Assembly: GCA_900088475.1 (NCBI GenBank) | Contig: FLMG01000658.1 | Location: forward strand, 1-64,000 | Reading direction: 5' to 3' | Length of the DNA stretch: 64,000 bases | DNA from: Hyphochytrium catenoides | Lineage: Eukaryota > Protista > Hyphochytriomycota | In this document: positions 1-64,000 of the stretch, in pieces | Numbering within the stretch: the first letter of the stretch is position 1 | Layout: each line of letters starts with the position of its first letter | Program-made: the position numbers and the translations under genes | Notes under the pieces: model-generated | Databases searched by the model: none | What the model saw: only the letters and a program-made list of their open reading frames with translations | Told to the model about the DNA's origin: nothing

Positions 1-1997
1 AGCCGCTCTAATTGGTAGCATGCTACCGTGCCTGTGCTACCAAAAAAAGTCTCCATGGGAACGACCCTTATTCATGAAGTAATAATAAAGTCCGTAGAAA
101 ATAACCGCAGATCCGAAATAACCTCCTCCTTCATACTTTATAATAGTTCCCAACAGCAAGAAGAAGTGAAGGTGGTAGAGTTTACCTTTCTTTATTGCAG
201 ACGGAGAAGTGGTATCTGATCTTGAAGAGTCTTCGCGGCCGTGGAGTGTGATAGGTGGCAGACCTACCCTTCTTCTTCGGAGGCGGCTAGGTCAATAATC
301 TTCTATAGGTGATGATGATGATATGAGGGATGATGAAGACATAATAGCTACTAATGCTCAGACAGGGAGGTGAAGAAGAAGATGATGATGATGATGAAAG
401 AAAGAAGAGAAGGAAGAAGAGGCACAGAAGAGTGACGAAGTCTAGGTCCCTCGAAGTCTCTCTCATCAGCGTCATGATCAGAAAAGAAGGAAGACTCTTG
501 ATTCATTTCCTCAGCGATAATAACAATAGGAGAGGCAGGAGGAGGGAGAGAGGAGAAGATAGAAAGAAAGGCACTCAATCAGACCATCATATCATCCTCG
601 ACGACGACAGGCAAGCAAATAGAAGACTTCAATTACCGCTGAGGAGAAATGCACTACTACTACTACAGAACGAATCGGAGGAAGCGCAGTCTTCATGCAT
701 CGCCAGTTTGAGACTCCTCGGGGGGTTGTTGTTTGAATGAGTAAGGCCATTCTGCTAAGGCGAGACGAATGGCAAATGTCGAGAAGCATCAACAAGTGTC
801 TTTTGTGAGACTAAGAGTAATATGTTAACACCTCCTCATCGTCAGAAGAAGAAGAAGAGACGAGCGTTCTTCTTTCTGGTCTCCAATTCTCTTCTCTTTT
901 TACGATCTCTTGTCAAAACAGAAAGGATCATCTTGGGTCTCAAACCAACATACAGCTGGTGCTCTAGACGAAGAAGTAGCGACTCATCAGGGAACCCCGC
1001 GGCCGCCACGTCTTCCACGCATCAGTACGATAAAACAACAAACGGGTAGTAGGAACAAGCGCTTTATATTCCATAAATTCTCACGCACAGCTGAAGAGAG
1101 CAATAACTAAAGTATATAGAGAGGTAAAGGATGATCCGGCGAGCTCTAGCGCAAAACCGTCACGGTCCTTTGAATCTTCTTCCTCTTTCCTGTTCTTCAT
1201 TAGCTATGTTCCTTCTCCTCTTTGTAAAGGACAGAAGGAAGAAAGGAACTGTGTGGTACTACGAACAAATGCAAAGTCCTCCTAATCTAGAGGCTACCAA
1301 GAGTAGACGGAAAGCATTGAGAAGAACGGCAGCAGAGAGATCATCATAGGCTTCCACTACTCGCCCGCCGCTCGTTTCGTTGAGAGCGGGCCGTTGAGCC
1401 GGCAGTCTGCCGCTCCACCACCACAGGCAAGCAGCAAAGGTAGGACGAACAGAGACAGGTAGATAAGGGTGAGCTTGAGGGTTGGAGGCCGCCGCTCGGA
1501 CGATAGACCAAGAAGGAGAAGGAGGCGGGCGGCACAGCAAACAAACGACAGGATGAAGAGGTCGTAGTTCCTTGGGAATTCTCCCCACCACCAATGATAA
1601 ATAACGCGAGAAGAGAGAAGAGAAGATCTTCTTCTTCGCTAAATAACAGTCAACAAGAGGAGGAGCAGCAGCAGCCAAGCTGGAGCAGTGGTGGTGGATT
1701 GCTTCGGACTCTGTTCCCTGCCTTGCACAACGAAGACCCGGATATCCTAGAAATGCCGCCCTTTTTACTTCTAATAAGAGAGAACAGGTGAGAGAACCCT
1801 ATCAGACCGTTACTGAGGGAAAATAACCTCTCTGCGAATACCTTCCTTTCAGAAACCCTTCCGTTAAGTTTCCAGGGCAAATGCTAGCAGTAGAGCTTGA
1901 AAGGTTTCATGCCCCTGCTGGGAAAGATTTCCTGGGGATCAGATACAGCGAGAGGGGAGAGGGAGTTGTCATGATGTCCGCATCTTTTGGACACACA

Positions 1998-2305
1998 ACT
2001 CTCTCTCTCTGTCTCTCTGTCTATGCCTCTCTCTCTCACACTCTCTCTCCCTAACTGTGTCTCTCTCTTTTCTTCTCTGTCTCCCTCTTTTGCTATCTCT
2101 CTCTTTCCTTGTTCGTTTTCTCTCTCTCTTTCCTTTTGGCTCTCTCTCTCTCTCGTTTTTGGCTCTCTCTCTCTCTTTCCTCTTTGTCTCTCTCTCTCTC
2201 TTCTCTTTTTTGGCTCTCTCTAAATGTCTCTCTCTCTTCTCTCTCTCTCTCTTTTTCTCTCTCATTCTCTCTCTCTCTCTTCTTTGGCTCTCTCTTTCTC
2301 TCCCC
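1998..2305. repeat. Imperfect (CT)n microsatellite
   Basis: Continuous ctctct tract with interruptions; the overlapping LSLS/ERER ORFs are artefacts of it. Confidence 0.95.
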
Positions 2306-2871
2306 TTCACAGGCAGCAAGGGATTGCTGTTGTGTCTTGATTATTGATAAGTTTTTATTTGAGGCGGGATGATGAGCAGCAAAAGCAACGAACTCCCCTG
2401 CTGGGAGGGCTGTGACGAAGGAACAGAGTCCATCAAGGATGAGCAGAGAAGTGAGATGGAGGCTCCTTTCATCAGAGGGAGAAGAAGACCAGAGGATCAC
2501 ACGAGCGTCAGGAGCTCCTCCCAACAGAGCAGCATTAATAGTTCGAAGCGTACGACCGCTACTTTCCCCTGCTGCTCTTGTCGACACCATAAACAGCAGT
2601 CGTCTGCCGTTTGCTATCAATAGCGTTTCGCAAGCTTCATAAGAAATCGGAAGACAACGTCTTCTCTCTCCTCTTTGGAACGCTGCTTGTTTGGCCTTTC
2701 TTCCCCGCGTCGCAATGAAGATGACAGCTTCGTACTAGGAAAGATTTAAGAACCCACATGATAATGATACCTGCTCACCAGTGGCCATCACTCTTCTGAG
2801 ACAAGAAAGGCATAGGCGCGCACTCTAAGACCGGACCAACCGGCGGTAAGCGCAGTTGCGGACAGAGAAAG

Positions 2872-3636
2872 ATGAGGTTCCTGTCATCCAGACGTAAAGA
2901 TGTCGGAGGAGAGGAGCCTGCAGAGGAGGAAGGGCCAGAGAGCAATACTGACGTGCTGCCCAAAGCAACAGCTTCCAACCGGAGGACTTCAAAGTCTACC
3001 TTCACCAGTGCCGTCTCTAAGCTTGGGAAGAAGGATCACCAGAAGCAAGAGACGGAAAGACTTGACTCTGTCCCTCAGCAAGAAGAGGTAAAAGCATCAC
3101 CCAAGGAGAGAACCCCTAGAATGGCTGCCAGGAACCTTCCTCGTCGATCACCTACATCTACCAGACAGGACCATGAGAACCAATTTGCAAGGCTACACGA
3201 TGTACTGATGCACCGGTCTAAAGGTGCCTCCGATGACCGCCTTCTTTATCACCTTGTCCAGTCTTCTAGCACTGGATCTATGGAAGGGGAGCCGCAGCGA
3301 GTGCCTACTGCCACTGACAGTGAAACTGGTAGCAGCTTGTACAGCCTATCGCGGCTAGCTATAGATAGAGAGAAGGCTAAGTCTATGAACACCAGAGACC
3401 GACTGCGCCTCTGGAGGAGCCAGAAGCACGTGCTAAACTCTGAGGTCTTCAACTCCGACCGCCGCCCAAGCAGCAGAGTATCCGCCGCCCACCGCAGGAG
3501 ATTCGGCTCGTCCTCCAAGTCGCCGGGGCAGGAGGTTCAAGAAAATAATCAAGAGGATTGTGTGCAGCAGGAACACGAAGATGTAGCTAAACCGCTTACA
3601 AAGCAAGTGCGCTTTAGGGAGTCCGACAAGCTATGA
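2872..3636 (+). CDS. Hypothetical intronless protein, 254 aa, charged/Ser-rich and probably disordered
   Basis: ATG-initiated 254-codon ORF with protein-like composition; no recognisable domain. Confidence 0.6.
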   Translation: MRFLSSRRKDVGGEEPAEEEGPESNTDVLPKATASNRRTSKSTFTSAVSKLGKKDHQKQETERLDSVPQQEEVKASPKERTPRMAARNLPRRSPTSTRQDHENQFARLHDVLMHRSKGASDDRLLYHLVQSSSTGSMEGEPQRVPTATDSETGSSLYSLSRLAIDREKAKSMNTRDRLRLWRSQKHVLNSEVFNSDRRPSSRVSAAHRRRFGSSSKSPGQEVQENNQEDCVQQEHEDVAKPLTKQVRFRESDKL

Positions 3637-4209
3637 AGGGCCCTGTAAGAGAGATGATTAATCTTCAAGTGCCTATGGCATGGCTAAGGATTTGGAGGCT
3701 GACAGACCAACGCGACTATTGTTATTAAGGGTGCAACCCTCAGAAAAAGAAATTTCTTTGGACTGGCCCGGGCACTCATCTGACTGCAGAAGTTATCCTT
3801 AGTGTGTGTGTCTTCTCTACTTGTTAGGCAGAAGTATATCCTCAGAAAGCAAAATCACATCTACCAAGCAGTAAGATACGCTGATTGGAGCAACAAGTCA
3901 CTTTGAATGAGGCATACCAGTCTTCCTCACAGCCAATCTCAGCAGGACAGACCGGCAGACGGCATACTGTTCTCTCTTTGTAGACGTCGCGACAGATGTA
4001 AAAAATAAAAGGGGACTCAAGCTGGGGGCCGTCGTTTCCTGTAGGGGACGTGGCTACTTGCCGATTGCTATGTAGGGAAGACACATGCTGCCTCCATTGG
4101 TGGAAACTCTTGCCAGCTTTCAAGGAACTACCTGTCCCTGATATCCCAGAAGTATTGTCCATTTTACCTGCCACACGTCCCGTGAGCTTCCTTCTTTGTC
4201 CTCATACTC

Positions 4210-4730
4210 TATAGTCTGCCACTCCCTCAGACTGCCAGCTGGAAGAGATCTCTCCAAATATCGTGCAGGTTTAGTCCCTTAGTGCTTCAACAGGCCCGTT
4301 GGGGACCTGAGTGGGTGCGGCCTTGTTGTCTATCGCCCGGTGGACTAGCCGGAAGCGGGCGGGCTAGCGTAATGTCAAGCACTGTTTCGGATATAGAGCA
4401 CTAGACGCTGAGCTGTTACAAATGATGCTATTGAGAGTGGCAATAACAATCATAGATGATGTGCTTCTAGCTGCTGTGGGTCCGTCACATTATAGAAAGA
4501 GGAGAGGAGGAGCGATATCTCGACCTCTGCACCATTCCTTTGCTGAGTGCTTTGAATAAGCGAATAGAGCTAATCTTTCTGTGACCATCCTTCTTCCTGC
4601 GCCCTGATTGATGCCCACCTCCAGCGCTGACAACGAGAGAAGCCGGAGCTTGAAGACCGGTGATCTCTCTCAAGCTTGCGCGCTGGGCTGGTCAAAAATT
4701 CAATGCCCTTTCAACTGTCAATCTCCACAG
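4210..4730 (+). mobile_element. Decayed, internally deleted hAT-family transposase relic
   Basis: Ordered motif remnants across frames: VCHSLRL (~4214, CxxH-like), LSIARWTS (~4326, TRW motif), LMPTSSADNERSRS (~4608, hAT dimerisation PxSSAxxERxFS); many stops. Confidence 0.6.
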
Positions 4731-7700
4731 ATCCGGGGGGAGCACTGTAAAAAGGGTCCTGGGGTGGGTCTGTAAATTGGTTGGTCAGCCTTCCAAGCAA
4801 CAAGGACACTCATCCTTTCCCTTACATTTGTGTGGCGAGGCGCTGCAATCATCTCTGATGACTGGAGGAAGCTATGAAGCTCAGAAGATATGACAGTCGA
4901 CGATCTGCAGTGTGCCAAGTATTGGCTCAGTAAGCAGCGGTCCGAGCTCAGTCTGCATCCCAGAGGCACAATGAGCGCTATCTCACTGGCTTCAAGCATC
5001 ACGTGAGTTGGGTTAGCCATTGGCTGGTATGAGCAGAATCGTGCAGAGGGGTGAGCATTCGGGCTGTGATTAGCGCTTTCGGCTCTGGATGGTCCTATCA
5101 TCACTTTGTAGACGTTGTGCCTGGGAGAGAACCAACCCCTATTACTTCCGGTGCACCATATCCATTTGCCATAGAATAATGCTCGTGGAAGGTTGTCGGT
5201 GAGATGATCGTTGGTGCTATCGTCAGCGGATGCTCTGACTACCCATATCCTGACCCTTTGCTACCGGAATGGTGTTAGACTGTGTCAGTCATTCTAAAAC
5301 TGAGATTACAACTACTTCCTCCTTTGCCGGAAGTGGGATGACTGACGCTTGCGAAAATTGTTCCTTTTCCTAACATCTTAAGACAAAACAGGAAGACAAC
5401 CAGCACTGTCCGTCACACAGCTCGTCTCAGGGTTGTCGACCAGATTAGCGAACAATGAGATGATGAGAAGCATTTGTTTGACCATCGGATGATGCTCAAC
5501 AATTAGACTACAATTCCCTGATCATTGTTCACTAGCCCAGCGGCAAAGTCACATAGGACACCCTTTCTGCTATGGACGTAGTAGGTAGTGCGCTTTTAAG
5601 AGTCTTTGGTACTAGGGTCAGCAAGGCACACTCTGTAACTGTTAGGGTCCATCGTATGATGTGCCCGATGGCTGCTTATAATTTCAAACCTTGCTAGAAA
5701 GCATGTGGAGCACGTGCAAGCGCCATGCAACTTTTATGCATGATGCTAGCCGAAGCCCACAAACAGCTCTACGCCATAGTTCTGTTAGGCCTTTATATGG
5801 TCACAATAAACACATTATGCTATCAATATAGGTCCCTCTCCCTGAGCACTAAGGCTTTCGTTTAAACTAGAATGTGACAGGCTGTTCCGATTGCTGCTAA
5901 CATAGGGTTTGCCCGCAGGTTCTCAAAAGACAGGCAGGAGCTTTCATCTCCTTCGTGACTTCTCTAGGATCGTCCGAAGTTCTGGGGCGCTCTGCAGAAC
6001 GTTATATATTGTGATTGGGCCTTCAGCTTTGCCTCGGGGCTAAACAATCAATAAGGAGCGAGAACAGGGGCCGTGTGGTCAGTGAAACGAGGGCAATTAT
6101 CTGATACCGCGACATCCCCCCCACACTTTTCCTACTTACCCGTTCCGCCATGCACTTCATCAGTTCTCTGCCGGCTAGCTCGACAGCCATAGGATCTCGG
6201 TTTTTGTAGCCGTCCACATCCTTGAGCAACGTTTCCTCATCCATGTCATCATCATCATCGTCTTCATCCCCACCGCCAGTTAACGCAGCAAGGAAGTTGT
6301 TGAACTCGATGGTGCAAGGTTTGTGGCTAATTTTTTGACGGTTCAAGTATCTCCTCACATCAACCATGTGGATGACTCCTCGTCGGCGTATTCCTGACAT
6401 ATTCTTGAGCGAGAGGAGGCAAAATAAGCCCCGGATAGTATGTATAGGAGCCACAGGATCTATTTTATGAAGGGAGAAGCCAAAGTCCTGTTAATCTAGT
6501 AGCGAGCCCAGCTAAGTTCGCTTATGGACCTACCTCTCCCTCTTATCCACCAACCGAAATCGGTCAGGACGACTGGATCGCGGGAACCTTACTTCCTGGT
6601 GTGTCTCAAACAAACAGAGCTGCTTACCCACCAACGGTAAAGCCCCACTTCAGGCGAATCCTCTGCTCACCGGACCTTTGGGTGGGCGGACTCCAGAGTG
6701 GAAAGTAGGCCGAGATCTGCAGAAGAAATCTCTATGACGAGCTTCCAACAACAGAACTCCAGACCAGCCAGCGGAGTCTCCTCGGGGTCGCTAACGGCCA
6801 GCATTCAGGATGTGTTCCTCAATAAACTCGCTAACAACGACTACAGGGCAATGATGGTGAGGGATATCGAATCTTTGTAGAGAAGAAATCACTATAATTA
6901 CTCATAAATCTCATCATGAAGCGTAATAGCTTTCTGCTCAAAAAATAAATCCAATGCCGCATCGCTCCTTTCTCGTTATAATGCAAATGATGGGAGGAGG
7001 TATGCCCTAGGCTGCGCTTCTCTGATTCTATTCCGTGTTGTTGATGGACTCATTCGGTTTGATGATGACGACATTTTTTTCATATGAAGAAGGCGCCCAT
7101 TTCAGGGGAAGAAGTCCGCGATAAAGATTGTAAGGGTTGATCTTGTTGGCATCGTTCTCGCTGCGTAGCTATTAATGGAATTACTCTGTGTGGTACATCC
7201 TTCTTGAGGTGCTTACAGTGCTGATGATGGGGACTTCTTCTGGACCTTATGGACACAGTGCTCCGCCGAAGGAATAGTCTATTATCTCTCTACGTGCAGT
7301 ACTTCTTGAAGTGCTCTTCATGCATGATGGTAATTGGTCGTTGATCTCATCGGCACCATTTACCGCGGCCCCTATGGTCTTTCTCAGGGTATGCGGCGCT
7401 TCTTGAAGAATTCACGATCCATAGTGGAAACTTTTTATTTATAGGTGGCGCTGCCATCCGCCTCAACAATGGTCTCTCGTCGTGTATGCAGTTTATTCAC
7501 ATAAAGTAAAACTAAGTCGTGCCTAATCTTAAAACTCTCTACTCCTGTTGTCAAAGTGCCTATCAATACGTATGAGTCGATGATACTGAGACGCCAACAG
7601 GGAGGTTGAGAGCAAAACGTCATTCACAAAATAAGGGAAGTGAGAGGGGCGAGTCTGCTGCCAGTGAAAGAAGAGAGGTAGCAAAGAAGCCTGAAAAAAC

Positions 7701-7973
7701 CATGGCTAAAACCTCACACCAACGAGTGATAAGACAATTGTTCAAAAGCAACCGGTCGCCCCGACAGAGCACGACCACGAGGATCTGAGGAGACTTCGAG
7801 CCCCATGGGGTAGACCATCTAGAAGGCGGATGAGAAGACTGCGGTATCAGACCCTGCTTGGTCCCTACTGAACCGCAGTGGGAAGAAATCTACGCCAGAT
7901 TGCTTTGTTTGGCGCGACAAGTTGCTGCGTATTTGAGCTCATAGGCGAGGTTGTGGCATCTCGCCCGCCGAGC

Positions 7974-9679
7974 CTAGCGATGGCCATCGTGCTGGTTTGC
8001 CTTCAATGTGTTAGTGACGACGCCCAGGTGGATAATCCTGTCCCCAGCCTGCACGACAGGATTCACGTTCTTTCCAATGACAATTCCGTCTTCTGGAGCA
8101 AAGTAGTCCCTAACATGATCGCCTAGTAGAGAGAATGGTGAACATAAGGTAGTGACACATCATAGGCTGGGAAAATCCCTTACCGAAGACATCATGGACT
8201 GTTGCTATCTTGTCGCCCTTCCTCACCCACGTGTTGACCTCTGCAGTGTAGAGGTGGTAGAAATGAGACGGGAATGGCTTTAGTAACAGAGACATATACT
8301 TGGCGTGCTAACGGTCATAGGAGCAAGCACTGACCTGGATGGACGACCATCAGCCCTCCAACATCTGCATAACTCCACGAAGACCGCCCACAGACCACTG
8401 GGTCCACATCTGGCGGCTCATTGGAGGCTTCGACAGAGAGCATGTTCAGATACACCATAATGTTATACACGCCGACGAGAGCGTGCCTGATGTACCGCCG
8501 CTGAAAGACTAGCGGGTTGCCAATCTCCACAGTGATGGCGGGGATTTGCAGCTTGGCGGCCGCCCCTCTGAGGGAGCCGTCCGGACTGGAGTTATGTACG
8601 ACAATCTGCGGGTTCTGTAGAAGCGCCATCCGTCTGGCCATTGGCTCCAGAAGATTTGCCCGCACATAAAGAGAGTTTACTCTTCCGTGGCTCGCAGTGT
8701 GAAGGTCAATGAGAAAGTCTAGCTTCTTGATAATCTTGTGCATGAACTGGTAGCAGTATTGATTCCCGCTATCGCCGTCTGGCTTGCCAGGGAACAATCT
8801 GTTGAGATCCTGACCGTCACTGAAGGTTCTGGTGCACCGCATAAAGCCCGGGTTATTCACCACGGGCACGAAGACCACGATGCCGTGCAGAGAGTCGACA
8901 TCCAGCTCCTTAACTAATCTGTGGATCAGCGGGATGCCATTGAGCTCATTGCCATGCACCGCTGCTGTTATGCCTAATATTGGCCCTGAGAGCATCCCTC
9001 GTGCTATGATCAGCGGGATCTTCAGGGTACGAGAGAACGCATCCATGGTAAGCGAGAGCCATAACCGGTGGATGCGGCCGGGAAGGAGATCAGAAAACTC
9101 CACAGTGTCCAACAGCACGCGCTTGTCTGTCTCCTCATAATGGCTGAAGTCTGAGGGCCTTCGAACCATTGGCCTCTTTTTCTCAAGCATTGAGCCCAAC
9201 ACGTTTAGCACATTCATGCCCTCCGTCGTATCTTGAAAGCGAGCGTTGTCAACCTTGGATGCCCAAGCCAGCACGTTAACATTCACACCTGCGCCTCCAG
9301 CCTCTCCCAGCCACCGTTGCCACTTCTTCAGGATCTTACCAAAGGCAACTTTATTGACAGTGGCATAGTCAAAGAGCCGCATAATCCTCTCACGGAAGTT
9401 CAGCAGCGTCAGTCTGTCATGCTTCTTCTCTTCAGCGAGCTTGTGGCCCTCGTCCACTAACTTCTTGATCTCTACCGTGTAAAAGTCATCAACCCTTCTT
9501 ACGTCTTCCTCAATAATGGCTTCAAACTTCAGAACCGTATCGCTAATAGTCTCAGGAGGCGGATGCTCCTCGGCAGAAGTTCCAGCTTGCCGGATTAAGT
9601 TCTTGAGCTCTTCATACCGCACGTACTGATCCTTCCATTCAGGCACCATGCGCACAAGCATCTGCTTGGAAAACTTCAT
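7974..9679 (-). CDS. SPX domain fused to succinylglutamate desuccinylase/aspartoacylase-family (AstE/AspA, M14 Zn) hydrolase; 3 exons (9679-8335, 8240-8184, 8122-7974), 516 aa
   Basis: SPX N-terminus MKFSKQM..VPEWKDQYVRYEELK and NKVAFGKILKK; hydrolase motifs AAVHGNELNG, DLNRLFPG, LIDLHTAS, ITVEIG. GT-AG splicing restores the family C-terminus VHPEVNTWVRKGDKIATVHDVFGDHVRDYFAPEDGIVIGKNVNPVVQAGDRIIHLG. Confidence 0.93.
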
Positions 9680-11099
9680 CCTTCGTGACTGCCAAGTCAG
9701 TTGCCCTTGATGTCGTCACGATCTAGCGGAATCTGTGTCTAGAACTAGCAGGCGCAGCAGCGAGCGGAGGTCTAAGGATAAATTTGCGGGCCTCTGTCTC
9801 CGACAATGCTAACAAGCCTGTTCGACCTGCTGACAACTGACCCAGGCAATGATGATCAGCGTTAACCCATCGACTTGAAGCTCCATCTGTCACTGGCCTA
9901 AACCGTTGCTGGTGGGGGAGAAGTCCTCAGTGCGGAGTGCTGAGCTGCATCAAGCGGCCTCTCCATGCCGCAACGCCTTGAAGCCCAAGATCATGAAGGC
10001 TCATGCACTCGGCTGCCTCTCCTTCCTTCAGATAGGCGCTAACGGTTGGGATTCTACCATCTGTGCCTTGCTTTGTGCACGCGTTCTACTATGTGTAAGG
10101 AGTAAGGAATGTCCGCACTCATCCCAGGAAAGAGCTCGTTGGCCGCCGTCATCAGGGACCCGAGCTTGGCTTGAGCTCCACCAGGCTTTGCTTCGGGAGC
10201 TGGTGAGCAACTAACACCACACTGCGTGGGTTGGCAAGCAGCAGCAGGGCCACAAGCACAACACCACAAGGTCATAGATGACAGGTAGATTAGGCTGCAT
10301 TCGCGTTATATATAGACAACAGTAGGTAGGGTTGTTGGCCGGTACTAAGGGCGCCTCTTCTTTACTGTGCACCATCCGGGCATCACGCAGCGCTGCCGGT
10401 CCAGCTAATCCAAGGGATGTATGAGGGAAAGATCGCTTCGCGTCGCCCTTTTATGTAGCCTGTTATACCCGTCTAGCCTGCTCTCCTAAGGACACTCGCC
10501 TCATGCTGCTGTGCTCCGTTAAGCCCTTCTTGCCGGACTAATTACGATCCCACTTCCCTCACTTGTTACTTTTAGTGTCTTTCTGCTTCTTCCAGCACCT
10601 TTTCTATGACAACAAAGTGGCCTCATACCATACTCTGAGGAGGGCTGCTGTTGTCTCCACCCACTAAACCCCCCGCCAAGAAGGAAGTCCTCCGCCGCCA
10701 TTCTACTAGTAAGTGGCTATGAAGCACACTCCTAACTACCCTACAGCCGCACCCGTCGTCATCAAGCCACGGGGGCAGTTGATGCTTCTGGGTTTGTTCT
10801 CCATAGAGCGGCTGCCCTTCTTGTCGTGGCATACGATTTACTGCCCTCACTAATTAAGGAAGACGTATTTATTATGATGATAAGCTCAAGGGTCTCTCGA
10901 CCAATTGATTGCAGCGTCTAATAACTGAGCGTCGTCTGGTTTGATACATGTTACCTCTTACACCGCCCCTCACGTCGAAGTACTCTACTGACCTAGAAGT
11001 GTCCGAGCATTGCCTGCGTCCTACTACTACTTGTGAAGGTTAGTGTCTACCTAGCCGGTGGGAAGAAGCCAGATCTTTAAACTACCTAGCCTGCTCTTT

Positions 11100-11470
11100 A
11101 TAGGCGCTAAACCTGGCGCCTTGCGTCCCAAGTCCCCGATGATGTTTTCATTCGACGCCGCACCACCTATGGCTAAGAAAAATACATTTATGAGCAAGTT
11201 TCCTCTGTTCTTCCGCCTTGCCTTAGATAGTGGCTGCCGATCCCTATGTAATGAGGATGCGAGCAAATAAGGGTCACGGGAGCTTGTAGACCTGGAGACT
11301 GAGCCACGTGAGATGATGATGGGCAGTGAAAGTGACCTTGAAGACTGGTGGCCAGGCCGACCAACCACGAAGTTCCCATGAAGATTTGGCATTCAAACCA
11401 TTAGTGCCTGAGAGAGCGTGATAGGATCTGCGCCATTGGGCGGTAAAAACCTCTCAAATGGGAAGAAGAC
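11100..11470 (+). mobile_element. Possible hAT transposase C-terminal (dimerisation domain) relic
   Basis: Frame reading DLEDWWPGRPTTKFP*RFGIQTISA* at ~11335-11410 resembles LxWW..xFPxLxxLAxxxLS; interrupted by stops. Confidence 0.4.
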
Positions 11471-12065
11471 GTACTCTTGAAGGGGATGAAAAAGTAAATC
11501 CCAGATTTCTCACAAGCTGAAACGGATTATTTTTGGCAGAGTTGAAGTTGAAGAAAGATTCCTTTCCTCGGAGTAGTTTTCAATTACTGCAGGCTGACGT
11601 TAATTCAGACTAACCGAAACCTTCAAAATTGAGGAAGCTTTCAGGCCCGATGATGATGTGTTGAGTGCAATCCTTGACAGTTTGATAGGTGCTTCTCCAT
11701 CTCAAGAGCTGCTCTCACTGGACAGAGAGATGCACTGCACTCTCGAGGAGTAAGAGCAGGGAAGGGAGCAGCTGATGGCGCAGAAGATAGAGAGGGAAGA
11801 ATCTAGAGAGATAATGAGAAGCGTCGGAGATAGAAAGAGAAGGGACCAGGTAGAAGATGCGCTGGTTATACAGAGTCCCCTACAATAGTAGCCAAAGATA
11901 GAGGAAAGTAGAGGAAAAGGCGGTGTTGTGAGGAATAAGGTTTGAGAGAATGAAGGGAGACAGTCCACCCAATGAAGCGTTATATGGCGCTCTCCTCCCA
12001 TCGAGGCTGGTGAGACAGAGCTTGCGGACGATGCTCATCACTCGTCAACCTTCATATGCATCACG

Positions 12066-13082
12066 ATGGGAGTTCTTAAAGATGGGAGAGTGGCGTTGGG
12101 GCTCCTACCTACCTTGGCTGTCAAGAATGAGAGTCAACCAGAGGATGCGGAACTGGGGTCAACGCCATCCGCATCCGGAGACTGGCAGGATCTAGAAAGT
12201 TATTGCATTATTGATCAGCAAACTGTCTCTTGTGCCAGTCAGGACGTGATTCGCCTTGATGACCAGCTGTCGCCAAATGTGATGGTAGATGAAGCAGAGC
12301 GATCTCTCGAGGTCAAGGTCCCGGACGTCATTGTCGACAAGTCAGTGCCCGCATCTACAGCAGTTTCGACAGTGAAGAGACCGAGCAAGGTGCACTGGGT
12401 GGATAGGACCATCTTATGGCTTAAGTTATTAGCGGGGACCTTATACATCGTTGGCTCCATTGGATATTATCCGCAGCTCAACCCAGATGGCTCTGTCTTA
12501 GGCTACCGAATAGGTCGATGGAGCTATTGCACAGGTTCTACGATTCTCTTTATGTGTGGCACGCGAGGGTTTGCCAAACATTTGATTGCCAAAGCGCTGA
12601 TCACAAATGTCAAGGTTCAGAAACAGAAGAAGCATACCTTCGCACGCTGGAGTAGCATACTACGAGCCATGTTGTCAGACTTTCTCTGTTGGATATATCT
12701 CTTCTCTTTAGGTGCATCAGGATTTTATCTTCTTGGTATTGGCTTCTACTCTGCTGGACAATCGCCGGCTGGGACGTGGGCTTTCATTGTAGGAAGCATC
12801 TCTTACGTCATGTGCGGAGTAGTGGAAGGCATGCAGATATTGCTGGGATGGAAAGCGGGCGAAGAAAGTGTAGCCACCCAATGGCGTCGGAAGCTCGCGC
12901 ACGGATTGTCAGACGTAGCTGCGGGCTGTCTGTTCTTACTTGGGAGTGTCTATTTGTTGCCCTCGTACTTTGCGTCCCCCGGAGGTGCCTTGATGGTCGC
13001 GAATGGGTTCCTGATTGGCTCCGTGATGTACTTTCTCACTGTGTGCGACCATATGTATCTATTATATAAAGCACAGGGCTAA
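12066..13082 (+). CDS. Multi-pass membrane protein with about three YrhK-like helical-hairpin repeats, 338 aa
   Basis: Repeated motifs GTLYIVGSIGYYP..GRWSYCTGST, GFYLLGIGFY..GTWAFIVGSISY, GCLFLLGSVYLLP..ANGFLIGSVMY; intronless ORF. Confidence 0.75.
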   Translation: MGVLKDGRVALGLLPTLAVKNESQPEDAELGSTPSASGDWQDLESYCIIDQQTVSCASQDVIRLDDQLSPNVMVDEAERSLEVKVPDVIVDKSVPASTAVSTVKRPSKVHWVDRTILWLKLLAGTLYIVGSIGYYPQLNPDGSVLGYRIGRWSYCTGSTILFMCGTRGFAKHLIAKALITNVKVQKQKKHTFARWSSILRAMLSDFLCWIYLFSLGASGFYLLGIGFYSAGQSPAGTWAFIVGSISYVMCGVVEGMQILLGWKAGEESVATQWRRKLAHGLSDVAAGCLFLLGSVYLLPSYFASPGGALMVANGFLIGSVMYFLTVCDHMYLLYKAQG

Positions 13083-13143
13083 AGGTAGAAAGGCCATCCT
13101 CACACTAAAGTCTAATGTACACCGCGCTCAAAGTCCCTTCGCG

Positions 13144-14317
13144 TTAAACTTCCGCCTGACTGGCAAGCAGCTGGTTGTCTGTCAGACAGAGAAGCATCCA
13201 GTGTGGTGAGGGGCTAATTGATGCGCAGCATGCCAATAATAGCTGGTGACTTACACTGGCAGAGTCGTAGCTTGAGCAGGAGGTTCTTTTCGTCTCGGAG
13301 CTGCTTCTTCTCCTCGTAGCAGGATTTCACACGGTCCCACCAGCGCTTACGGCCAATTTTGTCGCCATTTGCATTGCATTCCTCAGCCTTTGTCTGTGCC
13401 ATCAATATTTGAGCCTCGAGTGCGTCGATATCCTTCTGCAACTTGTCTAGCTGCTGGTCAATAGATGGCGCCTCGAACGCTTGGACTACCTGCTACTCAA
13501 ACGTATTGAACTTACTACGGACATGGTAAGAAAAGAACCCCTCATTCACACGTACCGTGGAATTAGCGCCATCTCCGCCATTGGCATGATCTTCTGAGCG
13601 CCTCACTGCAGCAGAGGGTAGAGGCGGCAACGGGATGCTAGGATCCATGTCATGCAAGAGAAGACTGCTGCGATATTTGGCAGCCCTCTTCTTATGCTTG
13701 TGGGTGGAAAGCACATGTCGCTCGACAAAGCACTTCTCAGGCTTGGATATCCTGATGTTACATGCTTTGCACCAGATGTTCCGATTATCGTCCTCTCTGA
13801 TGTAGAGCAGCTTGTCTGGGCCGCCATATCGTTCTACGAGCTCAGTCCGCGTCGTTCTGCGCGCTCTGACGAGCTTGGTGTTACTGAGATGCTTCTGCGT
13901 CTGGACATGCCTCTGCACGAAAGACTTTTCAGGCTTTGTGATTCTGATGTCGCAGGCACGACACCAGATATTCCGGTTGTCTCGGACGTTTATGTATAAG
14001 TACTTCTCCTGTCCGCCGAATGTTGTCACAAGCATCTCGCGCGTAAAGTACACGCGCTGTGGCTTCTCCTCTGGCGCTGTCTGCTCTGCTGCTGTCACAG
14101 GTGTAGCAGAATTAGAGGTATCGTTCGGAGCTGCTGGAGGGTCCTCCGGAGCTGGTCGTTTGACCAGCACGCTACTTGTGTTCTCCGGTCCCTCTTCTCC
14201 TCCTTCCTGCCCAGTGCCGGGTGCTTTGGTCGCCTTTTTGTTCACCTTTGGGGATGCCCGCTTCTTCTTGATTGCCAGCTTTTGCGGCTCGCCTTCCTTC
14301 GGCGGTGTAGGGGACAT
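13144..14317 (-). CDS. Protein with two tandem CGGBP1/BED-like C2H2 zinc fingers and a C-terminal coiled coil; 3 exons (14317-13556, 13489-13255, 13178-13144), 343 aa
   Basis: Fingers NIWCRACDIRITKPEKSFVQRHVQTQKH and NIWCKACNIRISKPEKCFVERHVLSTHKH; two GT-AG introns join the ORF in frame to the 13214-13441 ORF (EEKKQLRDEKNLLL) and a short last exon. The start codon is uncertain. Confidence 0.8.
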
Positions 14318-17300
14318 AGTGACCTAACGTCCAACCACTCTCTGTAGGGCAAGCGGCCTGATGGAGCCAAGAGCCGTTCTGCCGCGCTTCTCCGTCGTTG
14401 ATCCCGATCTGCCTCTGCGTGACTCTGAAGCGAGGCTCCTTGGGTCTCAAGCGGTTCTGATTCTGATATAATAACCTTCCCCTCTGTATCTTCAACCTGC
14501 CCAGCTTAGCGTCACTCTCCGCACTTGTTGGCTGCGGGCAAAAATCAAAAGTGCGCAGCGAAGGCCAAGCTAAAACGTGCGCGTGCGCAACGATCAGCGC
14601 CGCAAACTATAGCAATCGGGACACCACAGAGGGAGTCCCAGAGGGCGGGCGGCCGTCGTGGGAAAGGCCAATTCCTACAGCCCGGTAGTAATAATTCCCA
14701 AGGTTTAACGGCTAGTAAAACCTCATACCATGCCTGTCAAGAGCTTTCCGCTAGACAGAGGCCGTCTCTACAAAGTTTTGTTGAGTTTGTTTGTCTTGGC
14801 AGGAGATCTTCAGAGGAGGAAGGAGCAATGCAGACCCATCTCGCGAGGAAGGACTCAGGAGAAGAGGAGAGAGAAGATCCTCATCACTTCGAGACTCGTC
14901 GCAAGCCCTACCACTCAGAAGCAGCTCCTTCAGCCGAGCGCCGCGTCTGTTACATTCTGTCAGTGGTGGTGGACGGCATTGATAATAACGGAAATTAAAA
15001 GTTGATGATGATTGTGCTGGCAGTGAATGAAAGCAGAAGATGCACTAGGAAAAGGCGCAGGTGTCAAAGAGGAAGCAGGGCGAGCAGCGGGATGATTCTC
15101 CTACTATCTGAGCATCCATAGCCCTCTTCTCAATTGTGATCAAAGGTCGAGAGTGAGGAAGACGGAACGATTGTCTTATCCTCCTCTGTGATGTTGGAAA
15201 TAATCGGTGCTCAAGCAAACCGCGTCTGCCACTGTCGCGTCCGAGGAAGCGCTGCCATGAATAATGAAGAGTGAACGCCTATTCTAGCCGTGCAAGACGA
15301 GGTGACGGCCGGGGTATTCAGGAGCAAAGGGGAGAGTCTTTGCATATCCTCCTCTAAGCCGCCTACTACTATAAGAAGGTTCAAGTAAAGGAGTTTCTGC
15401 TGCAAATTTCTGAAGAATGACTGAGTGTCGACAGGAAGGGCTTTGTCTTGGTCAAAAGTTTATAATAGCCAGCTACTTTGCTTGGCCACACAGTCCCATC
15501 ATTAAGGTACCAAGAACTCATCACTCTGAAATAGAAAAACGTGTCAGGCTTCCACCATTCTTGATGCTCTTTGCAGCCGTCTTCCAGCAGTCATTCCTCT
15601 TTAATGACTCTCACCACTGTTCTCGATACCTTTGGCACTTTTGAACAGCTAAATCTTGGCTGGCCTACATTATTCACTATCTAGCTCTACGTTGGAGCAT
15701 GAGAACCTCATAGCTGAGCGATCATCGACGATGTAAACTCATCAGCCTCTACGATGAAATGTCATGACACGGAACTGATGATCTAGAAGCGCCAGAGCCA
15801 GGCGAAGGAGGAAGTACCACTATGCACCTCAGCGAGCCCTACCGAAGAGGAAGAATGGTAGAGGTCGCTCCATTGCGTTCTGCACAAAACTTCTACGCTG
15901 TTGTTCATTGTAGGACTTCGAGTCCGTACTCCCCTGCTGCTACCTGTTACATTGCTGACGGAGACTTATGACTGGTTCCTTATTATGTTGAGCGTGATGG
16001 TGGTCCTATGCTTTCTGTCAGGGATTTGCAGGGGCTGCAGTCTACTGCTGCTGTGGGGAGATAATAGATCAGAGCGGCGGGCATGAGGGATGTACTTTAG
16101 TCTTCATATTTTTCAGACAAGGGAAACTTGGCAGCAGTTACGGAGCTCCATGATAGATCATCCTCAATAAGGCGCCATCTAGGTAGTTTGGCTGCCAGTC
16201 ATGATGGAAGAAGGGGCAATCTACACAAATAGCAGGCTAATTGTGATGCCGAACTGATGCAGATAGAGATGGAGAGAGACCATGGCTTCTGTTGCTCACT
16301 CGGGTAATATTCTTGTAAATATCCTGGATGGCCTCCTCCGACGTGCCAGAGTCACGGCTTATGAAATAAAGGTTATACTACTGAGCGCCGGCTACCAGCA
16401 TCTGCACTGGCCCTACCCCAAAAAAGAAGCTGCGCTCCTTACTCATCATGCGGCCATCAATTTGGCGCCCGGCGGCGGAGGACCAACAACTAACTGACGC
16501 CAATCCTGCACAGGTTCTTAACATTTCCTGCATGCTGTTGCGACGATGATGAGGTACCCTTTGAAGGGAGGAGCTTCTTCTTTAGATACCGGACCTTCGC
16601 GCAAGCTCTTTATAACGCGGTCAGTGCTAACGTTAGAGGGAGCCTACTACTAATAGCAGTACAATCGTAGCCTTAGGACCACGAACCCCCGCCCGACGAA
16701 GAAGGTAAGAGCTTGCACGAGGACTTGAGGCTGGTGTATGGCAGGGTTCGGCACCAGGAGGCAGTGCAGGATGACGAAATGCGTCTGACTCTCACGCAGA
16801 GTGGTACTCGTAGAACTACAGTAGTGCACTTGATCCGTTTCACTCCTTCTCCTTATTGTCCCACCTTCACTTCTAGAAGACGGTTTTGTGATGGGGAAAG
16901 TTGATTCTGATAATTATTCAGATTGTTTGAAATACGGAAAGGAAACAAACAGACAATAACTATCAAAGTCCCTTTAGATTGCGTCAAAAGTTCCACAGGA
17001 ATCCTTCACATAAAGGACGCAATTTATTTCCATCCTCACGCAGCCACAACTGAGATGAAAGATGATCATCAGTGTCGCCGCCGCCGCCTGGTGGGCAGGC
17101 CCCGCCCCTCGCTTTCTGAGAGAAGGCAGGGCGCTTGGTCGTCAACAAGCAAACCAGGAGGAGGGACATAAGAGCAGCCGGCGGTCATCACGATAGAAGG
17201 CGCCGCCCATACATGCGACAGCACCCTAGCCAAAGAGCATCATTGCCACCAACAGCGCGTGATTGGGTCATAATCAAAAACATACCTAGCACCAAGCGTC

Positions 17301-17401
17301 GTAGAGTGTCATCAACGAAGTGCATTTCAGGAAGCTAACCGCAGTTCTACCTAACAGAGATAAGAAAGCAAACAAAGCGTCTTGTTATCACTGCTATTAT
17401 T

Positions 17402-20400
17402 ATGGGCGTTCGAGGGCTGCAAAAGTTTCTCCTACGACAGACGAAAGCTCTTCACAGGAAGAAACATGGACAACAGGTACCGTTCTTCGACACATTCTCC
17501 TTAACGTTGGCCTTGCCATCCCCGCGATTGACCTTTCATGCCGTCTCTTGCCAGGACAATGGCTTAAGTTCGCCAACCACTAGAGAGGATGAGTACAGCA
17601 AAGGAGGAGAAGACGTCGGCCACAACGGGAAAGAAGGAGAAGGACCTCAACCACGCCGTGCGACAGGTAAACCGTCCATTTGCAAGAATGTGATTGTGGA
17701 GGAGCAATGCTCTAACAATGGAGTTCTTCAGCAAATCCTCCGTTAGATGCTGGAGCGGTTAACTATCGATGCGGGGAGCCCAAATTCATACCGAGAAACT
17801 CCAGGCTGTATGTTGACGCCTTGGGGTTCCTCTACCATCTGTTCGGCAAACAAGAGGAGGAGGAGTCGCGGAGGAGACGCGAGACTCTAATTGCTGATCC
17901 TCCATCATCCCAAAAAGGCTTGGGAGAAGATGCCTCCTTCTTTGGATATTCAACTCGCCGAGAGTACGGTGGCTCTTACAGAGCATTCGATAGCTTTGCG
18001 CGCCGAGAGATCCGGCGTTTACAATCGCTTGGGGTCTTCGAGAGCATTCTCTTCTACTTTGACGGGATGATGCTCCAGGCAAAGCATGCAACGCACGAGG
18101 AGCGCGCTCTGCAGAAAGAGCAGAGGTGGAGCAACCTCTATCGATATTTCTGCGGCCGAACTTCTGCCCCACCTGCTCAGGAAGATATTCCAATGCCTCC
18201 TTTGATCTATGAACAGTTTCTCCGAACGCTAGAAGCAATCACGCATGAGGAAATCGACCTTGAAGACCAACTGTCTCGACTCTCCATCAGCCACGCCACG
18301 GGCGGCGAAGAAGGTGAAGGAAAACTGTCCCCATCTTCTCCCCGTTCTTCCACGAAAATCTGTATCGTACACTGTACTGTTGAGGCTGATGTTGAGATCG
18401 CTCGAGATGTAGAGAACTGGAATAAACAATCCTTCCCTTCTTCATCTGAACCATCATCCCGTTGTGGCCAAGCTTACTGCTACGGAGAGGACAGTGACTA
18501 CCTGCTGATGAGAGGCTGTCCGTACATAAGATTTGGTCACATTTCAGGGCATCATCAGCCACCACCCTCCTCGGGCAACCATTCAACCAACGCAACGTCT
18601 GATAACAGTAATCAGCCTGATGGAGTTGTGGCACGAGAGGTATGGAGAAGAGAGGAGGTGGCAGCGATGCTTAGTTTGACGGAGTCGCAACTGGTCGAGT
18701 GGGGCATCCTTCTTGGCAACGACTACACGAAGGAATATTCACGGTCTGAGTTCAAAGTCCGAAAGAGTCTGCCGCAAGGGTTAGCTCATCGTAACTCAAA
18801 TGTCGAATCAGAGGGGGCTGGAGATGTAGCCATCCAGCTGAACAATGACTCAAGTTATACAATTCAGGAGATGCTTTCCATAGTTCGGGAGGGCGGCGAC
18901 TCGTTCCAACTGACATCAGACAACCCTGAAGTGCAAGCTGCAATAGCTCTCTCCAGAGCCATCTACGAGCACCAAGACAGCCAGTGGTCCTTGATTATGC
19001 AAGAGCTCAAAAAGGCTCAGCATCTAAACCATGACGAGAAGGACCTCCCGTCGCCCTTACCGGGGCAGAATCACGTATCTACCGTAGCCAAGAGCCAAGA
19101 TAATGGCGAAGAGGAAGAAGAAATCTCCTCATCCATGTTCGCTCTGACGTCCAACCAACGACAGTGTCTCGAGTCCTGGGCAAAAGATGTCGCTTGGAAA
19201 CAGATAGCCATGACCCAAGGCGTCGCCTGGGCGGTGCTCCATCAACTGGCGAAAGCGTCAAACTCAACTGATGAAGCGAAGAGCTCGACAGCGTTTTCGT
19301 CAGTCTTTACACCCACTCATCTCGTAGCGATCGAAACGATGCTTGAGACGATACAAAGCTCACTCGTTCTTGACCCCGGGGAGAAGCTTTGCCGCTACGA
19401 TTGTGAGAGCAATGACGGAGATTCTCTCCTTCAGGACCTATTGAGCGTGACCCAGCATGCCCCTGATAAGCTTGTACGACCTACCTGGGCGGACTTCCAG
19501 GCAGCTCATACCTATCAGCTGATGCTGAGACATTTCTTCTCTTCCGCATCGACGAAGAGTCCCAGGACCAGACAAATATCCCATCCATCTGCTCCATTCA
19601 GAGATTTTTTGGGGCATCCGCAGCAGTTCTATGAAGGAGAAGTTTTCCACAAGCTCATGGCGGGGCTACACGTGAACGAAGACGACGATAAAGCCTGCGA
19701 ACAGCCAATGCCAGCTTCAGAGGAGGAAAAGCTTGTGCCAGGAGAAGCCGAGTCGCTCCCTATCGACTCCCATCGGGAAGAGATTCTACGTAAGATCCGG
19801 AGTGACCGAGTGACAATTATCCATGGCGAAACAGGATGCGGAAAGTCCAGTCGGCTTCCAGTGATGCTACTCCAAGATGCTAATGAACGCGGGGAGCGCT
19901 GCAAGATTTATATTTCACAGCCTCGACGAATAGCTGTCACAGGTCTCACCCGAAGACTACGGCCACAGCTTGGCAAACGGGTGGGCATGTTAATGGGCCA
20001 CGGGATCCGAGATGTCTTTCCTGAGACAAAAGTAATCTTCGCAACGACCGGTTACCTGGTCCGCTTGATCGCCGGCAACATCGGCGCACTGCGATCAGCC
20101 ACGCATCTAATCGTTGACGAGGTCCACGAGCGTTCAATTGATAGCGATGTAATCTGCCTACTATGCAAGCGCATACTCCAAGACCTGCCACATATCAAGA
20201 TTGTACTAATGAGCGCCACGATTCACACCGAACTCTACAGAGAGTACTTCTTGGGCAGGAATCGTGGAGCTCGGTCTACCTCTCTTAAAGTGGCAGACGC
20301 CAACAGTGAAGGTGACGGCTACCCTGATATTATGGTTGACCACTCCGAGGACTCATTAGAGGATGATCAAGACGAGTACCCAGGCAGTGAAGCCTATGGC

Positions 20401-23400
20401 GACATGAAGTGTTTATCAGTCGGAGTGAAGCGCTTTCCGCTCAACATTCTGGTAAGAGTCTTGTCCTCCTAGGTCCCCTGCTTTTGCTGTTCCTGCTAGC
20501 TCTTGCTTACTTACTTTTACTGATAGTACGCCAGAGACATTGCGAGCAAGATCTTCCATGAGAATGTGGTGGTGAAGCAGCTCTGCACCAGCATTGAAAC
20601 ACAGACAGCAAAAGCTTCCATGACGGCCATTCCGAGTGACGCCATCGCGAAGCATCAGCTTCGAGTTGCGGAAGAGCTGATTAGGAGTCACATTGCCATT
20701 GGCAGTGGAGTCCTGGTGTTCCTCCCAGGTCTCACTTCTATTACGGAGCTCTGGGACCTCTTAGAAGCCGACTCACGATTTAGCTTATCCGTCGTCCACT
20801 CAGACGTACCATTCGAAGAACAAGTAGACATATTTTCGGCCGTCCCAGAGGGAAAGATCAAGGTTGTTCTGGCAACAAATGCTGCAGAGAGCTCCATCAC
20901 AATCCCAGATGTTGACTATGTCATATGTCTTGGCAGGGGTCGAGCGATGTGCTATAACAAAGCCTCGCACCAGAGCGTCCTAACAGACATCTGGATCTCA
21001 AAAGCATCCGCGACGCAGAGGGCGGGCCGCACAGGACGAGTGCGGCCCGGGACGGTTTTCCGCCTTTATAGTGAGAGCTTGGAAAAAAAATTTCAAGAGC
21101 ATGACACTCCCGAAGTGCTTCGGACGACTCTCGAAGATGTCATTCTTCAACTGTTGACCATGTTGGAGCACGCCGACGGCTTCGGAGGTGTCTTTCCCAT
21201 ATTAACCCAGCTCATCCAGCCTCCAGATCTCAGCAACGTGAGCAGAAGTTTGGAGCGCCTCACGAAACTCGATCTCATAGATGAGTCGGAGAATCTTACC
21301 TCCAGTGGGAGGTTTGCGGGGCAGATGCCTGTATCCCTGGAGCTCTCTCGCTTACTCCTCTTCGGTATTGTCCTTGGCATCCCGACGGAGGCTGTCGTCC
21401 TTGCCGCTGTACTATCCGTTGGCAAAACACCGTTCCGCATAGCCGTCCCTATGATCCACACTGATGTCAAGGAGTATAACGACATTATTCGGCAGTCGAT
21501 GACTTTCGCGGACAAGGTGGACAATGGATGCAAATCAGAACCTATTCTGTGGCTGAAACTGGTTTCAAAGTGGCTTGGCATGCCAAACGAGAGAGCTGCT
21601 ACCGCCTGGGCAGTCCGTAATGGTATTGCAGCAAAACGGCTGAAGCAGATGTCACTCGTAGCAAAGAGTTTGCGCCTCTCTGTAAGCCGCTTCCTCACCC
21701 ACAAGCCCGACGTATGGAATTGGAGAGGCTCAAGGCAACAAAAGGATGACGGAAAAGCGTATGAGACTTCCGACGATGGCTACCTAAGAGACTTCCAGTC
21801 ACTCAACAGTTTGGACGGCAAGACTTTGAACCGTCTTCGACTGATACTCACGTGGACATTCGCTGACAATCTTCTCTGTTCCAAGACCACAAACGAGATG
21901 GCAAAGTTCAGCAAGCCCTTGCAGCGGACCGCTGAGGAGAAGAAAGGACAGGAATGGACAGGATCTGCATGTCAGTTGAACCTCACTAATGCGGCCGTGT
22001 CTCTAGAGCATCTGGCAACTCTCCTTCCTGAGAGCCACCCAGGCGACTACGGGAGCTATAATGGCTGGAAACTGGAGAGAAATGTACACCGCCTGCATAC
22101 TGCCTATCTGTTCAAAACCAATCTGGACCACATTTTAGCTGATCTTTGGTCAGTATGCAGTGAGTTAGGAATAGTAATGTTCTGGGTCATGATGGACGTA
22201 CAGGATGTATCTGTGGGCGAGAAGGAGGATCACAAGGGAGAGAGCAAAAAGAAGAAGGCAAAGAACAAGGAGCTCAAAGGAGCCGCCCGCAGGACTGAAC
22301 TACGACTTGTCATCTCAAGAGAAGTTGCAATGGAGACCCTGCTCGGTTCTTCAGAAAGTTTGGAGGCACGCAAACGTGAAGGTTTGGAAAGAGGAGGGGG
22401 AAGTGAGCCCAAAGTAGATCAAGATACTTCCCTCATCCGTGCAGTCTTCGCAACCTTAGCAGCGAAATTGAAATTGAGTGAGACCGTCCCGCGGCTGCTC
22501 CCCACCAAGCAAGGCTATGAGCCATTCAAACCTAAGTCCTTCACTACAAACTCAACCCAATACATAGTCTTCTCAGGTACCGGCTCAATCATGCTGAGCA
22601 AACATGTGCAGCTTTTGAAGGCTCTGAGTTCAAAGTTGCCCTCCTCGATCGCCCTCAAGATACCTACGAACGGGAAAGCGCAGTTGATCTGCACAAATGC
22701 TCATGGGATCACAGAGGACATGCTCCGGAGAATATTTTTCTTTCAAGGGGTAGAGAAACGACAGAAGGGAGAAGCTAACTCGGCCCAGAGCCTCCTGCAA
22801 AGTCTAGGAACTAGCGACGATCTCTACGACGACACAGCATTGTTTTTGGGGAAGGACACTATGATCGACTCTGTTACTATGTCAAAGTCCAGCGTGTTAG
22901 CTATCGCTTACAGAGCTCCCAAAAGGGTTGGCGTTGGGGTTGATGGAACATATCCTCTTGTACACGATGCCCCTCTCAGTTGTCGGCTGATCTGGTCTTG
23001 CATGACTAGGAACCTTAGGCGAGAATGTCGGAAATTGAGACTGCCAGCTCTAGAGAAAGAAGCCTATGATGACACACTCAAGTCTCCAGCAAGGAAAGAG
23101 TGCGGAAGAGCTGCTGAAGCGAAGCGGAGTTGTTCTGATATGGAAGTAAAGGTTGAGAGCGCCTCAACACGCTCGACGCCAGATATATCGACGGGGGTTG
23201 CTCCGGCTTCCCTGACATGGCGGCATCTGGGAGGAATCACATCCTGTGATCCACCAGTTCTCAAAGCCTGTAGCATCTCCCGCAACTCTTTCTGTAGTGT
23301 ATCAGTCCACCTAGGCAGGGGGCCAGTCTTTGCAGTGGGCACGTCCTCCTTGATTTTTCAGGGAGGAGGACTCATGTTTGGTGAAGGCATTACGCTTCTT

Positions 23401-25839
23401 CCCCCAGGTTGTCGGTGGCTATCACTGGCGCTGCTGTGCCTGGGTACACAGGAGCTACATCACACGCTCCTGATACCAGGGTGCGCTGGAGTGAAGCAGG
23501 TAGATGACGCGGAAGAATCGTTCCGTGATGGGGTGTTTGACTCTCCTCTCAATGAAGATGACCTCAGCCTCTGCAACCAAGTGAAAGAGATTCTCTTACA
23601 TGCGTTCCCCTCGACGACAGAGGCACGCACTTTCACACGGAATGCAGCTCTGATCGATAGAATCGAGAAGCTCTTCGAGACATGGGAAGATTCCTATGGT
23701 TACGGACAGACCGCCGCAGTACCTGATCAGGAAAATGATGGAGAAGAAGAAATGCATGAGGAACGGCCCCTAGCGGCAGAGGAGAGTCAACCGTTGCAGT
23801 CCCAGAGAAATAATAACAGAGCAACCGCTACCGCACAAGTGACCACAGACGCTTGTCCAGTCGCTGCTCCCTTTCCTCACAGAGGGAACGATAACGTTAT
23901 TGAGCATGTACTGCCCACTGGTGACGGCTTGAAGCGTTGCCCGCTCTGTTCAGAGAGCTGTTCGAACATCTCACTACTTCTAAAGCACATGGAGGACAAA
24001 TCCACTCATGGTCTGGGGAAGGGCCAAATTGCAATAGCTCTGTATGGATCATTGACCAAATGCTCATTCTGTCCGTCCACAAAGCAGAAAGTGTACCTCC
24101 AGCCTTTGCAGCTACTGAATCATCTGACTAGTGCAGTCCACGCAATACCCCTGGCCGAAGCAAAAGAGAGTGTCGCTAATATCCTTTCCTTGAAGTCTGG
24201 CACCGCTGCAGAACGGCCGGTGCAAGCTATATATCATTCCAATGCCGGAGAAGGGACGCAGAAGACTGTTGCTGTCAGCGAAACCAAAGCTCTGGTAGCA
24301 CCTGTGACGAGAATGGCGGGTCCAGCTGTTGCACTTGCTCTAAGACAACAGCAGCCCTCAGCAACTGCTCGCCCTCATAGCGTGGGGAGGGATAACGTTA
24401 ATGAGCCTGTACTGCCCACTGCTGGAGTCCTGAAGCGGTGTCCACTCTGTTCACTGAGTTTTTCGACCATCTCACCCCTCGTAAAGCACATGAAGGACAA
24501 ATCCATTCATGGTCTGAAGAAGAGACAGGTTGCAATAGCTCTATATGGCTCACTGACCAAATGCCCAATCTGCCCCTCCACGAAGACGAAAGTGTACCTC
24601 AAACCGTTGCTGCTCCTGAATCATCTGACCAGTGCAAAGAACCATGGGATGCCCCTATGTGAAGCAGAAGGTATCGTCGCTAAGGTTCTTTCGTGTGCAA
24701 CGGCTGCAGAACTGCCAGCGCAGCCTACACAGCTGCAAGCAGGTGAAGGCATACAGCGTATTCCTGCGCTCAGCAAAAAGGAAGCACAACAACTAACCAC
24801 ACCAATTACAGCGAACGCGACTCCTACTCCTCAGTACGATCAGTCTCCAGCGCCTGTGGTCTCTGAAGGAGGGCGGGATCAGGTTATTGAACCTGTACTG
24901 CCCACTGCTGAAGGACAGAAGCGGTGCCCCCTCTGCTCAGAGAGCTATTCCACCATCTCGCTACTTCTAAGGCACATGAAGGACAAATCCACTCATGGTC
25001 TGAAGAAGGGTCAGATTGCGATAGCTCTGTATGGATCCTTGACCAGATGCCCAGTCTGCCCGTCAACGAAGACGAAAGTGTACCTCCAGCCTTTGCGGCT
25101 CTTGAGTCATCTGACCAGTGCAAAACACGGAACGACCGCCAGCGAAGCCGAAGGTATCGTTGCTAAGGTTCTCTCCATGGATTCCGCGCAAACGGCAAAG
25201 GCCCCATCATATATTCAGCCAGCAGGTGGAGAAGAAGAGACCCATGGAGCGGCAAATGGAGATCGGCCAGCTCCCTCCCACGTGAAAGACCCGGCACCTA
25301 TAAACGAGGAATTTTCTAACATTAAAATGCTGTTGGAGCACACGATAGATACTCATCGCATCGAACCCCAGACCGCCGCTATACTTCTATTTGGAGCATT
25401 GACTCGATGCCCTGTTTGTCCTTTGGCGAAGCAGGAGATATATCCGTCCCCTGAGAATCTCTTCGCTCATCTCCAAAGCTCAGCCCACGACCTGGCACGT
25501 GAAGAAGCCAAAGTAATGGCCCTGAAGGTCTTTTCCCTCTTACATTTGCGGACGGAGACTAAGTCACATGACTTAACTCTCTCTGCATCATCACTACCGC
25601 GGACGATACCTGCAACTACTCTGGCCTGTCCCTTCTGTCCATGGAAGACAGCCCGAAGAGACAGCCCAGCAACCAAAGTGCTGGGCACCATAAGCTGTCC
25701 CCGTTGCAGCAGCAAGGCGAAGAAGAAACTATACCGGGCACCCTACAGCCTCTCTTCGCACCTGCAGAGTGGGGTTCACAAGCTGCCAATGGACGAAGCG
25801 GATCGTATTGCGCAGGAAATGTTCTCTCCGTATCAATAG
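17402..25839 (+). CDS. Asteroid/FAM120-like PIN (FEN1/XPG family) nuclease + DExH/RHA RNA helicase + HA2-like region + C2H2 zinc-finger repeat array; exons 17402-17476, 17555-17666, 17732-20451, 20527-25839; ~2,739 aa
   Basis: PIN motifs MGVRGLQKFL, LYVDA, YGGSY, YFDG, EAD, EDSD, LLGNDY. Helicase motifs GETGCGKS, SQPRRIA, TTGYL, DEVH, MSAT, VFLPG, ATNAAESSITIPDV, QRAGRTGRV. Introns 17667-17731 and 20452-20526 are canonical GT-AG and join the three ORFs in frame (RFPLNIL|YARDIA); the in-frame intron 17477-17554 is probable. Confidence 0.9.
23890..25176 (+). repeat. Three ~300-bp coding repeats (starts 23890, 24391, 24877), each encoding two C2H2 fingers; two more degenerate copies follow to ~25830
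   Basis: Near-identical DNA and peptide units PVLPT..KRCPLCS..KHMKDKSTHGLKK.Q.AIALYGSLT.CP.CPSTK.KVYL.PL.LL.HLTSA..H. Confidence 0.95.
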
Positions 25840-26379
25840 TCACCTTCCTGGCTCTAGAATGACCATCAACTCGCTGCTGGTGCGGCAGGAGTGTCCGAGG
25901 CCAATGGCGTGAGAGATAAGAAAAGTCTAGGAGATGTCCACTCCTTCCAGCCGTGTGACTCTGCACTTCGCTGATTGCGGTTGCACAGAGTAGGAAGAAG
26001 AGTTACTAGAAAAGAGTATATCTTACACTTATTAAGCAGCTCTAGGGGGTAGATTGAGGTGTGACAAGTGAGACGCCGAGCCGGTAGCTGGCCGCACATG
26101 TCGCGCCGGCCGCGCGCTCTTGTCAGTTGCCATTTTTCTTATCCCCTATAATTAGGGCTAATGCCCTATACTGTTTGATGAGATAAGCTAACAAGCCGCT
26201 ATCACTCAATGAAGATCATGCAACTCAAACATTCTCATTTCTTCGGTAATACTCACATCCAACTCTCACTCTGATGGGCGTGTGACGTTTGCTTCCTGAA
26301 AGAGGGACAGTCTATCGGGCCTTGACTCTTGCTCGCCTTGACTGGAGAGAGGTTCGGACGGCTAATTGTCAAGGAGATA

Positions 26380-26710
26380 TCAGACTGTAGACGAAGAGAA
26401 AGCACCGGTTCTCTGAAAACCCTGACGACCCGAGCGGCCTGGCTATAAGAGCAAGAGCGTACTTCTCAGGCTCAAACGCTCAGTGCGACGTAGGGCTGAT
26501 GATGAGATGACCATTGATAGACGCTCAGACGAGTTACCCGAGAAAGATTTTTGGAAGATGGAGCGGGTATTATCTGCCCTGTGACTCTTAAAGTCCGCTG
26601 TCGATTCGATAGCTGGCTCTGAAGGCTTGGCAGGCAAGGTTATTCAGCGCCTCATGCGACTCCTAAGGCAGGAGAACCCGTTCCATGATTTTCCTTTTCT
26701 GTCTAGGTGA
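26380..26710 (+). mobile_element. Decayed hAT (DUF659-type) transposase fragment
   Basis: SLKTLTTR..W followed by SVLLRLKRSV...ELPEKDFWKMERVLSAL*LLKSAVDSIAG, resembling TRW..SLL.LK...DxxFWxxVExVLxLLxPL; contains a frameshift and a stop. Confidence 0.45.
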
Positions 26711-27806
26711 CACGCCCAGTGGGCCTATGAATTGCAGCTCCGCTCCTGCGAGCGTCTTTTGCACTTGATGATCGTAGGGACCTCAAAGCAGCAGCAGCCA
26801 TTCTTCTGAGCCGAGGTTGAGCTTCCCCAATACTTCTAACAGCTTCTAACTAAAGCTCTTTACCAAGTCCAAACCTTACTTCTCCCTAGGTAAGGCTTCG
26901 TCCTCTAATCTTCCCACCGCCGCCTGGCACCACCCAGTACTAGCTTCTCTCATTCTGTCCAAAGAAGTAGAGAGGACAGCTCCGTGTCCCTCATGCTAAG
27001 CGGCTCACAGCACGAACTCCAACCCTCTTCTTCCCCATCCTTGCGTCCACCGCATGTATTAGCGTTAGACCTTCCGCTTCCAAGCGCCGCTAGGAGAACA
27101 GACTGTCAGGAGCAAAAACCGATCGAACTCCTCGAGGCCGCGCCGCTGCTTCATCTTCCCTGCCCTGCTGCCGGTCATCGATCGATCGATGGGCCTCCTG
27201 ATGATTGATCGAGAGTCCACAGCTCGTTTATCTGTTTTGGCGTCTCCAAACCAAAGGCCATGTATTACTAATCCCTCTTCAAAAATAGAGACACCTTTTC
27301 TAGCTTCAACGGTGGCGTATTATTATGATGGCAAGCGTCACGGCCGGTCTCGATGCCCTCAAAGAAAGTTTTCTCTATCTGGCTCGTCATGGACCTGGGG
27401 CCTCCTCGGCCCGGGGGCGCTGCTGCAGCCTACTCTCCTCCTCCCACCTCCCACGCGGCGGCGCTGTCTCCTCTCCCTCATTGCCATCTTCCCTCTTCTA
27501 GCAGCATCGCTTTCCATCCTCCTTTTGCTCGTGGCGGGGACTGACCGGAGATTGAGATCTACAGGTGCATGGATGGAAAGGAGGGAGGGCTTCTCTGGTC
27601 AGACGCTGTGAGACCGCGATCTACTCCGTGAGCTGAAGCGTCCAGGAGGAAAGAAAGGCTAAGAGGAAGAACGAGACCCCATTGGGTGCTTGCATTGAGC
27701 ATTGACCAAGAAAGCACTTTGCCTTGCCATAGTGGAAGCACCAGGCTGCCTCCGACCGCCTCCAGGATGCCAAAGGCTTCTTGAGACTAGCGTTTCCCCG
27801 CTGAGC

Positions 27807-29364
27807 ATGGGAAATAGCTATTGCAAATCCTGGTGCTACGAAAGGACTGTGCGGAACAAAAAGCTGAAAGAGCCCCTGATGGCGCCCAACAAAAAGTCAA
27901 AGTCTGGCCATCTCAAGTCCAGCAACAAGGAAGACAGACTAGGACTAGCAAAACCTCTGACGGTAGAGGAGAAAGCCGAGGAGCCGACTACTTCGGCCGA
28001 AAGCAAGCTCCGGGACGCTTGTGAGGAGAAGAACGTTGACTATTCGGCTCTCATCCCTCTCATCCTCAAGGTCCAAGTCAAGTCAAAAGATCTGACAAGC
28101 TTTCTGCGGATCCTGGCGAAGTATGAGGCCGCTACGAAAGCCTATACTTTCTTCTTCAAGCACCAGTACAGCGAGGAAGACTTAGCCGAGCTGGTAGAGC
28201 TCAACGCTTATGCTGGCAACATCTTAGAAGCGGGGAGTCTCGCTACGCACGTTGCCTACGGTAAGGCTCCTTTGCAGAAGAGACTAAGCGGTATGCAGCA
28301 GTCTGAGGCGCTGTTCAAGCGAAGTCCCGACACGAGGTAAGATTATTGGCCTTGGCCAGATGTGGCACCTTCTGAAAAGCCATCTTCTTTCCCGTCTTGT
28401 CCTCGTTCCTCCTGCCAGTTTCCAGGCGGCGGCCTGTAATGATCAGATCTCCCTTCTAAGGGAGCAGAAGCTGTTAGAGGATCAGCTAGAGGTGCCAGGA
28501 AAGTTCATCGACTGCTCCCTTGTAGAAACCCTCGCCAACCTCATTCGCTACCAAGCTGCTGACAGTCGGTCACTAATAACCGCGAAAGCTCTCTGCCAAA
28601 AGTGCAACGTCAGTGAGCGGAGATTCTGGCTGATACTGGTGAACACGATGGCAGAGAGTGGCCAATGGTTGGAGTTGAAGGACATCCTGACACATTCTCG
28701 GGTCCCGATTCCTACTTCTGTTGTCGTCAGAATCTGCATGCGATATGAGAAGTGGAAGCTGGCCAAGGAACTGTCAAAGAAGCTCCCAACTAGGGGATTC
28801 GTCGACGAAGATAGGGTAAGATTTTTTGCGGCGCTGGCCACTTCTGTGCGCCCGTCAAGAATCTAACTTGCCCTACGGCGGGGATTGTAGGTAAAGAAGA
28901 TGATGCAAGAAGTGCTCCACAAACTTGAGACGATAGACGTGGAGAAGACGCCTGCGAAGAAGGAAGGAGAGGCATCGCCCAAGTCAGGCAAAAAGCGCGG
29001 AGGAGGAAAGAAGGATGCCTTACGAGAGGCTCAAGAGCCTCCGAGCCCTCCTAGCACCAAGAAGTCTTCCCATAAGGCGAGGGAAAAGGATCTCCCAAGC
29101 GAACCAGAGGAAATTGCTGGAAAGTCAGGAGAAGAAAGGGAAGGGCGAGAAGCATTGAGAAAGAAATCGTCTCGAAAGAAGAAGACACGGAAGGAAACTC
29201 AAGAAGATAATGAAGAGACTGAAGTTTCCCCTCGAAGCAACGGTGAGAGAGAGAGAGACAGCAGCTGTTCACCGGGTAAGGTAGGTGACAAGGCCGAAGT
29301 AGCTCCGACAAAGAGCAAACGTGGCAAGAAGGCCTCTAGGAAGTCGAAAAAGCAGGAGACCTAA
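27807..29364 (+). CDS. Vps16 C-terminal alpha-solenoid-like protein with a predicted N-terminal acylation motif and a Lys/Glu-rich tail; 3 exons (27807-28336, 28419-28815, 28891-29364), 466 aa
   Basis: FQAAACNDQISLLREQKLLE..KFIDCSLVETLANLI..AKALCQKCNVSERRFWLILVNTMAESGQWLEL matches Vps16_C; starts MGNSYCKSWC; both introns are GT-AG and in frame. Confidence 0.8.
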
Positions 29365-29692
29365 GACTACTAAGACAGCAACGGGCAAGCATCCTCATAG
29401 TGGTACACGCGCTGATTCGCTGACATTTAATGATACTCTTAGCAGTGTAAACGTCCACATACTTCCCTATCTCCACATAGAGAGAAAGAATCTAGGATAA
29501 ACTTCTCTTTGCCTTGTCTGTGACAACTCCTGCTCACACGCCTTCCATCCAAGATAGGGAGGAGTACGTGCATTTAGCGCACAGGGTTGGCATAGTGCCA
29601 CACGACCTGTAGATGTCTTCCAGACAGTACTTTTTTGAGAGAAAGGACAGACACACATAGAAGATAGCGGCTATTCACATTTGAAGGGAACA

Positions 29693-30664
29693 CTAATAGT
29701 GCTCAGAGTGACACTCCATGCATAAGAATAACGTGTCACTCTTCTGGCCAAACTCACAAGCGCTCGAGATCTTCTTGGTTGACAGCCATAGTGCCAACAG
29801 GTAAGCCTTGAACTCTTGAAGTACGCCACTGAAGAAACCTGTCACATCCTTGAACACACTGGGTAACTTGTACTTCGCCTGAGAGTTGTACAGCGAGTAG
29901 AGGAAGCCAAGGAAGTCCGACGTCGTGGCGTCTCTGATGTCTGGATCACTAAGAAAGAGGATGAAGCGCTCGAAGAACACTTCTACCAGGTGCACAGGGA
30001 CGGCAAGTTTGCTGCAGACAATCTGGCGAAAGTATGCAAAATAGCCCGGGATCTTCTCTAGCAGCGCATAGAGCTGGCTGAAAGTCAGCTCATACTGATA
30101 ATGCGTGCGCAGCTCGCCGAAGTAGTCCAGAGAGCGCCTTAAGAAGGACGATGTCGTTGCGTGAACATCGAAAAGACCTAATGTACTAGTGGAATAATGC
30201 CCCGCCGTTGACGCTGCATACTGCGGGAGCATTGGAGAAGGGGTAGGCAAAAAGCACTCGGTGTCCTCGAACTGCTGCCCGTCCAGTCCAAAATCGCTCT
30301 CATGCACTCGGGAGGCTACGGGCAGTGTGAAGTCCACACCATCAGCTTGTAGGTCAGGGACTGCATCTTCGTCATGTTGAATCAGATTCGCAAAGACATA
30401 TTCGCCACGGTAGCAGGGAACATCGCCAACGACCTCAGAGACGCTGGCGTACTGCTGTGTGCAGACAGAGTTCAGAGGTGTCTGGCAGTGACCCAGCACC
30501 TCTGGGCGTTCCTGAAAGGTTGAGTCTCTGTCTTCATAGCTAAAGATTGTGCCAGCGGAGGAAGAGGTGTCCTCTGACGATGACTTCTTTTTCTGCGAAG
30601 AAAGGGGCGGGCTGAAGCTGATAGATGTTTTAGATATCGTCCTCTTAAGTTTGTGCGCTGACAT
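29693..30664 (-). CDS. Hypothetical protein, 323 aa, with a disordered N-terminal half and a helical aromatic-rich C-terminal half
   Basis: Long ATG-initiated ORF with globular-looking C-terminal region; family not recognised. Confidence 0.7.
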   Translation of the reverse strand: MSAHKLKRTISKTSISFSPPLSSQKKKSSSEDTSSSAGTIFSYEDRDSTFQERPEVLGHCQTPLNSVCTQQYASVSEVVGDVPCYRGEYVFANLIQHDEDAVPDLQADGVDFTLPVASRVHESDFGLDGQQFEDTECFLPTPSPMLPQYAASTAGHYSTSTLGLFDVHATTSSFLRRSLDYFGELRTHYQYELTFSQLYALLEKIPGYFAYFRQIVCSKLAVPVHLVEVFFERFILFLSDPDIRDATTSDFLGFLYSLYNSQAKYKLPSVFKDVTGFFSGVLQEFKAYLLALWLSTKKISSACEFGQKSDTLFLCMECHSEHY

Positions 30665-33600
30665 CGCCCCTTTCGTCCCAACACGTCTTTCAGTGTAACA
30701 GGAGCAGTGAGCTAAATCTTCAGCTCAAGGAGTTTCAGCAGCTTCGCATGCTGTATCACACTTCTCACGGGCCATCAAGGGCCGCTCTCTAACGCTGACG
30801 CCACGCCCAGCAGAGCAGGTGAGCAAAAAGAGAAAGAAAATGACCTTCAATGACTGCCAGCGACAGTATCCTTTCCTTCCCAGTTCCTTGGTCCAATACC
30901 ACCCTCTTGCAAGCTTTGTGAAGCCGTCGTGGAGATCTGGAGCTCTATATTAAAAGGCAATGCCAATGAAAGCTGTCCCCGAACCGGGAGCGAAGCTTCA
31001 GTCTCTTAGAGAAAGAAGAATCAATGAGCTTCACATTTGTGGCGGATCATAGTTGGCGGGCTGGGCTTAGAAAGCTCAAGCCCTTTTGCTCTTTCTTTGG
31101 CTCCTCGTTTCTTCCTCGGCCCTCTGTCTGGCCGTGCTCCCTGCCTAACCCTTACAGTTTATTCCTCAATGGGGATATCTTCTATATCTCTGTCGTCCTC
31201 GGGCTGCCTCTGTTTTTGAAGACTGCCGTTTGCGTCGCTCTTGTACTTCGACTTGCAGAACGTCGATGTTAACCTTCCTTCCGCCTTCTTCCTTCACCAA
31301 ACTCTCCTCTCTCCCCCGTCACACTCTACCTCTCATGCACACAAACCCACCCCAACAGCACTCTTTCTCTTTTATCTTCTTTTTTTCTCTAAGTACTCTC
31401 CCTCTTAAATTATCACCACAATACATCTTTCAGATTGACTCTTCTTCTCTGCCTTCTCTGTTTCGTGGCTTGGTCTGCTCTGTCTCTTCCCTAAAGTGGG
31501 TGTGGGCACCTCGTAGAACTAAGGCCACACTTTGGACAGCGCTTCCCCTTTTGACTTGCAGCTGGGGCGGAAGGCCAAACTTCCAACACTGGTCCTGGGA
31601 TTTAGAAGGGTGCCTGCATCTAGCAAACCCTCTGTCTTGTTCTCTTAGGAATAACCCATTGTTTATACTAGTAAGTCTCACTGTGACCCTTCCCTTAAGC
31701 CTACTCTGTCTTTGGAGGTAGCCGAGCAGGTGGAAATGCTCATGGCCGTCCCTTCTCAGTTTATCCTCAGAGAGGGCCAGCCTGAGGATACACCGCATCT
31801 CCAACTCTATGGGGTTTTGCGGTGTCTAGTATTCCAGATAATATTCCGCTTATGCCCATTCTTTTTCAGCAGAAATACCCACCCACGTGGCCTACCCACC
31901 TATCAGATTGTTCCTTTTTGTGAACAAACACAACCAAACCAACCCTTGTTCTTCTCTTGGTTACCTCTGTCTCGTTAGCTTTCAACGCTTTTGACCTGGC
32001 ATGAAAACATCTCATCCATTACTCTGTCTCTCGCTGAGTTCCACTCCCTCATCCTCCCGCTTGCTTTCGATACCAAAGCTTCAAAAGTATCCTCTTCCGC
32101 CCACATTCCTCACCCACATCACACACACACCCAGCCCCAAACCCCCCTTCCGCCATCAGTCCTAGAATGTAGGTAGGACTGGCATGAAGAAGTCCAGCCC
32201 CTCCGTCCTCAATCACTCTGCGTTTGACCCTGGCAAGGCTGTCAGTCTGATTGGTGGACGGACTTGATGTCTCTGCTCCTCTTCCTTCACCCCCTCTCTC
32301 TCTCTTTCTCAACACAACTGCCAAGGTTCTCTGTATGTTAGAATACGGTACTACAGTGCTACAGATTCTTCCTAACAGAACAGATGACAGCTATTGCAGA
32401 TATTATTGTACAGATAACGCCTACAAGATAGTTATGGGGCACTTATATTGCATAAAGTACAGTACAGCAGAGAGCCTACAGAGCCTCGTGCTGTACAGCA
32501 AAACAGAAAGAATTGGCTGCAACTCTTGAACAGTTCTATTACCTTTATCCATTTTATTAGGGTTTACAAAGGATTACCCAAGGCGTACATAACCTTCAAG
32601 TACTTTATCACTTGTTCATCACAAAGAGGACGACAAGCAAAAATCGTCGGTTAGAGCTCTAGAAGTAAAGATGTCGTGGTTTCTACTCTTTTATAATAAC
32701 TTGGTTCTGCTTGTGGAGGAACAGGAGGTAGCACTGAGAGGGTAGGGTAGTAGTACATCATTTCAGACGCTCGGGAAAGTAGTTCTGGCGCTGATCCAGC
32801 CGGAAGAAGATCGTTTCAAAAGTGAAAAGGCAGGCAAAGAGAAAGTATAATGAGCTTCTTGTTCCTGCCTTTTTGTCGGCCCTCCCGCTGTAGTCGTTCT
32901 TCTTCTTCTATTTCAACCACAACATTTTTATCCTAACAAAGATGATGGCTAGGGGGACGAGCCTCGAGAAGAAGAGATGTAGGCTGAGGACGGCGGGCGA
33001 CATCATCATGGACGATAACCGTCCGTTGGCCAACAACAATAATAATAATGTCCTCGCTCCTGTCATCAGAGCATGCTGCATGATGATGCATGACTCTGTC
33101 TGGATGCTACCTGCTGCTTCGTTTGGCAGCTCTGCAACAACAACGGCACATCCATCATCATCATGAGCACAGGTTCTTTTCTGGTCCGGTCTAAAGTATA
33201 GAGTAGGAAGACACCCGAAGAAAGGCGACAAGGAAAACGTAGTAGTCATCGTACAAAAGGCCATGGATAAGTCGGAATAATGCTGTACCAGGAGAGACGA
33301 GGAGGATGAAGCTGCTGCCATAATAGTAGAAATGGTACACATCCTCCGCGAATGTAGCGGCCATCATCGCCTCGTCCGTTGGCTTCAGGCCATTTCCTTG
33401 CAAGAGAGTTATCTGGAAAAGATGGCGCCCGCCGATGATGTGACTCACTCATATTATGATGATAGCAGAACAGTAAGAAGGTAATTTTTGGCGCCTTCTC
33501 GTCCCTGTTGCCTTGTACCCGTCTGGCCTTCCAAGAATTTAAAGAGTTAACCAACCTAGCCCACAGACCATCGTAATAGGCGGTGGGAGGATGCTTCTTT

Positions 33601-34944
33601 TCCCAAAAGCATACTCTGGCTCTGATTGTACCACCCGTTCGTCAGGGCCAGCAGCAGCCATACAGGGGGTAGTAGATTGTGCCAGAGGCACAACCAACAA
33701 TCTACAACTCCATTTGTGTGGGGCAGTCACAGGAAGGCATCTTCCCTGATCGAAGATCATCACGCTCTCCTCATTCACTTACGCTACCCACCGTTGTTGG
33801 CTATTCTTCAACGACATCTTTTTTTATTGTCGCTCTAATCACTACTGGCTATACAGCAGGGCCGTTACCTTCAAGCCTACTACATCCATTCCCTGTATTA
33901 TTAGATTATATATCTCCCCTGTCACTCCCCATACTGCTTTCAGCAGCGGTTGTTTGCCTATAATAGATGTCTCCCTTCAGATAGAACCAGCAGACGACCA
34001 CCTGGAGTCCGCCCCAGCACAACGACCGAGGAGTCAACCACCACATTGTAGGAGGCATATGTGGGCAGAAGATTTAGCGCGCCTGCATAAGGAGAAATTG
34101 TCCTTAATTAGTTCACCAACAGGGAAGCGTTGGCTTCACTTTGCCGTCTGACCATCACGACAAAAGGACAAACAGCTTTACGACAACAAATGACGAATTG
34201 GACTGATGCTTACTTGTTGATAACTACTAGTCATCAGCAGCGGGACCTCATTAAGAAGCTCAGAGACTGTTCGTTGGAAGTAGCGCAGCAAAGAGAAGCA
34301 GCGAAGAATGGCCGCGCTCGTTCACTTCAATGTATGTATGCCTCTGTCAGTTCTCCGTACCACGGTACTCTGATATTTATAGCCTTCCGGATGATACTGT
34401 TTCCGATGATGTCCTGCTGGTGTCGACTACAAGTCCTGCTATTCTCTCTTCTCTTGAGAGGCGTTACTTAACTATAAAGGGCAAGAAATGGCGAAGGTTG
34501 TTAAAGAAGGATCCATGTACTGCTTCGCCTGCTGCTACTGGCATCACGCGCCATGCTGTGGTATATGGGAAAGGAGGACGGAGGAGGCGATGACTCCAAC
34601 CACACGACGGGAAGGTGGTCGCCTAGAACTCTTGTTTTTTATAGGAGGAGAAGATGAAAGCCTAAATAATATTGCTAGCATAGTAATTCCCCATGAAGAT
34701 TAGACCGAAGCAGTGGCATTCAGACGTTGGGGATCAGGATCTCAAGGAGGAGGCAGCAGGAGGAAGGAGTTGGTCACCACACGCTTAACAAGCCGTAGAA
34801 CATACTTAGTAGGGAAAGAGGGAGCTATTATGGCGTGTTATAAAGTCAAGAAGAAGCTTGTTGGGGCAGCCAGCTCGGGCGGGGAGGAGAGAAGGGAGGA
34901 ACGTTTGTAGTGGAACGGCCGACCACCACGGAGACAGGACGTAC

Positions 34945-35420
34945 AACATCAGCAGGAGGAACAAACAAGAGCAGAGGAGCTACAGCAGCAGCAGGAGCGC
35001 AGAAGAAGCAGAGAAGGGGCAGCAGGGAGGAGCAGCAGGATGCACCAGCCGCAACCGCAGCAGCAGGTGCTGGAGCAGGGGAAGAAGCAGTAGCAGCAGA
35101 GAACGGAAAAGTTGATACAGGAGCAGCAGGAGCAACAAGGTGCACAGGGGCGGCGGTAGGAGCAGAAGGAGCAGCAGCAGCCGCAGGAGCAGCAGCAGCA
35201 GCAGCGGCGATTGGAGACACAGCAGTCTGCTGCGGCAACGGCAACCGGAGTACCGATCAGCAGCAGCAGCAGGAGGAGCAGTGGCGGCGATGAAAGCGGC
35301 GACGGTAGGAGGACGAGCGGCTGCCGCAGCAGGATGATGAACAGCCACCACGGAAGCAGCGGCGAAAGGACGAGGAGGAGCAGCAACAACAAACAGGAGG
35401 ATGAGCGGCCGGGCAGCGCA
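34945..35420. repeat. (GCA)n-rich low-complexity tract
   Basis: Dense agcagcagc repeats; ORFs open in all six frames because of the composition. Confidence 0.85.
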
Positions 35421-35984
35421 GCCGCGTCAGCAGGTGGACCGGCCCCTCCCTCGTGTGTGGGACGCTGCTGATGCCGCTATATATAACTAACTTGTACCAA
35501 TAATAACGAGTTGAAGAAAGATCTTATCCTCCTTCCCTTCTTCAACAACACGCCTGTCATGTAAAACTGTAGTCCTCGTGGTCGTTGTAAGATGGCTATT
35601 AGGGGGATTCTTCCTTCTAATAAAGAGGGCATTCTCTTCAGGCGTAATAGTAGTGTGACTCAGAGTGACGGAGATCATAGGCTTTATAGGCCGATGGAAT
35701 CGTAGTAAGGCGTGATAGGAGCTGGTCATTGCCCTACGAATCACCTCTTTCTCATATCGTCTAAATCTGTTTCTTGCTGGCATCTCTCTTTCTGCATTCC
35801 CTAAGGTGTTGCTGACTTGACTTGGCGCGCTGGCTCGTTGCTCGTTTATCTCTCGGTTGCTCTGTCTCGTTTTGGTACGAATCTATATGGGGTTTGGCTG
35901 TCTCTGTGCGGACCTCGTACTGATCAGACGAGCCACTTGACTTTCATCCCTTCTGCTGCAATCTATTTCTACTGGGTCGCTTCC

Positions 35985-36009
35985 TTTCCTCTGTCTCTCA
36001 CTCTCTCTG

Positions 36010-36042
<33 letters not shown>

Positions 36043-36119
36043 GTTTCTCTCTCTCCTCTGTCTGTCTGTCTCTCTCTCTGTCTCTCTCTGTCTCTCTCTC
36101 CCTCTGTCTCTCTCTCTTT

Positions 36120-36152
<33 letters not shown>

Positions 36153-36312
36153 TCACTCTCTCTCTCTCTCTGTGTCTCTCTGTCTCTTTCTTGTCATCCT
36201 CCATATCTCTCTCTCTGTACTTTTTGCCCTCTCTCTTGAATTTCTGGTCCCCAATCTCTTCCTTTATCGTAGCAATGCCGCAGGGCTAGAGAGAGAGAGA
36301 GAGAAAGAAAGA
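35985..36312. repeat. (CT)n microsatellite followed by a short (GA)n tract upstream of the TPR gene
   Basis: Direct inspection of the sequence. Confidence 0.95.
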
Positions 36313-36426
36313 GCCAGAAGCGAAGGTGCTAAGCTCGACGAAGCCCATATTCATAGCGTCAGAAGTAGTTTGAGGCTGCTTGTCCGGGGAAAAAGTGGCT
36401 CACCAAAGCTCTGCGCATTGTCCAGC

Positions 36427-39400
36427 ATGGCGCAGACTGATGCTCCAAGTGAGGCGGAGAATAGCGGTGCCCAGGGCCTCGGGCCAGAGCTAGGTGGCGT
36501 GATCCACCAGGCTGCGGCGCTGAAGGATGCCCAGCAGCAGCAGCTCCAGCGGCGGTTTGCTTCCTGGCCCCGGTACTTTCAGAGTACCATGTTCTTCCCT
36601 CAAGGTCAGCGTCTGGCCGGATACAAGTCCCGTCACGATCCTGCCTTTGCAAGAGCTTCCCTCGATTCCTTCCCTCTACCAGCTCGCTTGTCCTTTGCCA
36701 GAGTTGTCGCTGCATCTTGGTCCCTCTACCCTTGCTATTCCAGGTCTTCGCTCTCTTGCTTCTAGGCTGGAAAATCAACTCTAGGGGCGCTCGTGGCCGT
36801 CATTTGGTATCGTTTCCTTCCATTTCTATATCCTCATGCTTCCTGCCTCTCTCGTTGGCGCTCCTGCCTTCGGTAGCGCTGCTCGCTCCTGAGTCTTTGA
36901 TCCTGCTTTCTTAACCCAATCCTCCGGCCACCGTTCTGCACTTCCCAGAGTTCCTATCCATTCAAAATGCTCCTTATGAGGTCCGCATGAAGAACGCGAC
37001 TCTGATAAAGACAGACGGGAACGAACAGTTTAAGAAAGGCGACTATGCCCAGGCGTACTCTAAGTACGAGATGGCGCTAGGCATCTTCCGCTTCTGTGTG
37101 AACAGGAACCAAAACTGGCGGAATGAGGTGCGACAACAGTTAACACGCGTTGCGGCGGTGGCTTCGCACACTGCTCTACTTCCGTTCTCTCTCCTTATCT
37201 GTGACTTCTTGTTTATGTGGGGCTCTCGTTTCCTTCTCTCTTGATCGTTTGCGTGGCCTTCAGCCGGGATTTTTGTCGGCTTCTTATGCTTCGCTGGGAA
37301 CTTAGGGTATCAAGGATGACGACATCCAAGCGTTTGACATTCAAGGAGACACGGACAAGCAGAAAGAGGAAATCAAGTCTTTCAAACAGTCATGCTACCT
37401 TAACATTGCTGGTTCGTCTTCGTCTCTGTCCCTCTTCTTATGCTCACGCATCTCAAGCAGTCCTTCTTTATCTGACTTCTGCGCTACTTTGCATGTCCTA
37501 AGCACAACCAGCTGAGATCATCCTACCTTCGCTGATCCTGACTAACTTTCTCTTATCCTCCTCTTTCCCTTGCAGCTGCGGGTTTGAAGCTTGGGGACCA
37601 CATCACAGCTATTAGAGCGTGTTCGGAGGCGCTTATGTTCGACCCGGAGAATGTCAAAGCCTTATACCGGTTAGTCGCTCATCTTTCACTTATCCTTAGC
37701 TCTCCGTGCGATCTCTCTATCACTAAAGTCAACCCTTACACACTCAAGGGAAGCTTAGTTCTTGTCTTTAATCTTTAAGCTTTCTGTCCTCTCTCTTCTT
37801 GCTTGTCTCATTTGCTTCTTTGGCTCCGCTCTCACATTGATATGTGCTTGCCATTCAGACGAGCACAAGCATTGATGGCGGTTCCATCAGCTGGAGAGGA
37901 AGAAATAGTAAGCCTCAGTCTTCTCGTGGGTTCGATAGGCTTTATGCCCTCGCTCACTTGCTTTTCTTCCCCGCCTTCGTGGGCTCTTCTCTCACCTTCC
38001 ATAGCAAATGGCTCTTCAGGACCTCAAGAAAGCCCTAGAGATAAATCCAAACGAGGCTTCAGTTAGGTATGTGCCTTTGCTTGAAAGTCACTGCGGCTTC
38101 TCCCTTCACTCATTGATATTCTCCTGTTTCGCTTTCTTTTTCATACTTTCTCTGTTAGCTCTACTGCGTCTCTGCTATACTCTCTCCGCATTGCAAGTGC
38201 TAGCGCCTTATTGCATCTCAAAGAGGTTCTGTGCAGGAAGGAGCTAAATAGAGTTTTAGAAGAGCAAGCTAAGCAGAAAGAACAAGAAAAGAAAACCTTT
38301 TCTGGGATGTTTGAGCGCGGGCAGGTCGTGGATGACAAGTCTGAAGCTCAGACTGGGGAGAAGAAAAACAGTCAAGAGGTTGAACAGCAGGTATGTGGGG
38401 GAACGTCTTGGGTCGTTCTCTTTGCCTTTGACCACGGTGCCTCCACTCTGCTTATAAGTCATGGAGCTCTTTGTTGGGCTCATCCTTGCCATCTTGCAAT
38501 ATCTCTCCCGTCCGCACAAACGCTGAGTAGATTGCTTTAGGCTCTAGTGGGTCTCAGTAGGGACTTCTTATTTGGATCTAGTCGACGAGGATCTTTTCTC
38601 CTTAAGAACTCTGTCCTACCGTTCAAAAGTCTCATTCTCTTTTACCTCATTATTCCTCTTTCATCGAAGCTCAACGACGCCCAAGCTCTGGCTCGACAGC
38701 TGCAAGAACAGGGAAAGTCTGCAGATGCCGCTCACCTGCTGCGGTTGATAGCGCAATACAAGAAGGAGAGTGGAAGCAGTAAGGAGGGTCCTCGAAGGGA
38801 AGGTAGCGAGGATACTCTTTTGAAGCCTACTCCTGAAATGGTTGCAGACGCAGCGAAGAATGGGTAGGTACTGCGGCTATGAAGAGAAATTCTGCTCGTA
38901 ACAGTTCTTGACGAGGTTGCTTGGACCAAGTTTGCTCTGACCTTTGCTTGGTCTTGCTTCTTCCCCAGGGTGGACTTCAAGGATCCGCGTGTGCTAGCCT
39001 ACTGGATCCGCCTAAATAAAAGCAGAGGTGCAGTTGAAGGAAAAGAAGACCAGAAGGATAGCTCGCAATCTGAGAAGGAACAAGATGTAATAGAAAAGGA
39101 AGAAGAGGAGGCCGCAGGTACGAGACAGTGAGGACAAAGGAGCATACCGTCAAATGGCAAGAAAGATAGAGAGGGGCGCCGTGAGTGTCAATAACCGAGG
39201 GAAGCAAGGCGATGCAGGCCCAGCCGTAGATGCGCAAGATAATTGTTCTAATCTGCTATCTCGCATTCCTCTTCAGAGATGGAGTATGAAAAGGAAGACC
39301 TGGAGGATGCTCTGTCTCAGCTGTCAGATGCCGACGTAGCGCGTTTTTGTATGAAAGAATCGATTCCATTCGAAGACTGCGCAGACAGCCAGCAGCTCCG

Positions 39401-39736
39401 AGTAAGATACTTAGCTCCCAAAGTGCTTCTCTTTCTCCTCCCTTTGTTTCTTCTCATCTAGTTCGTGGGCCATACCTCTCCTGCCTCGCTGAACTAAGCT
39501 CTCCATACGCGTCTATCTACCTACAACTCTTCATCCATACTCTCGGCTTGGTTGATATTAACTATCTACCTCGTTACCTCTCCTGGATGTTTTAGGAGCG
39601 AGTACTCGTGGCGTGCGGTCCTCCAGACCTCTCGCTGCAGTCTTTGCCTTCGTCTCGGAGCTGGGCTGATCTCCTCCTGTTAGCGGTAGTGGCTCTCCTG
39701 GCTGCTATCATCGCAGGCATGATCCTCAAGAGCTGA
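36427..39736 (+). CDS. Tail-anchored TPR co-chaperone-like protein (FKBP/Cyp40-type three-TPR clamp, no PPIase domain); ~11 exons
   Basis: Spliced peptide includes KTDGNEQFKKGDYAQAYSKY, CYLNIA|AAGLKLGDHITAIRACSEALMFDPENVKALYR|RAQAL, ALQDLKKALEINPNE, EKKTFSGMF, PTPEMVADAAKNG|VDFKDPRV and a C-terminal TM LLLLAVVALLAAIIAGMILKS*. Confidence 0.85.
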
Positions 39737-40195
39737 GACGTGCCAAGAGGTTGCGGGAGGAAGCTGCGCTGTCTGCCCTTCTCAGTCCCTTCGCCTGCAC
39801 CATGCGCAGCCTTCTTCCTCTGACTCCCCCTATAGTTGATGGCTACCTCGTTGCCTTCTTTCCACCTTTCAAGTTCTCTAATATACCTTCACCCTTCGCC
39901 CGTGAAGGTCAATGCGGCCAAGACCAGGCACTAAGATTATAACTTGCTTAGAAGCATTTAAACAGTGACCATAAAGCCCTTTTATGTCTCGTGGTCTCCC
40001 ATCTTCCCAAGCTCAGTCTGACTTCTCATGCGCTTGCGCCCCAATACTTATCAAGAGGTTTCTGCTATACTGTCTGCTGTCCCTGCAGTCTCCATAGATC
40101 TTGTCACCGCTTGCTGTCGAATAAATAGGACCTCCCTGGCCTCAACAATAGGGTTGCCATGCACGCGCTAGAAAGCTCCCTAGCGCCGTTCAGAG

Positions 40196-43100
40196 TTAAC
40201 TTCCGTCATCTTCCATTTCTTCATCATCCCTCTCTTCCTCCACATATCTCTTCATCATCGTCAGATCTCTCTCCATGCGCTTTCTCTGCTGTTCAGAGAG
40301 AGTGATGGATATAGAAGACCTGCCTTTCCAGGCAGGAACCGAGAAATAGTTGTTCATGGTTTGTACTGGGTCTTCCTCCTCCAGAAAGATGAGCAATGGA
40401 CCTTCTGAAAGAGACACCAGGTTTTTCCCCACTTCTCCTTTGAGGCTCTTCAGCCAGAGCTCCTTTTTGCCAAGAAATAGGCAGAACTCCTTGAGAGGTA
40501 GCGCGAAGAGTCTCTGCGGAAAACGAGTCATTGAACAACGCTAAAGGAGAGATTAAAGAGTTCAGATGAGAGACAGATTTCCATAGGAGAGACAGAGTTT
40601 CGGAATTATCGCTCGCTCCAAACAAGACAAAGAACAACCGTATGTAGACGCGAGAACGTGGTGCTGCGACCTTCAGATGCTCACCTCCTTGCAGTGCGGC
40701 AACATGTAGTGTGCTCCTTCCAGGGTGGGGCCGAATTCGCAGGGCACCTGAACAATCTTCCCATGTGGCTTTAGCACAGGAACGCCGGAATGCAAAACCG
40801 CAACTCCCCTTCCAAGATGCTCCACTAGCTGTGGTCACCGCCGGAATAGACAGAGGAGGGTTAGAGCTCTACTATTGATGGGAGTGAAGCAAGAAGATGG
40901 ACTATTATCAAAACTCTAAAGGGAGTAAGAGACTGGAAAGAGGAGTCGACCCGCTCAAGATAAAGTCGTGACAGCCATCCAAGACCAACGTCGAAGCAAT
41001 CCGCTTCGCCTCTTGGAGACATACCGCTGCCACAGCCGGAGTGACAAGGCTGACAGTCTGGGATCCGGGAGACGCATCATGCTTCCAGAGCAACGTAAAA
41101 GGGAGACTCTTTCCATCTGCAGCCGGGCTGGACTTCGAAGCGAGTCCATAAAAGTCGGAAAGACTTCTCCATTTGTCGGACGGAAGAGTGACAAGAGCAT
41201 TTTGCTGCTCCTTGTCCTTCTTATTCCCTCTTTGTTCTTTGCCGTCGGGCCGCTTTGGTCCGATACTCTGCCGGGTAAAGGACGAGAGCTTGCGTATGAC
41301 GGCGATAAATAGGCCCGACGTATTCTTGAGGATAACGAGGTGATGCAAGTTGTACACGTTAAGGCTGTGGCGGACAATCTGCATGTTGCCGATCACTTAC
41401 CTCTTTGTGAGGATAGATCCTGACACAACGTTCCAACGGAAACTCTTCGCCGGTTTGGGGAGGCCACAAGGAAGCTGGGAGGTCATCAGTCACCGTGGGA
41501 AGCTCTTTCATCTCCTTGTTGAAAACCTGACAGCGGCAAGAGGAGCGTCATCGGTCCGTTGTGGAAACACATAGCATTGGCATCTAGCGTCATCGGTCCG
41601 TTGTGGAAACACATAGCATTGGCATTGCAATGGTCCTGTACCTTCCAAGTCTTTAGGCCTTGTGCACGCCCCACATTTGGATACCGTTGTGAGACATCTA
41701 GGAGCTGTTTATGTAGAACAGAAGTTAGCTATAAAAACGCCCAGCATAGGTATTGATCGCTTCCTTCTTAGTGTATGGAGGCCGTCGTGGGTCATTGTCC
41801 CCTTCACGGACCATCTACCGAGTTGTCTGCTTGGTCTATGGTCCTTACCTCCAACGACCGCCCTGTCCTCCTCAGCAGCTCTGCAACCACTGCCTCATTC
41901 TCCACAGGATTTAGCGAATGCGTGGCGTAGACCATCTGCCCGCCCTCGGAAAGCAGCTCTATGCCCCGTAATGCTGATTCAATTTGAGAGCTGTGAAGCG
42001 ATAGAGCCTAACGGTATGACGCCGTAGAAGCAAACAAGGAGATTAGAAAACTGAGGAAGTGCGCCTGATAACTGGCCCAATCGAGGAAAGCAAATAGCTA
42101 ACGAGAACAAGGAGCCAGAGAGACCAATGGCTTCACGACATAGGCCCCGGTGGAGATTATCAATTAATTGGGGAGATGTAAAGACTAAGGACAGGCACGG
42201 AATATAGAGCCGCATACTGGAAATAAAGAACCAGCACTCCTTTTAATGCAGGCACCTTCTGCGGGCTCCAAGTGCGTAAGATCTCTGGCCTGCTCCTCAC
42301 TGCACCATCCGCTGAGCATGGTACTTGGCAGAGAATACGGGGAAAGGAGACGCCGCGCTCCAGAAGGGCTAAATGACTGAGATGGTCATCGCTTCCCTAC
42401 GGAGAGGATTCTTAGCTATGGGATGTCCTACATTAGCACTTTCCGGCTTGCATTCTTCTGACGGCGCCTGCCAACGTCCTTCCCCTTCATTTGTCCCTTT
42501 CCATTTTCGCACCGGCGCCCTAGTCTGTCCACGCCTCTTTCTCGGCTCAATTCCCTATCTCTTGAGTTTCCGACTCCCGAATATGCGCTTCGATCTTTCC
42601 GAAGTGGGAACCACAACCTGTGGTGTGACCACTCTCCCCTTTTCTTTCTAGACCCTAAAGGCGTCCCCCAACCAGCTGTTTAAGGGTGGCAGCCCCAACC
42701 CTTCCCGCTATTCAGTTGTTCATGCGTACCGTCTGTGCCATGACCATGACGTTTGGTCGACTGTAAACTGAGCCATGCGCTTGAAGGACCTGATGACCCA
42801 GTTTTGAGCTGCCAAAGAACGCGGCAATTGCTGAGCCCTTCCCAGTGTCTGTTCCAGATCTCTGTCCGCGCTCTCCTCCTTCTGTGAGCTCAATCAAGAG
42901 CCGGGTGTTAGCCACCGTAGTTGCTCCTAGCTCCAGGATCTAGGAAAACAGAAGCAATAGCAGTTACGGTTCTCAGCCAAGCAAAGTATTCACGGAGGTA
43001 CTGGCTGCACGGGGAGAAGCCGCTGGGGGACAGGGGACAGAAGAAGAGGTACACAAGGATTGCCCACGGAATTGTTTCGGCTAACATTCGTATCCTCCTC

Positions 43101-43800
43101 ACCTCCTGTGCATCTTCTAGGTCTAGGAACAGCGCTGGAAGCATGGCCCCAAGATCCTGGCGTACAATGTCTCCTCGGTCGGTCCACTCAGAGAGAAACT
43201 CTCGCAGGGGTTGGAGGTCCTCACACTTTTTCAAGCCCATCCTATCCGTCCCCACCTGCCAAATGAGCGGTGACGAGTCCTTCTCTGGCTCCGTCATGAC
43301 GTTAAGCTCTCTAAGTGTGAAGTCAGCGTAGAGCTCCTCAAACTTGCTGAGCCGCAACTTCTGAGGCAACGTGCCCCGGAAGTCATAAAGACGCTCCAGC
43401 AGCACTTCCTTGAATTCTGAGGCACCTTCATGAACAAGGAAGAAATAGAAGACCATCATGAGACAACTTCACGCTTTACCAGGAAGATGGCAGTGCAACT
43501 ATAGATCAAGATCGACACGGAGTTCAGTACAAAGCGCAAGCGGCAGGCTGTGCGGCGCAGAATGTTAAGGGAGATAGCGAGGTTCCTAGCCGCCAGACCA
43601 TCCAAGTGGGTAAGAACTTAAAGCAAGGGAGATGTGACAAGAAGTCAAAGGAAGAAAGATGGGGAAGAAGGCACGAAAGAGCAAAAACGAAACGGTAAGA
43701 TGAAGAGTGAGAACGCGGAGAGTGTGATGGAGAACGAGAGGAAGCACTAGCAAAAGAGGGGAGATGGAGAAAAACTAGAGAACGTTAGAAAAACACGAGA

Positions 43801-43859
<59 letters not shown>

Positions 43860-44474
43860 TTGGGCACGTACGACTGACTCTAAAGGTCACGTTGAGAGGC
43901 TCGGTCAGCGAAGAGAAGAACGCCAGCAGTTCTTTCTCAGGCCAATCGTGGAGCTGGGCACTATAGAACTCTTTGAATGACTTGTTGACAAGGCCGTCAA
44001 ACTTCTTCCAGACTCTCATCTCAACCTTCCTGCTATCGTCCTCTCCTCCTTTCTTTCCCTTCTTCTTTAACCCTTCTTTCTCTCCTGCCGGGGGCGTAGC
44101 GTCAAGTCCGGAGCTCTTTCTCTTTCTGCTCTTCTTGGACGGCTGTTGACTCGCGCCGCCTGGAGAGTCTAGGAAGCTGGTGACGGTGGACTCCTCCAGA
44201 GAAGACACTGGAATCGGCGGCCCACCCACGAACTCATCCTCTTCCTCGTCAGCAAAAAGCTGCCCCACATGCCGAACCACAGACGCCGCCTGCAGATGGA
44301 AGAGATGCAATCCGATAAGCATGGCATACCTTTCAGTCATAATAAAGGCACAAGGAAAGAAGCTACAGGAGCTACAGGGGCACAGAAGGAGGAGAAAGGT
44401 GCACATACATGTTGGGCTTGGCCTCGCGCTTGCTGCTTTGGAGCTTTCCGCCGCTGACGTCTCTTCTGTGGCAT
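40196..44474 (-). CDS. NSUN2/Trm4-like (RsmB/NOP2) RNA m5C methyltransferase paralog, predicted catalytically inactive; multi-exon
   Basis: Family motifs FKEFYSAQ..PLNVTFRV, GDIVRQDLGAMLPALFLD, RILCQVPCSADG, GGQMVYATHSLNPVENEAVV, LERCVRIYPHKE|NTSGLFIAV. Start inferred at MPQKRRQRRK. Confidence 0.85.
41544..41625. repeat. 42-bp-period tandem duplication inside an intron of the NSUN2-like gene
   Basis: agcgtcatcggtccgttgtggaaacacatagcattggcat occurs identically at 41544 and 41586. Confidence 0.95.
43804..43857. repeat. Perfect (GA)n microsatellite in an intron
   Basis: Direct inspection of the sequence. Confidence 0.97.
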
Positions 44475-44955
44475 TCTGAAGGAAGAAGGAAATAGAACGG
44501 TCTGTACGCTATGCTATTGTCCCTTGGCAACAGCCCAGCGTCCTCTACTCTGAAGACAGACGAGACGGACGGGATCTGCAGCTCTTCGTCTCCTTCCCGC
44601 GGTGACATTCCCCTTGGCGCTGGGTCTGTGCATCAACTCTCCTTCCTTTCAGGTTCTTATCCGCCATTCCTCCCCGTTCTCCCCTTGGCCAGCCACCCCG
44701 TTAGCGGCTACTATTAGCTGGTTCTGATGGGTGTGAAAGGTCAGGAAGCTCAGATCCACGGCTCGTGATCCATCGCGGTCATTCGTCCGTCCTCTTGGGC
44801 AACAGCCGCAGCTTTATGGAAGAGAATGTCCTGGACCTCAAGAGGATGGACAGAGAAGACTCGGTCCAGTGAAGACATTGTTGAAGCACTAACACGGCAG
44901 AGGGTTCATTGGCACTTTATGCTGGCACAAGCTAAGTAACTAATCGGAATCTTTG

Positions 44956-47281
44956 TTAGAGGCGAGATTGACTCTGGTGTGAGGCTGTGGATGGCTGCGA
45001 AAGCAAGACTATCCCTTTATGGGAACCTAAAGATGCTCCGCGATGTATCGAGTGCTCTAAGAGTGTCTGTCCATCATGAGATGCCATCGATGTTATAACA
45101 AATGAAGCATCGGCTCCTGGTGCCAGGGCCAGTGGGTCGTGACCTAGCTGTCGATAAACGATCTTGGCACGCTGCAACTCCTTGTCCTTTGAGAGCTCTT
45201 GTGCCGGTAGAGGCACTGACTTTACTCCTACGATCCCCGCATCAGCGCAATGAGGTAAAGACACAGTGGACGGACAGAGAAGGTCAAAGTAAGTCAGTTA
45301 AGACCCGTGCAAAGGAACTTCCTTCGCGCCTTACCCTCCGATACTGCCAGTTCGCGAACGACATCGTCCTGAGAAGTGGTCGCAGAGCCAATAACTATCG
45401 AAGTTAGTCTGCCGGATTTTAGAGCTCGAATGGCCCGGCGAAGAGTCTCCGTCTCCTGCTGTCCAGCTGAAGAGATTTCAGCCATCGAGAGCTAACATGA
45501 AGTGATGAGCACAGCTAACCTGTCAAATTGTGAATGAACAGTGTTGAAGAAGGTGGCAGAAGAGGTTCAAAGGCCCATTTTGCGTTGGAGCAGGTTACAA
45601 AGCCTATCGTATGTCAAACAGTGGTCTATGTTAGTGAGAATGAGGGCATCACCCTTGAGGCAGGCCTACCGGCAACGCCAATGTCCAGAAGCCGATCTAC
45701 TTCAACCTGGGACAACGGAAGCGGAACGAGGATGGAGACGTCCGCTTTCAAATCTGCTCTCTTAAAAGAGTACGGCAGGTGCGGTGGGTCAATCGTCAAC
45801 TTCTAGAAACAATGTTTCAAAGAGAGTTTGAGGGTATGACTACCTCTGCCTCTCTAACGAAGCGCTTGACTTGATCTATGGTCCAGCCTTCTGTGTGACA
45901 TTCAATTATAAGATTAAGCTTGTTTACACCGAGCTCAAAGGTGGTCCTAGTCTCTTTCTCAAGCTGCGCGGCCTTGATGTCGAACCCTTCAATCGTTTTC
46001 CACATTGACCGAGCAGGTGTGACGCTAAGACCGTCCAGGTGCTGGACAGGCCTGCGGAATCATCAGCATTAGCATCAAAGCATGGGGGTTTGGCGTTCCT
46101 AAGCAAGCGCATGGTAAGAAATGATATGTAGGTGGCAAGAGTAAGATCGGGATGGTATGCATTGGGATTGGGAAGAATAAGTGAGTAATGTAGGTGGGCA
46201 TCTGACTACTTAGGAGCGAACAAGGAATACCAGGCAATGCCTTGAGCCTCGGGTAGGATATCCAAAACCTTGGATCCGCTTACTATCAGCGTCAGTTCCT
46301 CCGGAAGAGCTCCATGACAACGAACTACTGCCTTTGAGTGCAGCGCGTAAGTCAAGAGCTTCTGTAACCTGATGGAAGTGATCTTGGATTGCTCAGCCGC
46401 TGCTATCACTATCTGCAGACAGTGTGGAACTTGTTTAGTATGGGGAAGGGGATGCAGCGTTTGGCCATGCAATGTACCTCATCCGCGGGATGGTTTGGCA
46501 GACGACTCTTCAGCAGACTGAGCATTTCAGCCGCCGACTTGCCTGTGGCACACACCAGGAAGACATAGCCAAACTTCCTCATATATCTGGGAGATGAAAG
46601 GGTGACGCTAAACATGCGGCTACCTCTGAGGAACGTGTTTGACCTTTAGCTACCTGTCATTATAGATGGCAAGCTCCTTAAGTTCAACCTGACACGGGTT
46701 AAGAGTCAGTGGCGACACATTATGGTTCCATAGCACAAAGGCCATGCACCTCAGTCGCTGCTTGCGCTCCGGCTTGCTCCTGCGATGCCCATGCTTTCGT
46801 TGCGCCAAATTTCTGCACGTATACAAAGTCTATGCTATCAGTAGGTTTCTCTATCCAATTTATAAACCTTACCATCTCCTAGCTCACCTCGCGTATGGAC
46901 TTTTCTCCTATCATTGGATGACCAGCAAACGCCTCCAGCCAATCTGTTTAGGACAAGTAACAGCTTGAGCCCTTCTCACGGCGCAATATGACAGGCTTGA
47001 ATTACCTTCCCGTGAGAGGCTCCACCACACCTCTTTAGCGACCTCATCGATGGTACCGATACTAAATGGTCGACGGGCGGCTACCTGCTTCACCCACTGT
47101 TGACTGTGACAGCACCTGATCAAGGAGACAGTTTTTAGAGGAGGCAGGATGAGGGTCCTCTGCTATGATGGGAACCTCACATCAAAACCTACCTGTCAAG
47201 CTCCCGATAGAGCTCTTCTTCGCTTATACAGTTTAGGGCCTGTATAGAAGGTGGCTCCCAGTTCCACCCCCTTCTACTCAT
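44956..47281 (-). CDS. OHCU decarboxylase fused to a degenerate allantoinase-like amidohydrolase domain with a C-terminal PTS1 (SRL); ~12 exons
   Basis: UraD motifs LNCISEEEL..RCCHSQQWVKQVAARRPF, DWLEAFAGHPMIG, WASQEQAG, YMRKFGYVFLVCATGKSAAEML..RL, AAAEQSKITSIRLQKL. Then allantoinase-like segments LHSKAVV..LTLIVSGSKV, LLDIGVAG|FVT, ETETLRRAIRAL, LAPGADASFVI; ends QSRL*. Confidence 0.85.
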
Positions 47282-47771
47282 TATGCAGGGCTGCTGGCGG
47301 CTACTAATAGTTGGCGCTATGTAACCAACTTTCAGGACGAACAGGAAAACGCTGGCCTTACTCCGGTGAACCAGTGTTCAGGTGGTTAAAACTGTTGCTG
47401 TGCACCACTTCTCCTCTGCGTCCGCCTTGCTCTCCTTTGACCCCAGACGATCTGATGTTGACTTCTGACGGTCCCCTCACCTGAGACAGGCATCCTCGAG
47501 CCTCGAGCACCGCCTGCCTGACATCTGCACGCTTTATAGAGATTTAGAGGGAATGACGCTGCTTCCGATGCGCGGAGGACAGTGAGTTATGGAGATCTTC
47601 TCCTACTTGTACTGCTTCACGTGTGCGTTGTGCCTGTAACGGAGTGTGGGCGATGTACAACCCGGGAGTCGGGTTAGGCCCGGGTAGATGTGGATCTTAG
47701 ACCAGGAGCGTCCCCCAGTAGCTCCTTACAACTGACTCGAGCCTGATGGAAAGGTGTCCATACAGTATTTG

Positions 47772-49300
47772 TAGAGCTGGTGCGTTGGGAAGCCCGGGTA
47801 GTTCAATTACCCGAGTAAAAGCTTGTGACTAGGATATTTGGAATCGACTCCATGAGTTTGAATCGTAGAATGCCTGCTGGAGAGGGAATAAGAGACACTC
47901 TTCCACAACCTATTCCGTTGCGATGGAAAATCATATTGATTAGAGGGATAACGTGCCTAAAGTATCGCCGTGAGCTGATTCTACTTCCTACTTCCTCTGT
48001 ACTTTCGAATGTAGCAGCGGTCACAGTGTCTCAAGGCTCACGGCAGTCTCATCATCATCTATCAGACGCCGTCGACAGGACCAGCTCGGCCTCATTATCA
48101 TCGGACAACGGAGATGTGAGGCGTTGCACAGCACCACGGCAGCAGACAGGGGTGCCTGGAGATAGCAGGGCTCAAAGGAAGGAGTGGAAGGGAAAAGAAG
48201 TGCACACCACTTTTACTCGCTATAAGAACTTCTCTTCGTGGTCTCAGACGCTCCCTCAGCTTAGAGATATATCAAGCATCAGAAGAAAGGCATCCTGCGG
48301 CGACCGAAAGAGCACATATCTCATCCACTTCTTACCCATCTGTCTACTGCTGACGTCTGACAACCGCCACGGTGGATGAACTGAGGATATACCCCTAAAC
48401 GACTGTATCTTCTGAGTGGGCGCCGCGAGGTCGCGACTTTCTTCTAATGGGGCCTGCTTCCCGTCAGAGAAGGTTCAAGGGGCAGCTAACGTTCTAGGCG
48501 TGTCCCGCGATGACCCAGATTTAAAAGCCTGGCGTTTACTTATCAAGGCTGTTGCGAACCCACCAAAGGAGGAAAGAATAATGTCGTATACAGAGTTCGG
48601 TCCCGATGTACCACTTGGGACACTGCCTGGCGCCGCAAAGCCCGGGGTTGCCGTGGACTTCAAGCCCGCTGAAAGCAGAGTGCAGCAGTCAGAGTCTGGG
48701 CGTAAGTTGTCATCGGAGAGTGCTCATTAGAATACGATTCTGACCTTCCCTTGACTTGTTCCATTGTCCCAGCTGGAGAAGCGTTCTATCAATGGCTCAG
48801 TCGCATATTGAAGAAGTGCAAGAAGTAAGTTAACAGCAGATCTGCTTTTTGACCATGGCAGTCTTCAGCTCGCCGCTCACAATAGATGTACCCAGGGCCG
48901 ACATCTATGCCATCTTCTTTGATCCAGTACTTGAAGAGGATGTCCCCCAATATCGAAACATTATCAAGGTGAGGCTCAACCTTTCCCTTCTTAAGCACCG
49001 TGTCGTCAAAGACATGTCCCCTTGACTGACGGCACGCTTTCTGTGTTAAGAATCCCATGGATTTCTCCCTAGTGGCACTCAAGATTGATCACAAAGTTTA
49101 TCAGAACTTGGGGCAGTTTGCGGTAAGCGTGTAGCCATGAGTGTTGACTAGGTTGCGTCAGCCCTAAGAGCCGTTCTCTTTGCAGGATGACTTGTACCTT
49201 ATTGCGGCAAACGCCATGTATTTCAACCAGAAAGAGACAGAGTATCATAAGCAGGCACTGGTTCAAAGGTAACGTCCCGCTTGGCGGATTAGTCTCTTAT
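47772..49300 (-). mobile_element. Decayed hAT (DUF659-type) element with a possible terminus
   Basis: Minus-strand remnants GLTQPSQHSWLHAYRKLPQVLIN, HVFDDTVLKKGKVE..ILFKYWIKEDGIDVGPGY, HSPMTTYAQTL, SFRGISSVHPPWRLS; TAGAGCTGG at 47772 fits the hAT YARNG terminus; clustered CCCGGG motifs nearby. Confidence 0.45.
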
Positions 49301-49455
49301 CCACTTAAAGCCTAACGCTAGCTCTTAATGGTCTTGGTGCTCTGTGAGTAGGGAGGTCGCGACAACGTGGTGTGACAAGGCTTACAACTCGATCACTGAA
49401 CAAGGTGACTTAGTGGTCATCTCTCTGTGGAGCTCACATCCTCAGGCCCCTTCTA

Positions 49456-50526
49456 ATGGAACTTGCCCCCGTCTATTTAGAGCGTCAAGGCTATCATCTA
49501 GGAGTAGGATGTGGACCCATAGGAAACCTCATTCAAGACACCCCAACCCTCGTCTGTCGCCGGATATCTGACATTGTGGCGGATAACGACATGGAGGATG
49601 TAGATCTGTCTATCTACACTGTAGACCTCCAGGAACTCCAGTCCAGACCTTCTCAGCCCTCCTCGAGAAAGTCTGGAGCGCGAGTAAGACAATTGCACTT
49701 CTTTGCCGTACTCTTTGTCTAACTTGAAGGCTAGGGTGAGATGAAGCGCAAAAGCCCATCTCCTGGAGATGCTGCTTCCAAGAAGAAGGGAAAGACCACG
49801 ACGTGGCGAAGACCTTCAAAGAGGAACGCGAAGATGGGCCGGCTGGCGGCCGGAGCAACTGCTGGCGGAGAAAACAGTTCCGCCCAAGACGATCAGGTGT
49901 TATACAATCCACCGATTCCCATCACTCATTGCAATGCCTAATGGTAGCTACTACGGCCAATGCAGTTCGTTTTGGAGAGTATTAATCGTCTCATGACCGG
50001 CGGCAAGGTGATAGCAGAGAAAGGCATGTCAGCGGCTTTGTGGTTAGGCCGAGGTAGCGGTCTTTTTAGCAAAGACCCGCCGATAAAACAAATTCGGCAT
50101 GAGTTTGGTGCGATGCAGAAAACAGAGGTAGGAAGATCAGGCCCGAGGACTGAATAAGTCGGTGCTGGCTTCGTTTGACTTTTTGTCCCAGTCACCAAAT
50201 CCTCTGTTATTATTGCTTTGCGCCGCCTTCTACTGGAAGTGTGCATTCCCACGGAAAGTGACTGCTTTTGCACTTCTCACATTCGCGGTTCTTGGTCTTC
50301 TCTTGACGGGGTTGTTATCAAATCTCAGAGGAGCCGCTCGGAGATTCCAGTGCCCAGTCCCGCTGCCTACGCGGACAGCCTCTACAAGTTTCTATTTTCA
50401 GAGAAGATGAGCGCAACAGAGCGGCTGAAGGCAGTCAGTCGGCTCCCTTATCCTTTCGACTTCTTCCTTGAAGGTCAGATTGAAGCCGCTACGTCTGGAG
50501 CACCCAACCTATGGGAGAAGAAGTGA
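49456..50526 (+). CDS. Hypothetical multi-exon protein with a basic NLS-like segment
   Basis: ORFs 49456, 49741, 49960 and 50218 join in frame through GT-AG introns (SGAR|GEMKRK, DDQ|FVLE, KTE|RSRSE); no domain recognised and the start is uncertain. Confidence 0.5.
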
Positions 50527-50672
50527 TGCAGAGCTAACCGTCAGTGGATTTTCAACAATGTGACCACTACACATGAATGTCGGAAACTTGGTAGAAGCTC
50601 TGGCATCACGTTATAAATAACAATTTAATGCCCCCGCAGCTAGAGGGCATTTTGAATCATCCGCCTATATAT

Positions 50673-53600
50673 CTATCCAAATCTCTGAGCAAAAAAGGAA
50701 GCTAAAGCTGCTTTGGCAGACTGAGTGCTCGGTGCTCCTGCATCAGAGTCTGACGCACTATCATCCTCGTCATCCTTCTTGAGCGGGGCCGCTGCGGAGG
50801 AAGAAGCAATTGGGGAAGAACTTTCTGTCGCTATAGATGGCGCACTGCCATTTTGTGCCTGATCCTTGGAAGGAATGCCCCAGAGGTCAGCTCCAATATC
50901 GTCGTCGAACTCATCATCTTCATCCAAGCCCTCCATTGTATGAGTGCCAGCATCTTCTTGCTGCTGGGTAGGAGCTGGACCCTCGCTGTCTTCTAGTTTC
51001 ATTGTGAGGATTTTTGTCTCCACCTCCGGAAACTCTTGTCTAGGTTCATGGCTAGCTGGGCTGGGTATGATTTGGTCAGATAGCGAGGGTGACTCAGCTC
51101 CATCGTTGATCTCAGTACTTGGCGTTTGGTCAAGGAGTCGAGATGTCTCCTTATCCTCTTCCTGCAAATTTACACCATTCGTGGGTTGCGACTCTAAAGC
51201 CATACTTCCTCCCCAAAGATTGGAAGCACGTTCCCTGTCTTCCTCTCTGCTGCAGTGTTCACACTGGCTTGCCCCTTCAGGAATGAGCTGCAATCCCCAG
51301 CCCTTACAACGCGTACAAGCTAGGTAGAGGGGTTCCCTTGTTCTCCATTGGTGCCAGGAGAGGAGATCTAACAGTTCGTCCGTCCTGTTGTTCTTCAAAG
51401 CGCTTTTCAATTTATCTCTCTACAGTGGAGAGGCAGGTCATGAGCTGGGTTGTTTTGAGGTGCCCTGAATATAGTGCGATATCGCCCTTACCTGATCACT
51501 GTCCTGAGGAAGGAAAACGGAACATAATCTAAAGACGTCTTCGGATTGGTCTTCTGAGAGTTTACCTTCAGCGCAAAGCTTTCGTGCACGCTCCTCCATC
51601 CACTCAACCTCGTCCCCGCTTTCCTCTCCTCCTGAGTCATATTCTCTTGTTGAAGATAGAGATAAGGAGTCGTCGTCCAGAGCCGAAGAGGAGCTCTGAG
51701 AATCATCGGAAAACCCGCTTGACGAACTCGTGCCCTCTCCACGTCTGTCATCAGCAACCTCGTCGCTCCTAGCCCTGCCCTCATCCTCTGCCAACTCCCT
51801 GTCTTTCTCTCTGACGACAGCTTCAGCTACTGGAGACGGTGCAGGAAGCGCTGCTGGCTCAGGATGCTAGCCAGTACAGCGCGAGACAGTGGAAATTTCG
51901 GGAAGGATGATGTTCAGCTTCTTAGCTTGTTGGCACAATACCCTACCAATATATTATGATATCCCTTACCGGCGGCGGCTCAATGAGCTTTCCAGCAGCA
52001 GAGAGGAAAGGGAGCCCGCCAATATCCCATCGACTTTCCCGAGTGTACTACCAAATTAAGCCATCAAAACCATCCAGCGAGACGTAACGAAGCGAAGTGA
52101 GCTGCAAGTCCAGTCAGAGGGAGAGACATGTGTACCTACATGATTGTAAAAGTAACTGCGCCCGTTTGGACCAATGAATTCTTGCCATTGGATCTAGAAT
52201 TGAGGGGCATCATATATTAGAGACACAGGTCGCTCTAATTGGGCATCAAAGCAGAACTAAGCAGAGCCAGCTTCTGAGGAGAGGAGTAATGTCTATCAGG
52301 GAAAGGTGCAAATAGCCTCACCCCTTCGGGCATTGTCTTTTCAGGCAGAGAGAATACGGCTGATCCCAGTGCAGTAGCAGCTTCATTGCCGGAGCTAGGT
52401 ACAGCAGGTACACTGCTTCGGTCACGGACGTCTTTCCGCTTCCGGCGTTTGAGCTCTTCAGCTTCTTCAAGGATATCAGCTGTGAGGGCTGGATGGAGCC
52501 GTGCGCTAGCGGTTAGTCCACAAGAAGAACGGGCAGAATGGAGATGAGGCAACTAAAAACTGCTTTACCAGTGACTCTGAGTTCGCTCTCGTCCACTCCG
52601 CCATTCTCCTGGAGCCGGTCCACTTCTCTAATGATCTTCGCCCGGTGCAATCTTACATCTACCCCGAGTTCTAGTAGATCGTGCTCTGTCATGGTAGAGA
52701 GCATGAAGCCGTCTACAGGGTAAGACAGGAAGACTGGAAGGTAGGCCCGCAAGACTTCGAATTGAGAAAGGAAGGCTGCTATCTCCGTAACGCTTAGTTG
52801 TTCCAACTTCTTTTTCTCAGTGGAGGATGAAGTTGGAGCTGACGAAGCTAGAGCTGGATAGCGCTTGTGCCTAGCTTTTTCACCTCTTCTATGCGTATAT
52901 TCATAGCACTCCTGACAGAAGACTGCCAGACCGCACTCGAGGCATTTGAATGCTGGGTACTCAGCCTCGCAGACGGAGCATATGTCGCTCCTATGTGGTG
53001 GTTTCATGGGTTCTCCACCAATTGCCTGAGGCGCCTGGTAGGCCACCAAGGCGGTTGAGGATGGCGCTGTGTGACGTAACGTCAGCGCCCTTACGCATGC
53101 TCAAGGACCATGATGAGCTGGTCAAAGCAGTCCTCACCTAAAGGTCCTTTGCTCTTTTGTTCAGCAGTAGCCTTGTCTTGAAGCCTCTGCTGGGCAGCAG
53201 CTGCCGCCAACATCTCTGCGGGCTTAGTCCAACGGCTCTCCCTTGTTCTGCCATTGTAGTAGTAAGGTCTACCATCTGGAGACGTATGCTCCGTCCATTC
53301 TGCACCCTGAGATTCAAGAAGAAAAGAAGTGGTATGAACCGGCCTTGTAGAGACAGCCTGAAGACTGAGGGTAGGTTTGAGATACGGCTAGGTGCACGCA
53401 AATGCAGATCCAAAACGTGACACGCTAATATGGAAACACCTTGTTAAGGAGAGAGATCAATAGAGTAAAGTCTGGAGCAAGTAAACGCTTGAAGACTTGC
53501 GAAGGTAATCGATAGGCTCGTCTTTTTCCTCACTCAACCACCCTCACCGCTGCTATAATCTGCTCATCAGTCCAAGATGGCATGGAAGCGCTGGACGGCT

Positions 53601-56600
53601 GCAGGTGTCCCTGAGGAAGCGCAGTAGATGTTTGCATTGGCTGTGACAGAGTTGCTCCTGCCGTCGTTTGCACCAGGATAGCAGCTGTCGATGATGGAGG
53701 CTGTTGCTGATTTAGCGCTGCTAAGAGAAGTCTCTGCTGCTCTAGCTGTTGTCGCTGTAGCTCTTGCTGCTGTTGAAGGAGTTGGAGTTGAGTCTGAGCT
53801 AGAGCATCGACTCCAGAACTCTCTACTGGTCCTAGAGTGGTTAGGGCACTTTGTGGAGGCTGCACCAGAGATAGGGAAACTGGGACCTCTGGCCATTGAA
53901 GCGGTGAAGATGACGAACCTCCCCCATTGTTCTGTACGAGAGGAGGTGGGGGAGGGACCTTCATACGTTATGGTTATGGAAGGGAGATGACGAGATGACA
54001 AAGAGCGAAAGAAGAAGAGAAAAATATGAGGACTTGCGCCGTGGTGCTCCTGATAAAAGAACGGGTTCAGTCTTACCTCGTCCTACATAGAGAGGAAGGA
54101 ATTGGGTGTGACCCAGGATTAGGCCATTGTCAGCCATTGCAACGGTAAGGAGACTCACCTCATCTCCCACAAATTCTTTTGGAAGCCCGGCCTTCGCTTT
54201 CCGATAACGATTCCCCTTCGCATCTTTCTTCCGTCGCCATCTCTCCTCGCGTTTTCGCTGAGTGAGACGAAGCAGACGAAGGACAGGGGTTGACACAGGT
54301 CAGTAGGCGCCCGCCGATAGCGGTATGCGGCTGCTGCTTGCTCACCGCTTCCTCATCCTGAGTTTCTTGTTCTAGTTGGATGCGCCGCCGTTCCTCCTCG
54401 GCTCGCTCAGCTCGTTTCCTTTCAATAAATTGGCGCCTCCTCTCCCTTTCTCTATGATTTTCGTCCTCCCTGCAATAGCAGCAGCAAGGATTAACCTAGG
54501 GCAACCTCTAACGATTATGCTTGGCATCTTACTCCTCCTTTGCAACGTCTTCTCCTGAAGACAGGAATTTCGATTTGTCCTTCTGCCGCTAGCCAACGGA
54601 AAAATTAGCAGCTTCTCACTAAAGCTCAACCAGTCAATCTTTTGCTTACCAACTTTTTCTTGCGACGTTCGTCCTTCTTCTCCTGGCGGCGGAGTTCGTC
54701 ATACTCTCGCTGCAGCTTCTCATCCTCCAACCTGCGTGGTAGCAATAAGAGTTAGATATTCATACTTCAGCAGTATCCTTCATTTGGTCACAACCCTTTC
54801 TTCTATGGTTGCGTACCTTTCCCTCTCCTTTTCAAGAAGTTCCCTCTGTTCGGCTAGACGCTTTTTCCTTTCAAGCCGTAATCTTCTCTGTTCCAACTTC
54901 AATTTCTTTTTCTCCTCCTCTAGCAGCTCCTCCTCGGTTTTTGCCACTTTCTTCGTTTCCTTTCGTTTCTTTTCAGCGGCTCTCACTTGGGATTTTGTTG
55001 AGGAGCCTCTCTTTTGACCAGAAGATTCTTCTTCATCGCTGGGGTTTCGCTCAGCCCCTCTTTTCTCTCCAAACAAATCGCCATCCAAAACAGAATCCAG
55101 GTCATCATTAGGCGCGATGCCCTGCTACATAAAAGAATGTGAGCAGACCTGGCTGTACGGGAAGACGGAGTCCTTACCCTAACTTGGGATAGGACAGAAT
55201 GCAGCGCTTGACAGAGGCCCGAAAGTGAAGGCGAAAGAGAAGGTGCATCATCTCACCTGGCCCTGGTCGGAATCGGGCAGCTCATTCAGTGCACTACTAC
55301 CCTTCTTCGTCCTCTTCTTTTCTTTGAGCTCCTGCTTCATTCTCTGTCGTTCTTCTCTTTCTTCTTGTTTCTTTTTCCTCCTCTCCTCTCGAACAGCTTC
55401 CTTCTGGGCCATGACCTTTTGACGTTCTTGTTCTAGTTTCGGTCGAGGATCCTCCCACAAGCTCTCACCCGTCTCCTAAAGAAACAAGAGTTTGCTGGAG
55501 TTAAGGCAATCCGCAAGAAAGGATGCATGCTAGGTCGGTCTACCGGGTTCCAGTAGTAAATTCTACCATCTGGAGCGCTATGTTCTTCCCACAATGGGAT
55601 AGGAGGCTACAAGATGTACGTCAGAGAGAGCTCCAAACGCAACATCAGTCAGCCGCTCACCTCCTCGCCTAGATTGTCGTCGGACTCAGTCTCATCTTCG
55701 TCGTCATCATCCTCATCATCTAATTCGCTATTGGAGCTATCACTCTCCTCGGACGGTGCCTTCAATGGCGTGGTAGGGCCCTTTACATCCTGGGAATGAC
55801 GACGTTTTTGCTCGCCTTCCTGCTCGAACCCAAACAGATCCTCAGCCAGATCTGAATCTTCATCTTCTTCCTCCTCGTCATCTTCTTCTTCGCCAGAAAG
55901 CAGTTCGTCTTGGGCTCTTTCAATACTCCCCTTCTTTATAGAGAACCTGTTAGATGCATTGTCTCCGTTGCTGTGTGAACTTCCTCTGGACCCTCTGCTT
56001 GCCCGTGATCCGTTGATCTCGTCTTCGGACTCTTCACTCTCTTCTTCCAATGATAGTTTGTCGTCCTTGATTTCATCATCCGCTGGCCGAGGTGTAGAGT
56101 CAGGAGCCGGCAATAAAGTCCTTTCTTTCTTTGTCTTCTCATCCAGATCGTAGTTCTTCTGTCTGAGCTTCCTTAGTTGTCGAATAGCTTCTTCCTCTTC
56201 TTTCTGACGCCTCTTTAGTTCTGCTTCTCGCTCTTTTAACTCCTTTCTGTCACTTTCAAAACGCAAACGACGTTCCTCCTCCTTCTTTTTATATCTTTCT
56301 TCCCTCTCTTTTCGTTTAGCTTCGAGCTCCTCCTGAAGTACACTCTCGCTATCAAGTCTGCTTTTTTCCTCCTTCAGCCTGCCGGAGCCAAACAGAGGGA
56401 TAGTGTGGTGAGCGTCACTGTCAGATTGAACTCCTGCATGGCAGGGTTAGTCGTTACTGACCTCTCGGCCAGCCGCTCTTGGCGGAGAATTTCCCGCTCC
56501 TCTTGCTTCCTCCTTTCTCTTTCCTGAAGTTGGATCTCTTTCTCCAACTTGCGTCTTTCTCGCTCCAGCGCCCGTATCCTCTCTTCCTTTTCTAGTTGCT

Positions 56601-57766
56601 TCTGTTCCTCGCGCATACGTTGTCTAAACGGATGCAAGCAGATGCATCGTAGGGCAAAGAGTTTGGATTTTAGCTTGGTCATCGAACAGAAGGTATTAAC
56701 TTTACCGTTCTTTGCGTTTTGCTCTTTCGATATCTTTCAGCATCCTTTCCTCGTCTCGCTCTGCTCTCTCCAGCTCCTTCTTTATGAGTTTTTCCTTCCG
56801 CTTCGCATCTTTCACTAACTCTTCCTTTCTCTTTTCAGCTTCCTCCTTTCGACGAGCTTTCTACTCATGATAAAGAGGAGACCATGATAAGAGACCAAAC
56901 CTCATTGACTTATCCGCTGGACTCTCTGCATACAATAGTTGACACCAACTCTTTCTAACTCGCAAAGCTAACCTGGTAGTGCACAAGCAGCTCTCTAGCC
57001 GCCTCGCTGGTGGGATCAATCGCTGCAGTTATCATTCGCTGCCACTTCACTTTCTCTTCCAGGGCTTCCGTGGCTAGATACAGCGTCTCATGTCCTGAAG
57101 CCGTGTCGGCATTGAAGCAGTCCACTCGGATGCCATAGAGGCCCCCTTTATCTCGCATGTGAAGATGACGGTCAATCTTCCACTCGTAGACGCCAGCAAC
57201 CTATGTACATGTCGAAGTGGTGGACATAAGCACTCCTTATTTGGAGGCAGCGGACTTCTAAGGGGAAGAGGGGACGCGATATCGGGTGTTCCTACCTGAT
57301 AATGAGCCATTCTCTTGTACCGGTCAACATCTGCCGCCGTTTTGTACATGTCAAAGTCTGTCCCCTGAAGTATGAAGTATCTCGGCATCCTGCAGTCACG
57401 AGGCATTGGGGCTCAATGTAAGCAGAAGAAGAATGATGAAGGCCAAGCCATTGCAACGTACAATGTGAAGGCTCGCTGGCCCTTGATTCTTAGGAATCCT
57501 TCACATCGTATTGCTTGGAGAAGGTCCCACACCTCGTCTTTCTGTCCTCTCCTGCTGCCTCCAAAGACAGAGCTTTCATCAGAATAGTAGCCACCGTCAT
57601 GATCACCCTTCTTCTCTTGAGCGTGGTTTACATTCCGTCTTGATTTGCCAAAGGATATGCCCAAGAATTTCCTCGGTTTGCCCGCCTTTGGGTTAAGCTC
57701 TTCATCGCTGCTACTGGGCGGGGAGAACAAGACTGTATTCTGGGTAAGCTTCCTCTGGCTGCTCAT
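50673..57766 (-). CDS. Large multi-exon scaffold: PH domain, long coiled coils and acidic tracts, B-box, SAM, WW and a CxxC..CxxC zinc ribbon
   Basis: PH ([36 protein letters not shown]); B-box [26 protein letters not shown]; [31 protein letters not shown]; WW split over exons MPEG|[18 protein letters not shown]|YTRESRWD; CTRC..CEHC. Not every middle intron was resolved. Confidence 0.8.
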
Positions 57767-58536
57767 CGTTACGTTCACCTCATCAGCTCATTGGAGGGTA
57801 ATGTATGGACAACTGATGATTGCATATCAAGGGAAAGTACTTGTTGGCCCCCGAAGATGAGGTCACCAGAAGGAAGTCATCAGCATCGGAGCTTGGTCTA
57901 CGCCCTCTCTGGAAGCCCCGCAATACTATGAGCGCGGGTTGTTGTCTCCACTCTAAATGGCGCAGGTATCCTGCAGCACGTTCTTCTGCTTCTGCTGGTT
58001 ATCCGCCCAGGATGGAGGTTGGCTGACGGGCACGTTAAGGGTTATAAAAGTCGAAGATGTGCTGCGGGTGAGACATGAGAGAGCTTTGTGTTTCGCATCT
58101 CCTCCTCCTCTTCAACTCCTACTTGTGAACTGTCGTTTTGCGCGAATAATAGGAGGGTCACTGCAAGCCTCTGCCACACTTTATTTGTACTGTACAGCGA
58201 GGTGCTTTATAATAATGGAGACCTGGTAGAAATGTAAGCTAATGTAGGGTAGCCACTTAATCAGCGACTATCTCAGGTTCAACAGGTCTTCTTATAGGGA
58301 GTGCGTCTGCCTTCTGGTGCCATCTCTGACAGTCAACATCTGTAGAATAGTTGTCACGAAAACCTCCCTCTTCTGCGTTCACCTCCAGCGCCTTGCAATC
58401 ACCAGCATCTGATTGGATGATGCAGCAGAGAAAGACAATGGCGGCGACGAGCATTCGTACGGGAGATAAGCTATCGTTACATCTAACGCGTTATGCTCAA
58501 ATATCCCCGGCTTTGGTGGGACGACCTTAAGTCTTT

Positions 58537-59335
58537 ATGTCGATGCTGGACAAGGTGCCCACAAACTTTTCGGATCAGAACGCGCTGTTCGGTGCCACAT
58601 GGCCTCACTTATGGTCGTGGATATGCATAGCATTGAGTACATCCGCGTTCACTATCCTTCTCGGCAACACTATCCGTTGGGTAAGTCATCTTACACAGTT
58701 GCTAGATGCAAGGCATGTGGCGTTAAATTTTCCCTTACATGCTTGTCTCCTCCAACATAATACTCCTTGCGGATGCGACGGCTGGTTTCTGCCGTCGCAC
58801 TGGCCTCTTATTGGACTTCTCTGCTCTAGCGTCAGAGCTTGGCAAATTACGAATCTGACCGAGCTAACAGCACTGACACTGCTCGGGAGGTTACAAAGTC
58901 ATTGAGTGAGTTACCTACCGAAGGAACGGCTTTCTCCCTACTTGTGCTGCTGTTTTATTTCTGGGTGGCACCATGATAATCTCATACGTGCTGCCTGTTT
59001 GTCTGAACCTAGAGGTGGAAGCCGTTCTGCATATTGTAACTGTGACCATAGCGTTTATAACTCGGCAGCTCTTCCTCCTACCGTTTCTTGCCCTCCTAGT
59101 CGCCCACGGAATATCAAGGTAGGATGGGTCCAGTAGCCGTCAAGCTTCAATACCTAATATTGCCACACTGTTCTGACATCCGGTGACACGTTGCAGGGTT
59201 GCACGAAGGAAGCTTTTCGTTATTGCACCGGTGATTGAACTGCAAGACCGCCGAAGAATGCTCTGGAAGGAAGTCAATTTGAAAGCTGCAATTTACTTGG
59301 CATTAACGCTATGTTCCTGGTACTTCTACTTGTAA
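58537..59335 (+). CDS. Cornichon/Erv14-family ER cargo receptor (divergent); 4 exons
   Basis: Spliced peptide TILLGNTIRW|SLANYESDRANSTDTAREVTKSL|KVEAVLHIV..LLPFLALLVAHG..|..KEVNLKAAIYLALTLCSWYFYL matches the cornichon DLExDxxNPxD / PExxxH / KLxFYL pattern; the 3' end is uncertain. Confidence 0.75.
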
Positions 59336-59429
59336 AAACCACGGTTGAATGGAGTCATTTATCCTCTCTAGCACCTCCTCCTCGACGGCAAAGTGATAGT
59401 GCTCTGATCCTGGAAAAAGGAGTACGAAA

Positions 59430-60060
59430 GCAAGTCGAGGAGCCAGCAAGTGGTTGGAGACGAAGGCCATTATTCCCTTGTTCTTGTCCCACTGTTGAGT
59501 GCTCAGGAGGAGAGTAATAAGTGAGCTCGTCACCGACGATCTAGCAGGCAGTCTAAAAATAACGGTGAGATACATCCGCTCATACACTAGTGCTGCCTGA
59601 TGGACCTTAATACCTGTACTTCTCCCTCTTCACCCTTAATGATCGGACTGTATGCTGTCCTGCACCTAAGCGCTTGGATCTGGTGGACTCGTCCTTTTTG
59701 CCCAATAGGACCAGAGCGCCTTGCGCCCATGGCTCCGGTTGGGTAAGGACATCGTTCGCAGGATATGTTAACATTCATCGAAATTTTGTCGGGTGTCAGA
59801 AGACTCTCCACTAGGCCGCTAACTTTTCGTAGATGAGCTTCTCTATTGCGCATCGTTCCGAAGCGCACTTGGGCGGGACAAGTTAGCCCACAAGCCATGA
59901 AAGGCCGAAGCGCGGAAGATTTGAGAATTGAGAGTCCGGTGGTAGCTTGAGGCGATGGTAGTATACTCAGAAACCTTGGAAGAAGACCAGATATCCATAT
60001 GCGGCCATCTTTAGATAACTCTATTATCTTCAGGAGATGAAGTCTAGGGATGCACGATAT
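59430..60060 (-). mobile_element. Decayed hAT transposase fragment
   Basis: Ordered remnants CIPRLHLLKII, LTCPAQVRFGT..LVESLL, YSPII, QQWDK..NHLLAPR resemble CxxHxLxL / LxxPxxTRF / RW..AxLLDPR. Confidence 0.4.
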
Positions 60061-60385
60061 TATAGGAGGAGGATGAGTAGGGCATTTCGCAGGCTTAGTA
60101 GAGGACTATAGAGCGGTAAAGGTGTCCTCTTTGCTCCTCCCTTATACAAGGTAACAGAAGGCATCAAGGGCTCAATTTATTAGCTGTATCAGGCTTTACC
60201 AAGGCTTCTAGTTGGAGGGAGAGAACGAAGCCTCAGATAAAGCTAGTCTTTTGTTCGTCTCCTTACTTGCCCATTATCGAGCATTACTGGTCCCATACAT
60301 TAGTGGTCCGGTCCCATACACATTGCGGTCTAGTCGTCACTCCGTCCAGTTAGAAGCTCCTGCTGCCCCACTTTCAAAGCCGTGT

Positions 60386-60823
60386 TTAACTGTCGGTCCA
60401 GGATATCTTGACACGGCCCAAGGCCAGCGGCCCAGCGGTGGCGGTGAATGCCGCGGGACTGAGGTCCAAATCTTGAGATTTGCAGCCAGGGCACTTGTCC
60501 ACAATGGTGACTTTGGCCGTACCGGCAGGGCCCGTGACCGTGACGGTTTTCCCGCACCATGGGGAAGACCCTGGGACATTCCCAAATTGTGGGCCATTGA
60601 GAGCAGCCACAAAATCAGAGTTGCTGTTTTGCCAGCCACAAGCTCCTAACCCCACCTCATAGTAGGTAGCATCGCCAACAAATCGGGCTGCCAAGGCCAT
60701 TTGACTTCCATCCAATAGCAGTCCATAGCCCATAATAAGGCCAAGAATCATTGTCTTCTTGTTGTTGTTGCCATACCACGAGGTTGGCGACTTCTTCTTA
60801 GAAGATGTGTGTGCAGTCTGCAT
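60386..60823 (-). CDS. RlpA-like double-psi beta-barrel (expansin/loosenin-like) secreted protein; the true start may be the internal Met at ~60751
   Basis: GDATYYEVGLGACG, FVAALN, WCGKTVTV, VTIVDKCPGC, DLDLSPAAF, GRVKISW; a hydrophobic signal-like segment precedes the domain; intronless. Confidence 0.93.
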   Translation of the reverse strand: MQTAHTSSKKKSPTSWYGNNNKKTMILGLIMGYGLLLDGSQMALAARFVGDATYYEVGLGACGWQNSNSDFVAALNGPQFGNVPGSSPWCGKTVTVTGPAGTAKVTIVDKCPGCKSQDLDLSPAAFTATAGPLALGRVKISWTDS

Positions 60824-61899
60824 GCCAAGAAACTCCTCGTTGATTCTTCTTTTAGCTGATAACTAATATAAGAGACCTACTTCTGGTTACAATGGCACAA
60901 AGAGCTTGGTCTTTGATGCCTGCTTCCTCCTTCTTGGCTCAGCCAGGAGAAGATCTTTCTGTCAGTTGGCAAATAGGAAAGTAGTTAGAGAAACAAGTGG
61001 CCGCACTTGCGCGGGATCACCACGACTTTCTTTACTTTTGCCATTATAGTGTCCTCCTCCAGTGCACAGTTGGCAGCAAAGCCCCTACTTCGCGACTGCT
61101 GCGATCATCTTGACTGTGTGTGACTATCATCTTGTCTGCTGCGCTGCTGCTTGTGACAACTCTCACTAACGAACTACCTTCTTCGCGTAGGGTTTGGCAA
61201 CTGAACAGATTAATATCAACCTTTGATGATGATTGACTACGCATGGTGTCAATGCAGTTCTGATGTAGAATACGTGGTGAGTTGTCTTGCCTGCCATTGT
61301 CGGACGTGCCTCTTGCGAACTACTACTACACTTCAACAATCCGCCAACATTATCCTTTATAAGAAGAAGAAGAAGAGAACGAGGAGGAGGGGCGAACAGC
61401 AAAATTTAAAGAACTTGGAGCCAGTGGATGACAACAATAACTGCGCGGATGTGCTATCTGCCTCCTGTCTCCCCTACACAGACCACCTCAACTTCCATCA
61501 CCAGCAGCTGCTGTAAGTGAAGCTGCTCCTCTTCTGACGACAGAGTGGACATGAAGGATGGTCAGAAGAAGAACGGACTGATGGCGGTGTTACAGCAGAC
61601 CTATGAGGACCTACTGTACAGTTGCAGAAGTGCCTTGGTACATTAGCTTAGGATCAGTGTCATGATTTGTGCTGGTCAGTCGTTGGACCTATGGGTGGGA
61701 ACCCCTAATAGAAACCGTACAAGGGAGGAACCTTCGTGGCAGTAAGGAATGGCACTGTGTCTTACGGCCCCAAGAATACTCCGCCGGGGATGTAATTCCC
61801 CCCGTTCATATTGCCAGTTTACTAGAATATGTTCCGGTTGGGGGTGAGGAGTCAGTCCTATTATGTACGCCTGGTGCCAGTCATTGCGTCAGTTGGGAT

Positions 61900-63614
61900 G
61901 CGACAGTACTGGGGGCGAAGGGAGAGGGCCAAGATTCATCTTGGGTTTGACACATCAACAACATAGGAAGAAGAGAAAGAGATCATCCTTTGAGCGTTGG
62001 TGTCAATAACCCTTGTCATCATGGCCAAATAAAGTAGTTCTTCTACCTTGAAGCACGAACCCCATTCGTAGCACCATAGCAATAGACGGATATGAATGTC
62101 ACTTTCGTGGCGCCAGCAGTCAGTACTGACGCAATTACGAAGGCAAACTCGTTCTTTATCTTCTTGGAGAGGAGGAGTGCAAGAAGAAAGGGAGTATCAG
62201 GAACCTACCACAAGTACTAACTTCAGCCTATCCCGCCCCCATAACCCGCCTCCTCACTCGTCAACGCCGACCATGGTTATAAAGAAGCAGTCATCATGAT
62301 GTTGATTGCTCGCCGTACCAATGATGTGCTTAACATGGACGAACCCTATGCTGCGATTGACCACGCCGGCAGATATTATGGTGCTGTGGAAGAAGAAGCT
62401 GCACACCTTGCAAATAGGCCCAGCTGTGTCGTCAGTGGTGTGGCAGCTGGCAGTGCACGCAGCTCTTGGCCTGGGAATAGGAACTAGGTAGTGGGACCGC
62501 CTACTACGGTTGCTCCACTGGAAACTCTCAAAGTCCCTTCCAAGGCTTAGTATTCAGACTACCTGTAGTATAGCCGCCACTCAGCTGGGTTTGGTGGTCA
62601 ATCAAAAGCTTGCTCCATTCTCAATGATGCTGCATGGGTAGTTAGTTCACCGGTTGATGGGCCGGGCCAACACGAGATCATCAGCTCGTGAAAGAAGAAG
62701 AAGCCATCCGTCCACCCTAAAGATGGCGGTTCAAATGTTTGGATAGGCGATCCAGAAGAGGGGACAGAAGACCTGGGAGAATCTAGGGCGGACAAGCTCA
62801 AATCTTGTCCTCATTGTGGTGACAGCACTCATCATCGCTCTGATCTTTGCTGGGAACTACGTTGTCTGAGTGCAAATCAAAGACCTGATGGCTGGACTTC
62901 TGGGAAGAAGTAGGGCGAGCACCACAAAAAGCAAGCTGCCTGTGAAGCGGTCAGAAGACCTGGAGAGGAGGAACGAAGGTGAGGCACCGCAAAGGCCTGT
63001 GGTTAGGCACTGCAAAGGCCTGTGGCACTGCTTGCTCAGCATCTCCATGGTCCACAAAAGCTGATGTCTGTTTGACAGCAGCCACCTCCATCTTTCTCCC
63101 CTTCTCTTCAGTTTCTTAACGAGAGCAGCTATTGGACCTGGACCTTGGTGCATCGGAACGTCGCTGGGCGGCAGTGATTCTTTAGCTTCTGGACTGCAAT
63201 TCATGGCAGTGAGCTTGTCACCGCCACCAGCGAGGTTGTCACTGCGTACACGAGGCACTGGTGATATCCACCGTCGCCATAAGCTTGACAGATCTTCTCA
63301 TTCAATCTTTCCTCGATGTTAGCCAGTCCAGGAGCTTGACTTGTGCGCAAGTACCCCTGGTTCCCGGGACAACTTACCATCTCGTCAGTGAGGAGATGTG
63401 AAGTTACCTGGGAACATATGTGTCAATTCCTCCCCCCGAGGTCATGTCTGCGTGACGAGTTAGCAGCGAACGCCTCCCGGGTAAAAATGAGCTTCCACCG
63501 TAGTAAAAGAGTTCACTAGTGCTCTTGTTGGAAGGTCTCGATCCCTCCCTCCCACCACCATTTGTCCAGGTAATGCAATCTACCTCTCTCGATCACCGGG
63601 ACATCCAGCATCTA
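61900..63614 (-). mobile_element. Possible decayed hAT element
   Basis: Weak minus-strand remnants (THAASL, LPHH*RHSWAYL, VKHII..DDCFF, LALSLRPQY); CCCGGG cluster at 63350-63600; terminus-like CCAGCATCTA at 63605-63614. Confidence 0.3.
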
Positions 63615-64000
63615 TTGCCTTCGAATACCTTTCCGTGATCTTCAGATTCCCCTATATCCGTCATCTTCCATGAACCCAGGTGGCTGTTCCATCTCTTCTT
63701 TTTCTCAAAATTCCCGAAGAGAAATATAGAGCGCACATTCGCTTCATGAGCTTCTTCTAGATCCAGGATTGCGGTCAGCGCAAGCAGTAAGCGAGGGTGT
63801 GAAAATGCACCATCGTGCGTGGGTTTAGTAATACTGCACGATATGGACCTCTGGGGATGAATGATGCCCTTTCGCTACCGATCTCGTCTTCTCCTTCTCT
63901 CGTCTTCTCCTTCTCTCTCGCTGTCTCTCTCTCCTACTGGCTGGACCTACCTGTCATCACGTTCGTTCGGTGAGGTTCGAAGAGGATAGCTGTCAGAGAA

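Follow-up and report, generated by a model that had tools for sequence, protein, structure and literature searches.

The locus raises the question of whether an SPX domain and a zinc hydrolase of the AstE/AspA family form a single protein in Hyphochytrium catenoides and, if so, what such a pair would do. In the window, a 64,000-nucleotide stretch of contig FLMG01000658.1, the minus strand between positions 9679 and 7974 carries an intact three-exon gene for a 516-aa protein (Table 1). An uninterrupted 454-codon ORF covers the SPX and hydrolase domains, and an in-frame stop lies 13 codons upstream of the ATG. Removal of intron 1 restores the family consensus PEVNTWVRKG, and the C-terminus encoded by exon 3 ends in DGHR, where homologues end in DGHL or DGHT. 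Residues 1-515 of the spliced protein are collinear with full-length homologues of 517-549 aa (one of them, P0002, over its residues 1-516), and more than 30 further proteins align over their full length in the same manner; this end-to-end alignment supports the splice model. Exons 2 and 3, together with the end of exon 1, encode the C-terminal beta domain of the hydrolase, which aligns up to the last residue of the homologues. The protein begins directly with the SPX motif MKF.K; the lack of a leader peptide is consistent with a cytosolic location as predicted from the sequence. An earlier note, made from the DNA letters, had placed both domains in one exon, and the SPX and catalytic domains are indeed both contained in exon 1. 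The motifs that it listed were all recovered at the same places in the protein, namely Y22, K26, KILKKWQR (115-122, in which QR replaces the usual final DK), RRPS (173-176), HGNE (242-245), DLNR (291-294), DLH (325-327), and TVEIG (383-387). The SPX-hydrolase gene is present in one copy in the window. The window also contains a helicase gene that shares 71% identity with a gene of Spizellomyces punctatus, without flanking synteny.

Table 1. Features of the SPX-hydrolase gene and its predicted product; positions are those of the window.
Feature	Position	Strand	Description	Basis
Exon 1	8335..9679	-	ATG at 9679; aa 1-448 and first base of codon 449; SPX, linker and entire catalytic domain	ORF, Pfam matches
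Intron 1	8241..8334	-	94 nt, GT..AG, GTCAGT...TGCAG; donor GT at 8334	
Exon 2	8184..8240	-	57 nt; aa 449-467, EVNTWVRKGDKIATVHDVF	
Intron 2	8123..8183	-	61 nt, GT..AG, GTAAGG...CTAG	
Exon 3	7974..8122	-	C-terminal 49 aa and TAG stop (7976-7974)	
SPX domain	9176..9679	-	aa 1-168	Pfam PF03105; AF2 model; Foldseek
Y22 and K26	9616-9614 and 9604-9602	-	N-terminal predicted ligand-contact residues	XPR1 alignment
K115-I-L-K118-K119-W-Q-R122	9314..9337	-	helix-4 basic cluster; = XPR1 K158, K161, K162, K165	XPR1 alignment
Inter-domain linker	9095..9175	-	aa 169-195; RRPS at 9163-9152	pLDDT ~70
AstE/AspA-type catalytic domain	8420..9094	-	aa 196-420	Pfam PF24827; 3cdx and 6twm alignment; Foldseek
H242 and E245; H327	8956-8945; DLH 8707-8699	-	Zn ligands	alignment to 3cdx, 6twm
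R284, N293, R294	DLNR 8809-8798	-	substrate binding (predicted role)	alignment
E385	TVEIG 8533-8519	-	catalytic Glu	alignment to 3cdx, 6twm

The N-terminal domain, called SPX in the earlier note, is a genuine SPX domain, because the HMM, the phmmer search of PDB sequences, and the fold search all support this identity. The Pfam profile PF03105 scores 49.1 bits against a cut-off of 27.8, and phmmer aligns residues 1-132 with the SPX domain of XPR1 (E 1.6e-7). The AF2 model of the domain (pLDDT 91.6) has helices at residues 3-10, 13-18, 22-34, 42-83, 89-126, 136-144, and 152-167, in the order that characterizes the SPX fold: a helical hairpin at the N-terminus, then two long helices and, at the C-terminal end, two short ones. 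The top 39 Foldseek matches in PDB are all SPX domains, the best of them (TM 0.82) being the XPR1 SPX-InsP8 structure 8tyv_B. Failure of an HMM or structure search over residues ~1-160 had been named in advance as a reason to abandon the assignment; both searches favour SPX. A single-sequence search of 5.8 billion proteins with residues 1-215 alone gave no match at E<=1e-3; the region is divergent and the database is large, which accounts for this result, and it is therefore not evidence against SPX.

The residues that contact the ligand in XPR1 are largely retained. Y22, K26, K115, K118, and K119 are identical to their XPR1 counterparts, the sixth position shows a conservative K-to-R change (R122), and the basic cluster region aligns without gaps to XPR1 residues 132-176. 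The SPX domain of human XPR1/SLC53A1 (PDB 8tyu, 8tyv, 5ijh) has the same fold (TM 0.77-0.82) and the same K-x-x-K-K-x-x-K/R cluster at ~20% identity; however, its output domain is the EXS phosphate-export channel, whereas that of the window protein is a soluble hydrolase. Phosphate export is lost in the K158A and K162A-K165A mutants of XPR1 (PMC11933459). Among the family members, Y22 is kept in 72 of 77 and K26 in 75 of 77, and the basic cluster is conserved as well (K115 in 85, K118 in 82, and K119 in 89 of 91, with Lys at the sixth position in 81 of 91); the ligand-contact positions are retained in 80-98% of members. The mean identity of the family SPX region is only ~22%, and the positions with at least 90% conservation include Y22, K26, K115, K118, and K119, together with M1, K2, F3, Q6, L9, Y19, L102, N109, and I116. 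Selection for PP-InsP binding would be expected to leave just such a pattern. The window protein departs from the family in having Arg instead of Lys at the sixth basic position, Gln in place of the usual Asp before it, and no W-R-K-R motif, which the family conserves after the last SPX helix. The SPX domains of XPR1, VTC, and Gde1 use their basic surface to bind InsP6 and inositol pyrophosphates. Because this surface is retained, the SPX domain of the window protein looks ligand-competent as judged from its residues, and it is most likely a PP-InsP receptor that would report cellular phosphate status. The RRPS sequence of the linker, read in the earlier note as a PKA-like site, is peculiar to the window protein; its positions vary across the family, and we rejected it as a regulatory feature on the grounds of this lack of conservation.

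An alternative role for the SPX domain is that of a scaffold or localization module, which would mediate, for example, SPX-SPX dimerization or docking to other phosphate-homeostasis proteins while the hydrolase works constitutively. SPX domains do make homotypic and partner contacts (PMC10167327), and the two-domain AF2 model omits the last 68 residues and any oligomer context. However, within the SPX region it is the ligand-contact residues that are most strongly conserved, and the covalent fusion has been kept in several eukaryotic supergroups, so we consider a purely structural role unlikely. The same two-domain model (pLDDT 90.3, pTM 0.86) is compatible with two domains held in a defined arrangement.

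Residues ~196-516 constitute a zinc hydrolase of the AstE/AspA family with intact catalytic residues, in agreement with the earlier assignment from sequence. The AstE_AspA_cat profile (Pfam PF24827) scores 129.8 bits against a cut-off of 25, phmmer matches 3cdx and DoeB among PDB sequences at 1e-13 to 1e-16, and Foldseek recovers 6twm, 3na6, 3cdx, and 2qj8 with E ~1e-16. All of these, including the structural-genomics AstE/AspA proteins 3cdx, 3na6, and 2qj8, share the Zn-hydrolase fold, and the HxxE...H motif and the catalytic Glu of 6twm, the N-alpha-acetyl-L-2,4-diaminobutyrate deacetylase DoeB/EutE, align with those of the window protein; they are bacterial catabolic enzymes without SPX, at 22-24% identity to the window hydrolase. 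One could regard the protein as an orthologue of aspartoacylase, succinylglutamate desuccinylase AstE, or the deacetylase DoeB, bearing an incidental SPX domain, given that DoeB/EutE ranks first in both the structural and the NCBIfam comparison and that a Smittium homologue carries a DoeB-derived name in NCBI. However, the scores for the corresponding NCBIfam equivalogs are all far below their cut-offs: 56 vs. 402.7 bits for TIGR02994 (DoeB/EutE, residues 218-330 only), 30.4 vs. 180 bits for NF002601 (aspartoacylase), and 28.2 vs. 305.65 bits for TIGR03242 (AstE), and on this basis each of the three identities was ruled out for the enzyme. The low identity to the PDB matches and the invariant subfamily motif HTAS.GR.NS.Y.R, for which DoeB and 3cdx have no matching residues in the alignments, point the same way and leave orthology to any of these characterised enzymes very improbable.

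A further alternative takes the hydrolase domain as a non-catalytic ligand-binding module, making the protein a two-input sensor or regulator akin to stand-alone SPX proteins. In its favour, the same hydrolase subfamily occurs in a sister fusion of 730-900 aa in Absidia (Mucorales) and the chytrid Phlyctochytrium planicorne, where HutD (PF05962) takes the place of SPX as an accessory, possibly regulatory domain at the N-terminus; we take HutD to be a seemingly ligand-binding cupin. Against it, H242, E245, H327, E385, R284, and N293, which comprise the Zn ligands, the catalytic Glu, and an Arg and an Asn of the substrate-binding site, are invariant in an alignment of 121 sequences that includes free-standing bacterial enzymes, and we regard the loss of catalysis as very improbable.

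The closest bacterial relatives may offer a hint of the substrate class. Free-standing Bacteroidota-type COG3608 hydrolases (P0093, P0104, P0110) are 50-53% identical to the window hydrolase domain, share the subfamily motif, and form a sister clade to the eukaryotic fusions; they differ in length (~320-330 aa) and in lacking SPX. The genes of these relatives (~50% identity) show translational coupling to that of a GshB/RimK-like ATP-grasp ligase, which bears out the earlier remark that bacterial relatives often neighbour RimK-type ligases. Their operons also encode a ~480-aa protein upstream of the ligase, for which Pfam, NCBIfam, and PDB sequence searches gave no match, and a literature search on RimK with desuccinylase returned nothing relevant. 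Around the orthologues in Neoconidiobolus, Linderina, Plasmodiophora, and Balamuthia we saw neither the ligase nor the ~480-aa partner, and their surroundings contain no conserved neighbour and no functional hint. A spermidine synthase gene adjoins the Neoconidiobolus gene, as a single occurrence. By analogy with AspA, AstE, and DoeB, and considering the bacterial operon context, the substrate would be either an acidic amino acid with an N-acyl group or a short peptide such as ATP-grasp ligases make. N-acetyl-Asp, N-succinyl-Glu, and poly-Glu, put forward in the earlier note, would be speculative candidates.

Many fungi and protists have kept the fusion, and it is not new to the databases. At least 77 of the 120 best database matches bear the same SPX N-terminus, and the fusion is annotated in dozens of fungal genera. 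Collinear orthologues with 38-45% overall identity were identified in many early-diverging fungi including Pneumocystis, in Amoebozoa (Acanthamoeba, Balamuthia), Rhizaria (Plasmodiophora, Paulinella), and stramenopiles (Paraphysomonas, Mucochytrium). For example, the proteins of Basidiobolus ranarum (K7432_002412), Neoconidiobolus thromboides, Pneumocystis jirovecii (T551_01152), Balamuthia mandrillaris, Acanthamoeba castellanii (XP_004335670), Plasmodiophora brassicae, and Paraphysomonas (MMETSP1103) have the domain order, SPX contact residues, and catalytic residues of the window protein and are 55-59% identical to it in the hydrolase domain. The named matches include no homologue from animals or land plants, and among the database matches SPX-AstE was not seen in Dikarya other than Taphrinomycotina, nor in Spizellomyces punctatus. 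Transcript-length contigs or MMETSP transcriptomes are the source of many family members, and the fusion is therefore expressed as one mRNA. The idea that it is an artefact, either of two adjacent genes read as one or of a decaying pseudogene, has nothing found in its favour and can practically be dismissed in view of the single ORF through both domains, the canonical splice sites, a C-terminus that agrees with the family up to its last residues, and the recurrence of the architecture in independent genomes and transcriptomes.

The tree of the hydrolase domain (62 rows) separates all 49 eukaryotic rows, including the window protein, from the ~320-aa bacterial enzymes with an SH-aLRT of 98, and the window protein lies inside the eukaryotic fusion clade as a member of the SPX-AstE orthogroup. 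The fungal part of the tree mirrors the species tree, which suggests long vertical retention of the fusion. The window protein is divergent, with a long branch, and groups with the chrysophyte Paraphysomonas and not with fungi; in the AU test of the hydrolase tree, its placement within chytrids was rejected (p=0.012) and its placement with fungi as a whole was not (p=0.068). A literature search found no publication describing a fusion of SPX with an AstE/AspA hydrolase, and the combination is not among the architectures given in two published SPX surveys. Thus, of the interpretation offered in the earlier note, the two domains, the ATP-grasp neighbours, and the absence of a published study of the fusion hold; the novelty of the architecture does not, as it is already in the sequence record, and neither does the RRPS site.

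We therefore favour, as the probable explanation, an amidohydrolase that is gated by inositol pyrophosphate and acts on an N-acyl or peptidyl acidic amino acid. In the proposed mechanism, an inositol pyrophosphate would bind the SPX domain and alter either the SPX-hydrolase packing or the oligomerization of the protein, and this change would switch the hydrolysis of an amide bond in a small substrate rich in carboxylates. In that case the phosphate-signalling (INPHORS) network of eukaryotes would have in this enzyme a branch with amino-acid-derivative metabolism as its output, instead of phosphate transport or storage. The protein is soluble, so this hypothesis is directly testable in vitro.

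The SPX partners covered by a review of INPHORS serve phosphate uptake, export, storage, or foraging, or the regulation of phosphate signalling (PMC7381174). The amidohydrolase described here is a soluble partner with no obvious phosphate chemistry, fused in several supergroups to an SPX domain that looks ligand-competent, and the fusion suggests that inositol-pyrophosphate signalling may also control an amino-acid-derivative or small-peptide pathway. It is the protein family that gives the finding its value, and not the window locus, which is one divergent member; the family is present in the pathogens Pneumocystis, Balamuthia, Acanthamoeba, Basidiobolus, Plasmodiophora, and Synchytrium. More tentatively, it is possible that SPX-AstE represents an ancient and overlooked PP-InsP-gated amidohydrolase arm of phosphate signalling, spanning Holomycota, Amoebozoa, Rhizaria, and stramenopiles, that degrades an acidic N-acyl amino acid or a peptide made by an ATP-grasp ligase. 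If so, it would couple the pools of nitrogen and carbon metabolites directly to the phosphate status of the cell.

The SPX-AstE gene, which joins an N-terminal SPX domain to a C-terminal AstE/AspA-family Zn hydrolase, is a single gene on the minus strand (9679..7974) and occurs once in the window. It opens with a 454-codon ORF (9679..8315, minus strand), whose ATG is the first past an in-frame stop 13 codons upstream, and continues through two short introns. The spliced product has 516 aa, of which residues 1-515 align to full-length homologues of 517-549 aa, and its C-terminus (...HLGVV...DGHR) fits the family consensus (...HLGVV...DGHx) up to the end; this end-to-end agreement validates the splice model. 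The earlier note had placed both domains in one exon, which was borne out for SPX and the catalytic domain, the C-terminal beta domain alone being split. The motifs it listed are all in place, namely Y22, K26, KILKKWQR (115-122) and RRPS (173-176), as well as HGNE (242-245), DLNR (291-294), DLH (325-327) and TVEIG (383-387) of the hydrolase. We regard the gene and its domains, as described here, as practically certain.

Coordinates of the SPX-AstE gene structure, other window features and related loci
Feature	Position or entry	Strand	Remarks
SPX-AstE donor, intron 1	8334	-	GT; reading frame exits the 454-codon ORF here
SPX-AstE intron 1	8334..8241	-	94 nt, canonical GT..AG
SPX-AstE exon 2	8240..8184	-	57 nt
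SPX-AstE intron 2	8183..8123	-	61 nt, canonical GT..AG
SPX-AstE final exon	8122..7974	-	stop TAG
Long CT/AG microsatellites and GCA/GCG-rich repeat	1999-2302, 35989-36191, 43804-43857, 35150-35225		
YrhK-like membrane protein	12066-13082	+	
Very large helicase gene	17821-20472 + 20566-25839	+	DEAD/Helicase_C and repeated C2H2 zinc fingers; split by ~90-nt gap
Four diverged modules, helicase C-terminal part	23918-24186, 24405-24633, 24891-25176, 25351-25530	+	each ~250-290 nt
Vps16 C-terminal region	28360-28866	+	part of multi-exon gene at about 27.7-29.4 kb
B-box plus SAM domain protein	52513-53049	-	
Small DPBB_1 (RlpA/expansin-like) protein	60386-60823	-	
Three-gene operon	L001 3559-6990; L003 4531-6990		on contigs from bacterial metagenomes and MAGs; conserved operon of ~480-aa protein, ligase, COG3608 hydrolase
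HutD-hydrolase fusions	P0130, P0131, P0134, P0136, P0144, P0149, P0173, P0272		database proteins, none in window

The SPX identity proposed for the N-terminus withstood the test set in advance, since both HMM and structure searches support it. The domain scores 49.1 bits against Pfam SPX (cut-off 27.8), and a phmmer search of PDB sequences matched residues 1-132 to the human XPR1 SPX domain (E 1.6e-7), with further matches to Chaetomium Gde1 SPX, rice SPX1/2, PHO1;H1, Pho90, and Vtc3. An AlphaFold2 model of residues 1-172, computed from 24 family SPX regions, has a pLDDT of 91.6 and the helix pattern expected for SPX; its best 39 Foldseek matches in the PDB are SPX domains without exception, headed by the XPR1 SPX-InsP8 complex 8tyv_B (TM 0.82). 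In a gap-free alignment with XPR1 residues 132-176, K115, K118, K119, and R122 correspond to K158, K161, K162, and K165, and K2 is also retained; the XPR1 mutants K2A, K158A, and K162A-K165A lose phosphate export (PMC11933459).

SPX regions across the family average a mere 22% or so in identity, and the positions that at least 90% of members share (M1, K2, F3, Q6, L9, Y19, Y22, K26, L102, N109, K115, I116, K118, K119) take in all five ligand-contact positions left unchanged in the window protein. In the larger alignment, Y22 is kept in 72 of 77 sequences and K26 in 75 of 77, while the helix cluster retains K115 in 85, K118 in 82, and K119 in 89 of 91; position 122 is Lys in 81 of these 91 and Arg in the window protein and four others. 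Such conservation of ligand contacts within a divergent region argues that inositol (pyro)phosphate binding has been under selection. The domain looks ligand-competent, and we consider it quite probable that it binds InsPs. The RRPS site, which the earlier note had singled out as PKA-like, lies in the linker (pLDDT about 70) and is variable at all four positions in the family, and thus carries no weight.

The C-terminal domain scores 129.8 bits against Pfam AstE_AspA_cat, with HGNE, DLNR, DLH, and TVEIG each aligned to its counterpart in DoeB/EutE (6twm) and in the structural-genomics protein 3cdx. Ten residues (H242, E245, R284, D291, N293, H327, R333, R340, R371, E385) are invariant in 121 relatives. 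The closest PDB folds to the model of exon 1 (448 aa, pLDDT 90.3, pTM 0.86) are DoeB/EutE, 3na6, 3cdx, and 2qj8 (E about 1e-16, 22-24% identity), followed by the cyanophycin dipeptide hydrolase CphZ, AstE, and the cytosolic carboxypeptidase CCP5; the high pTM of this two-domain model would fit a defined packing of SPX against the hydrolase. Orthology to DoeB, aspartoacylase, and AstE was rejected, with NCBIfam equivalog scores of 56, 30.4, and 28.2 vs. cut-offs of 402.7, 180, and 305.65, respectively; the domain falls outside the families of enzymes that act on the candidate substrates named in the earlier note. After the second Zn ligand, the subfamily has an invariant stretch of its own, HTAS.GR.NS.Y.R, to which no residues of DoeB or 3cdx correspond in the alignments. 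By sequence and fold, the domain is an intact member of an uncharacterised Zn amidohydrolase subfamily, and it is orthologous to no characterised enzyme. By phmmer offsets, R284, N293/R294, and R371 would match in position R63, N70/R71, and R168 of human aspartoacylase, which bind carboxylate, and this putative mapping would fit an acidic substrate.

The fusion is common in the sequence record. Among the best 120 matches from a search of 5.8 billion proteins, the SPX N-terminus is aligned in 77 and the KILKK region in 91, and several eukaryotic entries apparently devoid of SPX are truncated models that still begin inside it. Carriers include Zoopagomycota (Basidiobolus, Neoconidiobolus, Massospora, Coemansia, Linderina, Smittium, and others), many chytrids, Mortierellomycotina, Glomeromycotina (Geosiphon, Ambispora), Calcarisporiella, and Taphrinomycotina (Saitoella, Pneumocystis), as well as the non-fungal Balamuthia, Acanthamoeba, Plasmodiophora, Paulinella, and the stramenopiles Paraphysomonas and Mucochytrium. 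When 1.84 billion representative proteins were searched with a profile, 11,777 family matches came up (876 below 1e-30), and multiple full-length fusion clusters stood among the top ones. Transcript-length contigs or MMETSP transcriptomes are the source of many members, which shows that a single transcript spans the fusion. The novelty claimed by the earlier note therefore holds for the literature searched but not for the databases: no paper was found there that links SPX to succinylglutamate desuccinylase, aspartoacylase, AstE_AspA or, in a relevant sense, deacylase, and the architecture is absent from surveys of unusual SPX proteins in plants and algae (PMC8717665) and in dinoflagellates (PMC12388464).

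In the maximum-likelihood tree of the hydrolase domain, eukaryotic sequences are separated, at SH-aLRT 98, from bacterial enzymes of roughly 320 aa, and the branching among fungi tracks the species tree; a single old fusion, vertically inherited thereafter, is the simplest history. The window protein is divergent (end branch 0.55-1.05 vs. a median of 0.23-0.3) and groups with Paraphysomonas (SH-aLRT 92-96), or falls near Amoebozoa when Paraphysomonas is left out. The AU test rejects its union with chytrids as a clade (p=0.012) but not its union with all fungi (p=0.068). Spizellomyces punctatus had no SPX-AstE among the matches.

The closest bacterial relatives, on Bacteroidota-type contigs, show 50-53% identity over the hydrolase domain. 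As the earlier note had anticipated for RimK-type neighbours, a GshB/RimK-like ATP-grasp ligase lies immediately upstream in two of three loci, its end overlapping the hydrolase start, which suggests an ancestral role in hydrolysing a ligase-made amide. All three loci also encode, upstream of the hydrolase, a soluble ~480-aa protein that falls in no family. In the three-gene operon, this protein matches nothing in Pfam, NCBIfam or the PDB but carries an ATP-grasp-like 'IKVPYSNAGQGVF' stretch, and the operon has the look of an uncharacterised system by which a peptide or amide is made and broken down. In Absidia (Mucorales) and the chytrid Phlyctochytrium planicorne, HutD (PF05962) replaces SPX on the same hydrolase subfamily; thus one accessory domain at the N-terminus has been exchanged for another on at least one occasion. 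Since HutD belongs to the Pseudomonas histidine-to-glutamate catabolic operon, the swap hints weakly at N-acyl-glutamate-like ligands. Eukaryotic neighbourhoods show no conservation over four loci. In Neoconidiobolus thromboides, the next gene downstream of the orthologue codes for a spermidine synthase (locus L005, 10740-11847); it was not seen at the three other loci and is probably there by coincidence.

Elsewhere in the window, 8 kb from the SPX-AstE gene, the helicase/C2H2 gene is 71% identical in protein to Spizellomyces punctatus SPPG_08391 (DNA 71.6% over 4.3 kb). Its other named relatives, from at most 48% down to about 32% identity, are all stramenopiles, and the few chytrid matches begin at about 32%; the flanks show no synteny with S. 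punctatus. Either a close chytrid relative or a transferred element could explain the likeness. The C-terminal modules of the helicase gene, spaced about 490 nt, each code for a C2H2-type finger pair and are likewise repeated in the S. punctatus gene. The microsatellites and the GCA/GCG-rich repeat yield spurious 'SLSLSL', 'ERERER', and poly-Ala/Leu/Cys ORFs in all frames around 34.8-36.3 kb.

In VTC, XPR1, Pho81, and Pho87/90, SPX occupancy has either an activating or an inhibitory effect on the attached module (PMC7381174). By analogy, the SPX domain of the fusion would act as a PP-InsP receptor relaying phosphate status to the hydrolase, which would cleave a small, carboxylate-rich amide; that InsP binding gates catalysis is, in our estimate, an even bet. 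Overall, the analysis bore out what the earlier note had seen and supported its interpretation in part. The window locus is not unique, being one member of a widespread, database-visible, and experimentally untouched family of SPX-enzyme fusions, and this family is a good, directly testable lead in phosphate-signalling research.

What the first reader, a model, noticed from the sequence alone, without database searches (positions are those of the whole stretch)
17402..25839. Giant single-chain nuclease-helicase-zinc finger protein: PIN (Asteroid/FAM120 type) + DExH/RHA helicase + putative dsRNA-binding finger array
Seen: three separate ORFs join through canonical introns into one ~2,740-aa frame. 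All FEN1/XPG-type acidic positions are present (VD, FDG, EAD, EDSD, GND), as are helicase motifs I-VI. Established: Asteroid/FAM120 proteins are normally stand-alone PIN proteins. DEAH/RHA helicases (DHX36/57, TDRD9/spindle-E) are 3'-5' RNA translocases and do not normally carry an N-terminal FEN-like nuclease. Inference: this is a self-contained bind-unwind-cut enzyme, plausibly for RNA silencing or anti-viral/anti-transposon defence. I know of no characterised protein with this architecture. It is the best candidate for an undescribed system in the window.
Basis: partly seen in the sequence, partly recalled or inferred. Interest (0 to 1): 0.85.

Follow-up and report, generated by a model that had tools for sequence, protein, structure and literature searches.

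The report
Flap-nuclease fused to RNA helicase
A chytrid-fungus gene encodes one giant protein that joins an apparently active flap-type nuclease to an RNA-helicase motor and a zinc-finger tail; it belongs to a widespread family in chytrids and diatom-like algae that I found described in no paper.

Summary
Three + strand ORFs join through GT..AG introns (17667-17731, 20452-20526) into one 2,765-aa reading frame. It would be 2,739 aa if 17477-17554 is also an intron. The gene is colinear with Spizellomyces punctatus SPPG_08391, which has its ORF break at the same place.

- **Nuclease:** the N-terminus is a FEN/XPG-superfamily 5'-nuclease. Seven acidic residues and the gateway Lys/Arg are 95-100% conserved over 219 domain hits. 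Both the family profile and the AF2 model match FEN1, Rad2, EXO1 and XRN1/2.
- **Helicase:** it is DExH/RHA-type with motifs I-VI and a winged-helix/ratchet/OB module. The closest solved relatives are DHX29, DHX36, DHX9 and Spindle-E.
- **C-terminal half:** a conserved 520-aa extension of unknown fold is followed by eight C2H2-type fingers.

The fusion is not unique. Most full-length relatives, from chytrids, diatoms, pelagophytes and chrysophytes, start with the XPG signature, and PIN-bearing members fill every clade of the helicase tree. I found no paper describing the architecture.

The "Asteroid/FAM120" label and the "dsRNA-binding" fingers are only weakly supported. A role in silencing or defence is untested.

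Most likely mechanism (inferred): the 3'-to-5' motor peels a duplex and feeds the displaced 5' end to the nuclease.

The parts
17402..17666 (+). Exon 1. It starts with MGVRGLQKFL, the N-terminal signature of XPG/FEN nucleases. It may contain a further in-frame intron at 17477-17554.
   Evidence: the same N-terminus is seen in P0001 and in most full-length relatives
17667..17731 (+). Intron 1 (65 nt, GT..AG, with a CTAAC branch-point-like motif).
   Evidence: removing it restores the reading frame
17732..20451 (+). Exon 2: rest of the nuclease domain, helical linker domain, and helicase RecA1.
17402..18762 (+). FEN/XPG-superfamily 5'-nuclease domain (interrupted by intron 1). Catalytic residues, in exon 2 numbering: D28, D110, E217, D219, D253, D255, D330, plus gateway K117 and R124.
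18859..19692 (+). Conserved all-helical linker domain of unknown fold (exon 2 aa 376-653).
   Evidence: only the FEN part was matched in the fold search
19735..20451 (+). Helicase RecA1 (motifs I, Ia, Ib, II = DEVH, III), followed by an acidic insertion.
20452..20526 (+). Intron 2 (75 nt, GT..AG, four in-frame stops). Its position is shared with S. punctatus.
20527..25839 (+). Exon 3, including the stop codon.
20638..22116 (+). Helicase RecA2 (motifs IV-VI, beta-hairpin) and the winged-helix/ratchet/OB module.
22114..23691 (+). Family-specific, beta-rich C-terminal extension (conserved LPPG motif). It has no detectable relatives.
23938..25779 (+). Zinc-finger array. Three full ~100-aa units each hold CX2CX12HX6H plus CX2CX16HX5-6H. 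A degenerate unit and a partial unit follow.

Best explanation
This is one gene of a chytrid fungus (a relative of Spizellomyces). It encodes a ~2,750-aa enzyme built from five parts: (i) a catalytically intact FEN/XPG-superfamily 5'-nuclease, (ii) a helical linker, (iii) a DExH/RHA-type 3'-to-5' helicase with its winged-helix/ratchet/OB module, (iv) a conserved extension of unknown fold, and (v) a lineage-variable C2H2 finger array. Shown here: the gene structure, the domain identities, the conservation of the catalytic residues, and the fact that the fusion is ancestral to a family spread over chytrids and ochrophyte algae. Inferred: RHA-type motors load on a 3' single-stranded tail and move 3'-to-5', so the complementary strand is peeled off 5' end first. 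That is the free 5' end or 5' flap that FEN-type nucleases thread through their helical arch. The protein would therefore unwind a duplex and cut or degrade the displaced strand in a single ATP-driven step. The fingers and the C-terminal extension would select the substrate. I think the substrate is most likely RNA-containing duplex (structured RNA, dsRNA or RNA:DNA hybrid), which would make this an RNA surveillance or decay enzyme. Neither the substrate nor the biological role has been tested.
For: Gene model. Nuclease: the profile of 30 family N-domains hits FEN-1 at 5.5e-12, then Rad2/XPG, GEN1 and EXO1. The AF2 model (pLDDT 76.5, pTM 0.80) matches FEN1, Rad2, EXO1 and XRN1/2 at probability 1.0. 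XPG_I, XPG_I_2 and XPG_N score above Pfam cut-offs in homologues. Over 219 domain hits, the seven carboxylates and the Lys/Arg that align with the conserved FDGKPPQLK / AKR residues of human FEN1 (K93 and R100 by my recollection of FEN1 numbering) are 95-100% conserved. Helicase: DEAD and Helicase_C domains. RecA1 is closest to DHX9, Spindle-E and DHX29; RecA2 is closest to DHX29, DHX36 and DHX9. Foldseek aligns 440-490 columns with DHX29, DHX36, DHX9 and MLE. Family: most full-length relatives start MG[IV]xG with motif I at residue 450-850. Many of the short N-domain hits are fragments that end inside motif I. PIN-bearing rows occur in every major clade of a 97-row helicase tree. RNA leaning: zf-C2H2_jaz fingers in 5 of 28 tails, an RRM domain precomputed for one related helicase listed, and RNA as the main substrate of RHA helicases (established knowledge). 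Precedents: PhoH2, a PIN-ATPase fusion that unwinds and cleaves RNA (PMC5499597), and YTHDC2, a DExH helicase that recruits the FEN-superfamily exoribonuclease XRN1 in trans (PMC6140455).
Against: There are no transcript data, biochemistry or genetics for any member. The nuclease is closest to DNA enzymes (FEN1, XPG, EXO1, GEN1) and keeps the GxDY H3TH motif that binds duplex DNA. DHX9 and DHX36 also act on DNA, G-quadruplexes and R-loops. The window's own fingers do not match the dsRNA-binding model, and fingers were detected in only 5 of 28 family tails scanned. The geometry of hand-off from motor to nuclease is untested, and no full-length model was built. About 520 conserved residues have no assignable fold.
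Confidence: 0.55

Rival explanations
1. A genome-maintenance enzyme that acts on DNA structures. A DHX9/DHX36-like motor would open R-loops, G-quadruplexes or stalled-fork structures, and a FEN1/EXO1-like nuclease would remove the resulting 5' flaps or RNA strands.
For: The best profile and fold matches of the nuclease are FEN1, Rad2/XPG, GEN1 and EXO1. The H3TH GxDY motif is invariant. DHX36 and DHX9 are among the closest helicases. ASTE1, the characterised XPG_I_2 protein, is discussed as a DNA end-processing nuclease in the papers.
Against: RHA-type helicases are mostly RNA enzymes. JAZ-type fingers occur in some members. No PCNA-type or repair-type partner motif was identified (not specifically searched).
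Confidence: 0.3
2. The nuclease-like domain is a non-catalytic nucleic-acid- or protein-binding module, as proposed for FAM120 and Mkt1-type PIN proteins. The protein would then be only a helicase.
For: The window's domain falls below every Pfam threshold. It also carries an ~80-aa low-complexity insertion after the first strand.
Against: All seven metal-binding carboxylates and the gateway Lys/Arg are 95-100% conserved across 219 domain hits. The model is confident in the core.
Confidence: 0.05
3. A gene-model artefact: two adjacent genes (nuclease and helicase) wrongly joined.
For: No transcript evidence is available here.
Against: The nuclease and helicase RecA1 lie in the same uninterrupted ORF, 17821-20472. 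The same order occurs in dozens of relatives, including the annotated S. punctatus protein.
Confidence: 0.02

Closest known systems
Spizellomyces punctatus SPPG_08391 (P0001; annotated 'uncharacterized protein' / 'ATP-dependent RNA helicase')
   Same: Colinear orthologue: 63% identity in the N-terminal part and 51% in the C-terminal part. It has the same domain order, the same intron position and the same paired-finger repeat units.
   Different: It is 2,396 aa against ~2,750. Its three finger units are almost identical to each other (by eye), whereas the window's units are 70-78% identical and are followed by two degenerate units. The neighbouring genes are not shared.
FEN1 / XPG(Rad2) / EXO1 / GEN1 structure-specific 5'-nucleases (Pfam XPG_N, XPG_I)
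   Same: Same fold, same seven carboxylates, helical-arch Lys/Arg and GxDY H3TH motif.
   Different: Those are stand-alone nucleases. Here there is an insertion after strand 1, a distinct helical domain follows, and the domain is fused to a helicase. Sequence similarity is only profile-level.
Asteroid/ASTE1 and FAM120 (Pfam XPG_I_2)
   Same: They belong to the same FEN-like group of the PIN superfamily (PMC5499597). XPG_I_2 scores above its cut-off in some family members.
   Different: The window does not match XPG_I_2. XPG_I matches more family members (11 against 5 of 30). Among the N-domain search hits examined, most recognisable ones were members or fragments of the fusion family.
RHA-like DExH helicases: DHX29, DHX36, DHX9/MLE, Spindle-E/TDRD9
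   Same: Motifs I-VI with DEVH, the beta-hairpin, and the winged-helix/ratchet/OB module.
   Different: None of these carries a nuclease. Their N-terminal accessory domains (dsRBD, DSM, Tudor and so on) are absent here. This family adds a 520-aa extension of its own.
Functional analogues: PhoH2 (PIN + PhoH ATPase, bacteria); YTHDC2-XRN1; Dna2; WRN; Dicer; Cas3
   Same: Each couples an NTP-driven motor to a nuclease. PhoH2 unwinds and cleaves RNA (PMC5499597). YTHDC2 is a DExH helicase that recruits the FEN-superfamily nuclease XRN1 (PMC6140455).
   Different: The domain families or the arrangement differ: VapC-type PIN with PhoH; partners in trans; PD-(D/E)XK, DnaQ, RNase III or HD nucleases. 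I know of none that fuses a FEN-type nuclease to a DExH/RHA helicase in one chain.

Membership tests
FEN/XPG 5'-nuclease superfamily (FEN-like group of PIN-like domains) | PIN-like alpha/beta core with N and I regions | tested here: met
   The family profile hits FEN-1 at 5.5e-12 across both regions. The AF2 model matches FEN1, Rad2, EXO1 and XRN at probability 1.0.
FEN/XPG 5'-nuclease superfamily (FEN-like group of PIN-like domains) | Seven conserved metal-binding carboxylates | tested here: met
   D28, D110, E217, D219, D253, D255 and D330 are present in the window. They are 95-100% conserved in 219 domain hits.
FEN/XPG 5'-nuclease superfamily (FEN-like group of PIN-like domains) | Helical arch with catalytic Lys/Arg, and the H3TH GxDY motif | tested here: met
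   K117 and R124 align with the conserved Lys and Arg of the FEN1 FDGKPPQLK / AKR segment and are conserved 182/187 and 184/187. Two long helices at 115-139 and 158-185 are present in the model. G328 and D330 are invariant.
FEN/XPG 5'-nuclease superfamily (FEN-like group of PIN-like domains) | Metal-dependent 5'-flap endonuclease or 5' exonuclease activity | not testable with these tools
   Needs biochemistry.
Asteroid / XPG_I_2 (PF12813) | Match to PF12813 above its gathering score, better than to XPG_I | tested here: not met
   The window has no Pfam hit in the N-terminal part. Among the family, XPG_I matches 11 of 30 and XPG_I_2 matches 5 of 30.
DEAH/RHA helicases (SF2) | Motifs I, Ia, Ib, II (DExH), III, IV, V and VI | tested here: met
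   All were located. DEAD and Helicase_C score above their cut-offs.
DEAH/RHA helicases (SF2) | C-terminal winged-helix / ratchet / OB module and the RecA2 beta-hairpin | tested here: met
   Foldseek aligns 440-490 columns with DHX29, DHX36, DHX9 and MLE. The hairpin strands are at 137-144 and 149-156. By sequence, Pfam HA2_N is only weak at 13.8 bits.
DEAH/RHA helicases (SF2) | NTP-dependent 3'-to-5' unwinding | not testable with these tools
   Needs biochemistry.
JAZ/U1-type dsRNA-binding C2H2 fingers (PF12171) | Match to zf-C2H2_jaz; CX2CX12HX5-6H spacing | tested here: inconclusive
   The first finger of each unit has CX2CX12HX6H spacing. The window gives no PF12171 hit at E<=0.1 and no PDB relative. 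P0001 scores 22.2 bits against a cut-off of 22.6, and 5 of 28 homologue tails match.

The most novel reading that the evidence does not exclude
This family is an undescribed, ancient eukaryotic nucleic-acid surveillance enzyme. A DExH motor would strip dsRNA, RNA:DNA hybrids or transposon or viral replication intermediates and hand the displaced 5' end to a built-in FEN-type nuclease. That would be a one-protein 'unwind-and-shred' pathway, retained in chytrids and ochrophyte algae and absent from the model animals, plants and yeasts where RNA decay and silencing were worked out.
Probability: 0.3. Interest if true: 0.8.

Novelty: new variant of a known kind. Interest (0 to 1): 0.62.

Why it matters
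Motor-nuclease fusions such as Dicer, Cas3, Dna2, WRN and PhoH2 have repeatedly turned out to be central players in defence, silencing or repair. A FEN-type 5'-nuclease joined in one chain to an RHA-type helicase has not, as far as I could find, been described or assayed. Yet it is conserved with an intact active site across two ecologically important groups. One is the chytrid fungi: Batrachochytrium salamandrivorans has a member, and S. punctatus, which I recall as genetically tractable, has the closest orthologue. The other is the diatoms and other ochrophytes. The predicted polarity match (a 3'-to-5' motor that exposes a 5' end for a 5'-nuclease) gives a concrete, testable mechanism. The 520-aa conserved extension and the helical linker are candidate new domains.

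Tried and rejected
- **Pfam on the window's N-terminal part:** no hit. The domain identity had to come from the family profile, the homologues and the fold.
- **phmmer of the N-terminal part against the PDB:** nothing.
- a frame slip of mine.
- **Word-indexed search with the N-terminal part:** no hit at E<=0.001, limited by the length window and the word index.
- **Cluster look-up of ten unnamed relatives:** no names or accessions.
- **Exact look-up of a neighbouring ORF to identify the source genome:** not on record.
- **Tandem Repeats Finder on the finger region:** nothing; the units are too diverged at the DNA level.
- **Finger tail against the PDB:** only chance-level C2H2 matches.
- **C-terminal extension profile against the PDB and Pfam:** nothing significant. 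The best hit was the Oxytricha telomere-binding protein alpha at E=0.023, which I do not rely on.
- **Synteny with S. punctatus:** none beyond the gene itself.
- **tRNA and Rfam scans of the window:** empty.
- **Rejected, two separate genes:** the nuclease and RecA1 share one ORF.
- **Rejected, dead nuclease:** the active site is conserved.
- **Rejected, stand-alone Asteroid relative:** the Pfam counts and the search results argue against it.
- **Not done:** a phylogeny against named DHX families, because no reference sequences could be fetched as ids, and a full-length structure model.


Full report
**1. The observation**

On the + strand there are three long ORFs: 17402-17746, 17821-20472 and 20566-25839.
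- 17667-17731 is 65 nt, cag|GTAAAC...TTCTTCAG|.
- 20452-20526 is 75 nt, ctg|GTAAGA...CTGATAG|.

The second intron carries four in-frame stops. Removing both gives an 8,298-nt CDS of 2,765 aa with one terminal stop.

An independent check comes from the closest relative, Spizellomyces punctatus SPPG_08391 (P0001, 2,396 aa).
- It aligns colinearly with 17773-25206.
- The exon 2/3 junction reads straight through (RFPLNIL|YARDIASKIF against RFELDILYASDIAQRIF).
- The S. punctatus locus has its own ORF break at the same point, so the intron position is conserved.

A third in-frame GT..AG segment, 17477-17554 (78 nt), may also be an intron. It encodes a hydrophobic stretch with no counterpart in P0001. 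I could not resolve this without transcripts.

**2. Source organism**

The best hit is a chytrid protein, at 63% identity in the N-terminal part and 51% in the C-terminal part. There is no exact match in the collections. The window therefore comes from a chytrid related to, but distinct from, Spizellomyces. The neighbouring genes are not syntenic with S. punctatus.

**3. The nuclease domain**

The window's own sequence matches no Pfam model and no PDB chain by phmmer. The family evidence is nevertheless clear.
- Homologues score above the cut-offs for XPG_I, XPG_I_2 and XPG_N.
- A profile of 30 N-domains (A1) hits archaeal and human FEN-1 at 5.5e-12 to 1e-10. It then hits Rad2/XPG, GEN1 and EXO1, with the alignment running from MGxxGL to the GxDY motif.
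- An AF2 model (pLDDT 76.5, pTM 0.80) matches FEN1, Rad2, EXO1, XRN1 and XRN2 at probability 1.0.

The invariant or near-invariant columns are D28, D110, K117, R124, E217, D219, D253, D255, G328 and D330. In the printed alignment to human FEN1 they fall on the conserved catalytic positions. By my recollection of FEN1 numbering these are D34, D86, K93, R100, E158, E160, D179, D181 and D233. Over 219 domain hits from all fetched proteins, these columns are 95-100% conserved. This is the signature of an active FEN-superfamily 5'-nuclease with a helical arch, not of a degenerate binding module.

The 'Asteroid/FAM120' label is not supported.
- XPG_I matches 11 of 30 family members, while XPG_I_2 matches 5.
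- In a search of 1.84 billion representatives, the N-domain found 175 proteins at E<=0.001. I examined those of 450 aa or more among the 150 listed.
- Among those, the recognisable ones are members of this fusion family or fragments of it. Many 'short' hits end in ...IIHGETG, that is, they are cut inside helicase motif I.

**4. The helicase**

DEAD and Helicase_C are significant, and motifs I-VI are intact with DEVH as motif II.
- RecA1 is closest to DHX9, Spindle-E, DHX29, MLE and DHX36.
- RecA2 onward is closest to DHX29, DHX36 and DHX9.
- The spliceosomal DEAH proteins score lower in both searches.
- An AF2 model of exon 3 residues 1-1060 (pLDDT 74, pTM 0.74) aligns over 440-490 columns with DHX29, DHX36, DHX9 and MLE. 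That covers RecA2 with its beta-hairpin plus the winged-helix, ratchet and OB modules.

This is an RHA-like DExH helicase. Such helicases translocate 3'-to-5' on single strands (established knowledge).

**5. The rest of the protein**

- **Linker.** Between the nuclease and the helicase lies a conserved all-helical domain (exon 2 aa ~376-653). It has no match.
- **C-terminal extension.** After the OB module comes a ~520-aa beta-rich extension (window 22114-23691). It is conserved across the family and has an invariant LPPG-type proline. It has no Pfam or PDB relative.
- **Finger array.** The C-terminus (23938-25779) holds eight CX2C..H..H matches. These are arranged as three ~100-aa units, 70-78% identical to each other, followed by a degenerate unit and a partial unit. 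Each full unit has a CX2CX12HX6H finger and a CX2CX16HX5-6H finger.

The window's fingers hit only generic C2H2 models. The dsRNA-binding zf-C2H2_jaz model matches 5 of 28 homologue tails, and fingers were detected in only 5 of the 28 tails. The array is therefore a variable accessory, and 'dsRNA-binding' remains a weak inference.

**6. The family**

Of the 120 best relatives of the helicase half, most full-length ones begin MG[IV]xG[LIF] and place motif I at residue 450-850. Named sources include:
- Chytrids: S. punctatus and Batrachochytrium salamandrivorans.
- Diatoms: Mayamaea, Nitzschia, Cyclotella, Thalassiosira and Pseudo-nitzschia.
- Pelagophytes: Aureococcus and Aureoumbra.
- A chrysophyte.

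In a 97-row maximum-likelihood tree of helicase cores, PIN-bearing rows occur in every major clade. The window pairs with Spizellomyces at 100% SH-aLRT support. Most rows without a PIN are truncated gene models. The fusion is therefore ancestral to the family and has been kept under selection. It is not a recent accident and not an annotation artefact.

**7. Mechanism**

The anatomy and the conservation described above are shown by the analyses. What follows is inferred.

An RHA motor that loads on a 3' tail and moves 3'-to-5' displaces the complementary strand 5' end first. FEN-type nucleases act on free 5' ends or 5' flaps that thread through the helical arch. The two activities therefore have matching polarity. 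The simplest model is ATP-driven unwinding coupled to cleavage or 5'-to-3' degradation of the displaced strand, with the fingers and the extension providing substrate choice.

I lean towards RNA-containing duplexes, for three reasons:
- RHA helicases are mostly RNA enzymes.
- JAZ-type fingers occur in some members, and an RRM domain is listed for one related helicase.
- There are precedents: PhoH2 (PMC5499597) and the YTHDC2-XRN1 partnership (PMC6140455).

The nuclease's closest relatives are DNA enzymes, however, and DHX9 and DHX36 also work on DNA structures. A role in R-loop, G-quadruplex or flap processing is therefore a serious rival. I put about 0.55 on the first and 0.3 on the second.

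**8. Comparison and novelty**

Both domains belong to well-known families, and motor-nuclease fusions are a known kind. Full-text searches found no paper describing a FEN/XPG nuclease fused to a DExH helicase, nor any mention of the S. punctatus locus tag. The PIN-superfamily census lists no such architecture in the passages I read.

The family is already visible in public databases, labelled 'uncharacterized protein', 'HrpA-like RNA helicase' or 'RNA helicase'. I rate it a new variant of a known kind: real, conserved and uncharacterised, but not unique to this window.

**9. Verdict**

The architecture and the intact active sites hold. The Asteroid type, the dsRNA fingers and the defence role are not established.
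- Interest is about 0.6.

Noticed in passing
window 17477-17554: A possible third intron inside exon 1: 78 nt, in frame, with ends cag|GTACCG..TTGCCAG|. It encodes a hydrophobic stretch (VPFFDTFSLTLALPSPRLTFHAVSCQ) that has no counterpart in the S. punctatus orthologue, whose insert here is hydrophilic.
   Followed up: partly
window 8318-9679 (-): A 454-aa ATG ORF combines an N-terminal SPX domain (1.1e-12) with a succinylglutamate desuccinylase/aspartoacylase catalytic domain (1.1e-37). This is a phosphate-sensing domain joined to a zinc carboxypeptidase-like hydrolase. There is no exact match in the gene collection.
   Followed up: no
window 12066-13079 (+) and 13496-14317 (-): An ORF with a YrhK-like membrane domain (1.4e-09), and an ORF with a weak C2H2 finger match (5.8e-04, below cut-off).
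   Followed up: no
proteins P0122, P0136, P0137, P0143, P0147, P0149, P0170, P0260: Many metagenomic fragments of the family end at exactly ...IIHGETG, inside helicase motif I. This suggests a conserved intron within the P-loop codons in other lineages. The window has no intron there.
   Followed up: no
L001 16378-17322 (S. punctatus) against window 23938-25130: The three finger units of the S. punctatus protein are almost identical to each other (by eye), while the window's are 70-78% identical. This points to recent unit duplication or concerted evolution in S. punctatus.
   Followed up: partly
window 22114-23691: The profile of the conserved C-terminal extension gives a sub-threshold hit (E=0.023) to the OB-fold telomere end-binding protein alpha of Oxytricha. 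It may hint at extra OB folds, but it is not reliable.
   Followed up: partly
window 1-64000: No tRNA genes and no Rfam family at gathering score anywhere in the 64 kb. GC content is an even 47-52%.
   Followed up: yes

Follow-up and report, generated by a model that had tools for sequence, protein, structure and literature searches.

A minus-strand gene at positions 44956-47281 of the window (by which we mean the whole stretch of DNA analysed, 64,000 nucleotides from Hyphochytrium catenoides) appears to encode a two-part, putatively peroxisomal protein, in which OHCU decarboxylase (UraD) is followed by a pseudo-allantoinase tail that ends in a PTS1. We put the probability of this reading at about 0.58. 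Its parts differ in strength. The assignment of the N-terminal ~172 residues to OHCU decarboxylase is solid, and this half, with its intact sequence, would make (S)-allantoin; the similarity of the 318-aa tail to allantoinase is real but weak. As far as the sequence goes, the fusion of the two with a PTS1 is probably genuine, and the idea that the dead domain survives chiefly because it bears the targeting signal is plausible but unproven.

Gene model and the UraD half

The exon model was rebuilt from the sequence and comprises 12 exons with a coding sequence of 1473 nt (490 codons plus stop), in which all 11 introns are bounded by GT..AG and the final residues, SRL, are followed directly by the stop codon. 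The preliminary description of this DNA had given the same 12-exon minus-strand model (47281-44956, 490 aa, SRL end), and its short introns of 41 nt (45843-45803) and 53 nt agree in position with ours. All coordinates below refer to the minus strand.

Exon 1 (47193-47281) supplies the start codon and the UraD N-terminus and, like exon 5 (46654-46688), is placed by the exon model and the UraD alignment. Exon 2 (47006-47115), which also aligns with bacterial UraD, matches positions 15-50 of PF09349 on its own (E 0.093), and exon 6 (46478-46586), which encodes the core of the domain (FGYVFLVCATGKS), scores 36.2 bits, above the cut-off of 24 (E 1.1e-8), and retrieves annotated uraD genes on plasmids by tblastn. 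Once spliced, residues 15-174 align end to end with residues 5-166 of a Pseudoalteromonas UraD (E 1.7e-39). The HPMIG motif of exon 3 (46888-46943) and the SQEQAG motif of exon 4 (46750-46812), both previously described as kept, fall in the conserved HP.IG and EQ.G columns of a three-way alignment with two bacterial UraDs; the His, the Glu and the Arg of IRL are invariant in these sequences, and the closing IRL..LL motif is likewise present and aligned. Catalytic roles of the three residues have reportedly been established from zebrafish and Klebsiella structures.

The fusion junction lies in exon 7 (46231-46412), which encodes the final UraD helix (RLQKLL end) and then, in one frame, about 40 allantoinase-like residues. 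Bacterial UraD terminates exactly at the RL..LL motif, where the extension begins, and the frame of exon 7 then stays open for 48 further codons; because the junction is contained in this single exon, it is independent of any assumption about splicing. The exon has an alternative in-frame donor at 46209 (GTAGTC), use of which would append YSLFAPK, and in exon 9 a second in-frame acceptor lies 42 nt downstream, use of which would remove KLTIDPPHLPYSFK.

Three other arrangements of the locus were considered and rejected: a separate downstream gene for the tail, since exon 7 has no stop between UraD and tail; a tail belonging to the 5′ end of the adjacent gene, since the TAA at 44958-44956 comes before the neighbour’s ATG at 44608; and a plus-strand gene beneath the locus, for which codon scores are about zero or negative.

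A probable allantoinase-derived tail

The preliminary description had called the second domain collinear with allantoinase, and profile comparison bears this out. Against a profile of AllB-type allantoinases, with gap extension made cheap, the tail scores 41.9 bits, compared with 26.4 ± 4.5 for its shuffles, only 3 of 2000 of which score as high. The reversed sequence gives a Z of -0.8 and 21 unrelated Escherichia coli proteins give -1.4 to +1.3, whereas the true superfamily members PyrC and YcfH reach 6.65 and 3.59. Among the amidohydrolases compared, AllB alone stands out: five others scored at noise level, as did 26 unrelated proteins. The alignment has 240 aligned columns, spread over profile columns 25-445, of which 81 are identical to the consensus; when the exons are permuted, the native order ranks ninth of 720 by profile score.

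In the traceback, exon 8 (45844-46051) pairs PARSMW..EGF with EPGR.HWEGY and TTFELGVNKL with TTFIEMPLNQL, and exon 9 (45670-45802) contributes KLTID and LLDIGVAG, the strand expected to bear the carbamylated Lys. The alignment is continuous through the junction between these two exons, so the intron there is not former coding sequence. Exon 10 (45520-45603) carries FVTC at the Lys146 position and LFIHNLT, with a possible His186; exon 11 (45335-45466) pairs ETETLRRAIRALK with TEVEAIRRAIYFAK and RLTSIVIGS with RLHVCHVSS. Exon 12 (44956-45227) holds LGHDP, LAPGADASFVI (the amidohydrolase G.DAD motif), HRG, a low-complexity stretch and SRL with TAA, and its 90 open codons span ~160 AllB columns. 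With 318 residues against 451 profile columns, the tail would have lost some 130 residues, and between ~30 per cent and about one third of the barrel.

Standard searches return the UraD half only. Pfam (PF01979/PF07969) and NCBIfam searches with single exons, up to E 10, yielded UraD and no amidohydrolase; sequence searches of the PDB with exons 8, 11 and 12 gave noise. A hidden Markov model built from 101 bacterial AllB sequences did not match the spliced protein in hmmsearch with all filters off and found nothing in the six frames except weak matches that lacked collinearity, and hhalign of the tail with AllB gave a score of 19, equalled by 13 of 120 shuffles; we judge the model searches and hhalign to be without power. 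In ungapped scans with 15 motif blocks, likewise of no power, the HxH block alone stands out, and several of the other top matches are clearly due to chance. The residual collinear and family-specific similarity supports descent of the tail from an AllB-type allantoinase, as judged from sequence.

As a lead only, ESM Atlas features linked exon 12 to amidohydrolase fragments (0.88), exon 11 to irrelevant small proteins and exon 8 to nothing. A stop-free stretch of 113 residues containing exon 12 was folded alone and had a pLDDT of 36.5, too low to interpret.

Metal ligands and a probable HxH relic

The binuclear centre of AllB has six ligands, namely (in AllB numbering) His59, His61, carbamylated Lys146, His186, His242 and Asp315. 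The spliced product is missing His59 and His61; His242 is replaced by Val, and Asp315 by Gly, LGHDP standing where AllB has SDHSP. The position of Lys146 is either Val or deleted. His186 (LFIHNLT, compared with VLVHCEN) is possibly retained and is the sole candidate survivor. Five of the six ligands are thus gone, where the preliminary description had listed the loss of HxH, of the carbamylated Lys and of the SDH segment; the proposed replacement of the carbamylated Lys by Val is one outcome of the alignment, and deletion of the position is the other. With these ligands missing and ~130 residues lost, the tail is no canonical binuclear-metal allantoinase; its sequence suggests a pseudoenzyme domain, predicted to be incapable of canonical allantoin hydrolysis.

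The HxH motif had been described as deleted. It is missing from the spliced product, but the DNA keeps a probable relic of it within the modelled intron 7 (46182-46229, with DAHLH at 46202-46188). The relic lies in the frame of exon 7, just behind an in-frame TAG (46208-46206), and no GT donor is found downstream of it. It takes third place when the 16-column HxH block is scored at 127,906 positions of the window, a rank to be read with caution, because the other top-10 block matches in the locus are non-collinear chance matches. When the relic is read with X for the stop and joined to TPARSMW, the score against the AllB profile rises from 41.9 to 56.2 bits. The motif was probably lost through a stop codon or a shift of splice site rather than through clean deletion.

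Codon usage and alternative readings

Codon usage supports the view that the tail resembles translated sequence. Exons 8-12 score 0.047 bits per codon and the UraD exons 0.049, compared with -0.075 ± 0.032 for pooled spurious open reading frames and -0.056 to -0.083 for the competing frames in the locus. By exon, the values are +0.065 (exon 8), +0.109 (exon 9), -0.066 (exon 10, the weakest) and +0.076 (exon 11). A 93-codon open frame that follows the TAG was rejected as the true coding path (codon score -0.083).

A serious, if less probable, alternative is that the living gene consists of UraD and a short tail running to the TAG at 46208-46206 or to an unmodelled end, and that exons 8-12 are what is left of a wrecked allantoinase, once fused to UraD or lying next to it, through which an open frame has been threaded by hand. 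Such threading is easy: with up to five GT-AG introns, 17 of 60 natural windows chosen at random allowed a frame to be carried equally far, so the open frame over about six exons, which the preliminary description had stressed and which our model reproduces, proves little by itself, and invented introns could conceal lesions. Decay would also fit the lost catalytic residues, the TAG immediately before the probable HxH relic, the three of five tail junctions that coincide with missing AllB segments and the tail introns of 41 and 53 nt (shorter) and 107 and 179 nt (longer) than the eight introns in the window that homology validates (61-94 nt). A search with exon 12 among 1.84 billion representatives found two spurious repeat proteins and no relative, and two metagenome scans, one each for exon 12 and exon 8, gave no match; such searches are weak, given that the conserved SPX-deacylase of the window finds a best identity of 43 per cent and that the collection does not contain the proteins of the window itself. 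A wreck so diverged, however, would be expected to carry stops or frameshifts in its long exons, and the 90 codons of exon 12 are open. Its codon usage should not equal that of live genes and clearly exceed that of competing frames of the same DNA; the tail introns should not have 3′ features as normal as theirs, with AG-free tails and a pyrimidine content like that of the validated introns; and a canonical PTS1 would not be expected at the end of the frame, while a product of UraD alone would be without one.

Two further readings accept the tail as protein and differ from ours in its nature. A lineage-specific domain without kinship to allantoinase, its motif matches arising by chance, is improbable in view of a profile score that so few shuffles attain, the noise-level values of the reversed sequence and the 21 natural controls, the AllB-specific match collinear across six exon segments and the high contextual prior that follows from the use of the UraD product by allantoinase. 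Slightly more improbable still is a tail that is non-canonically active or ligand-binding, whether as a mononuclear or metal-independent hydrolase or as an allantoin or ureide module that regulates or channels the output of UraD; the maintained frame and codon usage, the possible His186 and the retained G.DAD-like motif would suit it, but Asp315, universal in the superfamily, has become Gly, His59, His61, Lys146 and His242 are missing and ~30 per cent of the barrel is lost.

A predicted peroxisomal signal at the end of a probable pseudoenzyme domain

The C-terminal SRL (44967-44959), followed by TAA (44958-44956), fits the PTS1 type [SAC][KRH][LM] and is, as previously stated, a canonical signal. 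Animal UraD is itself a peroxisomal PTS1 protein (PMC8919083). Because SRL stands at the far end of the fusion, the predicted import of UraD by Pex5 would depend on translation through the dead domain. Among the roles previously suggested for the tail (scaffold, oligomerisation or targeting module, possibly one that docks an active allantoinase), that of a targeting module best fits this anatomy.

Under the reading that we prefer, a UraD-pseudo-allantoinase fusion, retention of the PTS1 would be the main reason for the persistence of the domain. Selection would ask for an open frame and a soluble tail, so that the signal stays attached, and would otherwise let the domain shrink by in-frame losses; the HxH segment would have been lost to a stop codon, which splicing from an upstream donor now bypasses. 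Both the splicing of the mRNA as modelled and the import of the protein into peroxisomes are presumed here. A more specific history can be offered only tentatively, and we consider it rather doubtful as a whole: an ancestral bifunctional UraD-allantoinase might have had a single PTS1, at its allantoinase end, and, once allantoinase activity became dispensable, truncation or frameshift would have stranded UraD outside the peroxisome, leaving in-frame erosion as the only course. The latest loss would then be that of the HxH segment, turned into intron after a nonsense mutation and still legible in the DNA, and the locus would offer a snapshot of the death of a domain under frame-only constraint.

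If the tail is translated, it would provide a clean natural test of how far domain decay can go when selection demands no more than an open frame and a signal at the C-terminus, and would illustrate how moving the splice donor can rescue a stop codon. Annotators should not name the protein allantoinase, and any use of allantoin by the organism must rest on another gene, if there is one.

Comparison with known proteins

Inactive amidohydrolase folds with non-catalytic roles are familiar from the dihydroorotase-like spacer of yeast Ura2 and from the dihydropyrimidinase-like CRMP proteins. In these, as predicted for the tail, a cyclic-amidohydrolase domain that has lost its metal ligands is translated within a working protein; the barrel is of full length there, whereas the tail has lost about one third of its own and would likely serve as a signal carrier. 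Escherichia coli AllB (PDB 3E74; a cyclic amidohydrolase, PF01979) is collinear with the tail from about column 25 to column 445 and has in common with it the blocks EPGR.HWEG, TTFIEMPLN, KLT.D, GV.GF, E.E.IRRAI..AK and G.DAD, but is ~450 residues long; the tail, at 318, lacks five of the six metal ligands and matches no family profile.

The fusion of UraD to the upstream enzyme is a textbook pathway fusion, exemplified by allantoin synthase, in which HIU hydrolase is joined to OHCU decarboxylase in plants, diatoms and bacteria (PDB 5Z5M; PMC13751858; PMC13691922); the diatom partner had previously been given as uricase, and the literature names HIU hydrolase instead. The gene described here would resemble allantoin synthase in pairing UraD with an enzyme of an adjacent step in the urate pathway and, as predicted, in placing one peroxisomal signal on the whole chain. 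It departs from it in that the partner is derived from a downstream enzyme, allantoinase, and appears catalytically dead; the signal, moreover, is an internal PTS2 in the plant protein and a C-terminal PTS1 here. No fusion of UraD to an allantoinase, live or dead, was found in the literature searched. The bacterial allantoicase/OHCU decarboxylase of NCBIfam PRK13797 also joins UraD to a later enzyme of the ureide pathway, although its partner belongs to another family and activity is presumed for both halves; the stretch of exon 7 that closes UraD touches positions 500-520 of the 521 in this model.

Gene structure and the UraD half

Rebuilt base by base from three-frame translations, the minus-strand gene extends from 47281 to 44956 in 12 exons, separated by 11 introns of 77, 62, 75, 61, 67, 65, 179, 41, 66, 53 and 107 nt, all GT..AG. 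The 1473-nt coding sequence specifies 490 residues, ending in SRL, a C-terminal peroxisomal signal (PTS1), followed by TAA. This model reproduces the coordinates of the preliminary description, including the 41-nt intron (45843–45803) and the 53-nt intron after FIHNLT.

Exon 6 alone matches Pfam PF09349 (E 1.1e-8) and, by tblastn, annotated uraD genes within urate-catabolism clusters on bacterial replicons. The entire Pseudoalteromonas UraD (OHCU decarboxylase; 166 residues) aligns with spliced residues 15–174 (E 1.7e-39), which validates introns 1–6, and the HP.IG, EQ.G and IRL columns are invariant. Judged by sequence, the UraD half is thus secure, and its identification in the preliminary description, with the catalytic His and Glu motifs retained, is borne out. 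RLQKLL marks the exact end point of bacterial UraD, and exon 7 continues past it in frame; because the end of UraD and the extension lie in one exon and one frame, the fusion is independent of any splicing choice. In the literature consulted, UraD is fused to HIU hydrolase in plants, diatoms and bacteria (PMC13751858, PMC13691922), rather than to uricase in diatoms as had been proposed; bacterial UraD is also fused to other ureide enzymes (NCBIfam match). We found no description in the literature of a UraD–allantoinase fusion, live or dead.

In their AG-free tails and pyrimidine content, the tail introns are like the window's eight introns validated by homology, of which six belong to UraD and two to an SPX-deacylase gene. 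Two of the tail introns, at 41 and 53 nt, fall below the validated length range (61–94 nt). For intron 8, an alternative in-frame acceptor would give 83 nt; the alignment to AllB (metal-dependent allantoinase, E. coli numbering) crosses the exon 8/9 junction without a break. Three of the five tail exon junctions fall where AllB segments are missing.

Relationship of the tail to allantoinase

Searched exon by exon, the C-terminal 318 residues (the tail) give no match to a Pfam or NCBIfam family up to E 10, and exons 8, 11 and 12 match no PDB sequence; a hidden Markov model built from 101 bacterial allantoinases, run with every filter disabled, finds no match in the tail, and the local hhalign score is equalled by 13 of 120 shuffles. 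Since such standard methods penalise large deletions heavily, and collinearity with large deletions was what had been claimed, we rescored the tail with cheap gap extension. Against the AllB profile it then obtains 41.9 bits (shuffles 26.4 +/- 4.5; 3 of 2000 as good), whereas the reversed sequence gives a Z of -0.8. In calibration, 21 unrelated E. coli proteins give Z values of -1.4 to +1.3, and the only two superfamily members among the controls, dihydroorotase PyrC (6.65) and the TatD-type hydrolase YcfH (3.59), stand out. The traceback passes through profile columns 25–445 in order, with 240 columns aligned and 81 identical to consensus; among the 720 possible orders of the six tail segments encoded by the exons, the native one ranks 9th, and the collinear placement is within the top three for each segment. 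We conclude that the tail very probably descends from an AllB-type allantoinase, although the signal is modest (P near 1e-3, not 1e-30) and comes from comparison with bacterial allantoinases only.

The tail is, by its residues, not a canonical allantoinase. His59 and His61, the HxH metal motif, are absent from the spliced product; Lys146 is Val (GVAGFVT), as had been noted for the carbamylated Lys, or falls in a gap; His242 is Val (RLTSIVIGS versus AllB RLHVCHVSS) and Asp315 is Gly. The SDH segment, described as absent, is nearly so, but a vestige remains (LGHDP versus SDHSP). His186 may survive (LFIHNLT versus VLVHCEN). The tail is shorter than allantoinase by ~130 residues, and exon 12 alone covers ~160 profile columns in 90 codons.

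Against 1.84 billion representatives, exon 12 (44959–45225) matched only two bacterial tandem-repeat proteins, a homology we rejected as a compositional artefact (query residues 23–68 matched 14 and 4 times); two metagenome scans, with exons 12 and 8 as queries, were blank. These blanks say little, because the window's own proteins lie outside the collection and even its conserved SPX-deacylase finds nothing above 43% identity. A 113-residue stop-free stretch containing exon 12, folded alone, gave a pLDDT of 36.5, too low to interpret. The SPX-deacylase gene (8318–9679, minus strand), its three-exon structure confirmed by tblastn (introns of 94 and 61 nt), has a closest match of 43% identity and its best named matches in early-diverging fungi (Basidiobolus, Neoconidiobolus, chytrids and Coemansia); the protein collection contains no close relative of the source organism.

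Coding status and interpretation

We favour, with a probability a little under 0.6, a single putative peroxisomal protein consisting of a predicted active UraD and an allantoinase-derived pseudoenzyme domain with the PTS1 at its end. The main alternative, which we consider less likely, holds that the tail is a wreck in decay through which splicing has threaded an open frame. The open frame ending in SRL was reproduced, but its openness after manual splicing is no evidence on its own: 17 of 60 natural windows drawn at random, as well as some shuffled sequences, allow an equally long stop-free path under dynamic-programming threading (at most five GT-AG introns of 40–180 nt each), and lesions could in principle lie hidden within invented introns. 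Codon-usage log-odds, with seven long ORFs from the window as training set, are 0.047 bits per codon for exons 8–12 versus 0.049 for the UraD exons and 0.063 for true genes; for spurious stop-free ORFs, pooled, they are -0.075 +/- 0.032 (maximum 0.049 in 5000 draws). The other long open frames of the locus, which holds five decoys of at least 40 codons, score -0.056 to -0.083, which argues that the modelled frames are coding, or formerly coding.

The strongest single argument for a pseudogene tail is a candidate HxH relic. Read beyond its modelled donor, exon 7 gives YSLFAPK, a TAG (46208–46206) and SDAHLHYS (46205–46182), the third-best of 127,906 window positions for the profile block around HxH, with exact P-x3-D-A-H-x-H spacing; the profile score climbs from 41.9 to 56.2 bits once it is joined to TPARSMW and the stop is read as X. 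We lean towards a true relic on this likeness, with the caution that the 15-block scan also gave top-ten matches plainly by chance. In intron 10 (45467–45519), one frame reads VSCAHHFMLALDG, which ranks ninth in the window as a match to the AllB block TCETCTHYFYFD; as it fits neither the order nor the frame, it is taken as chance and illustrates how readily such 'relics' appear. The frame after the TAG (45927–46205, minus strand) runs stop-free for 93 codons and overlaps exon 8, which is read in another frame; its codon usage, at -0.083 bits per codon, is unlike that of genes. Both candidate donors, GTATTC (46230) and GTAGTC (46209), lie at or before the TAG; with no GT donor downstream of the relic, no present transcript can carry it in frame. 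The preliminary description was right that HxH is missing from the spliced product, but a clean deletion is doubtful: if the relic is real, HxH was lost through a nonsense or splice change.

Animal UraD is a peroxisomal PTS1 protein (PMC8919083), and a UraD-only product ending at the TAG would lack any signal; we therefore propose, for the single-protein reading, that the PTS1 may keep the tail open while the tail shrinks. The original observation is confirmed and its interpretation supported in part. The preliminary description also raised a scaffold role, or the docking of an active allantoinase, as possible functions of the tail. The nearest parallels are found in inactive domains of the amidohydrolase fold, for example the dihydroorotase-like spacer of yeast Ura2 or the CRMP proteins.

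Flanking frames

A divergent 184-codon open frame on the plus strand (47825–48379), ~540 nt upstream of the ATG of the fusion gene, matches no Pfam family. Downstream, just 348 nt (44608–44956) lie between the stop and the neighbouring minus-strand gene, whose ATG is at 44608; this interval has to accommodate both the 3' UTR and the promoter of that neighbour.
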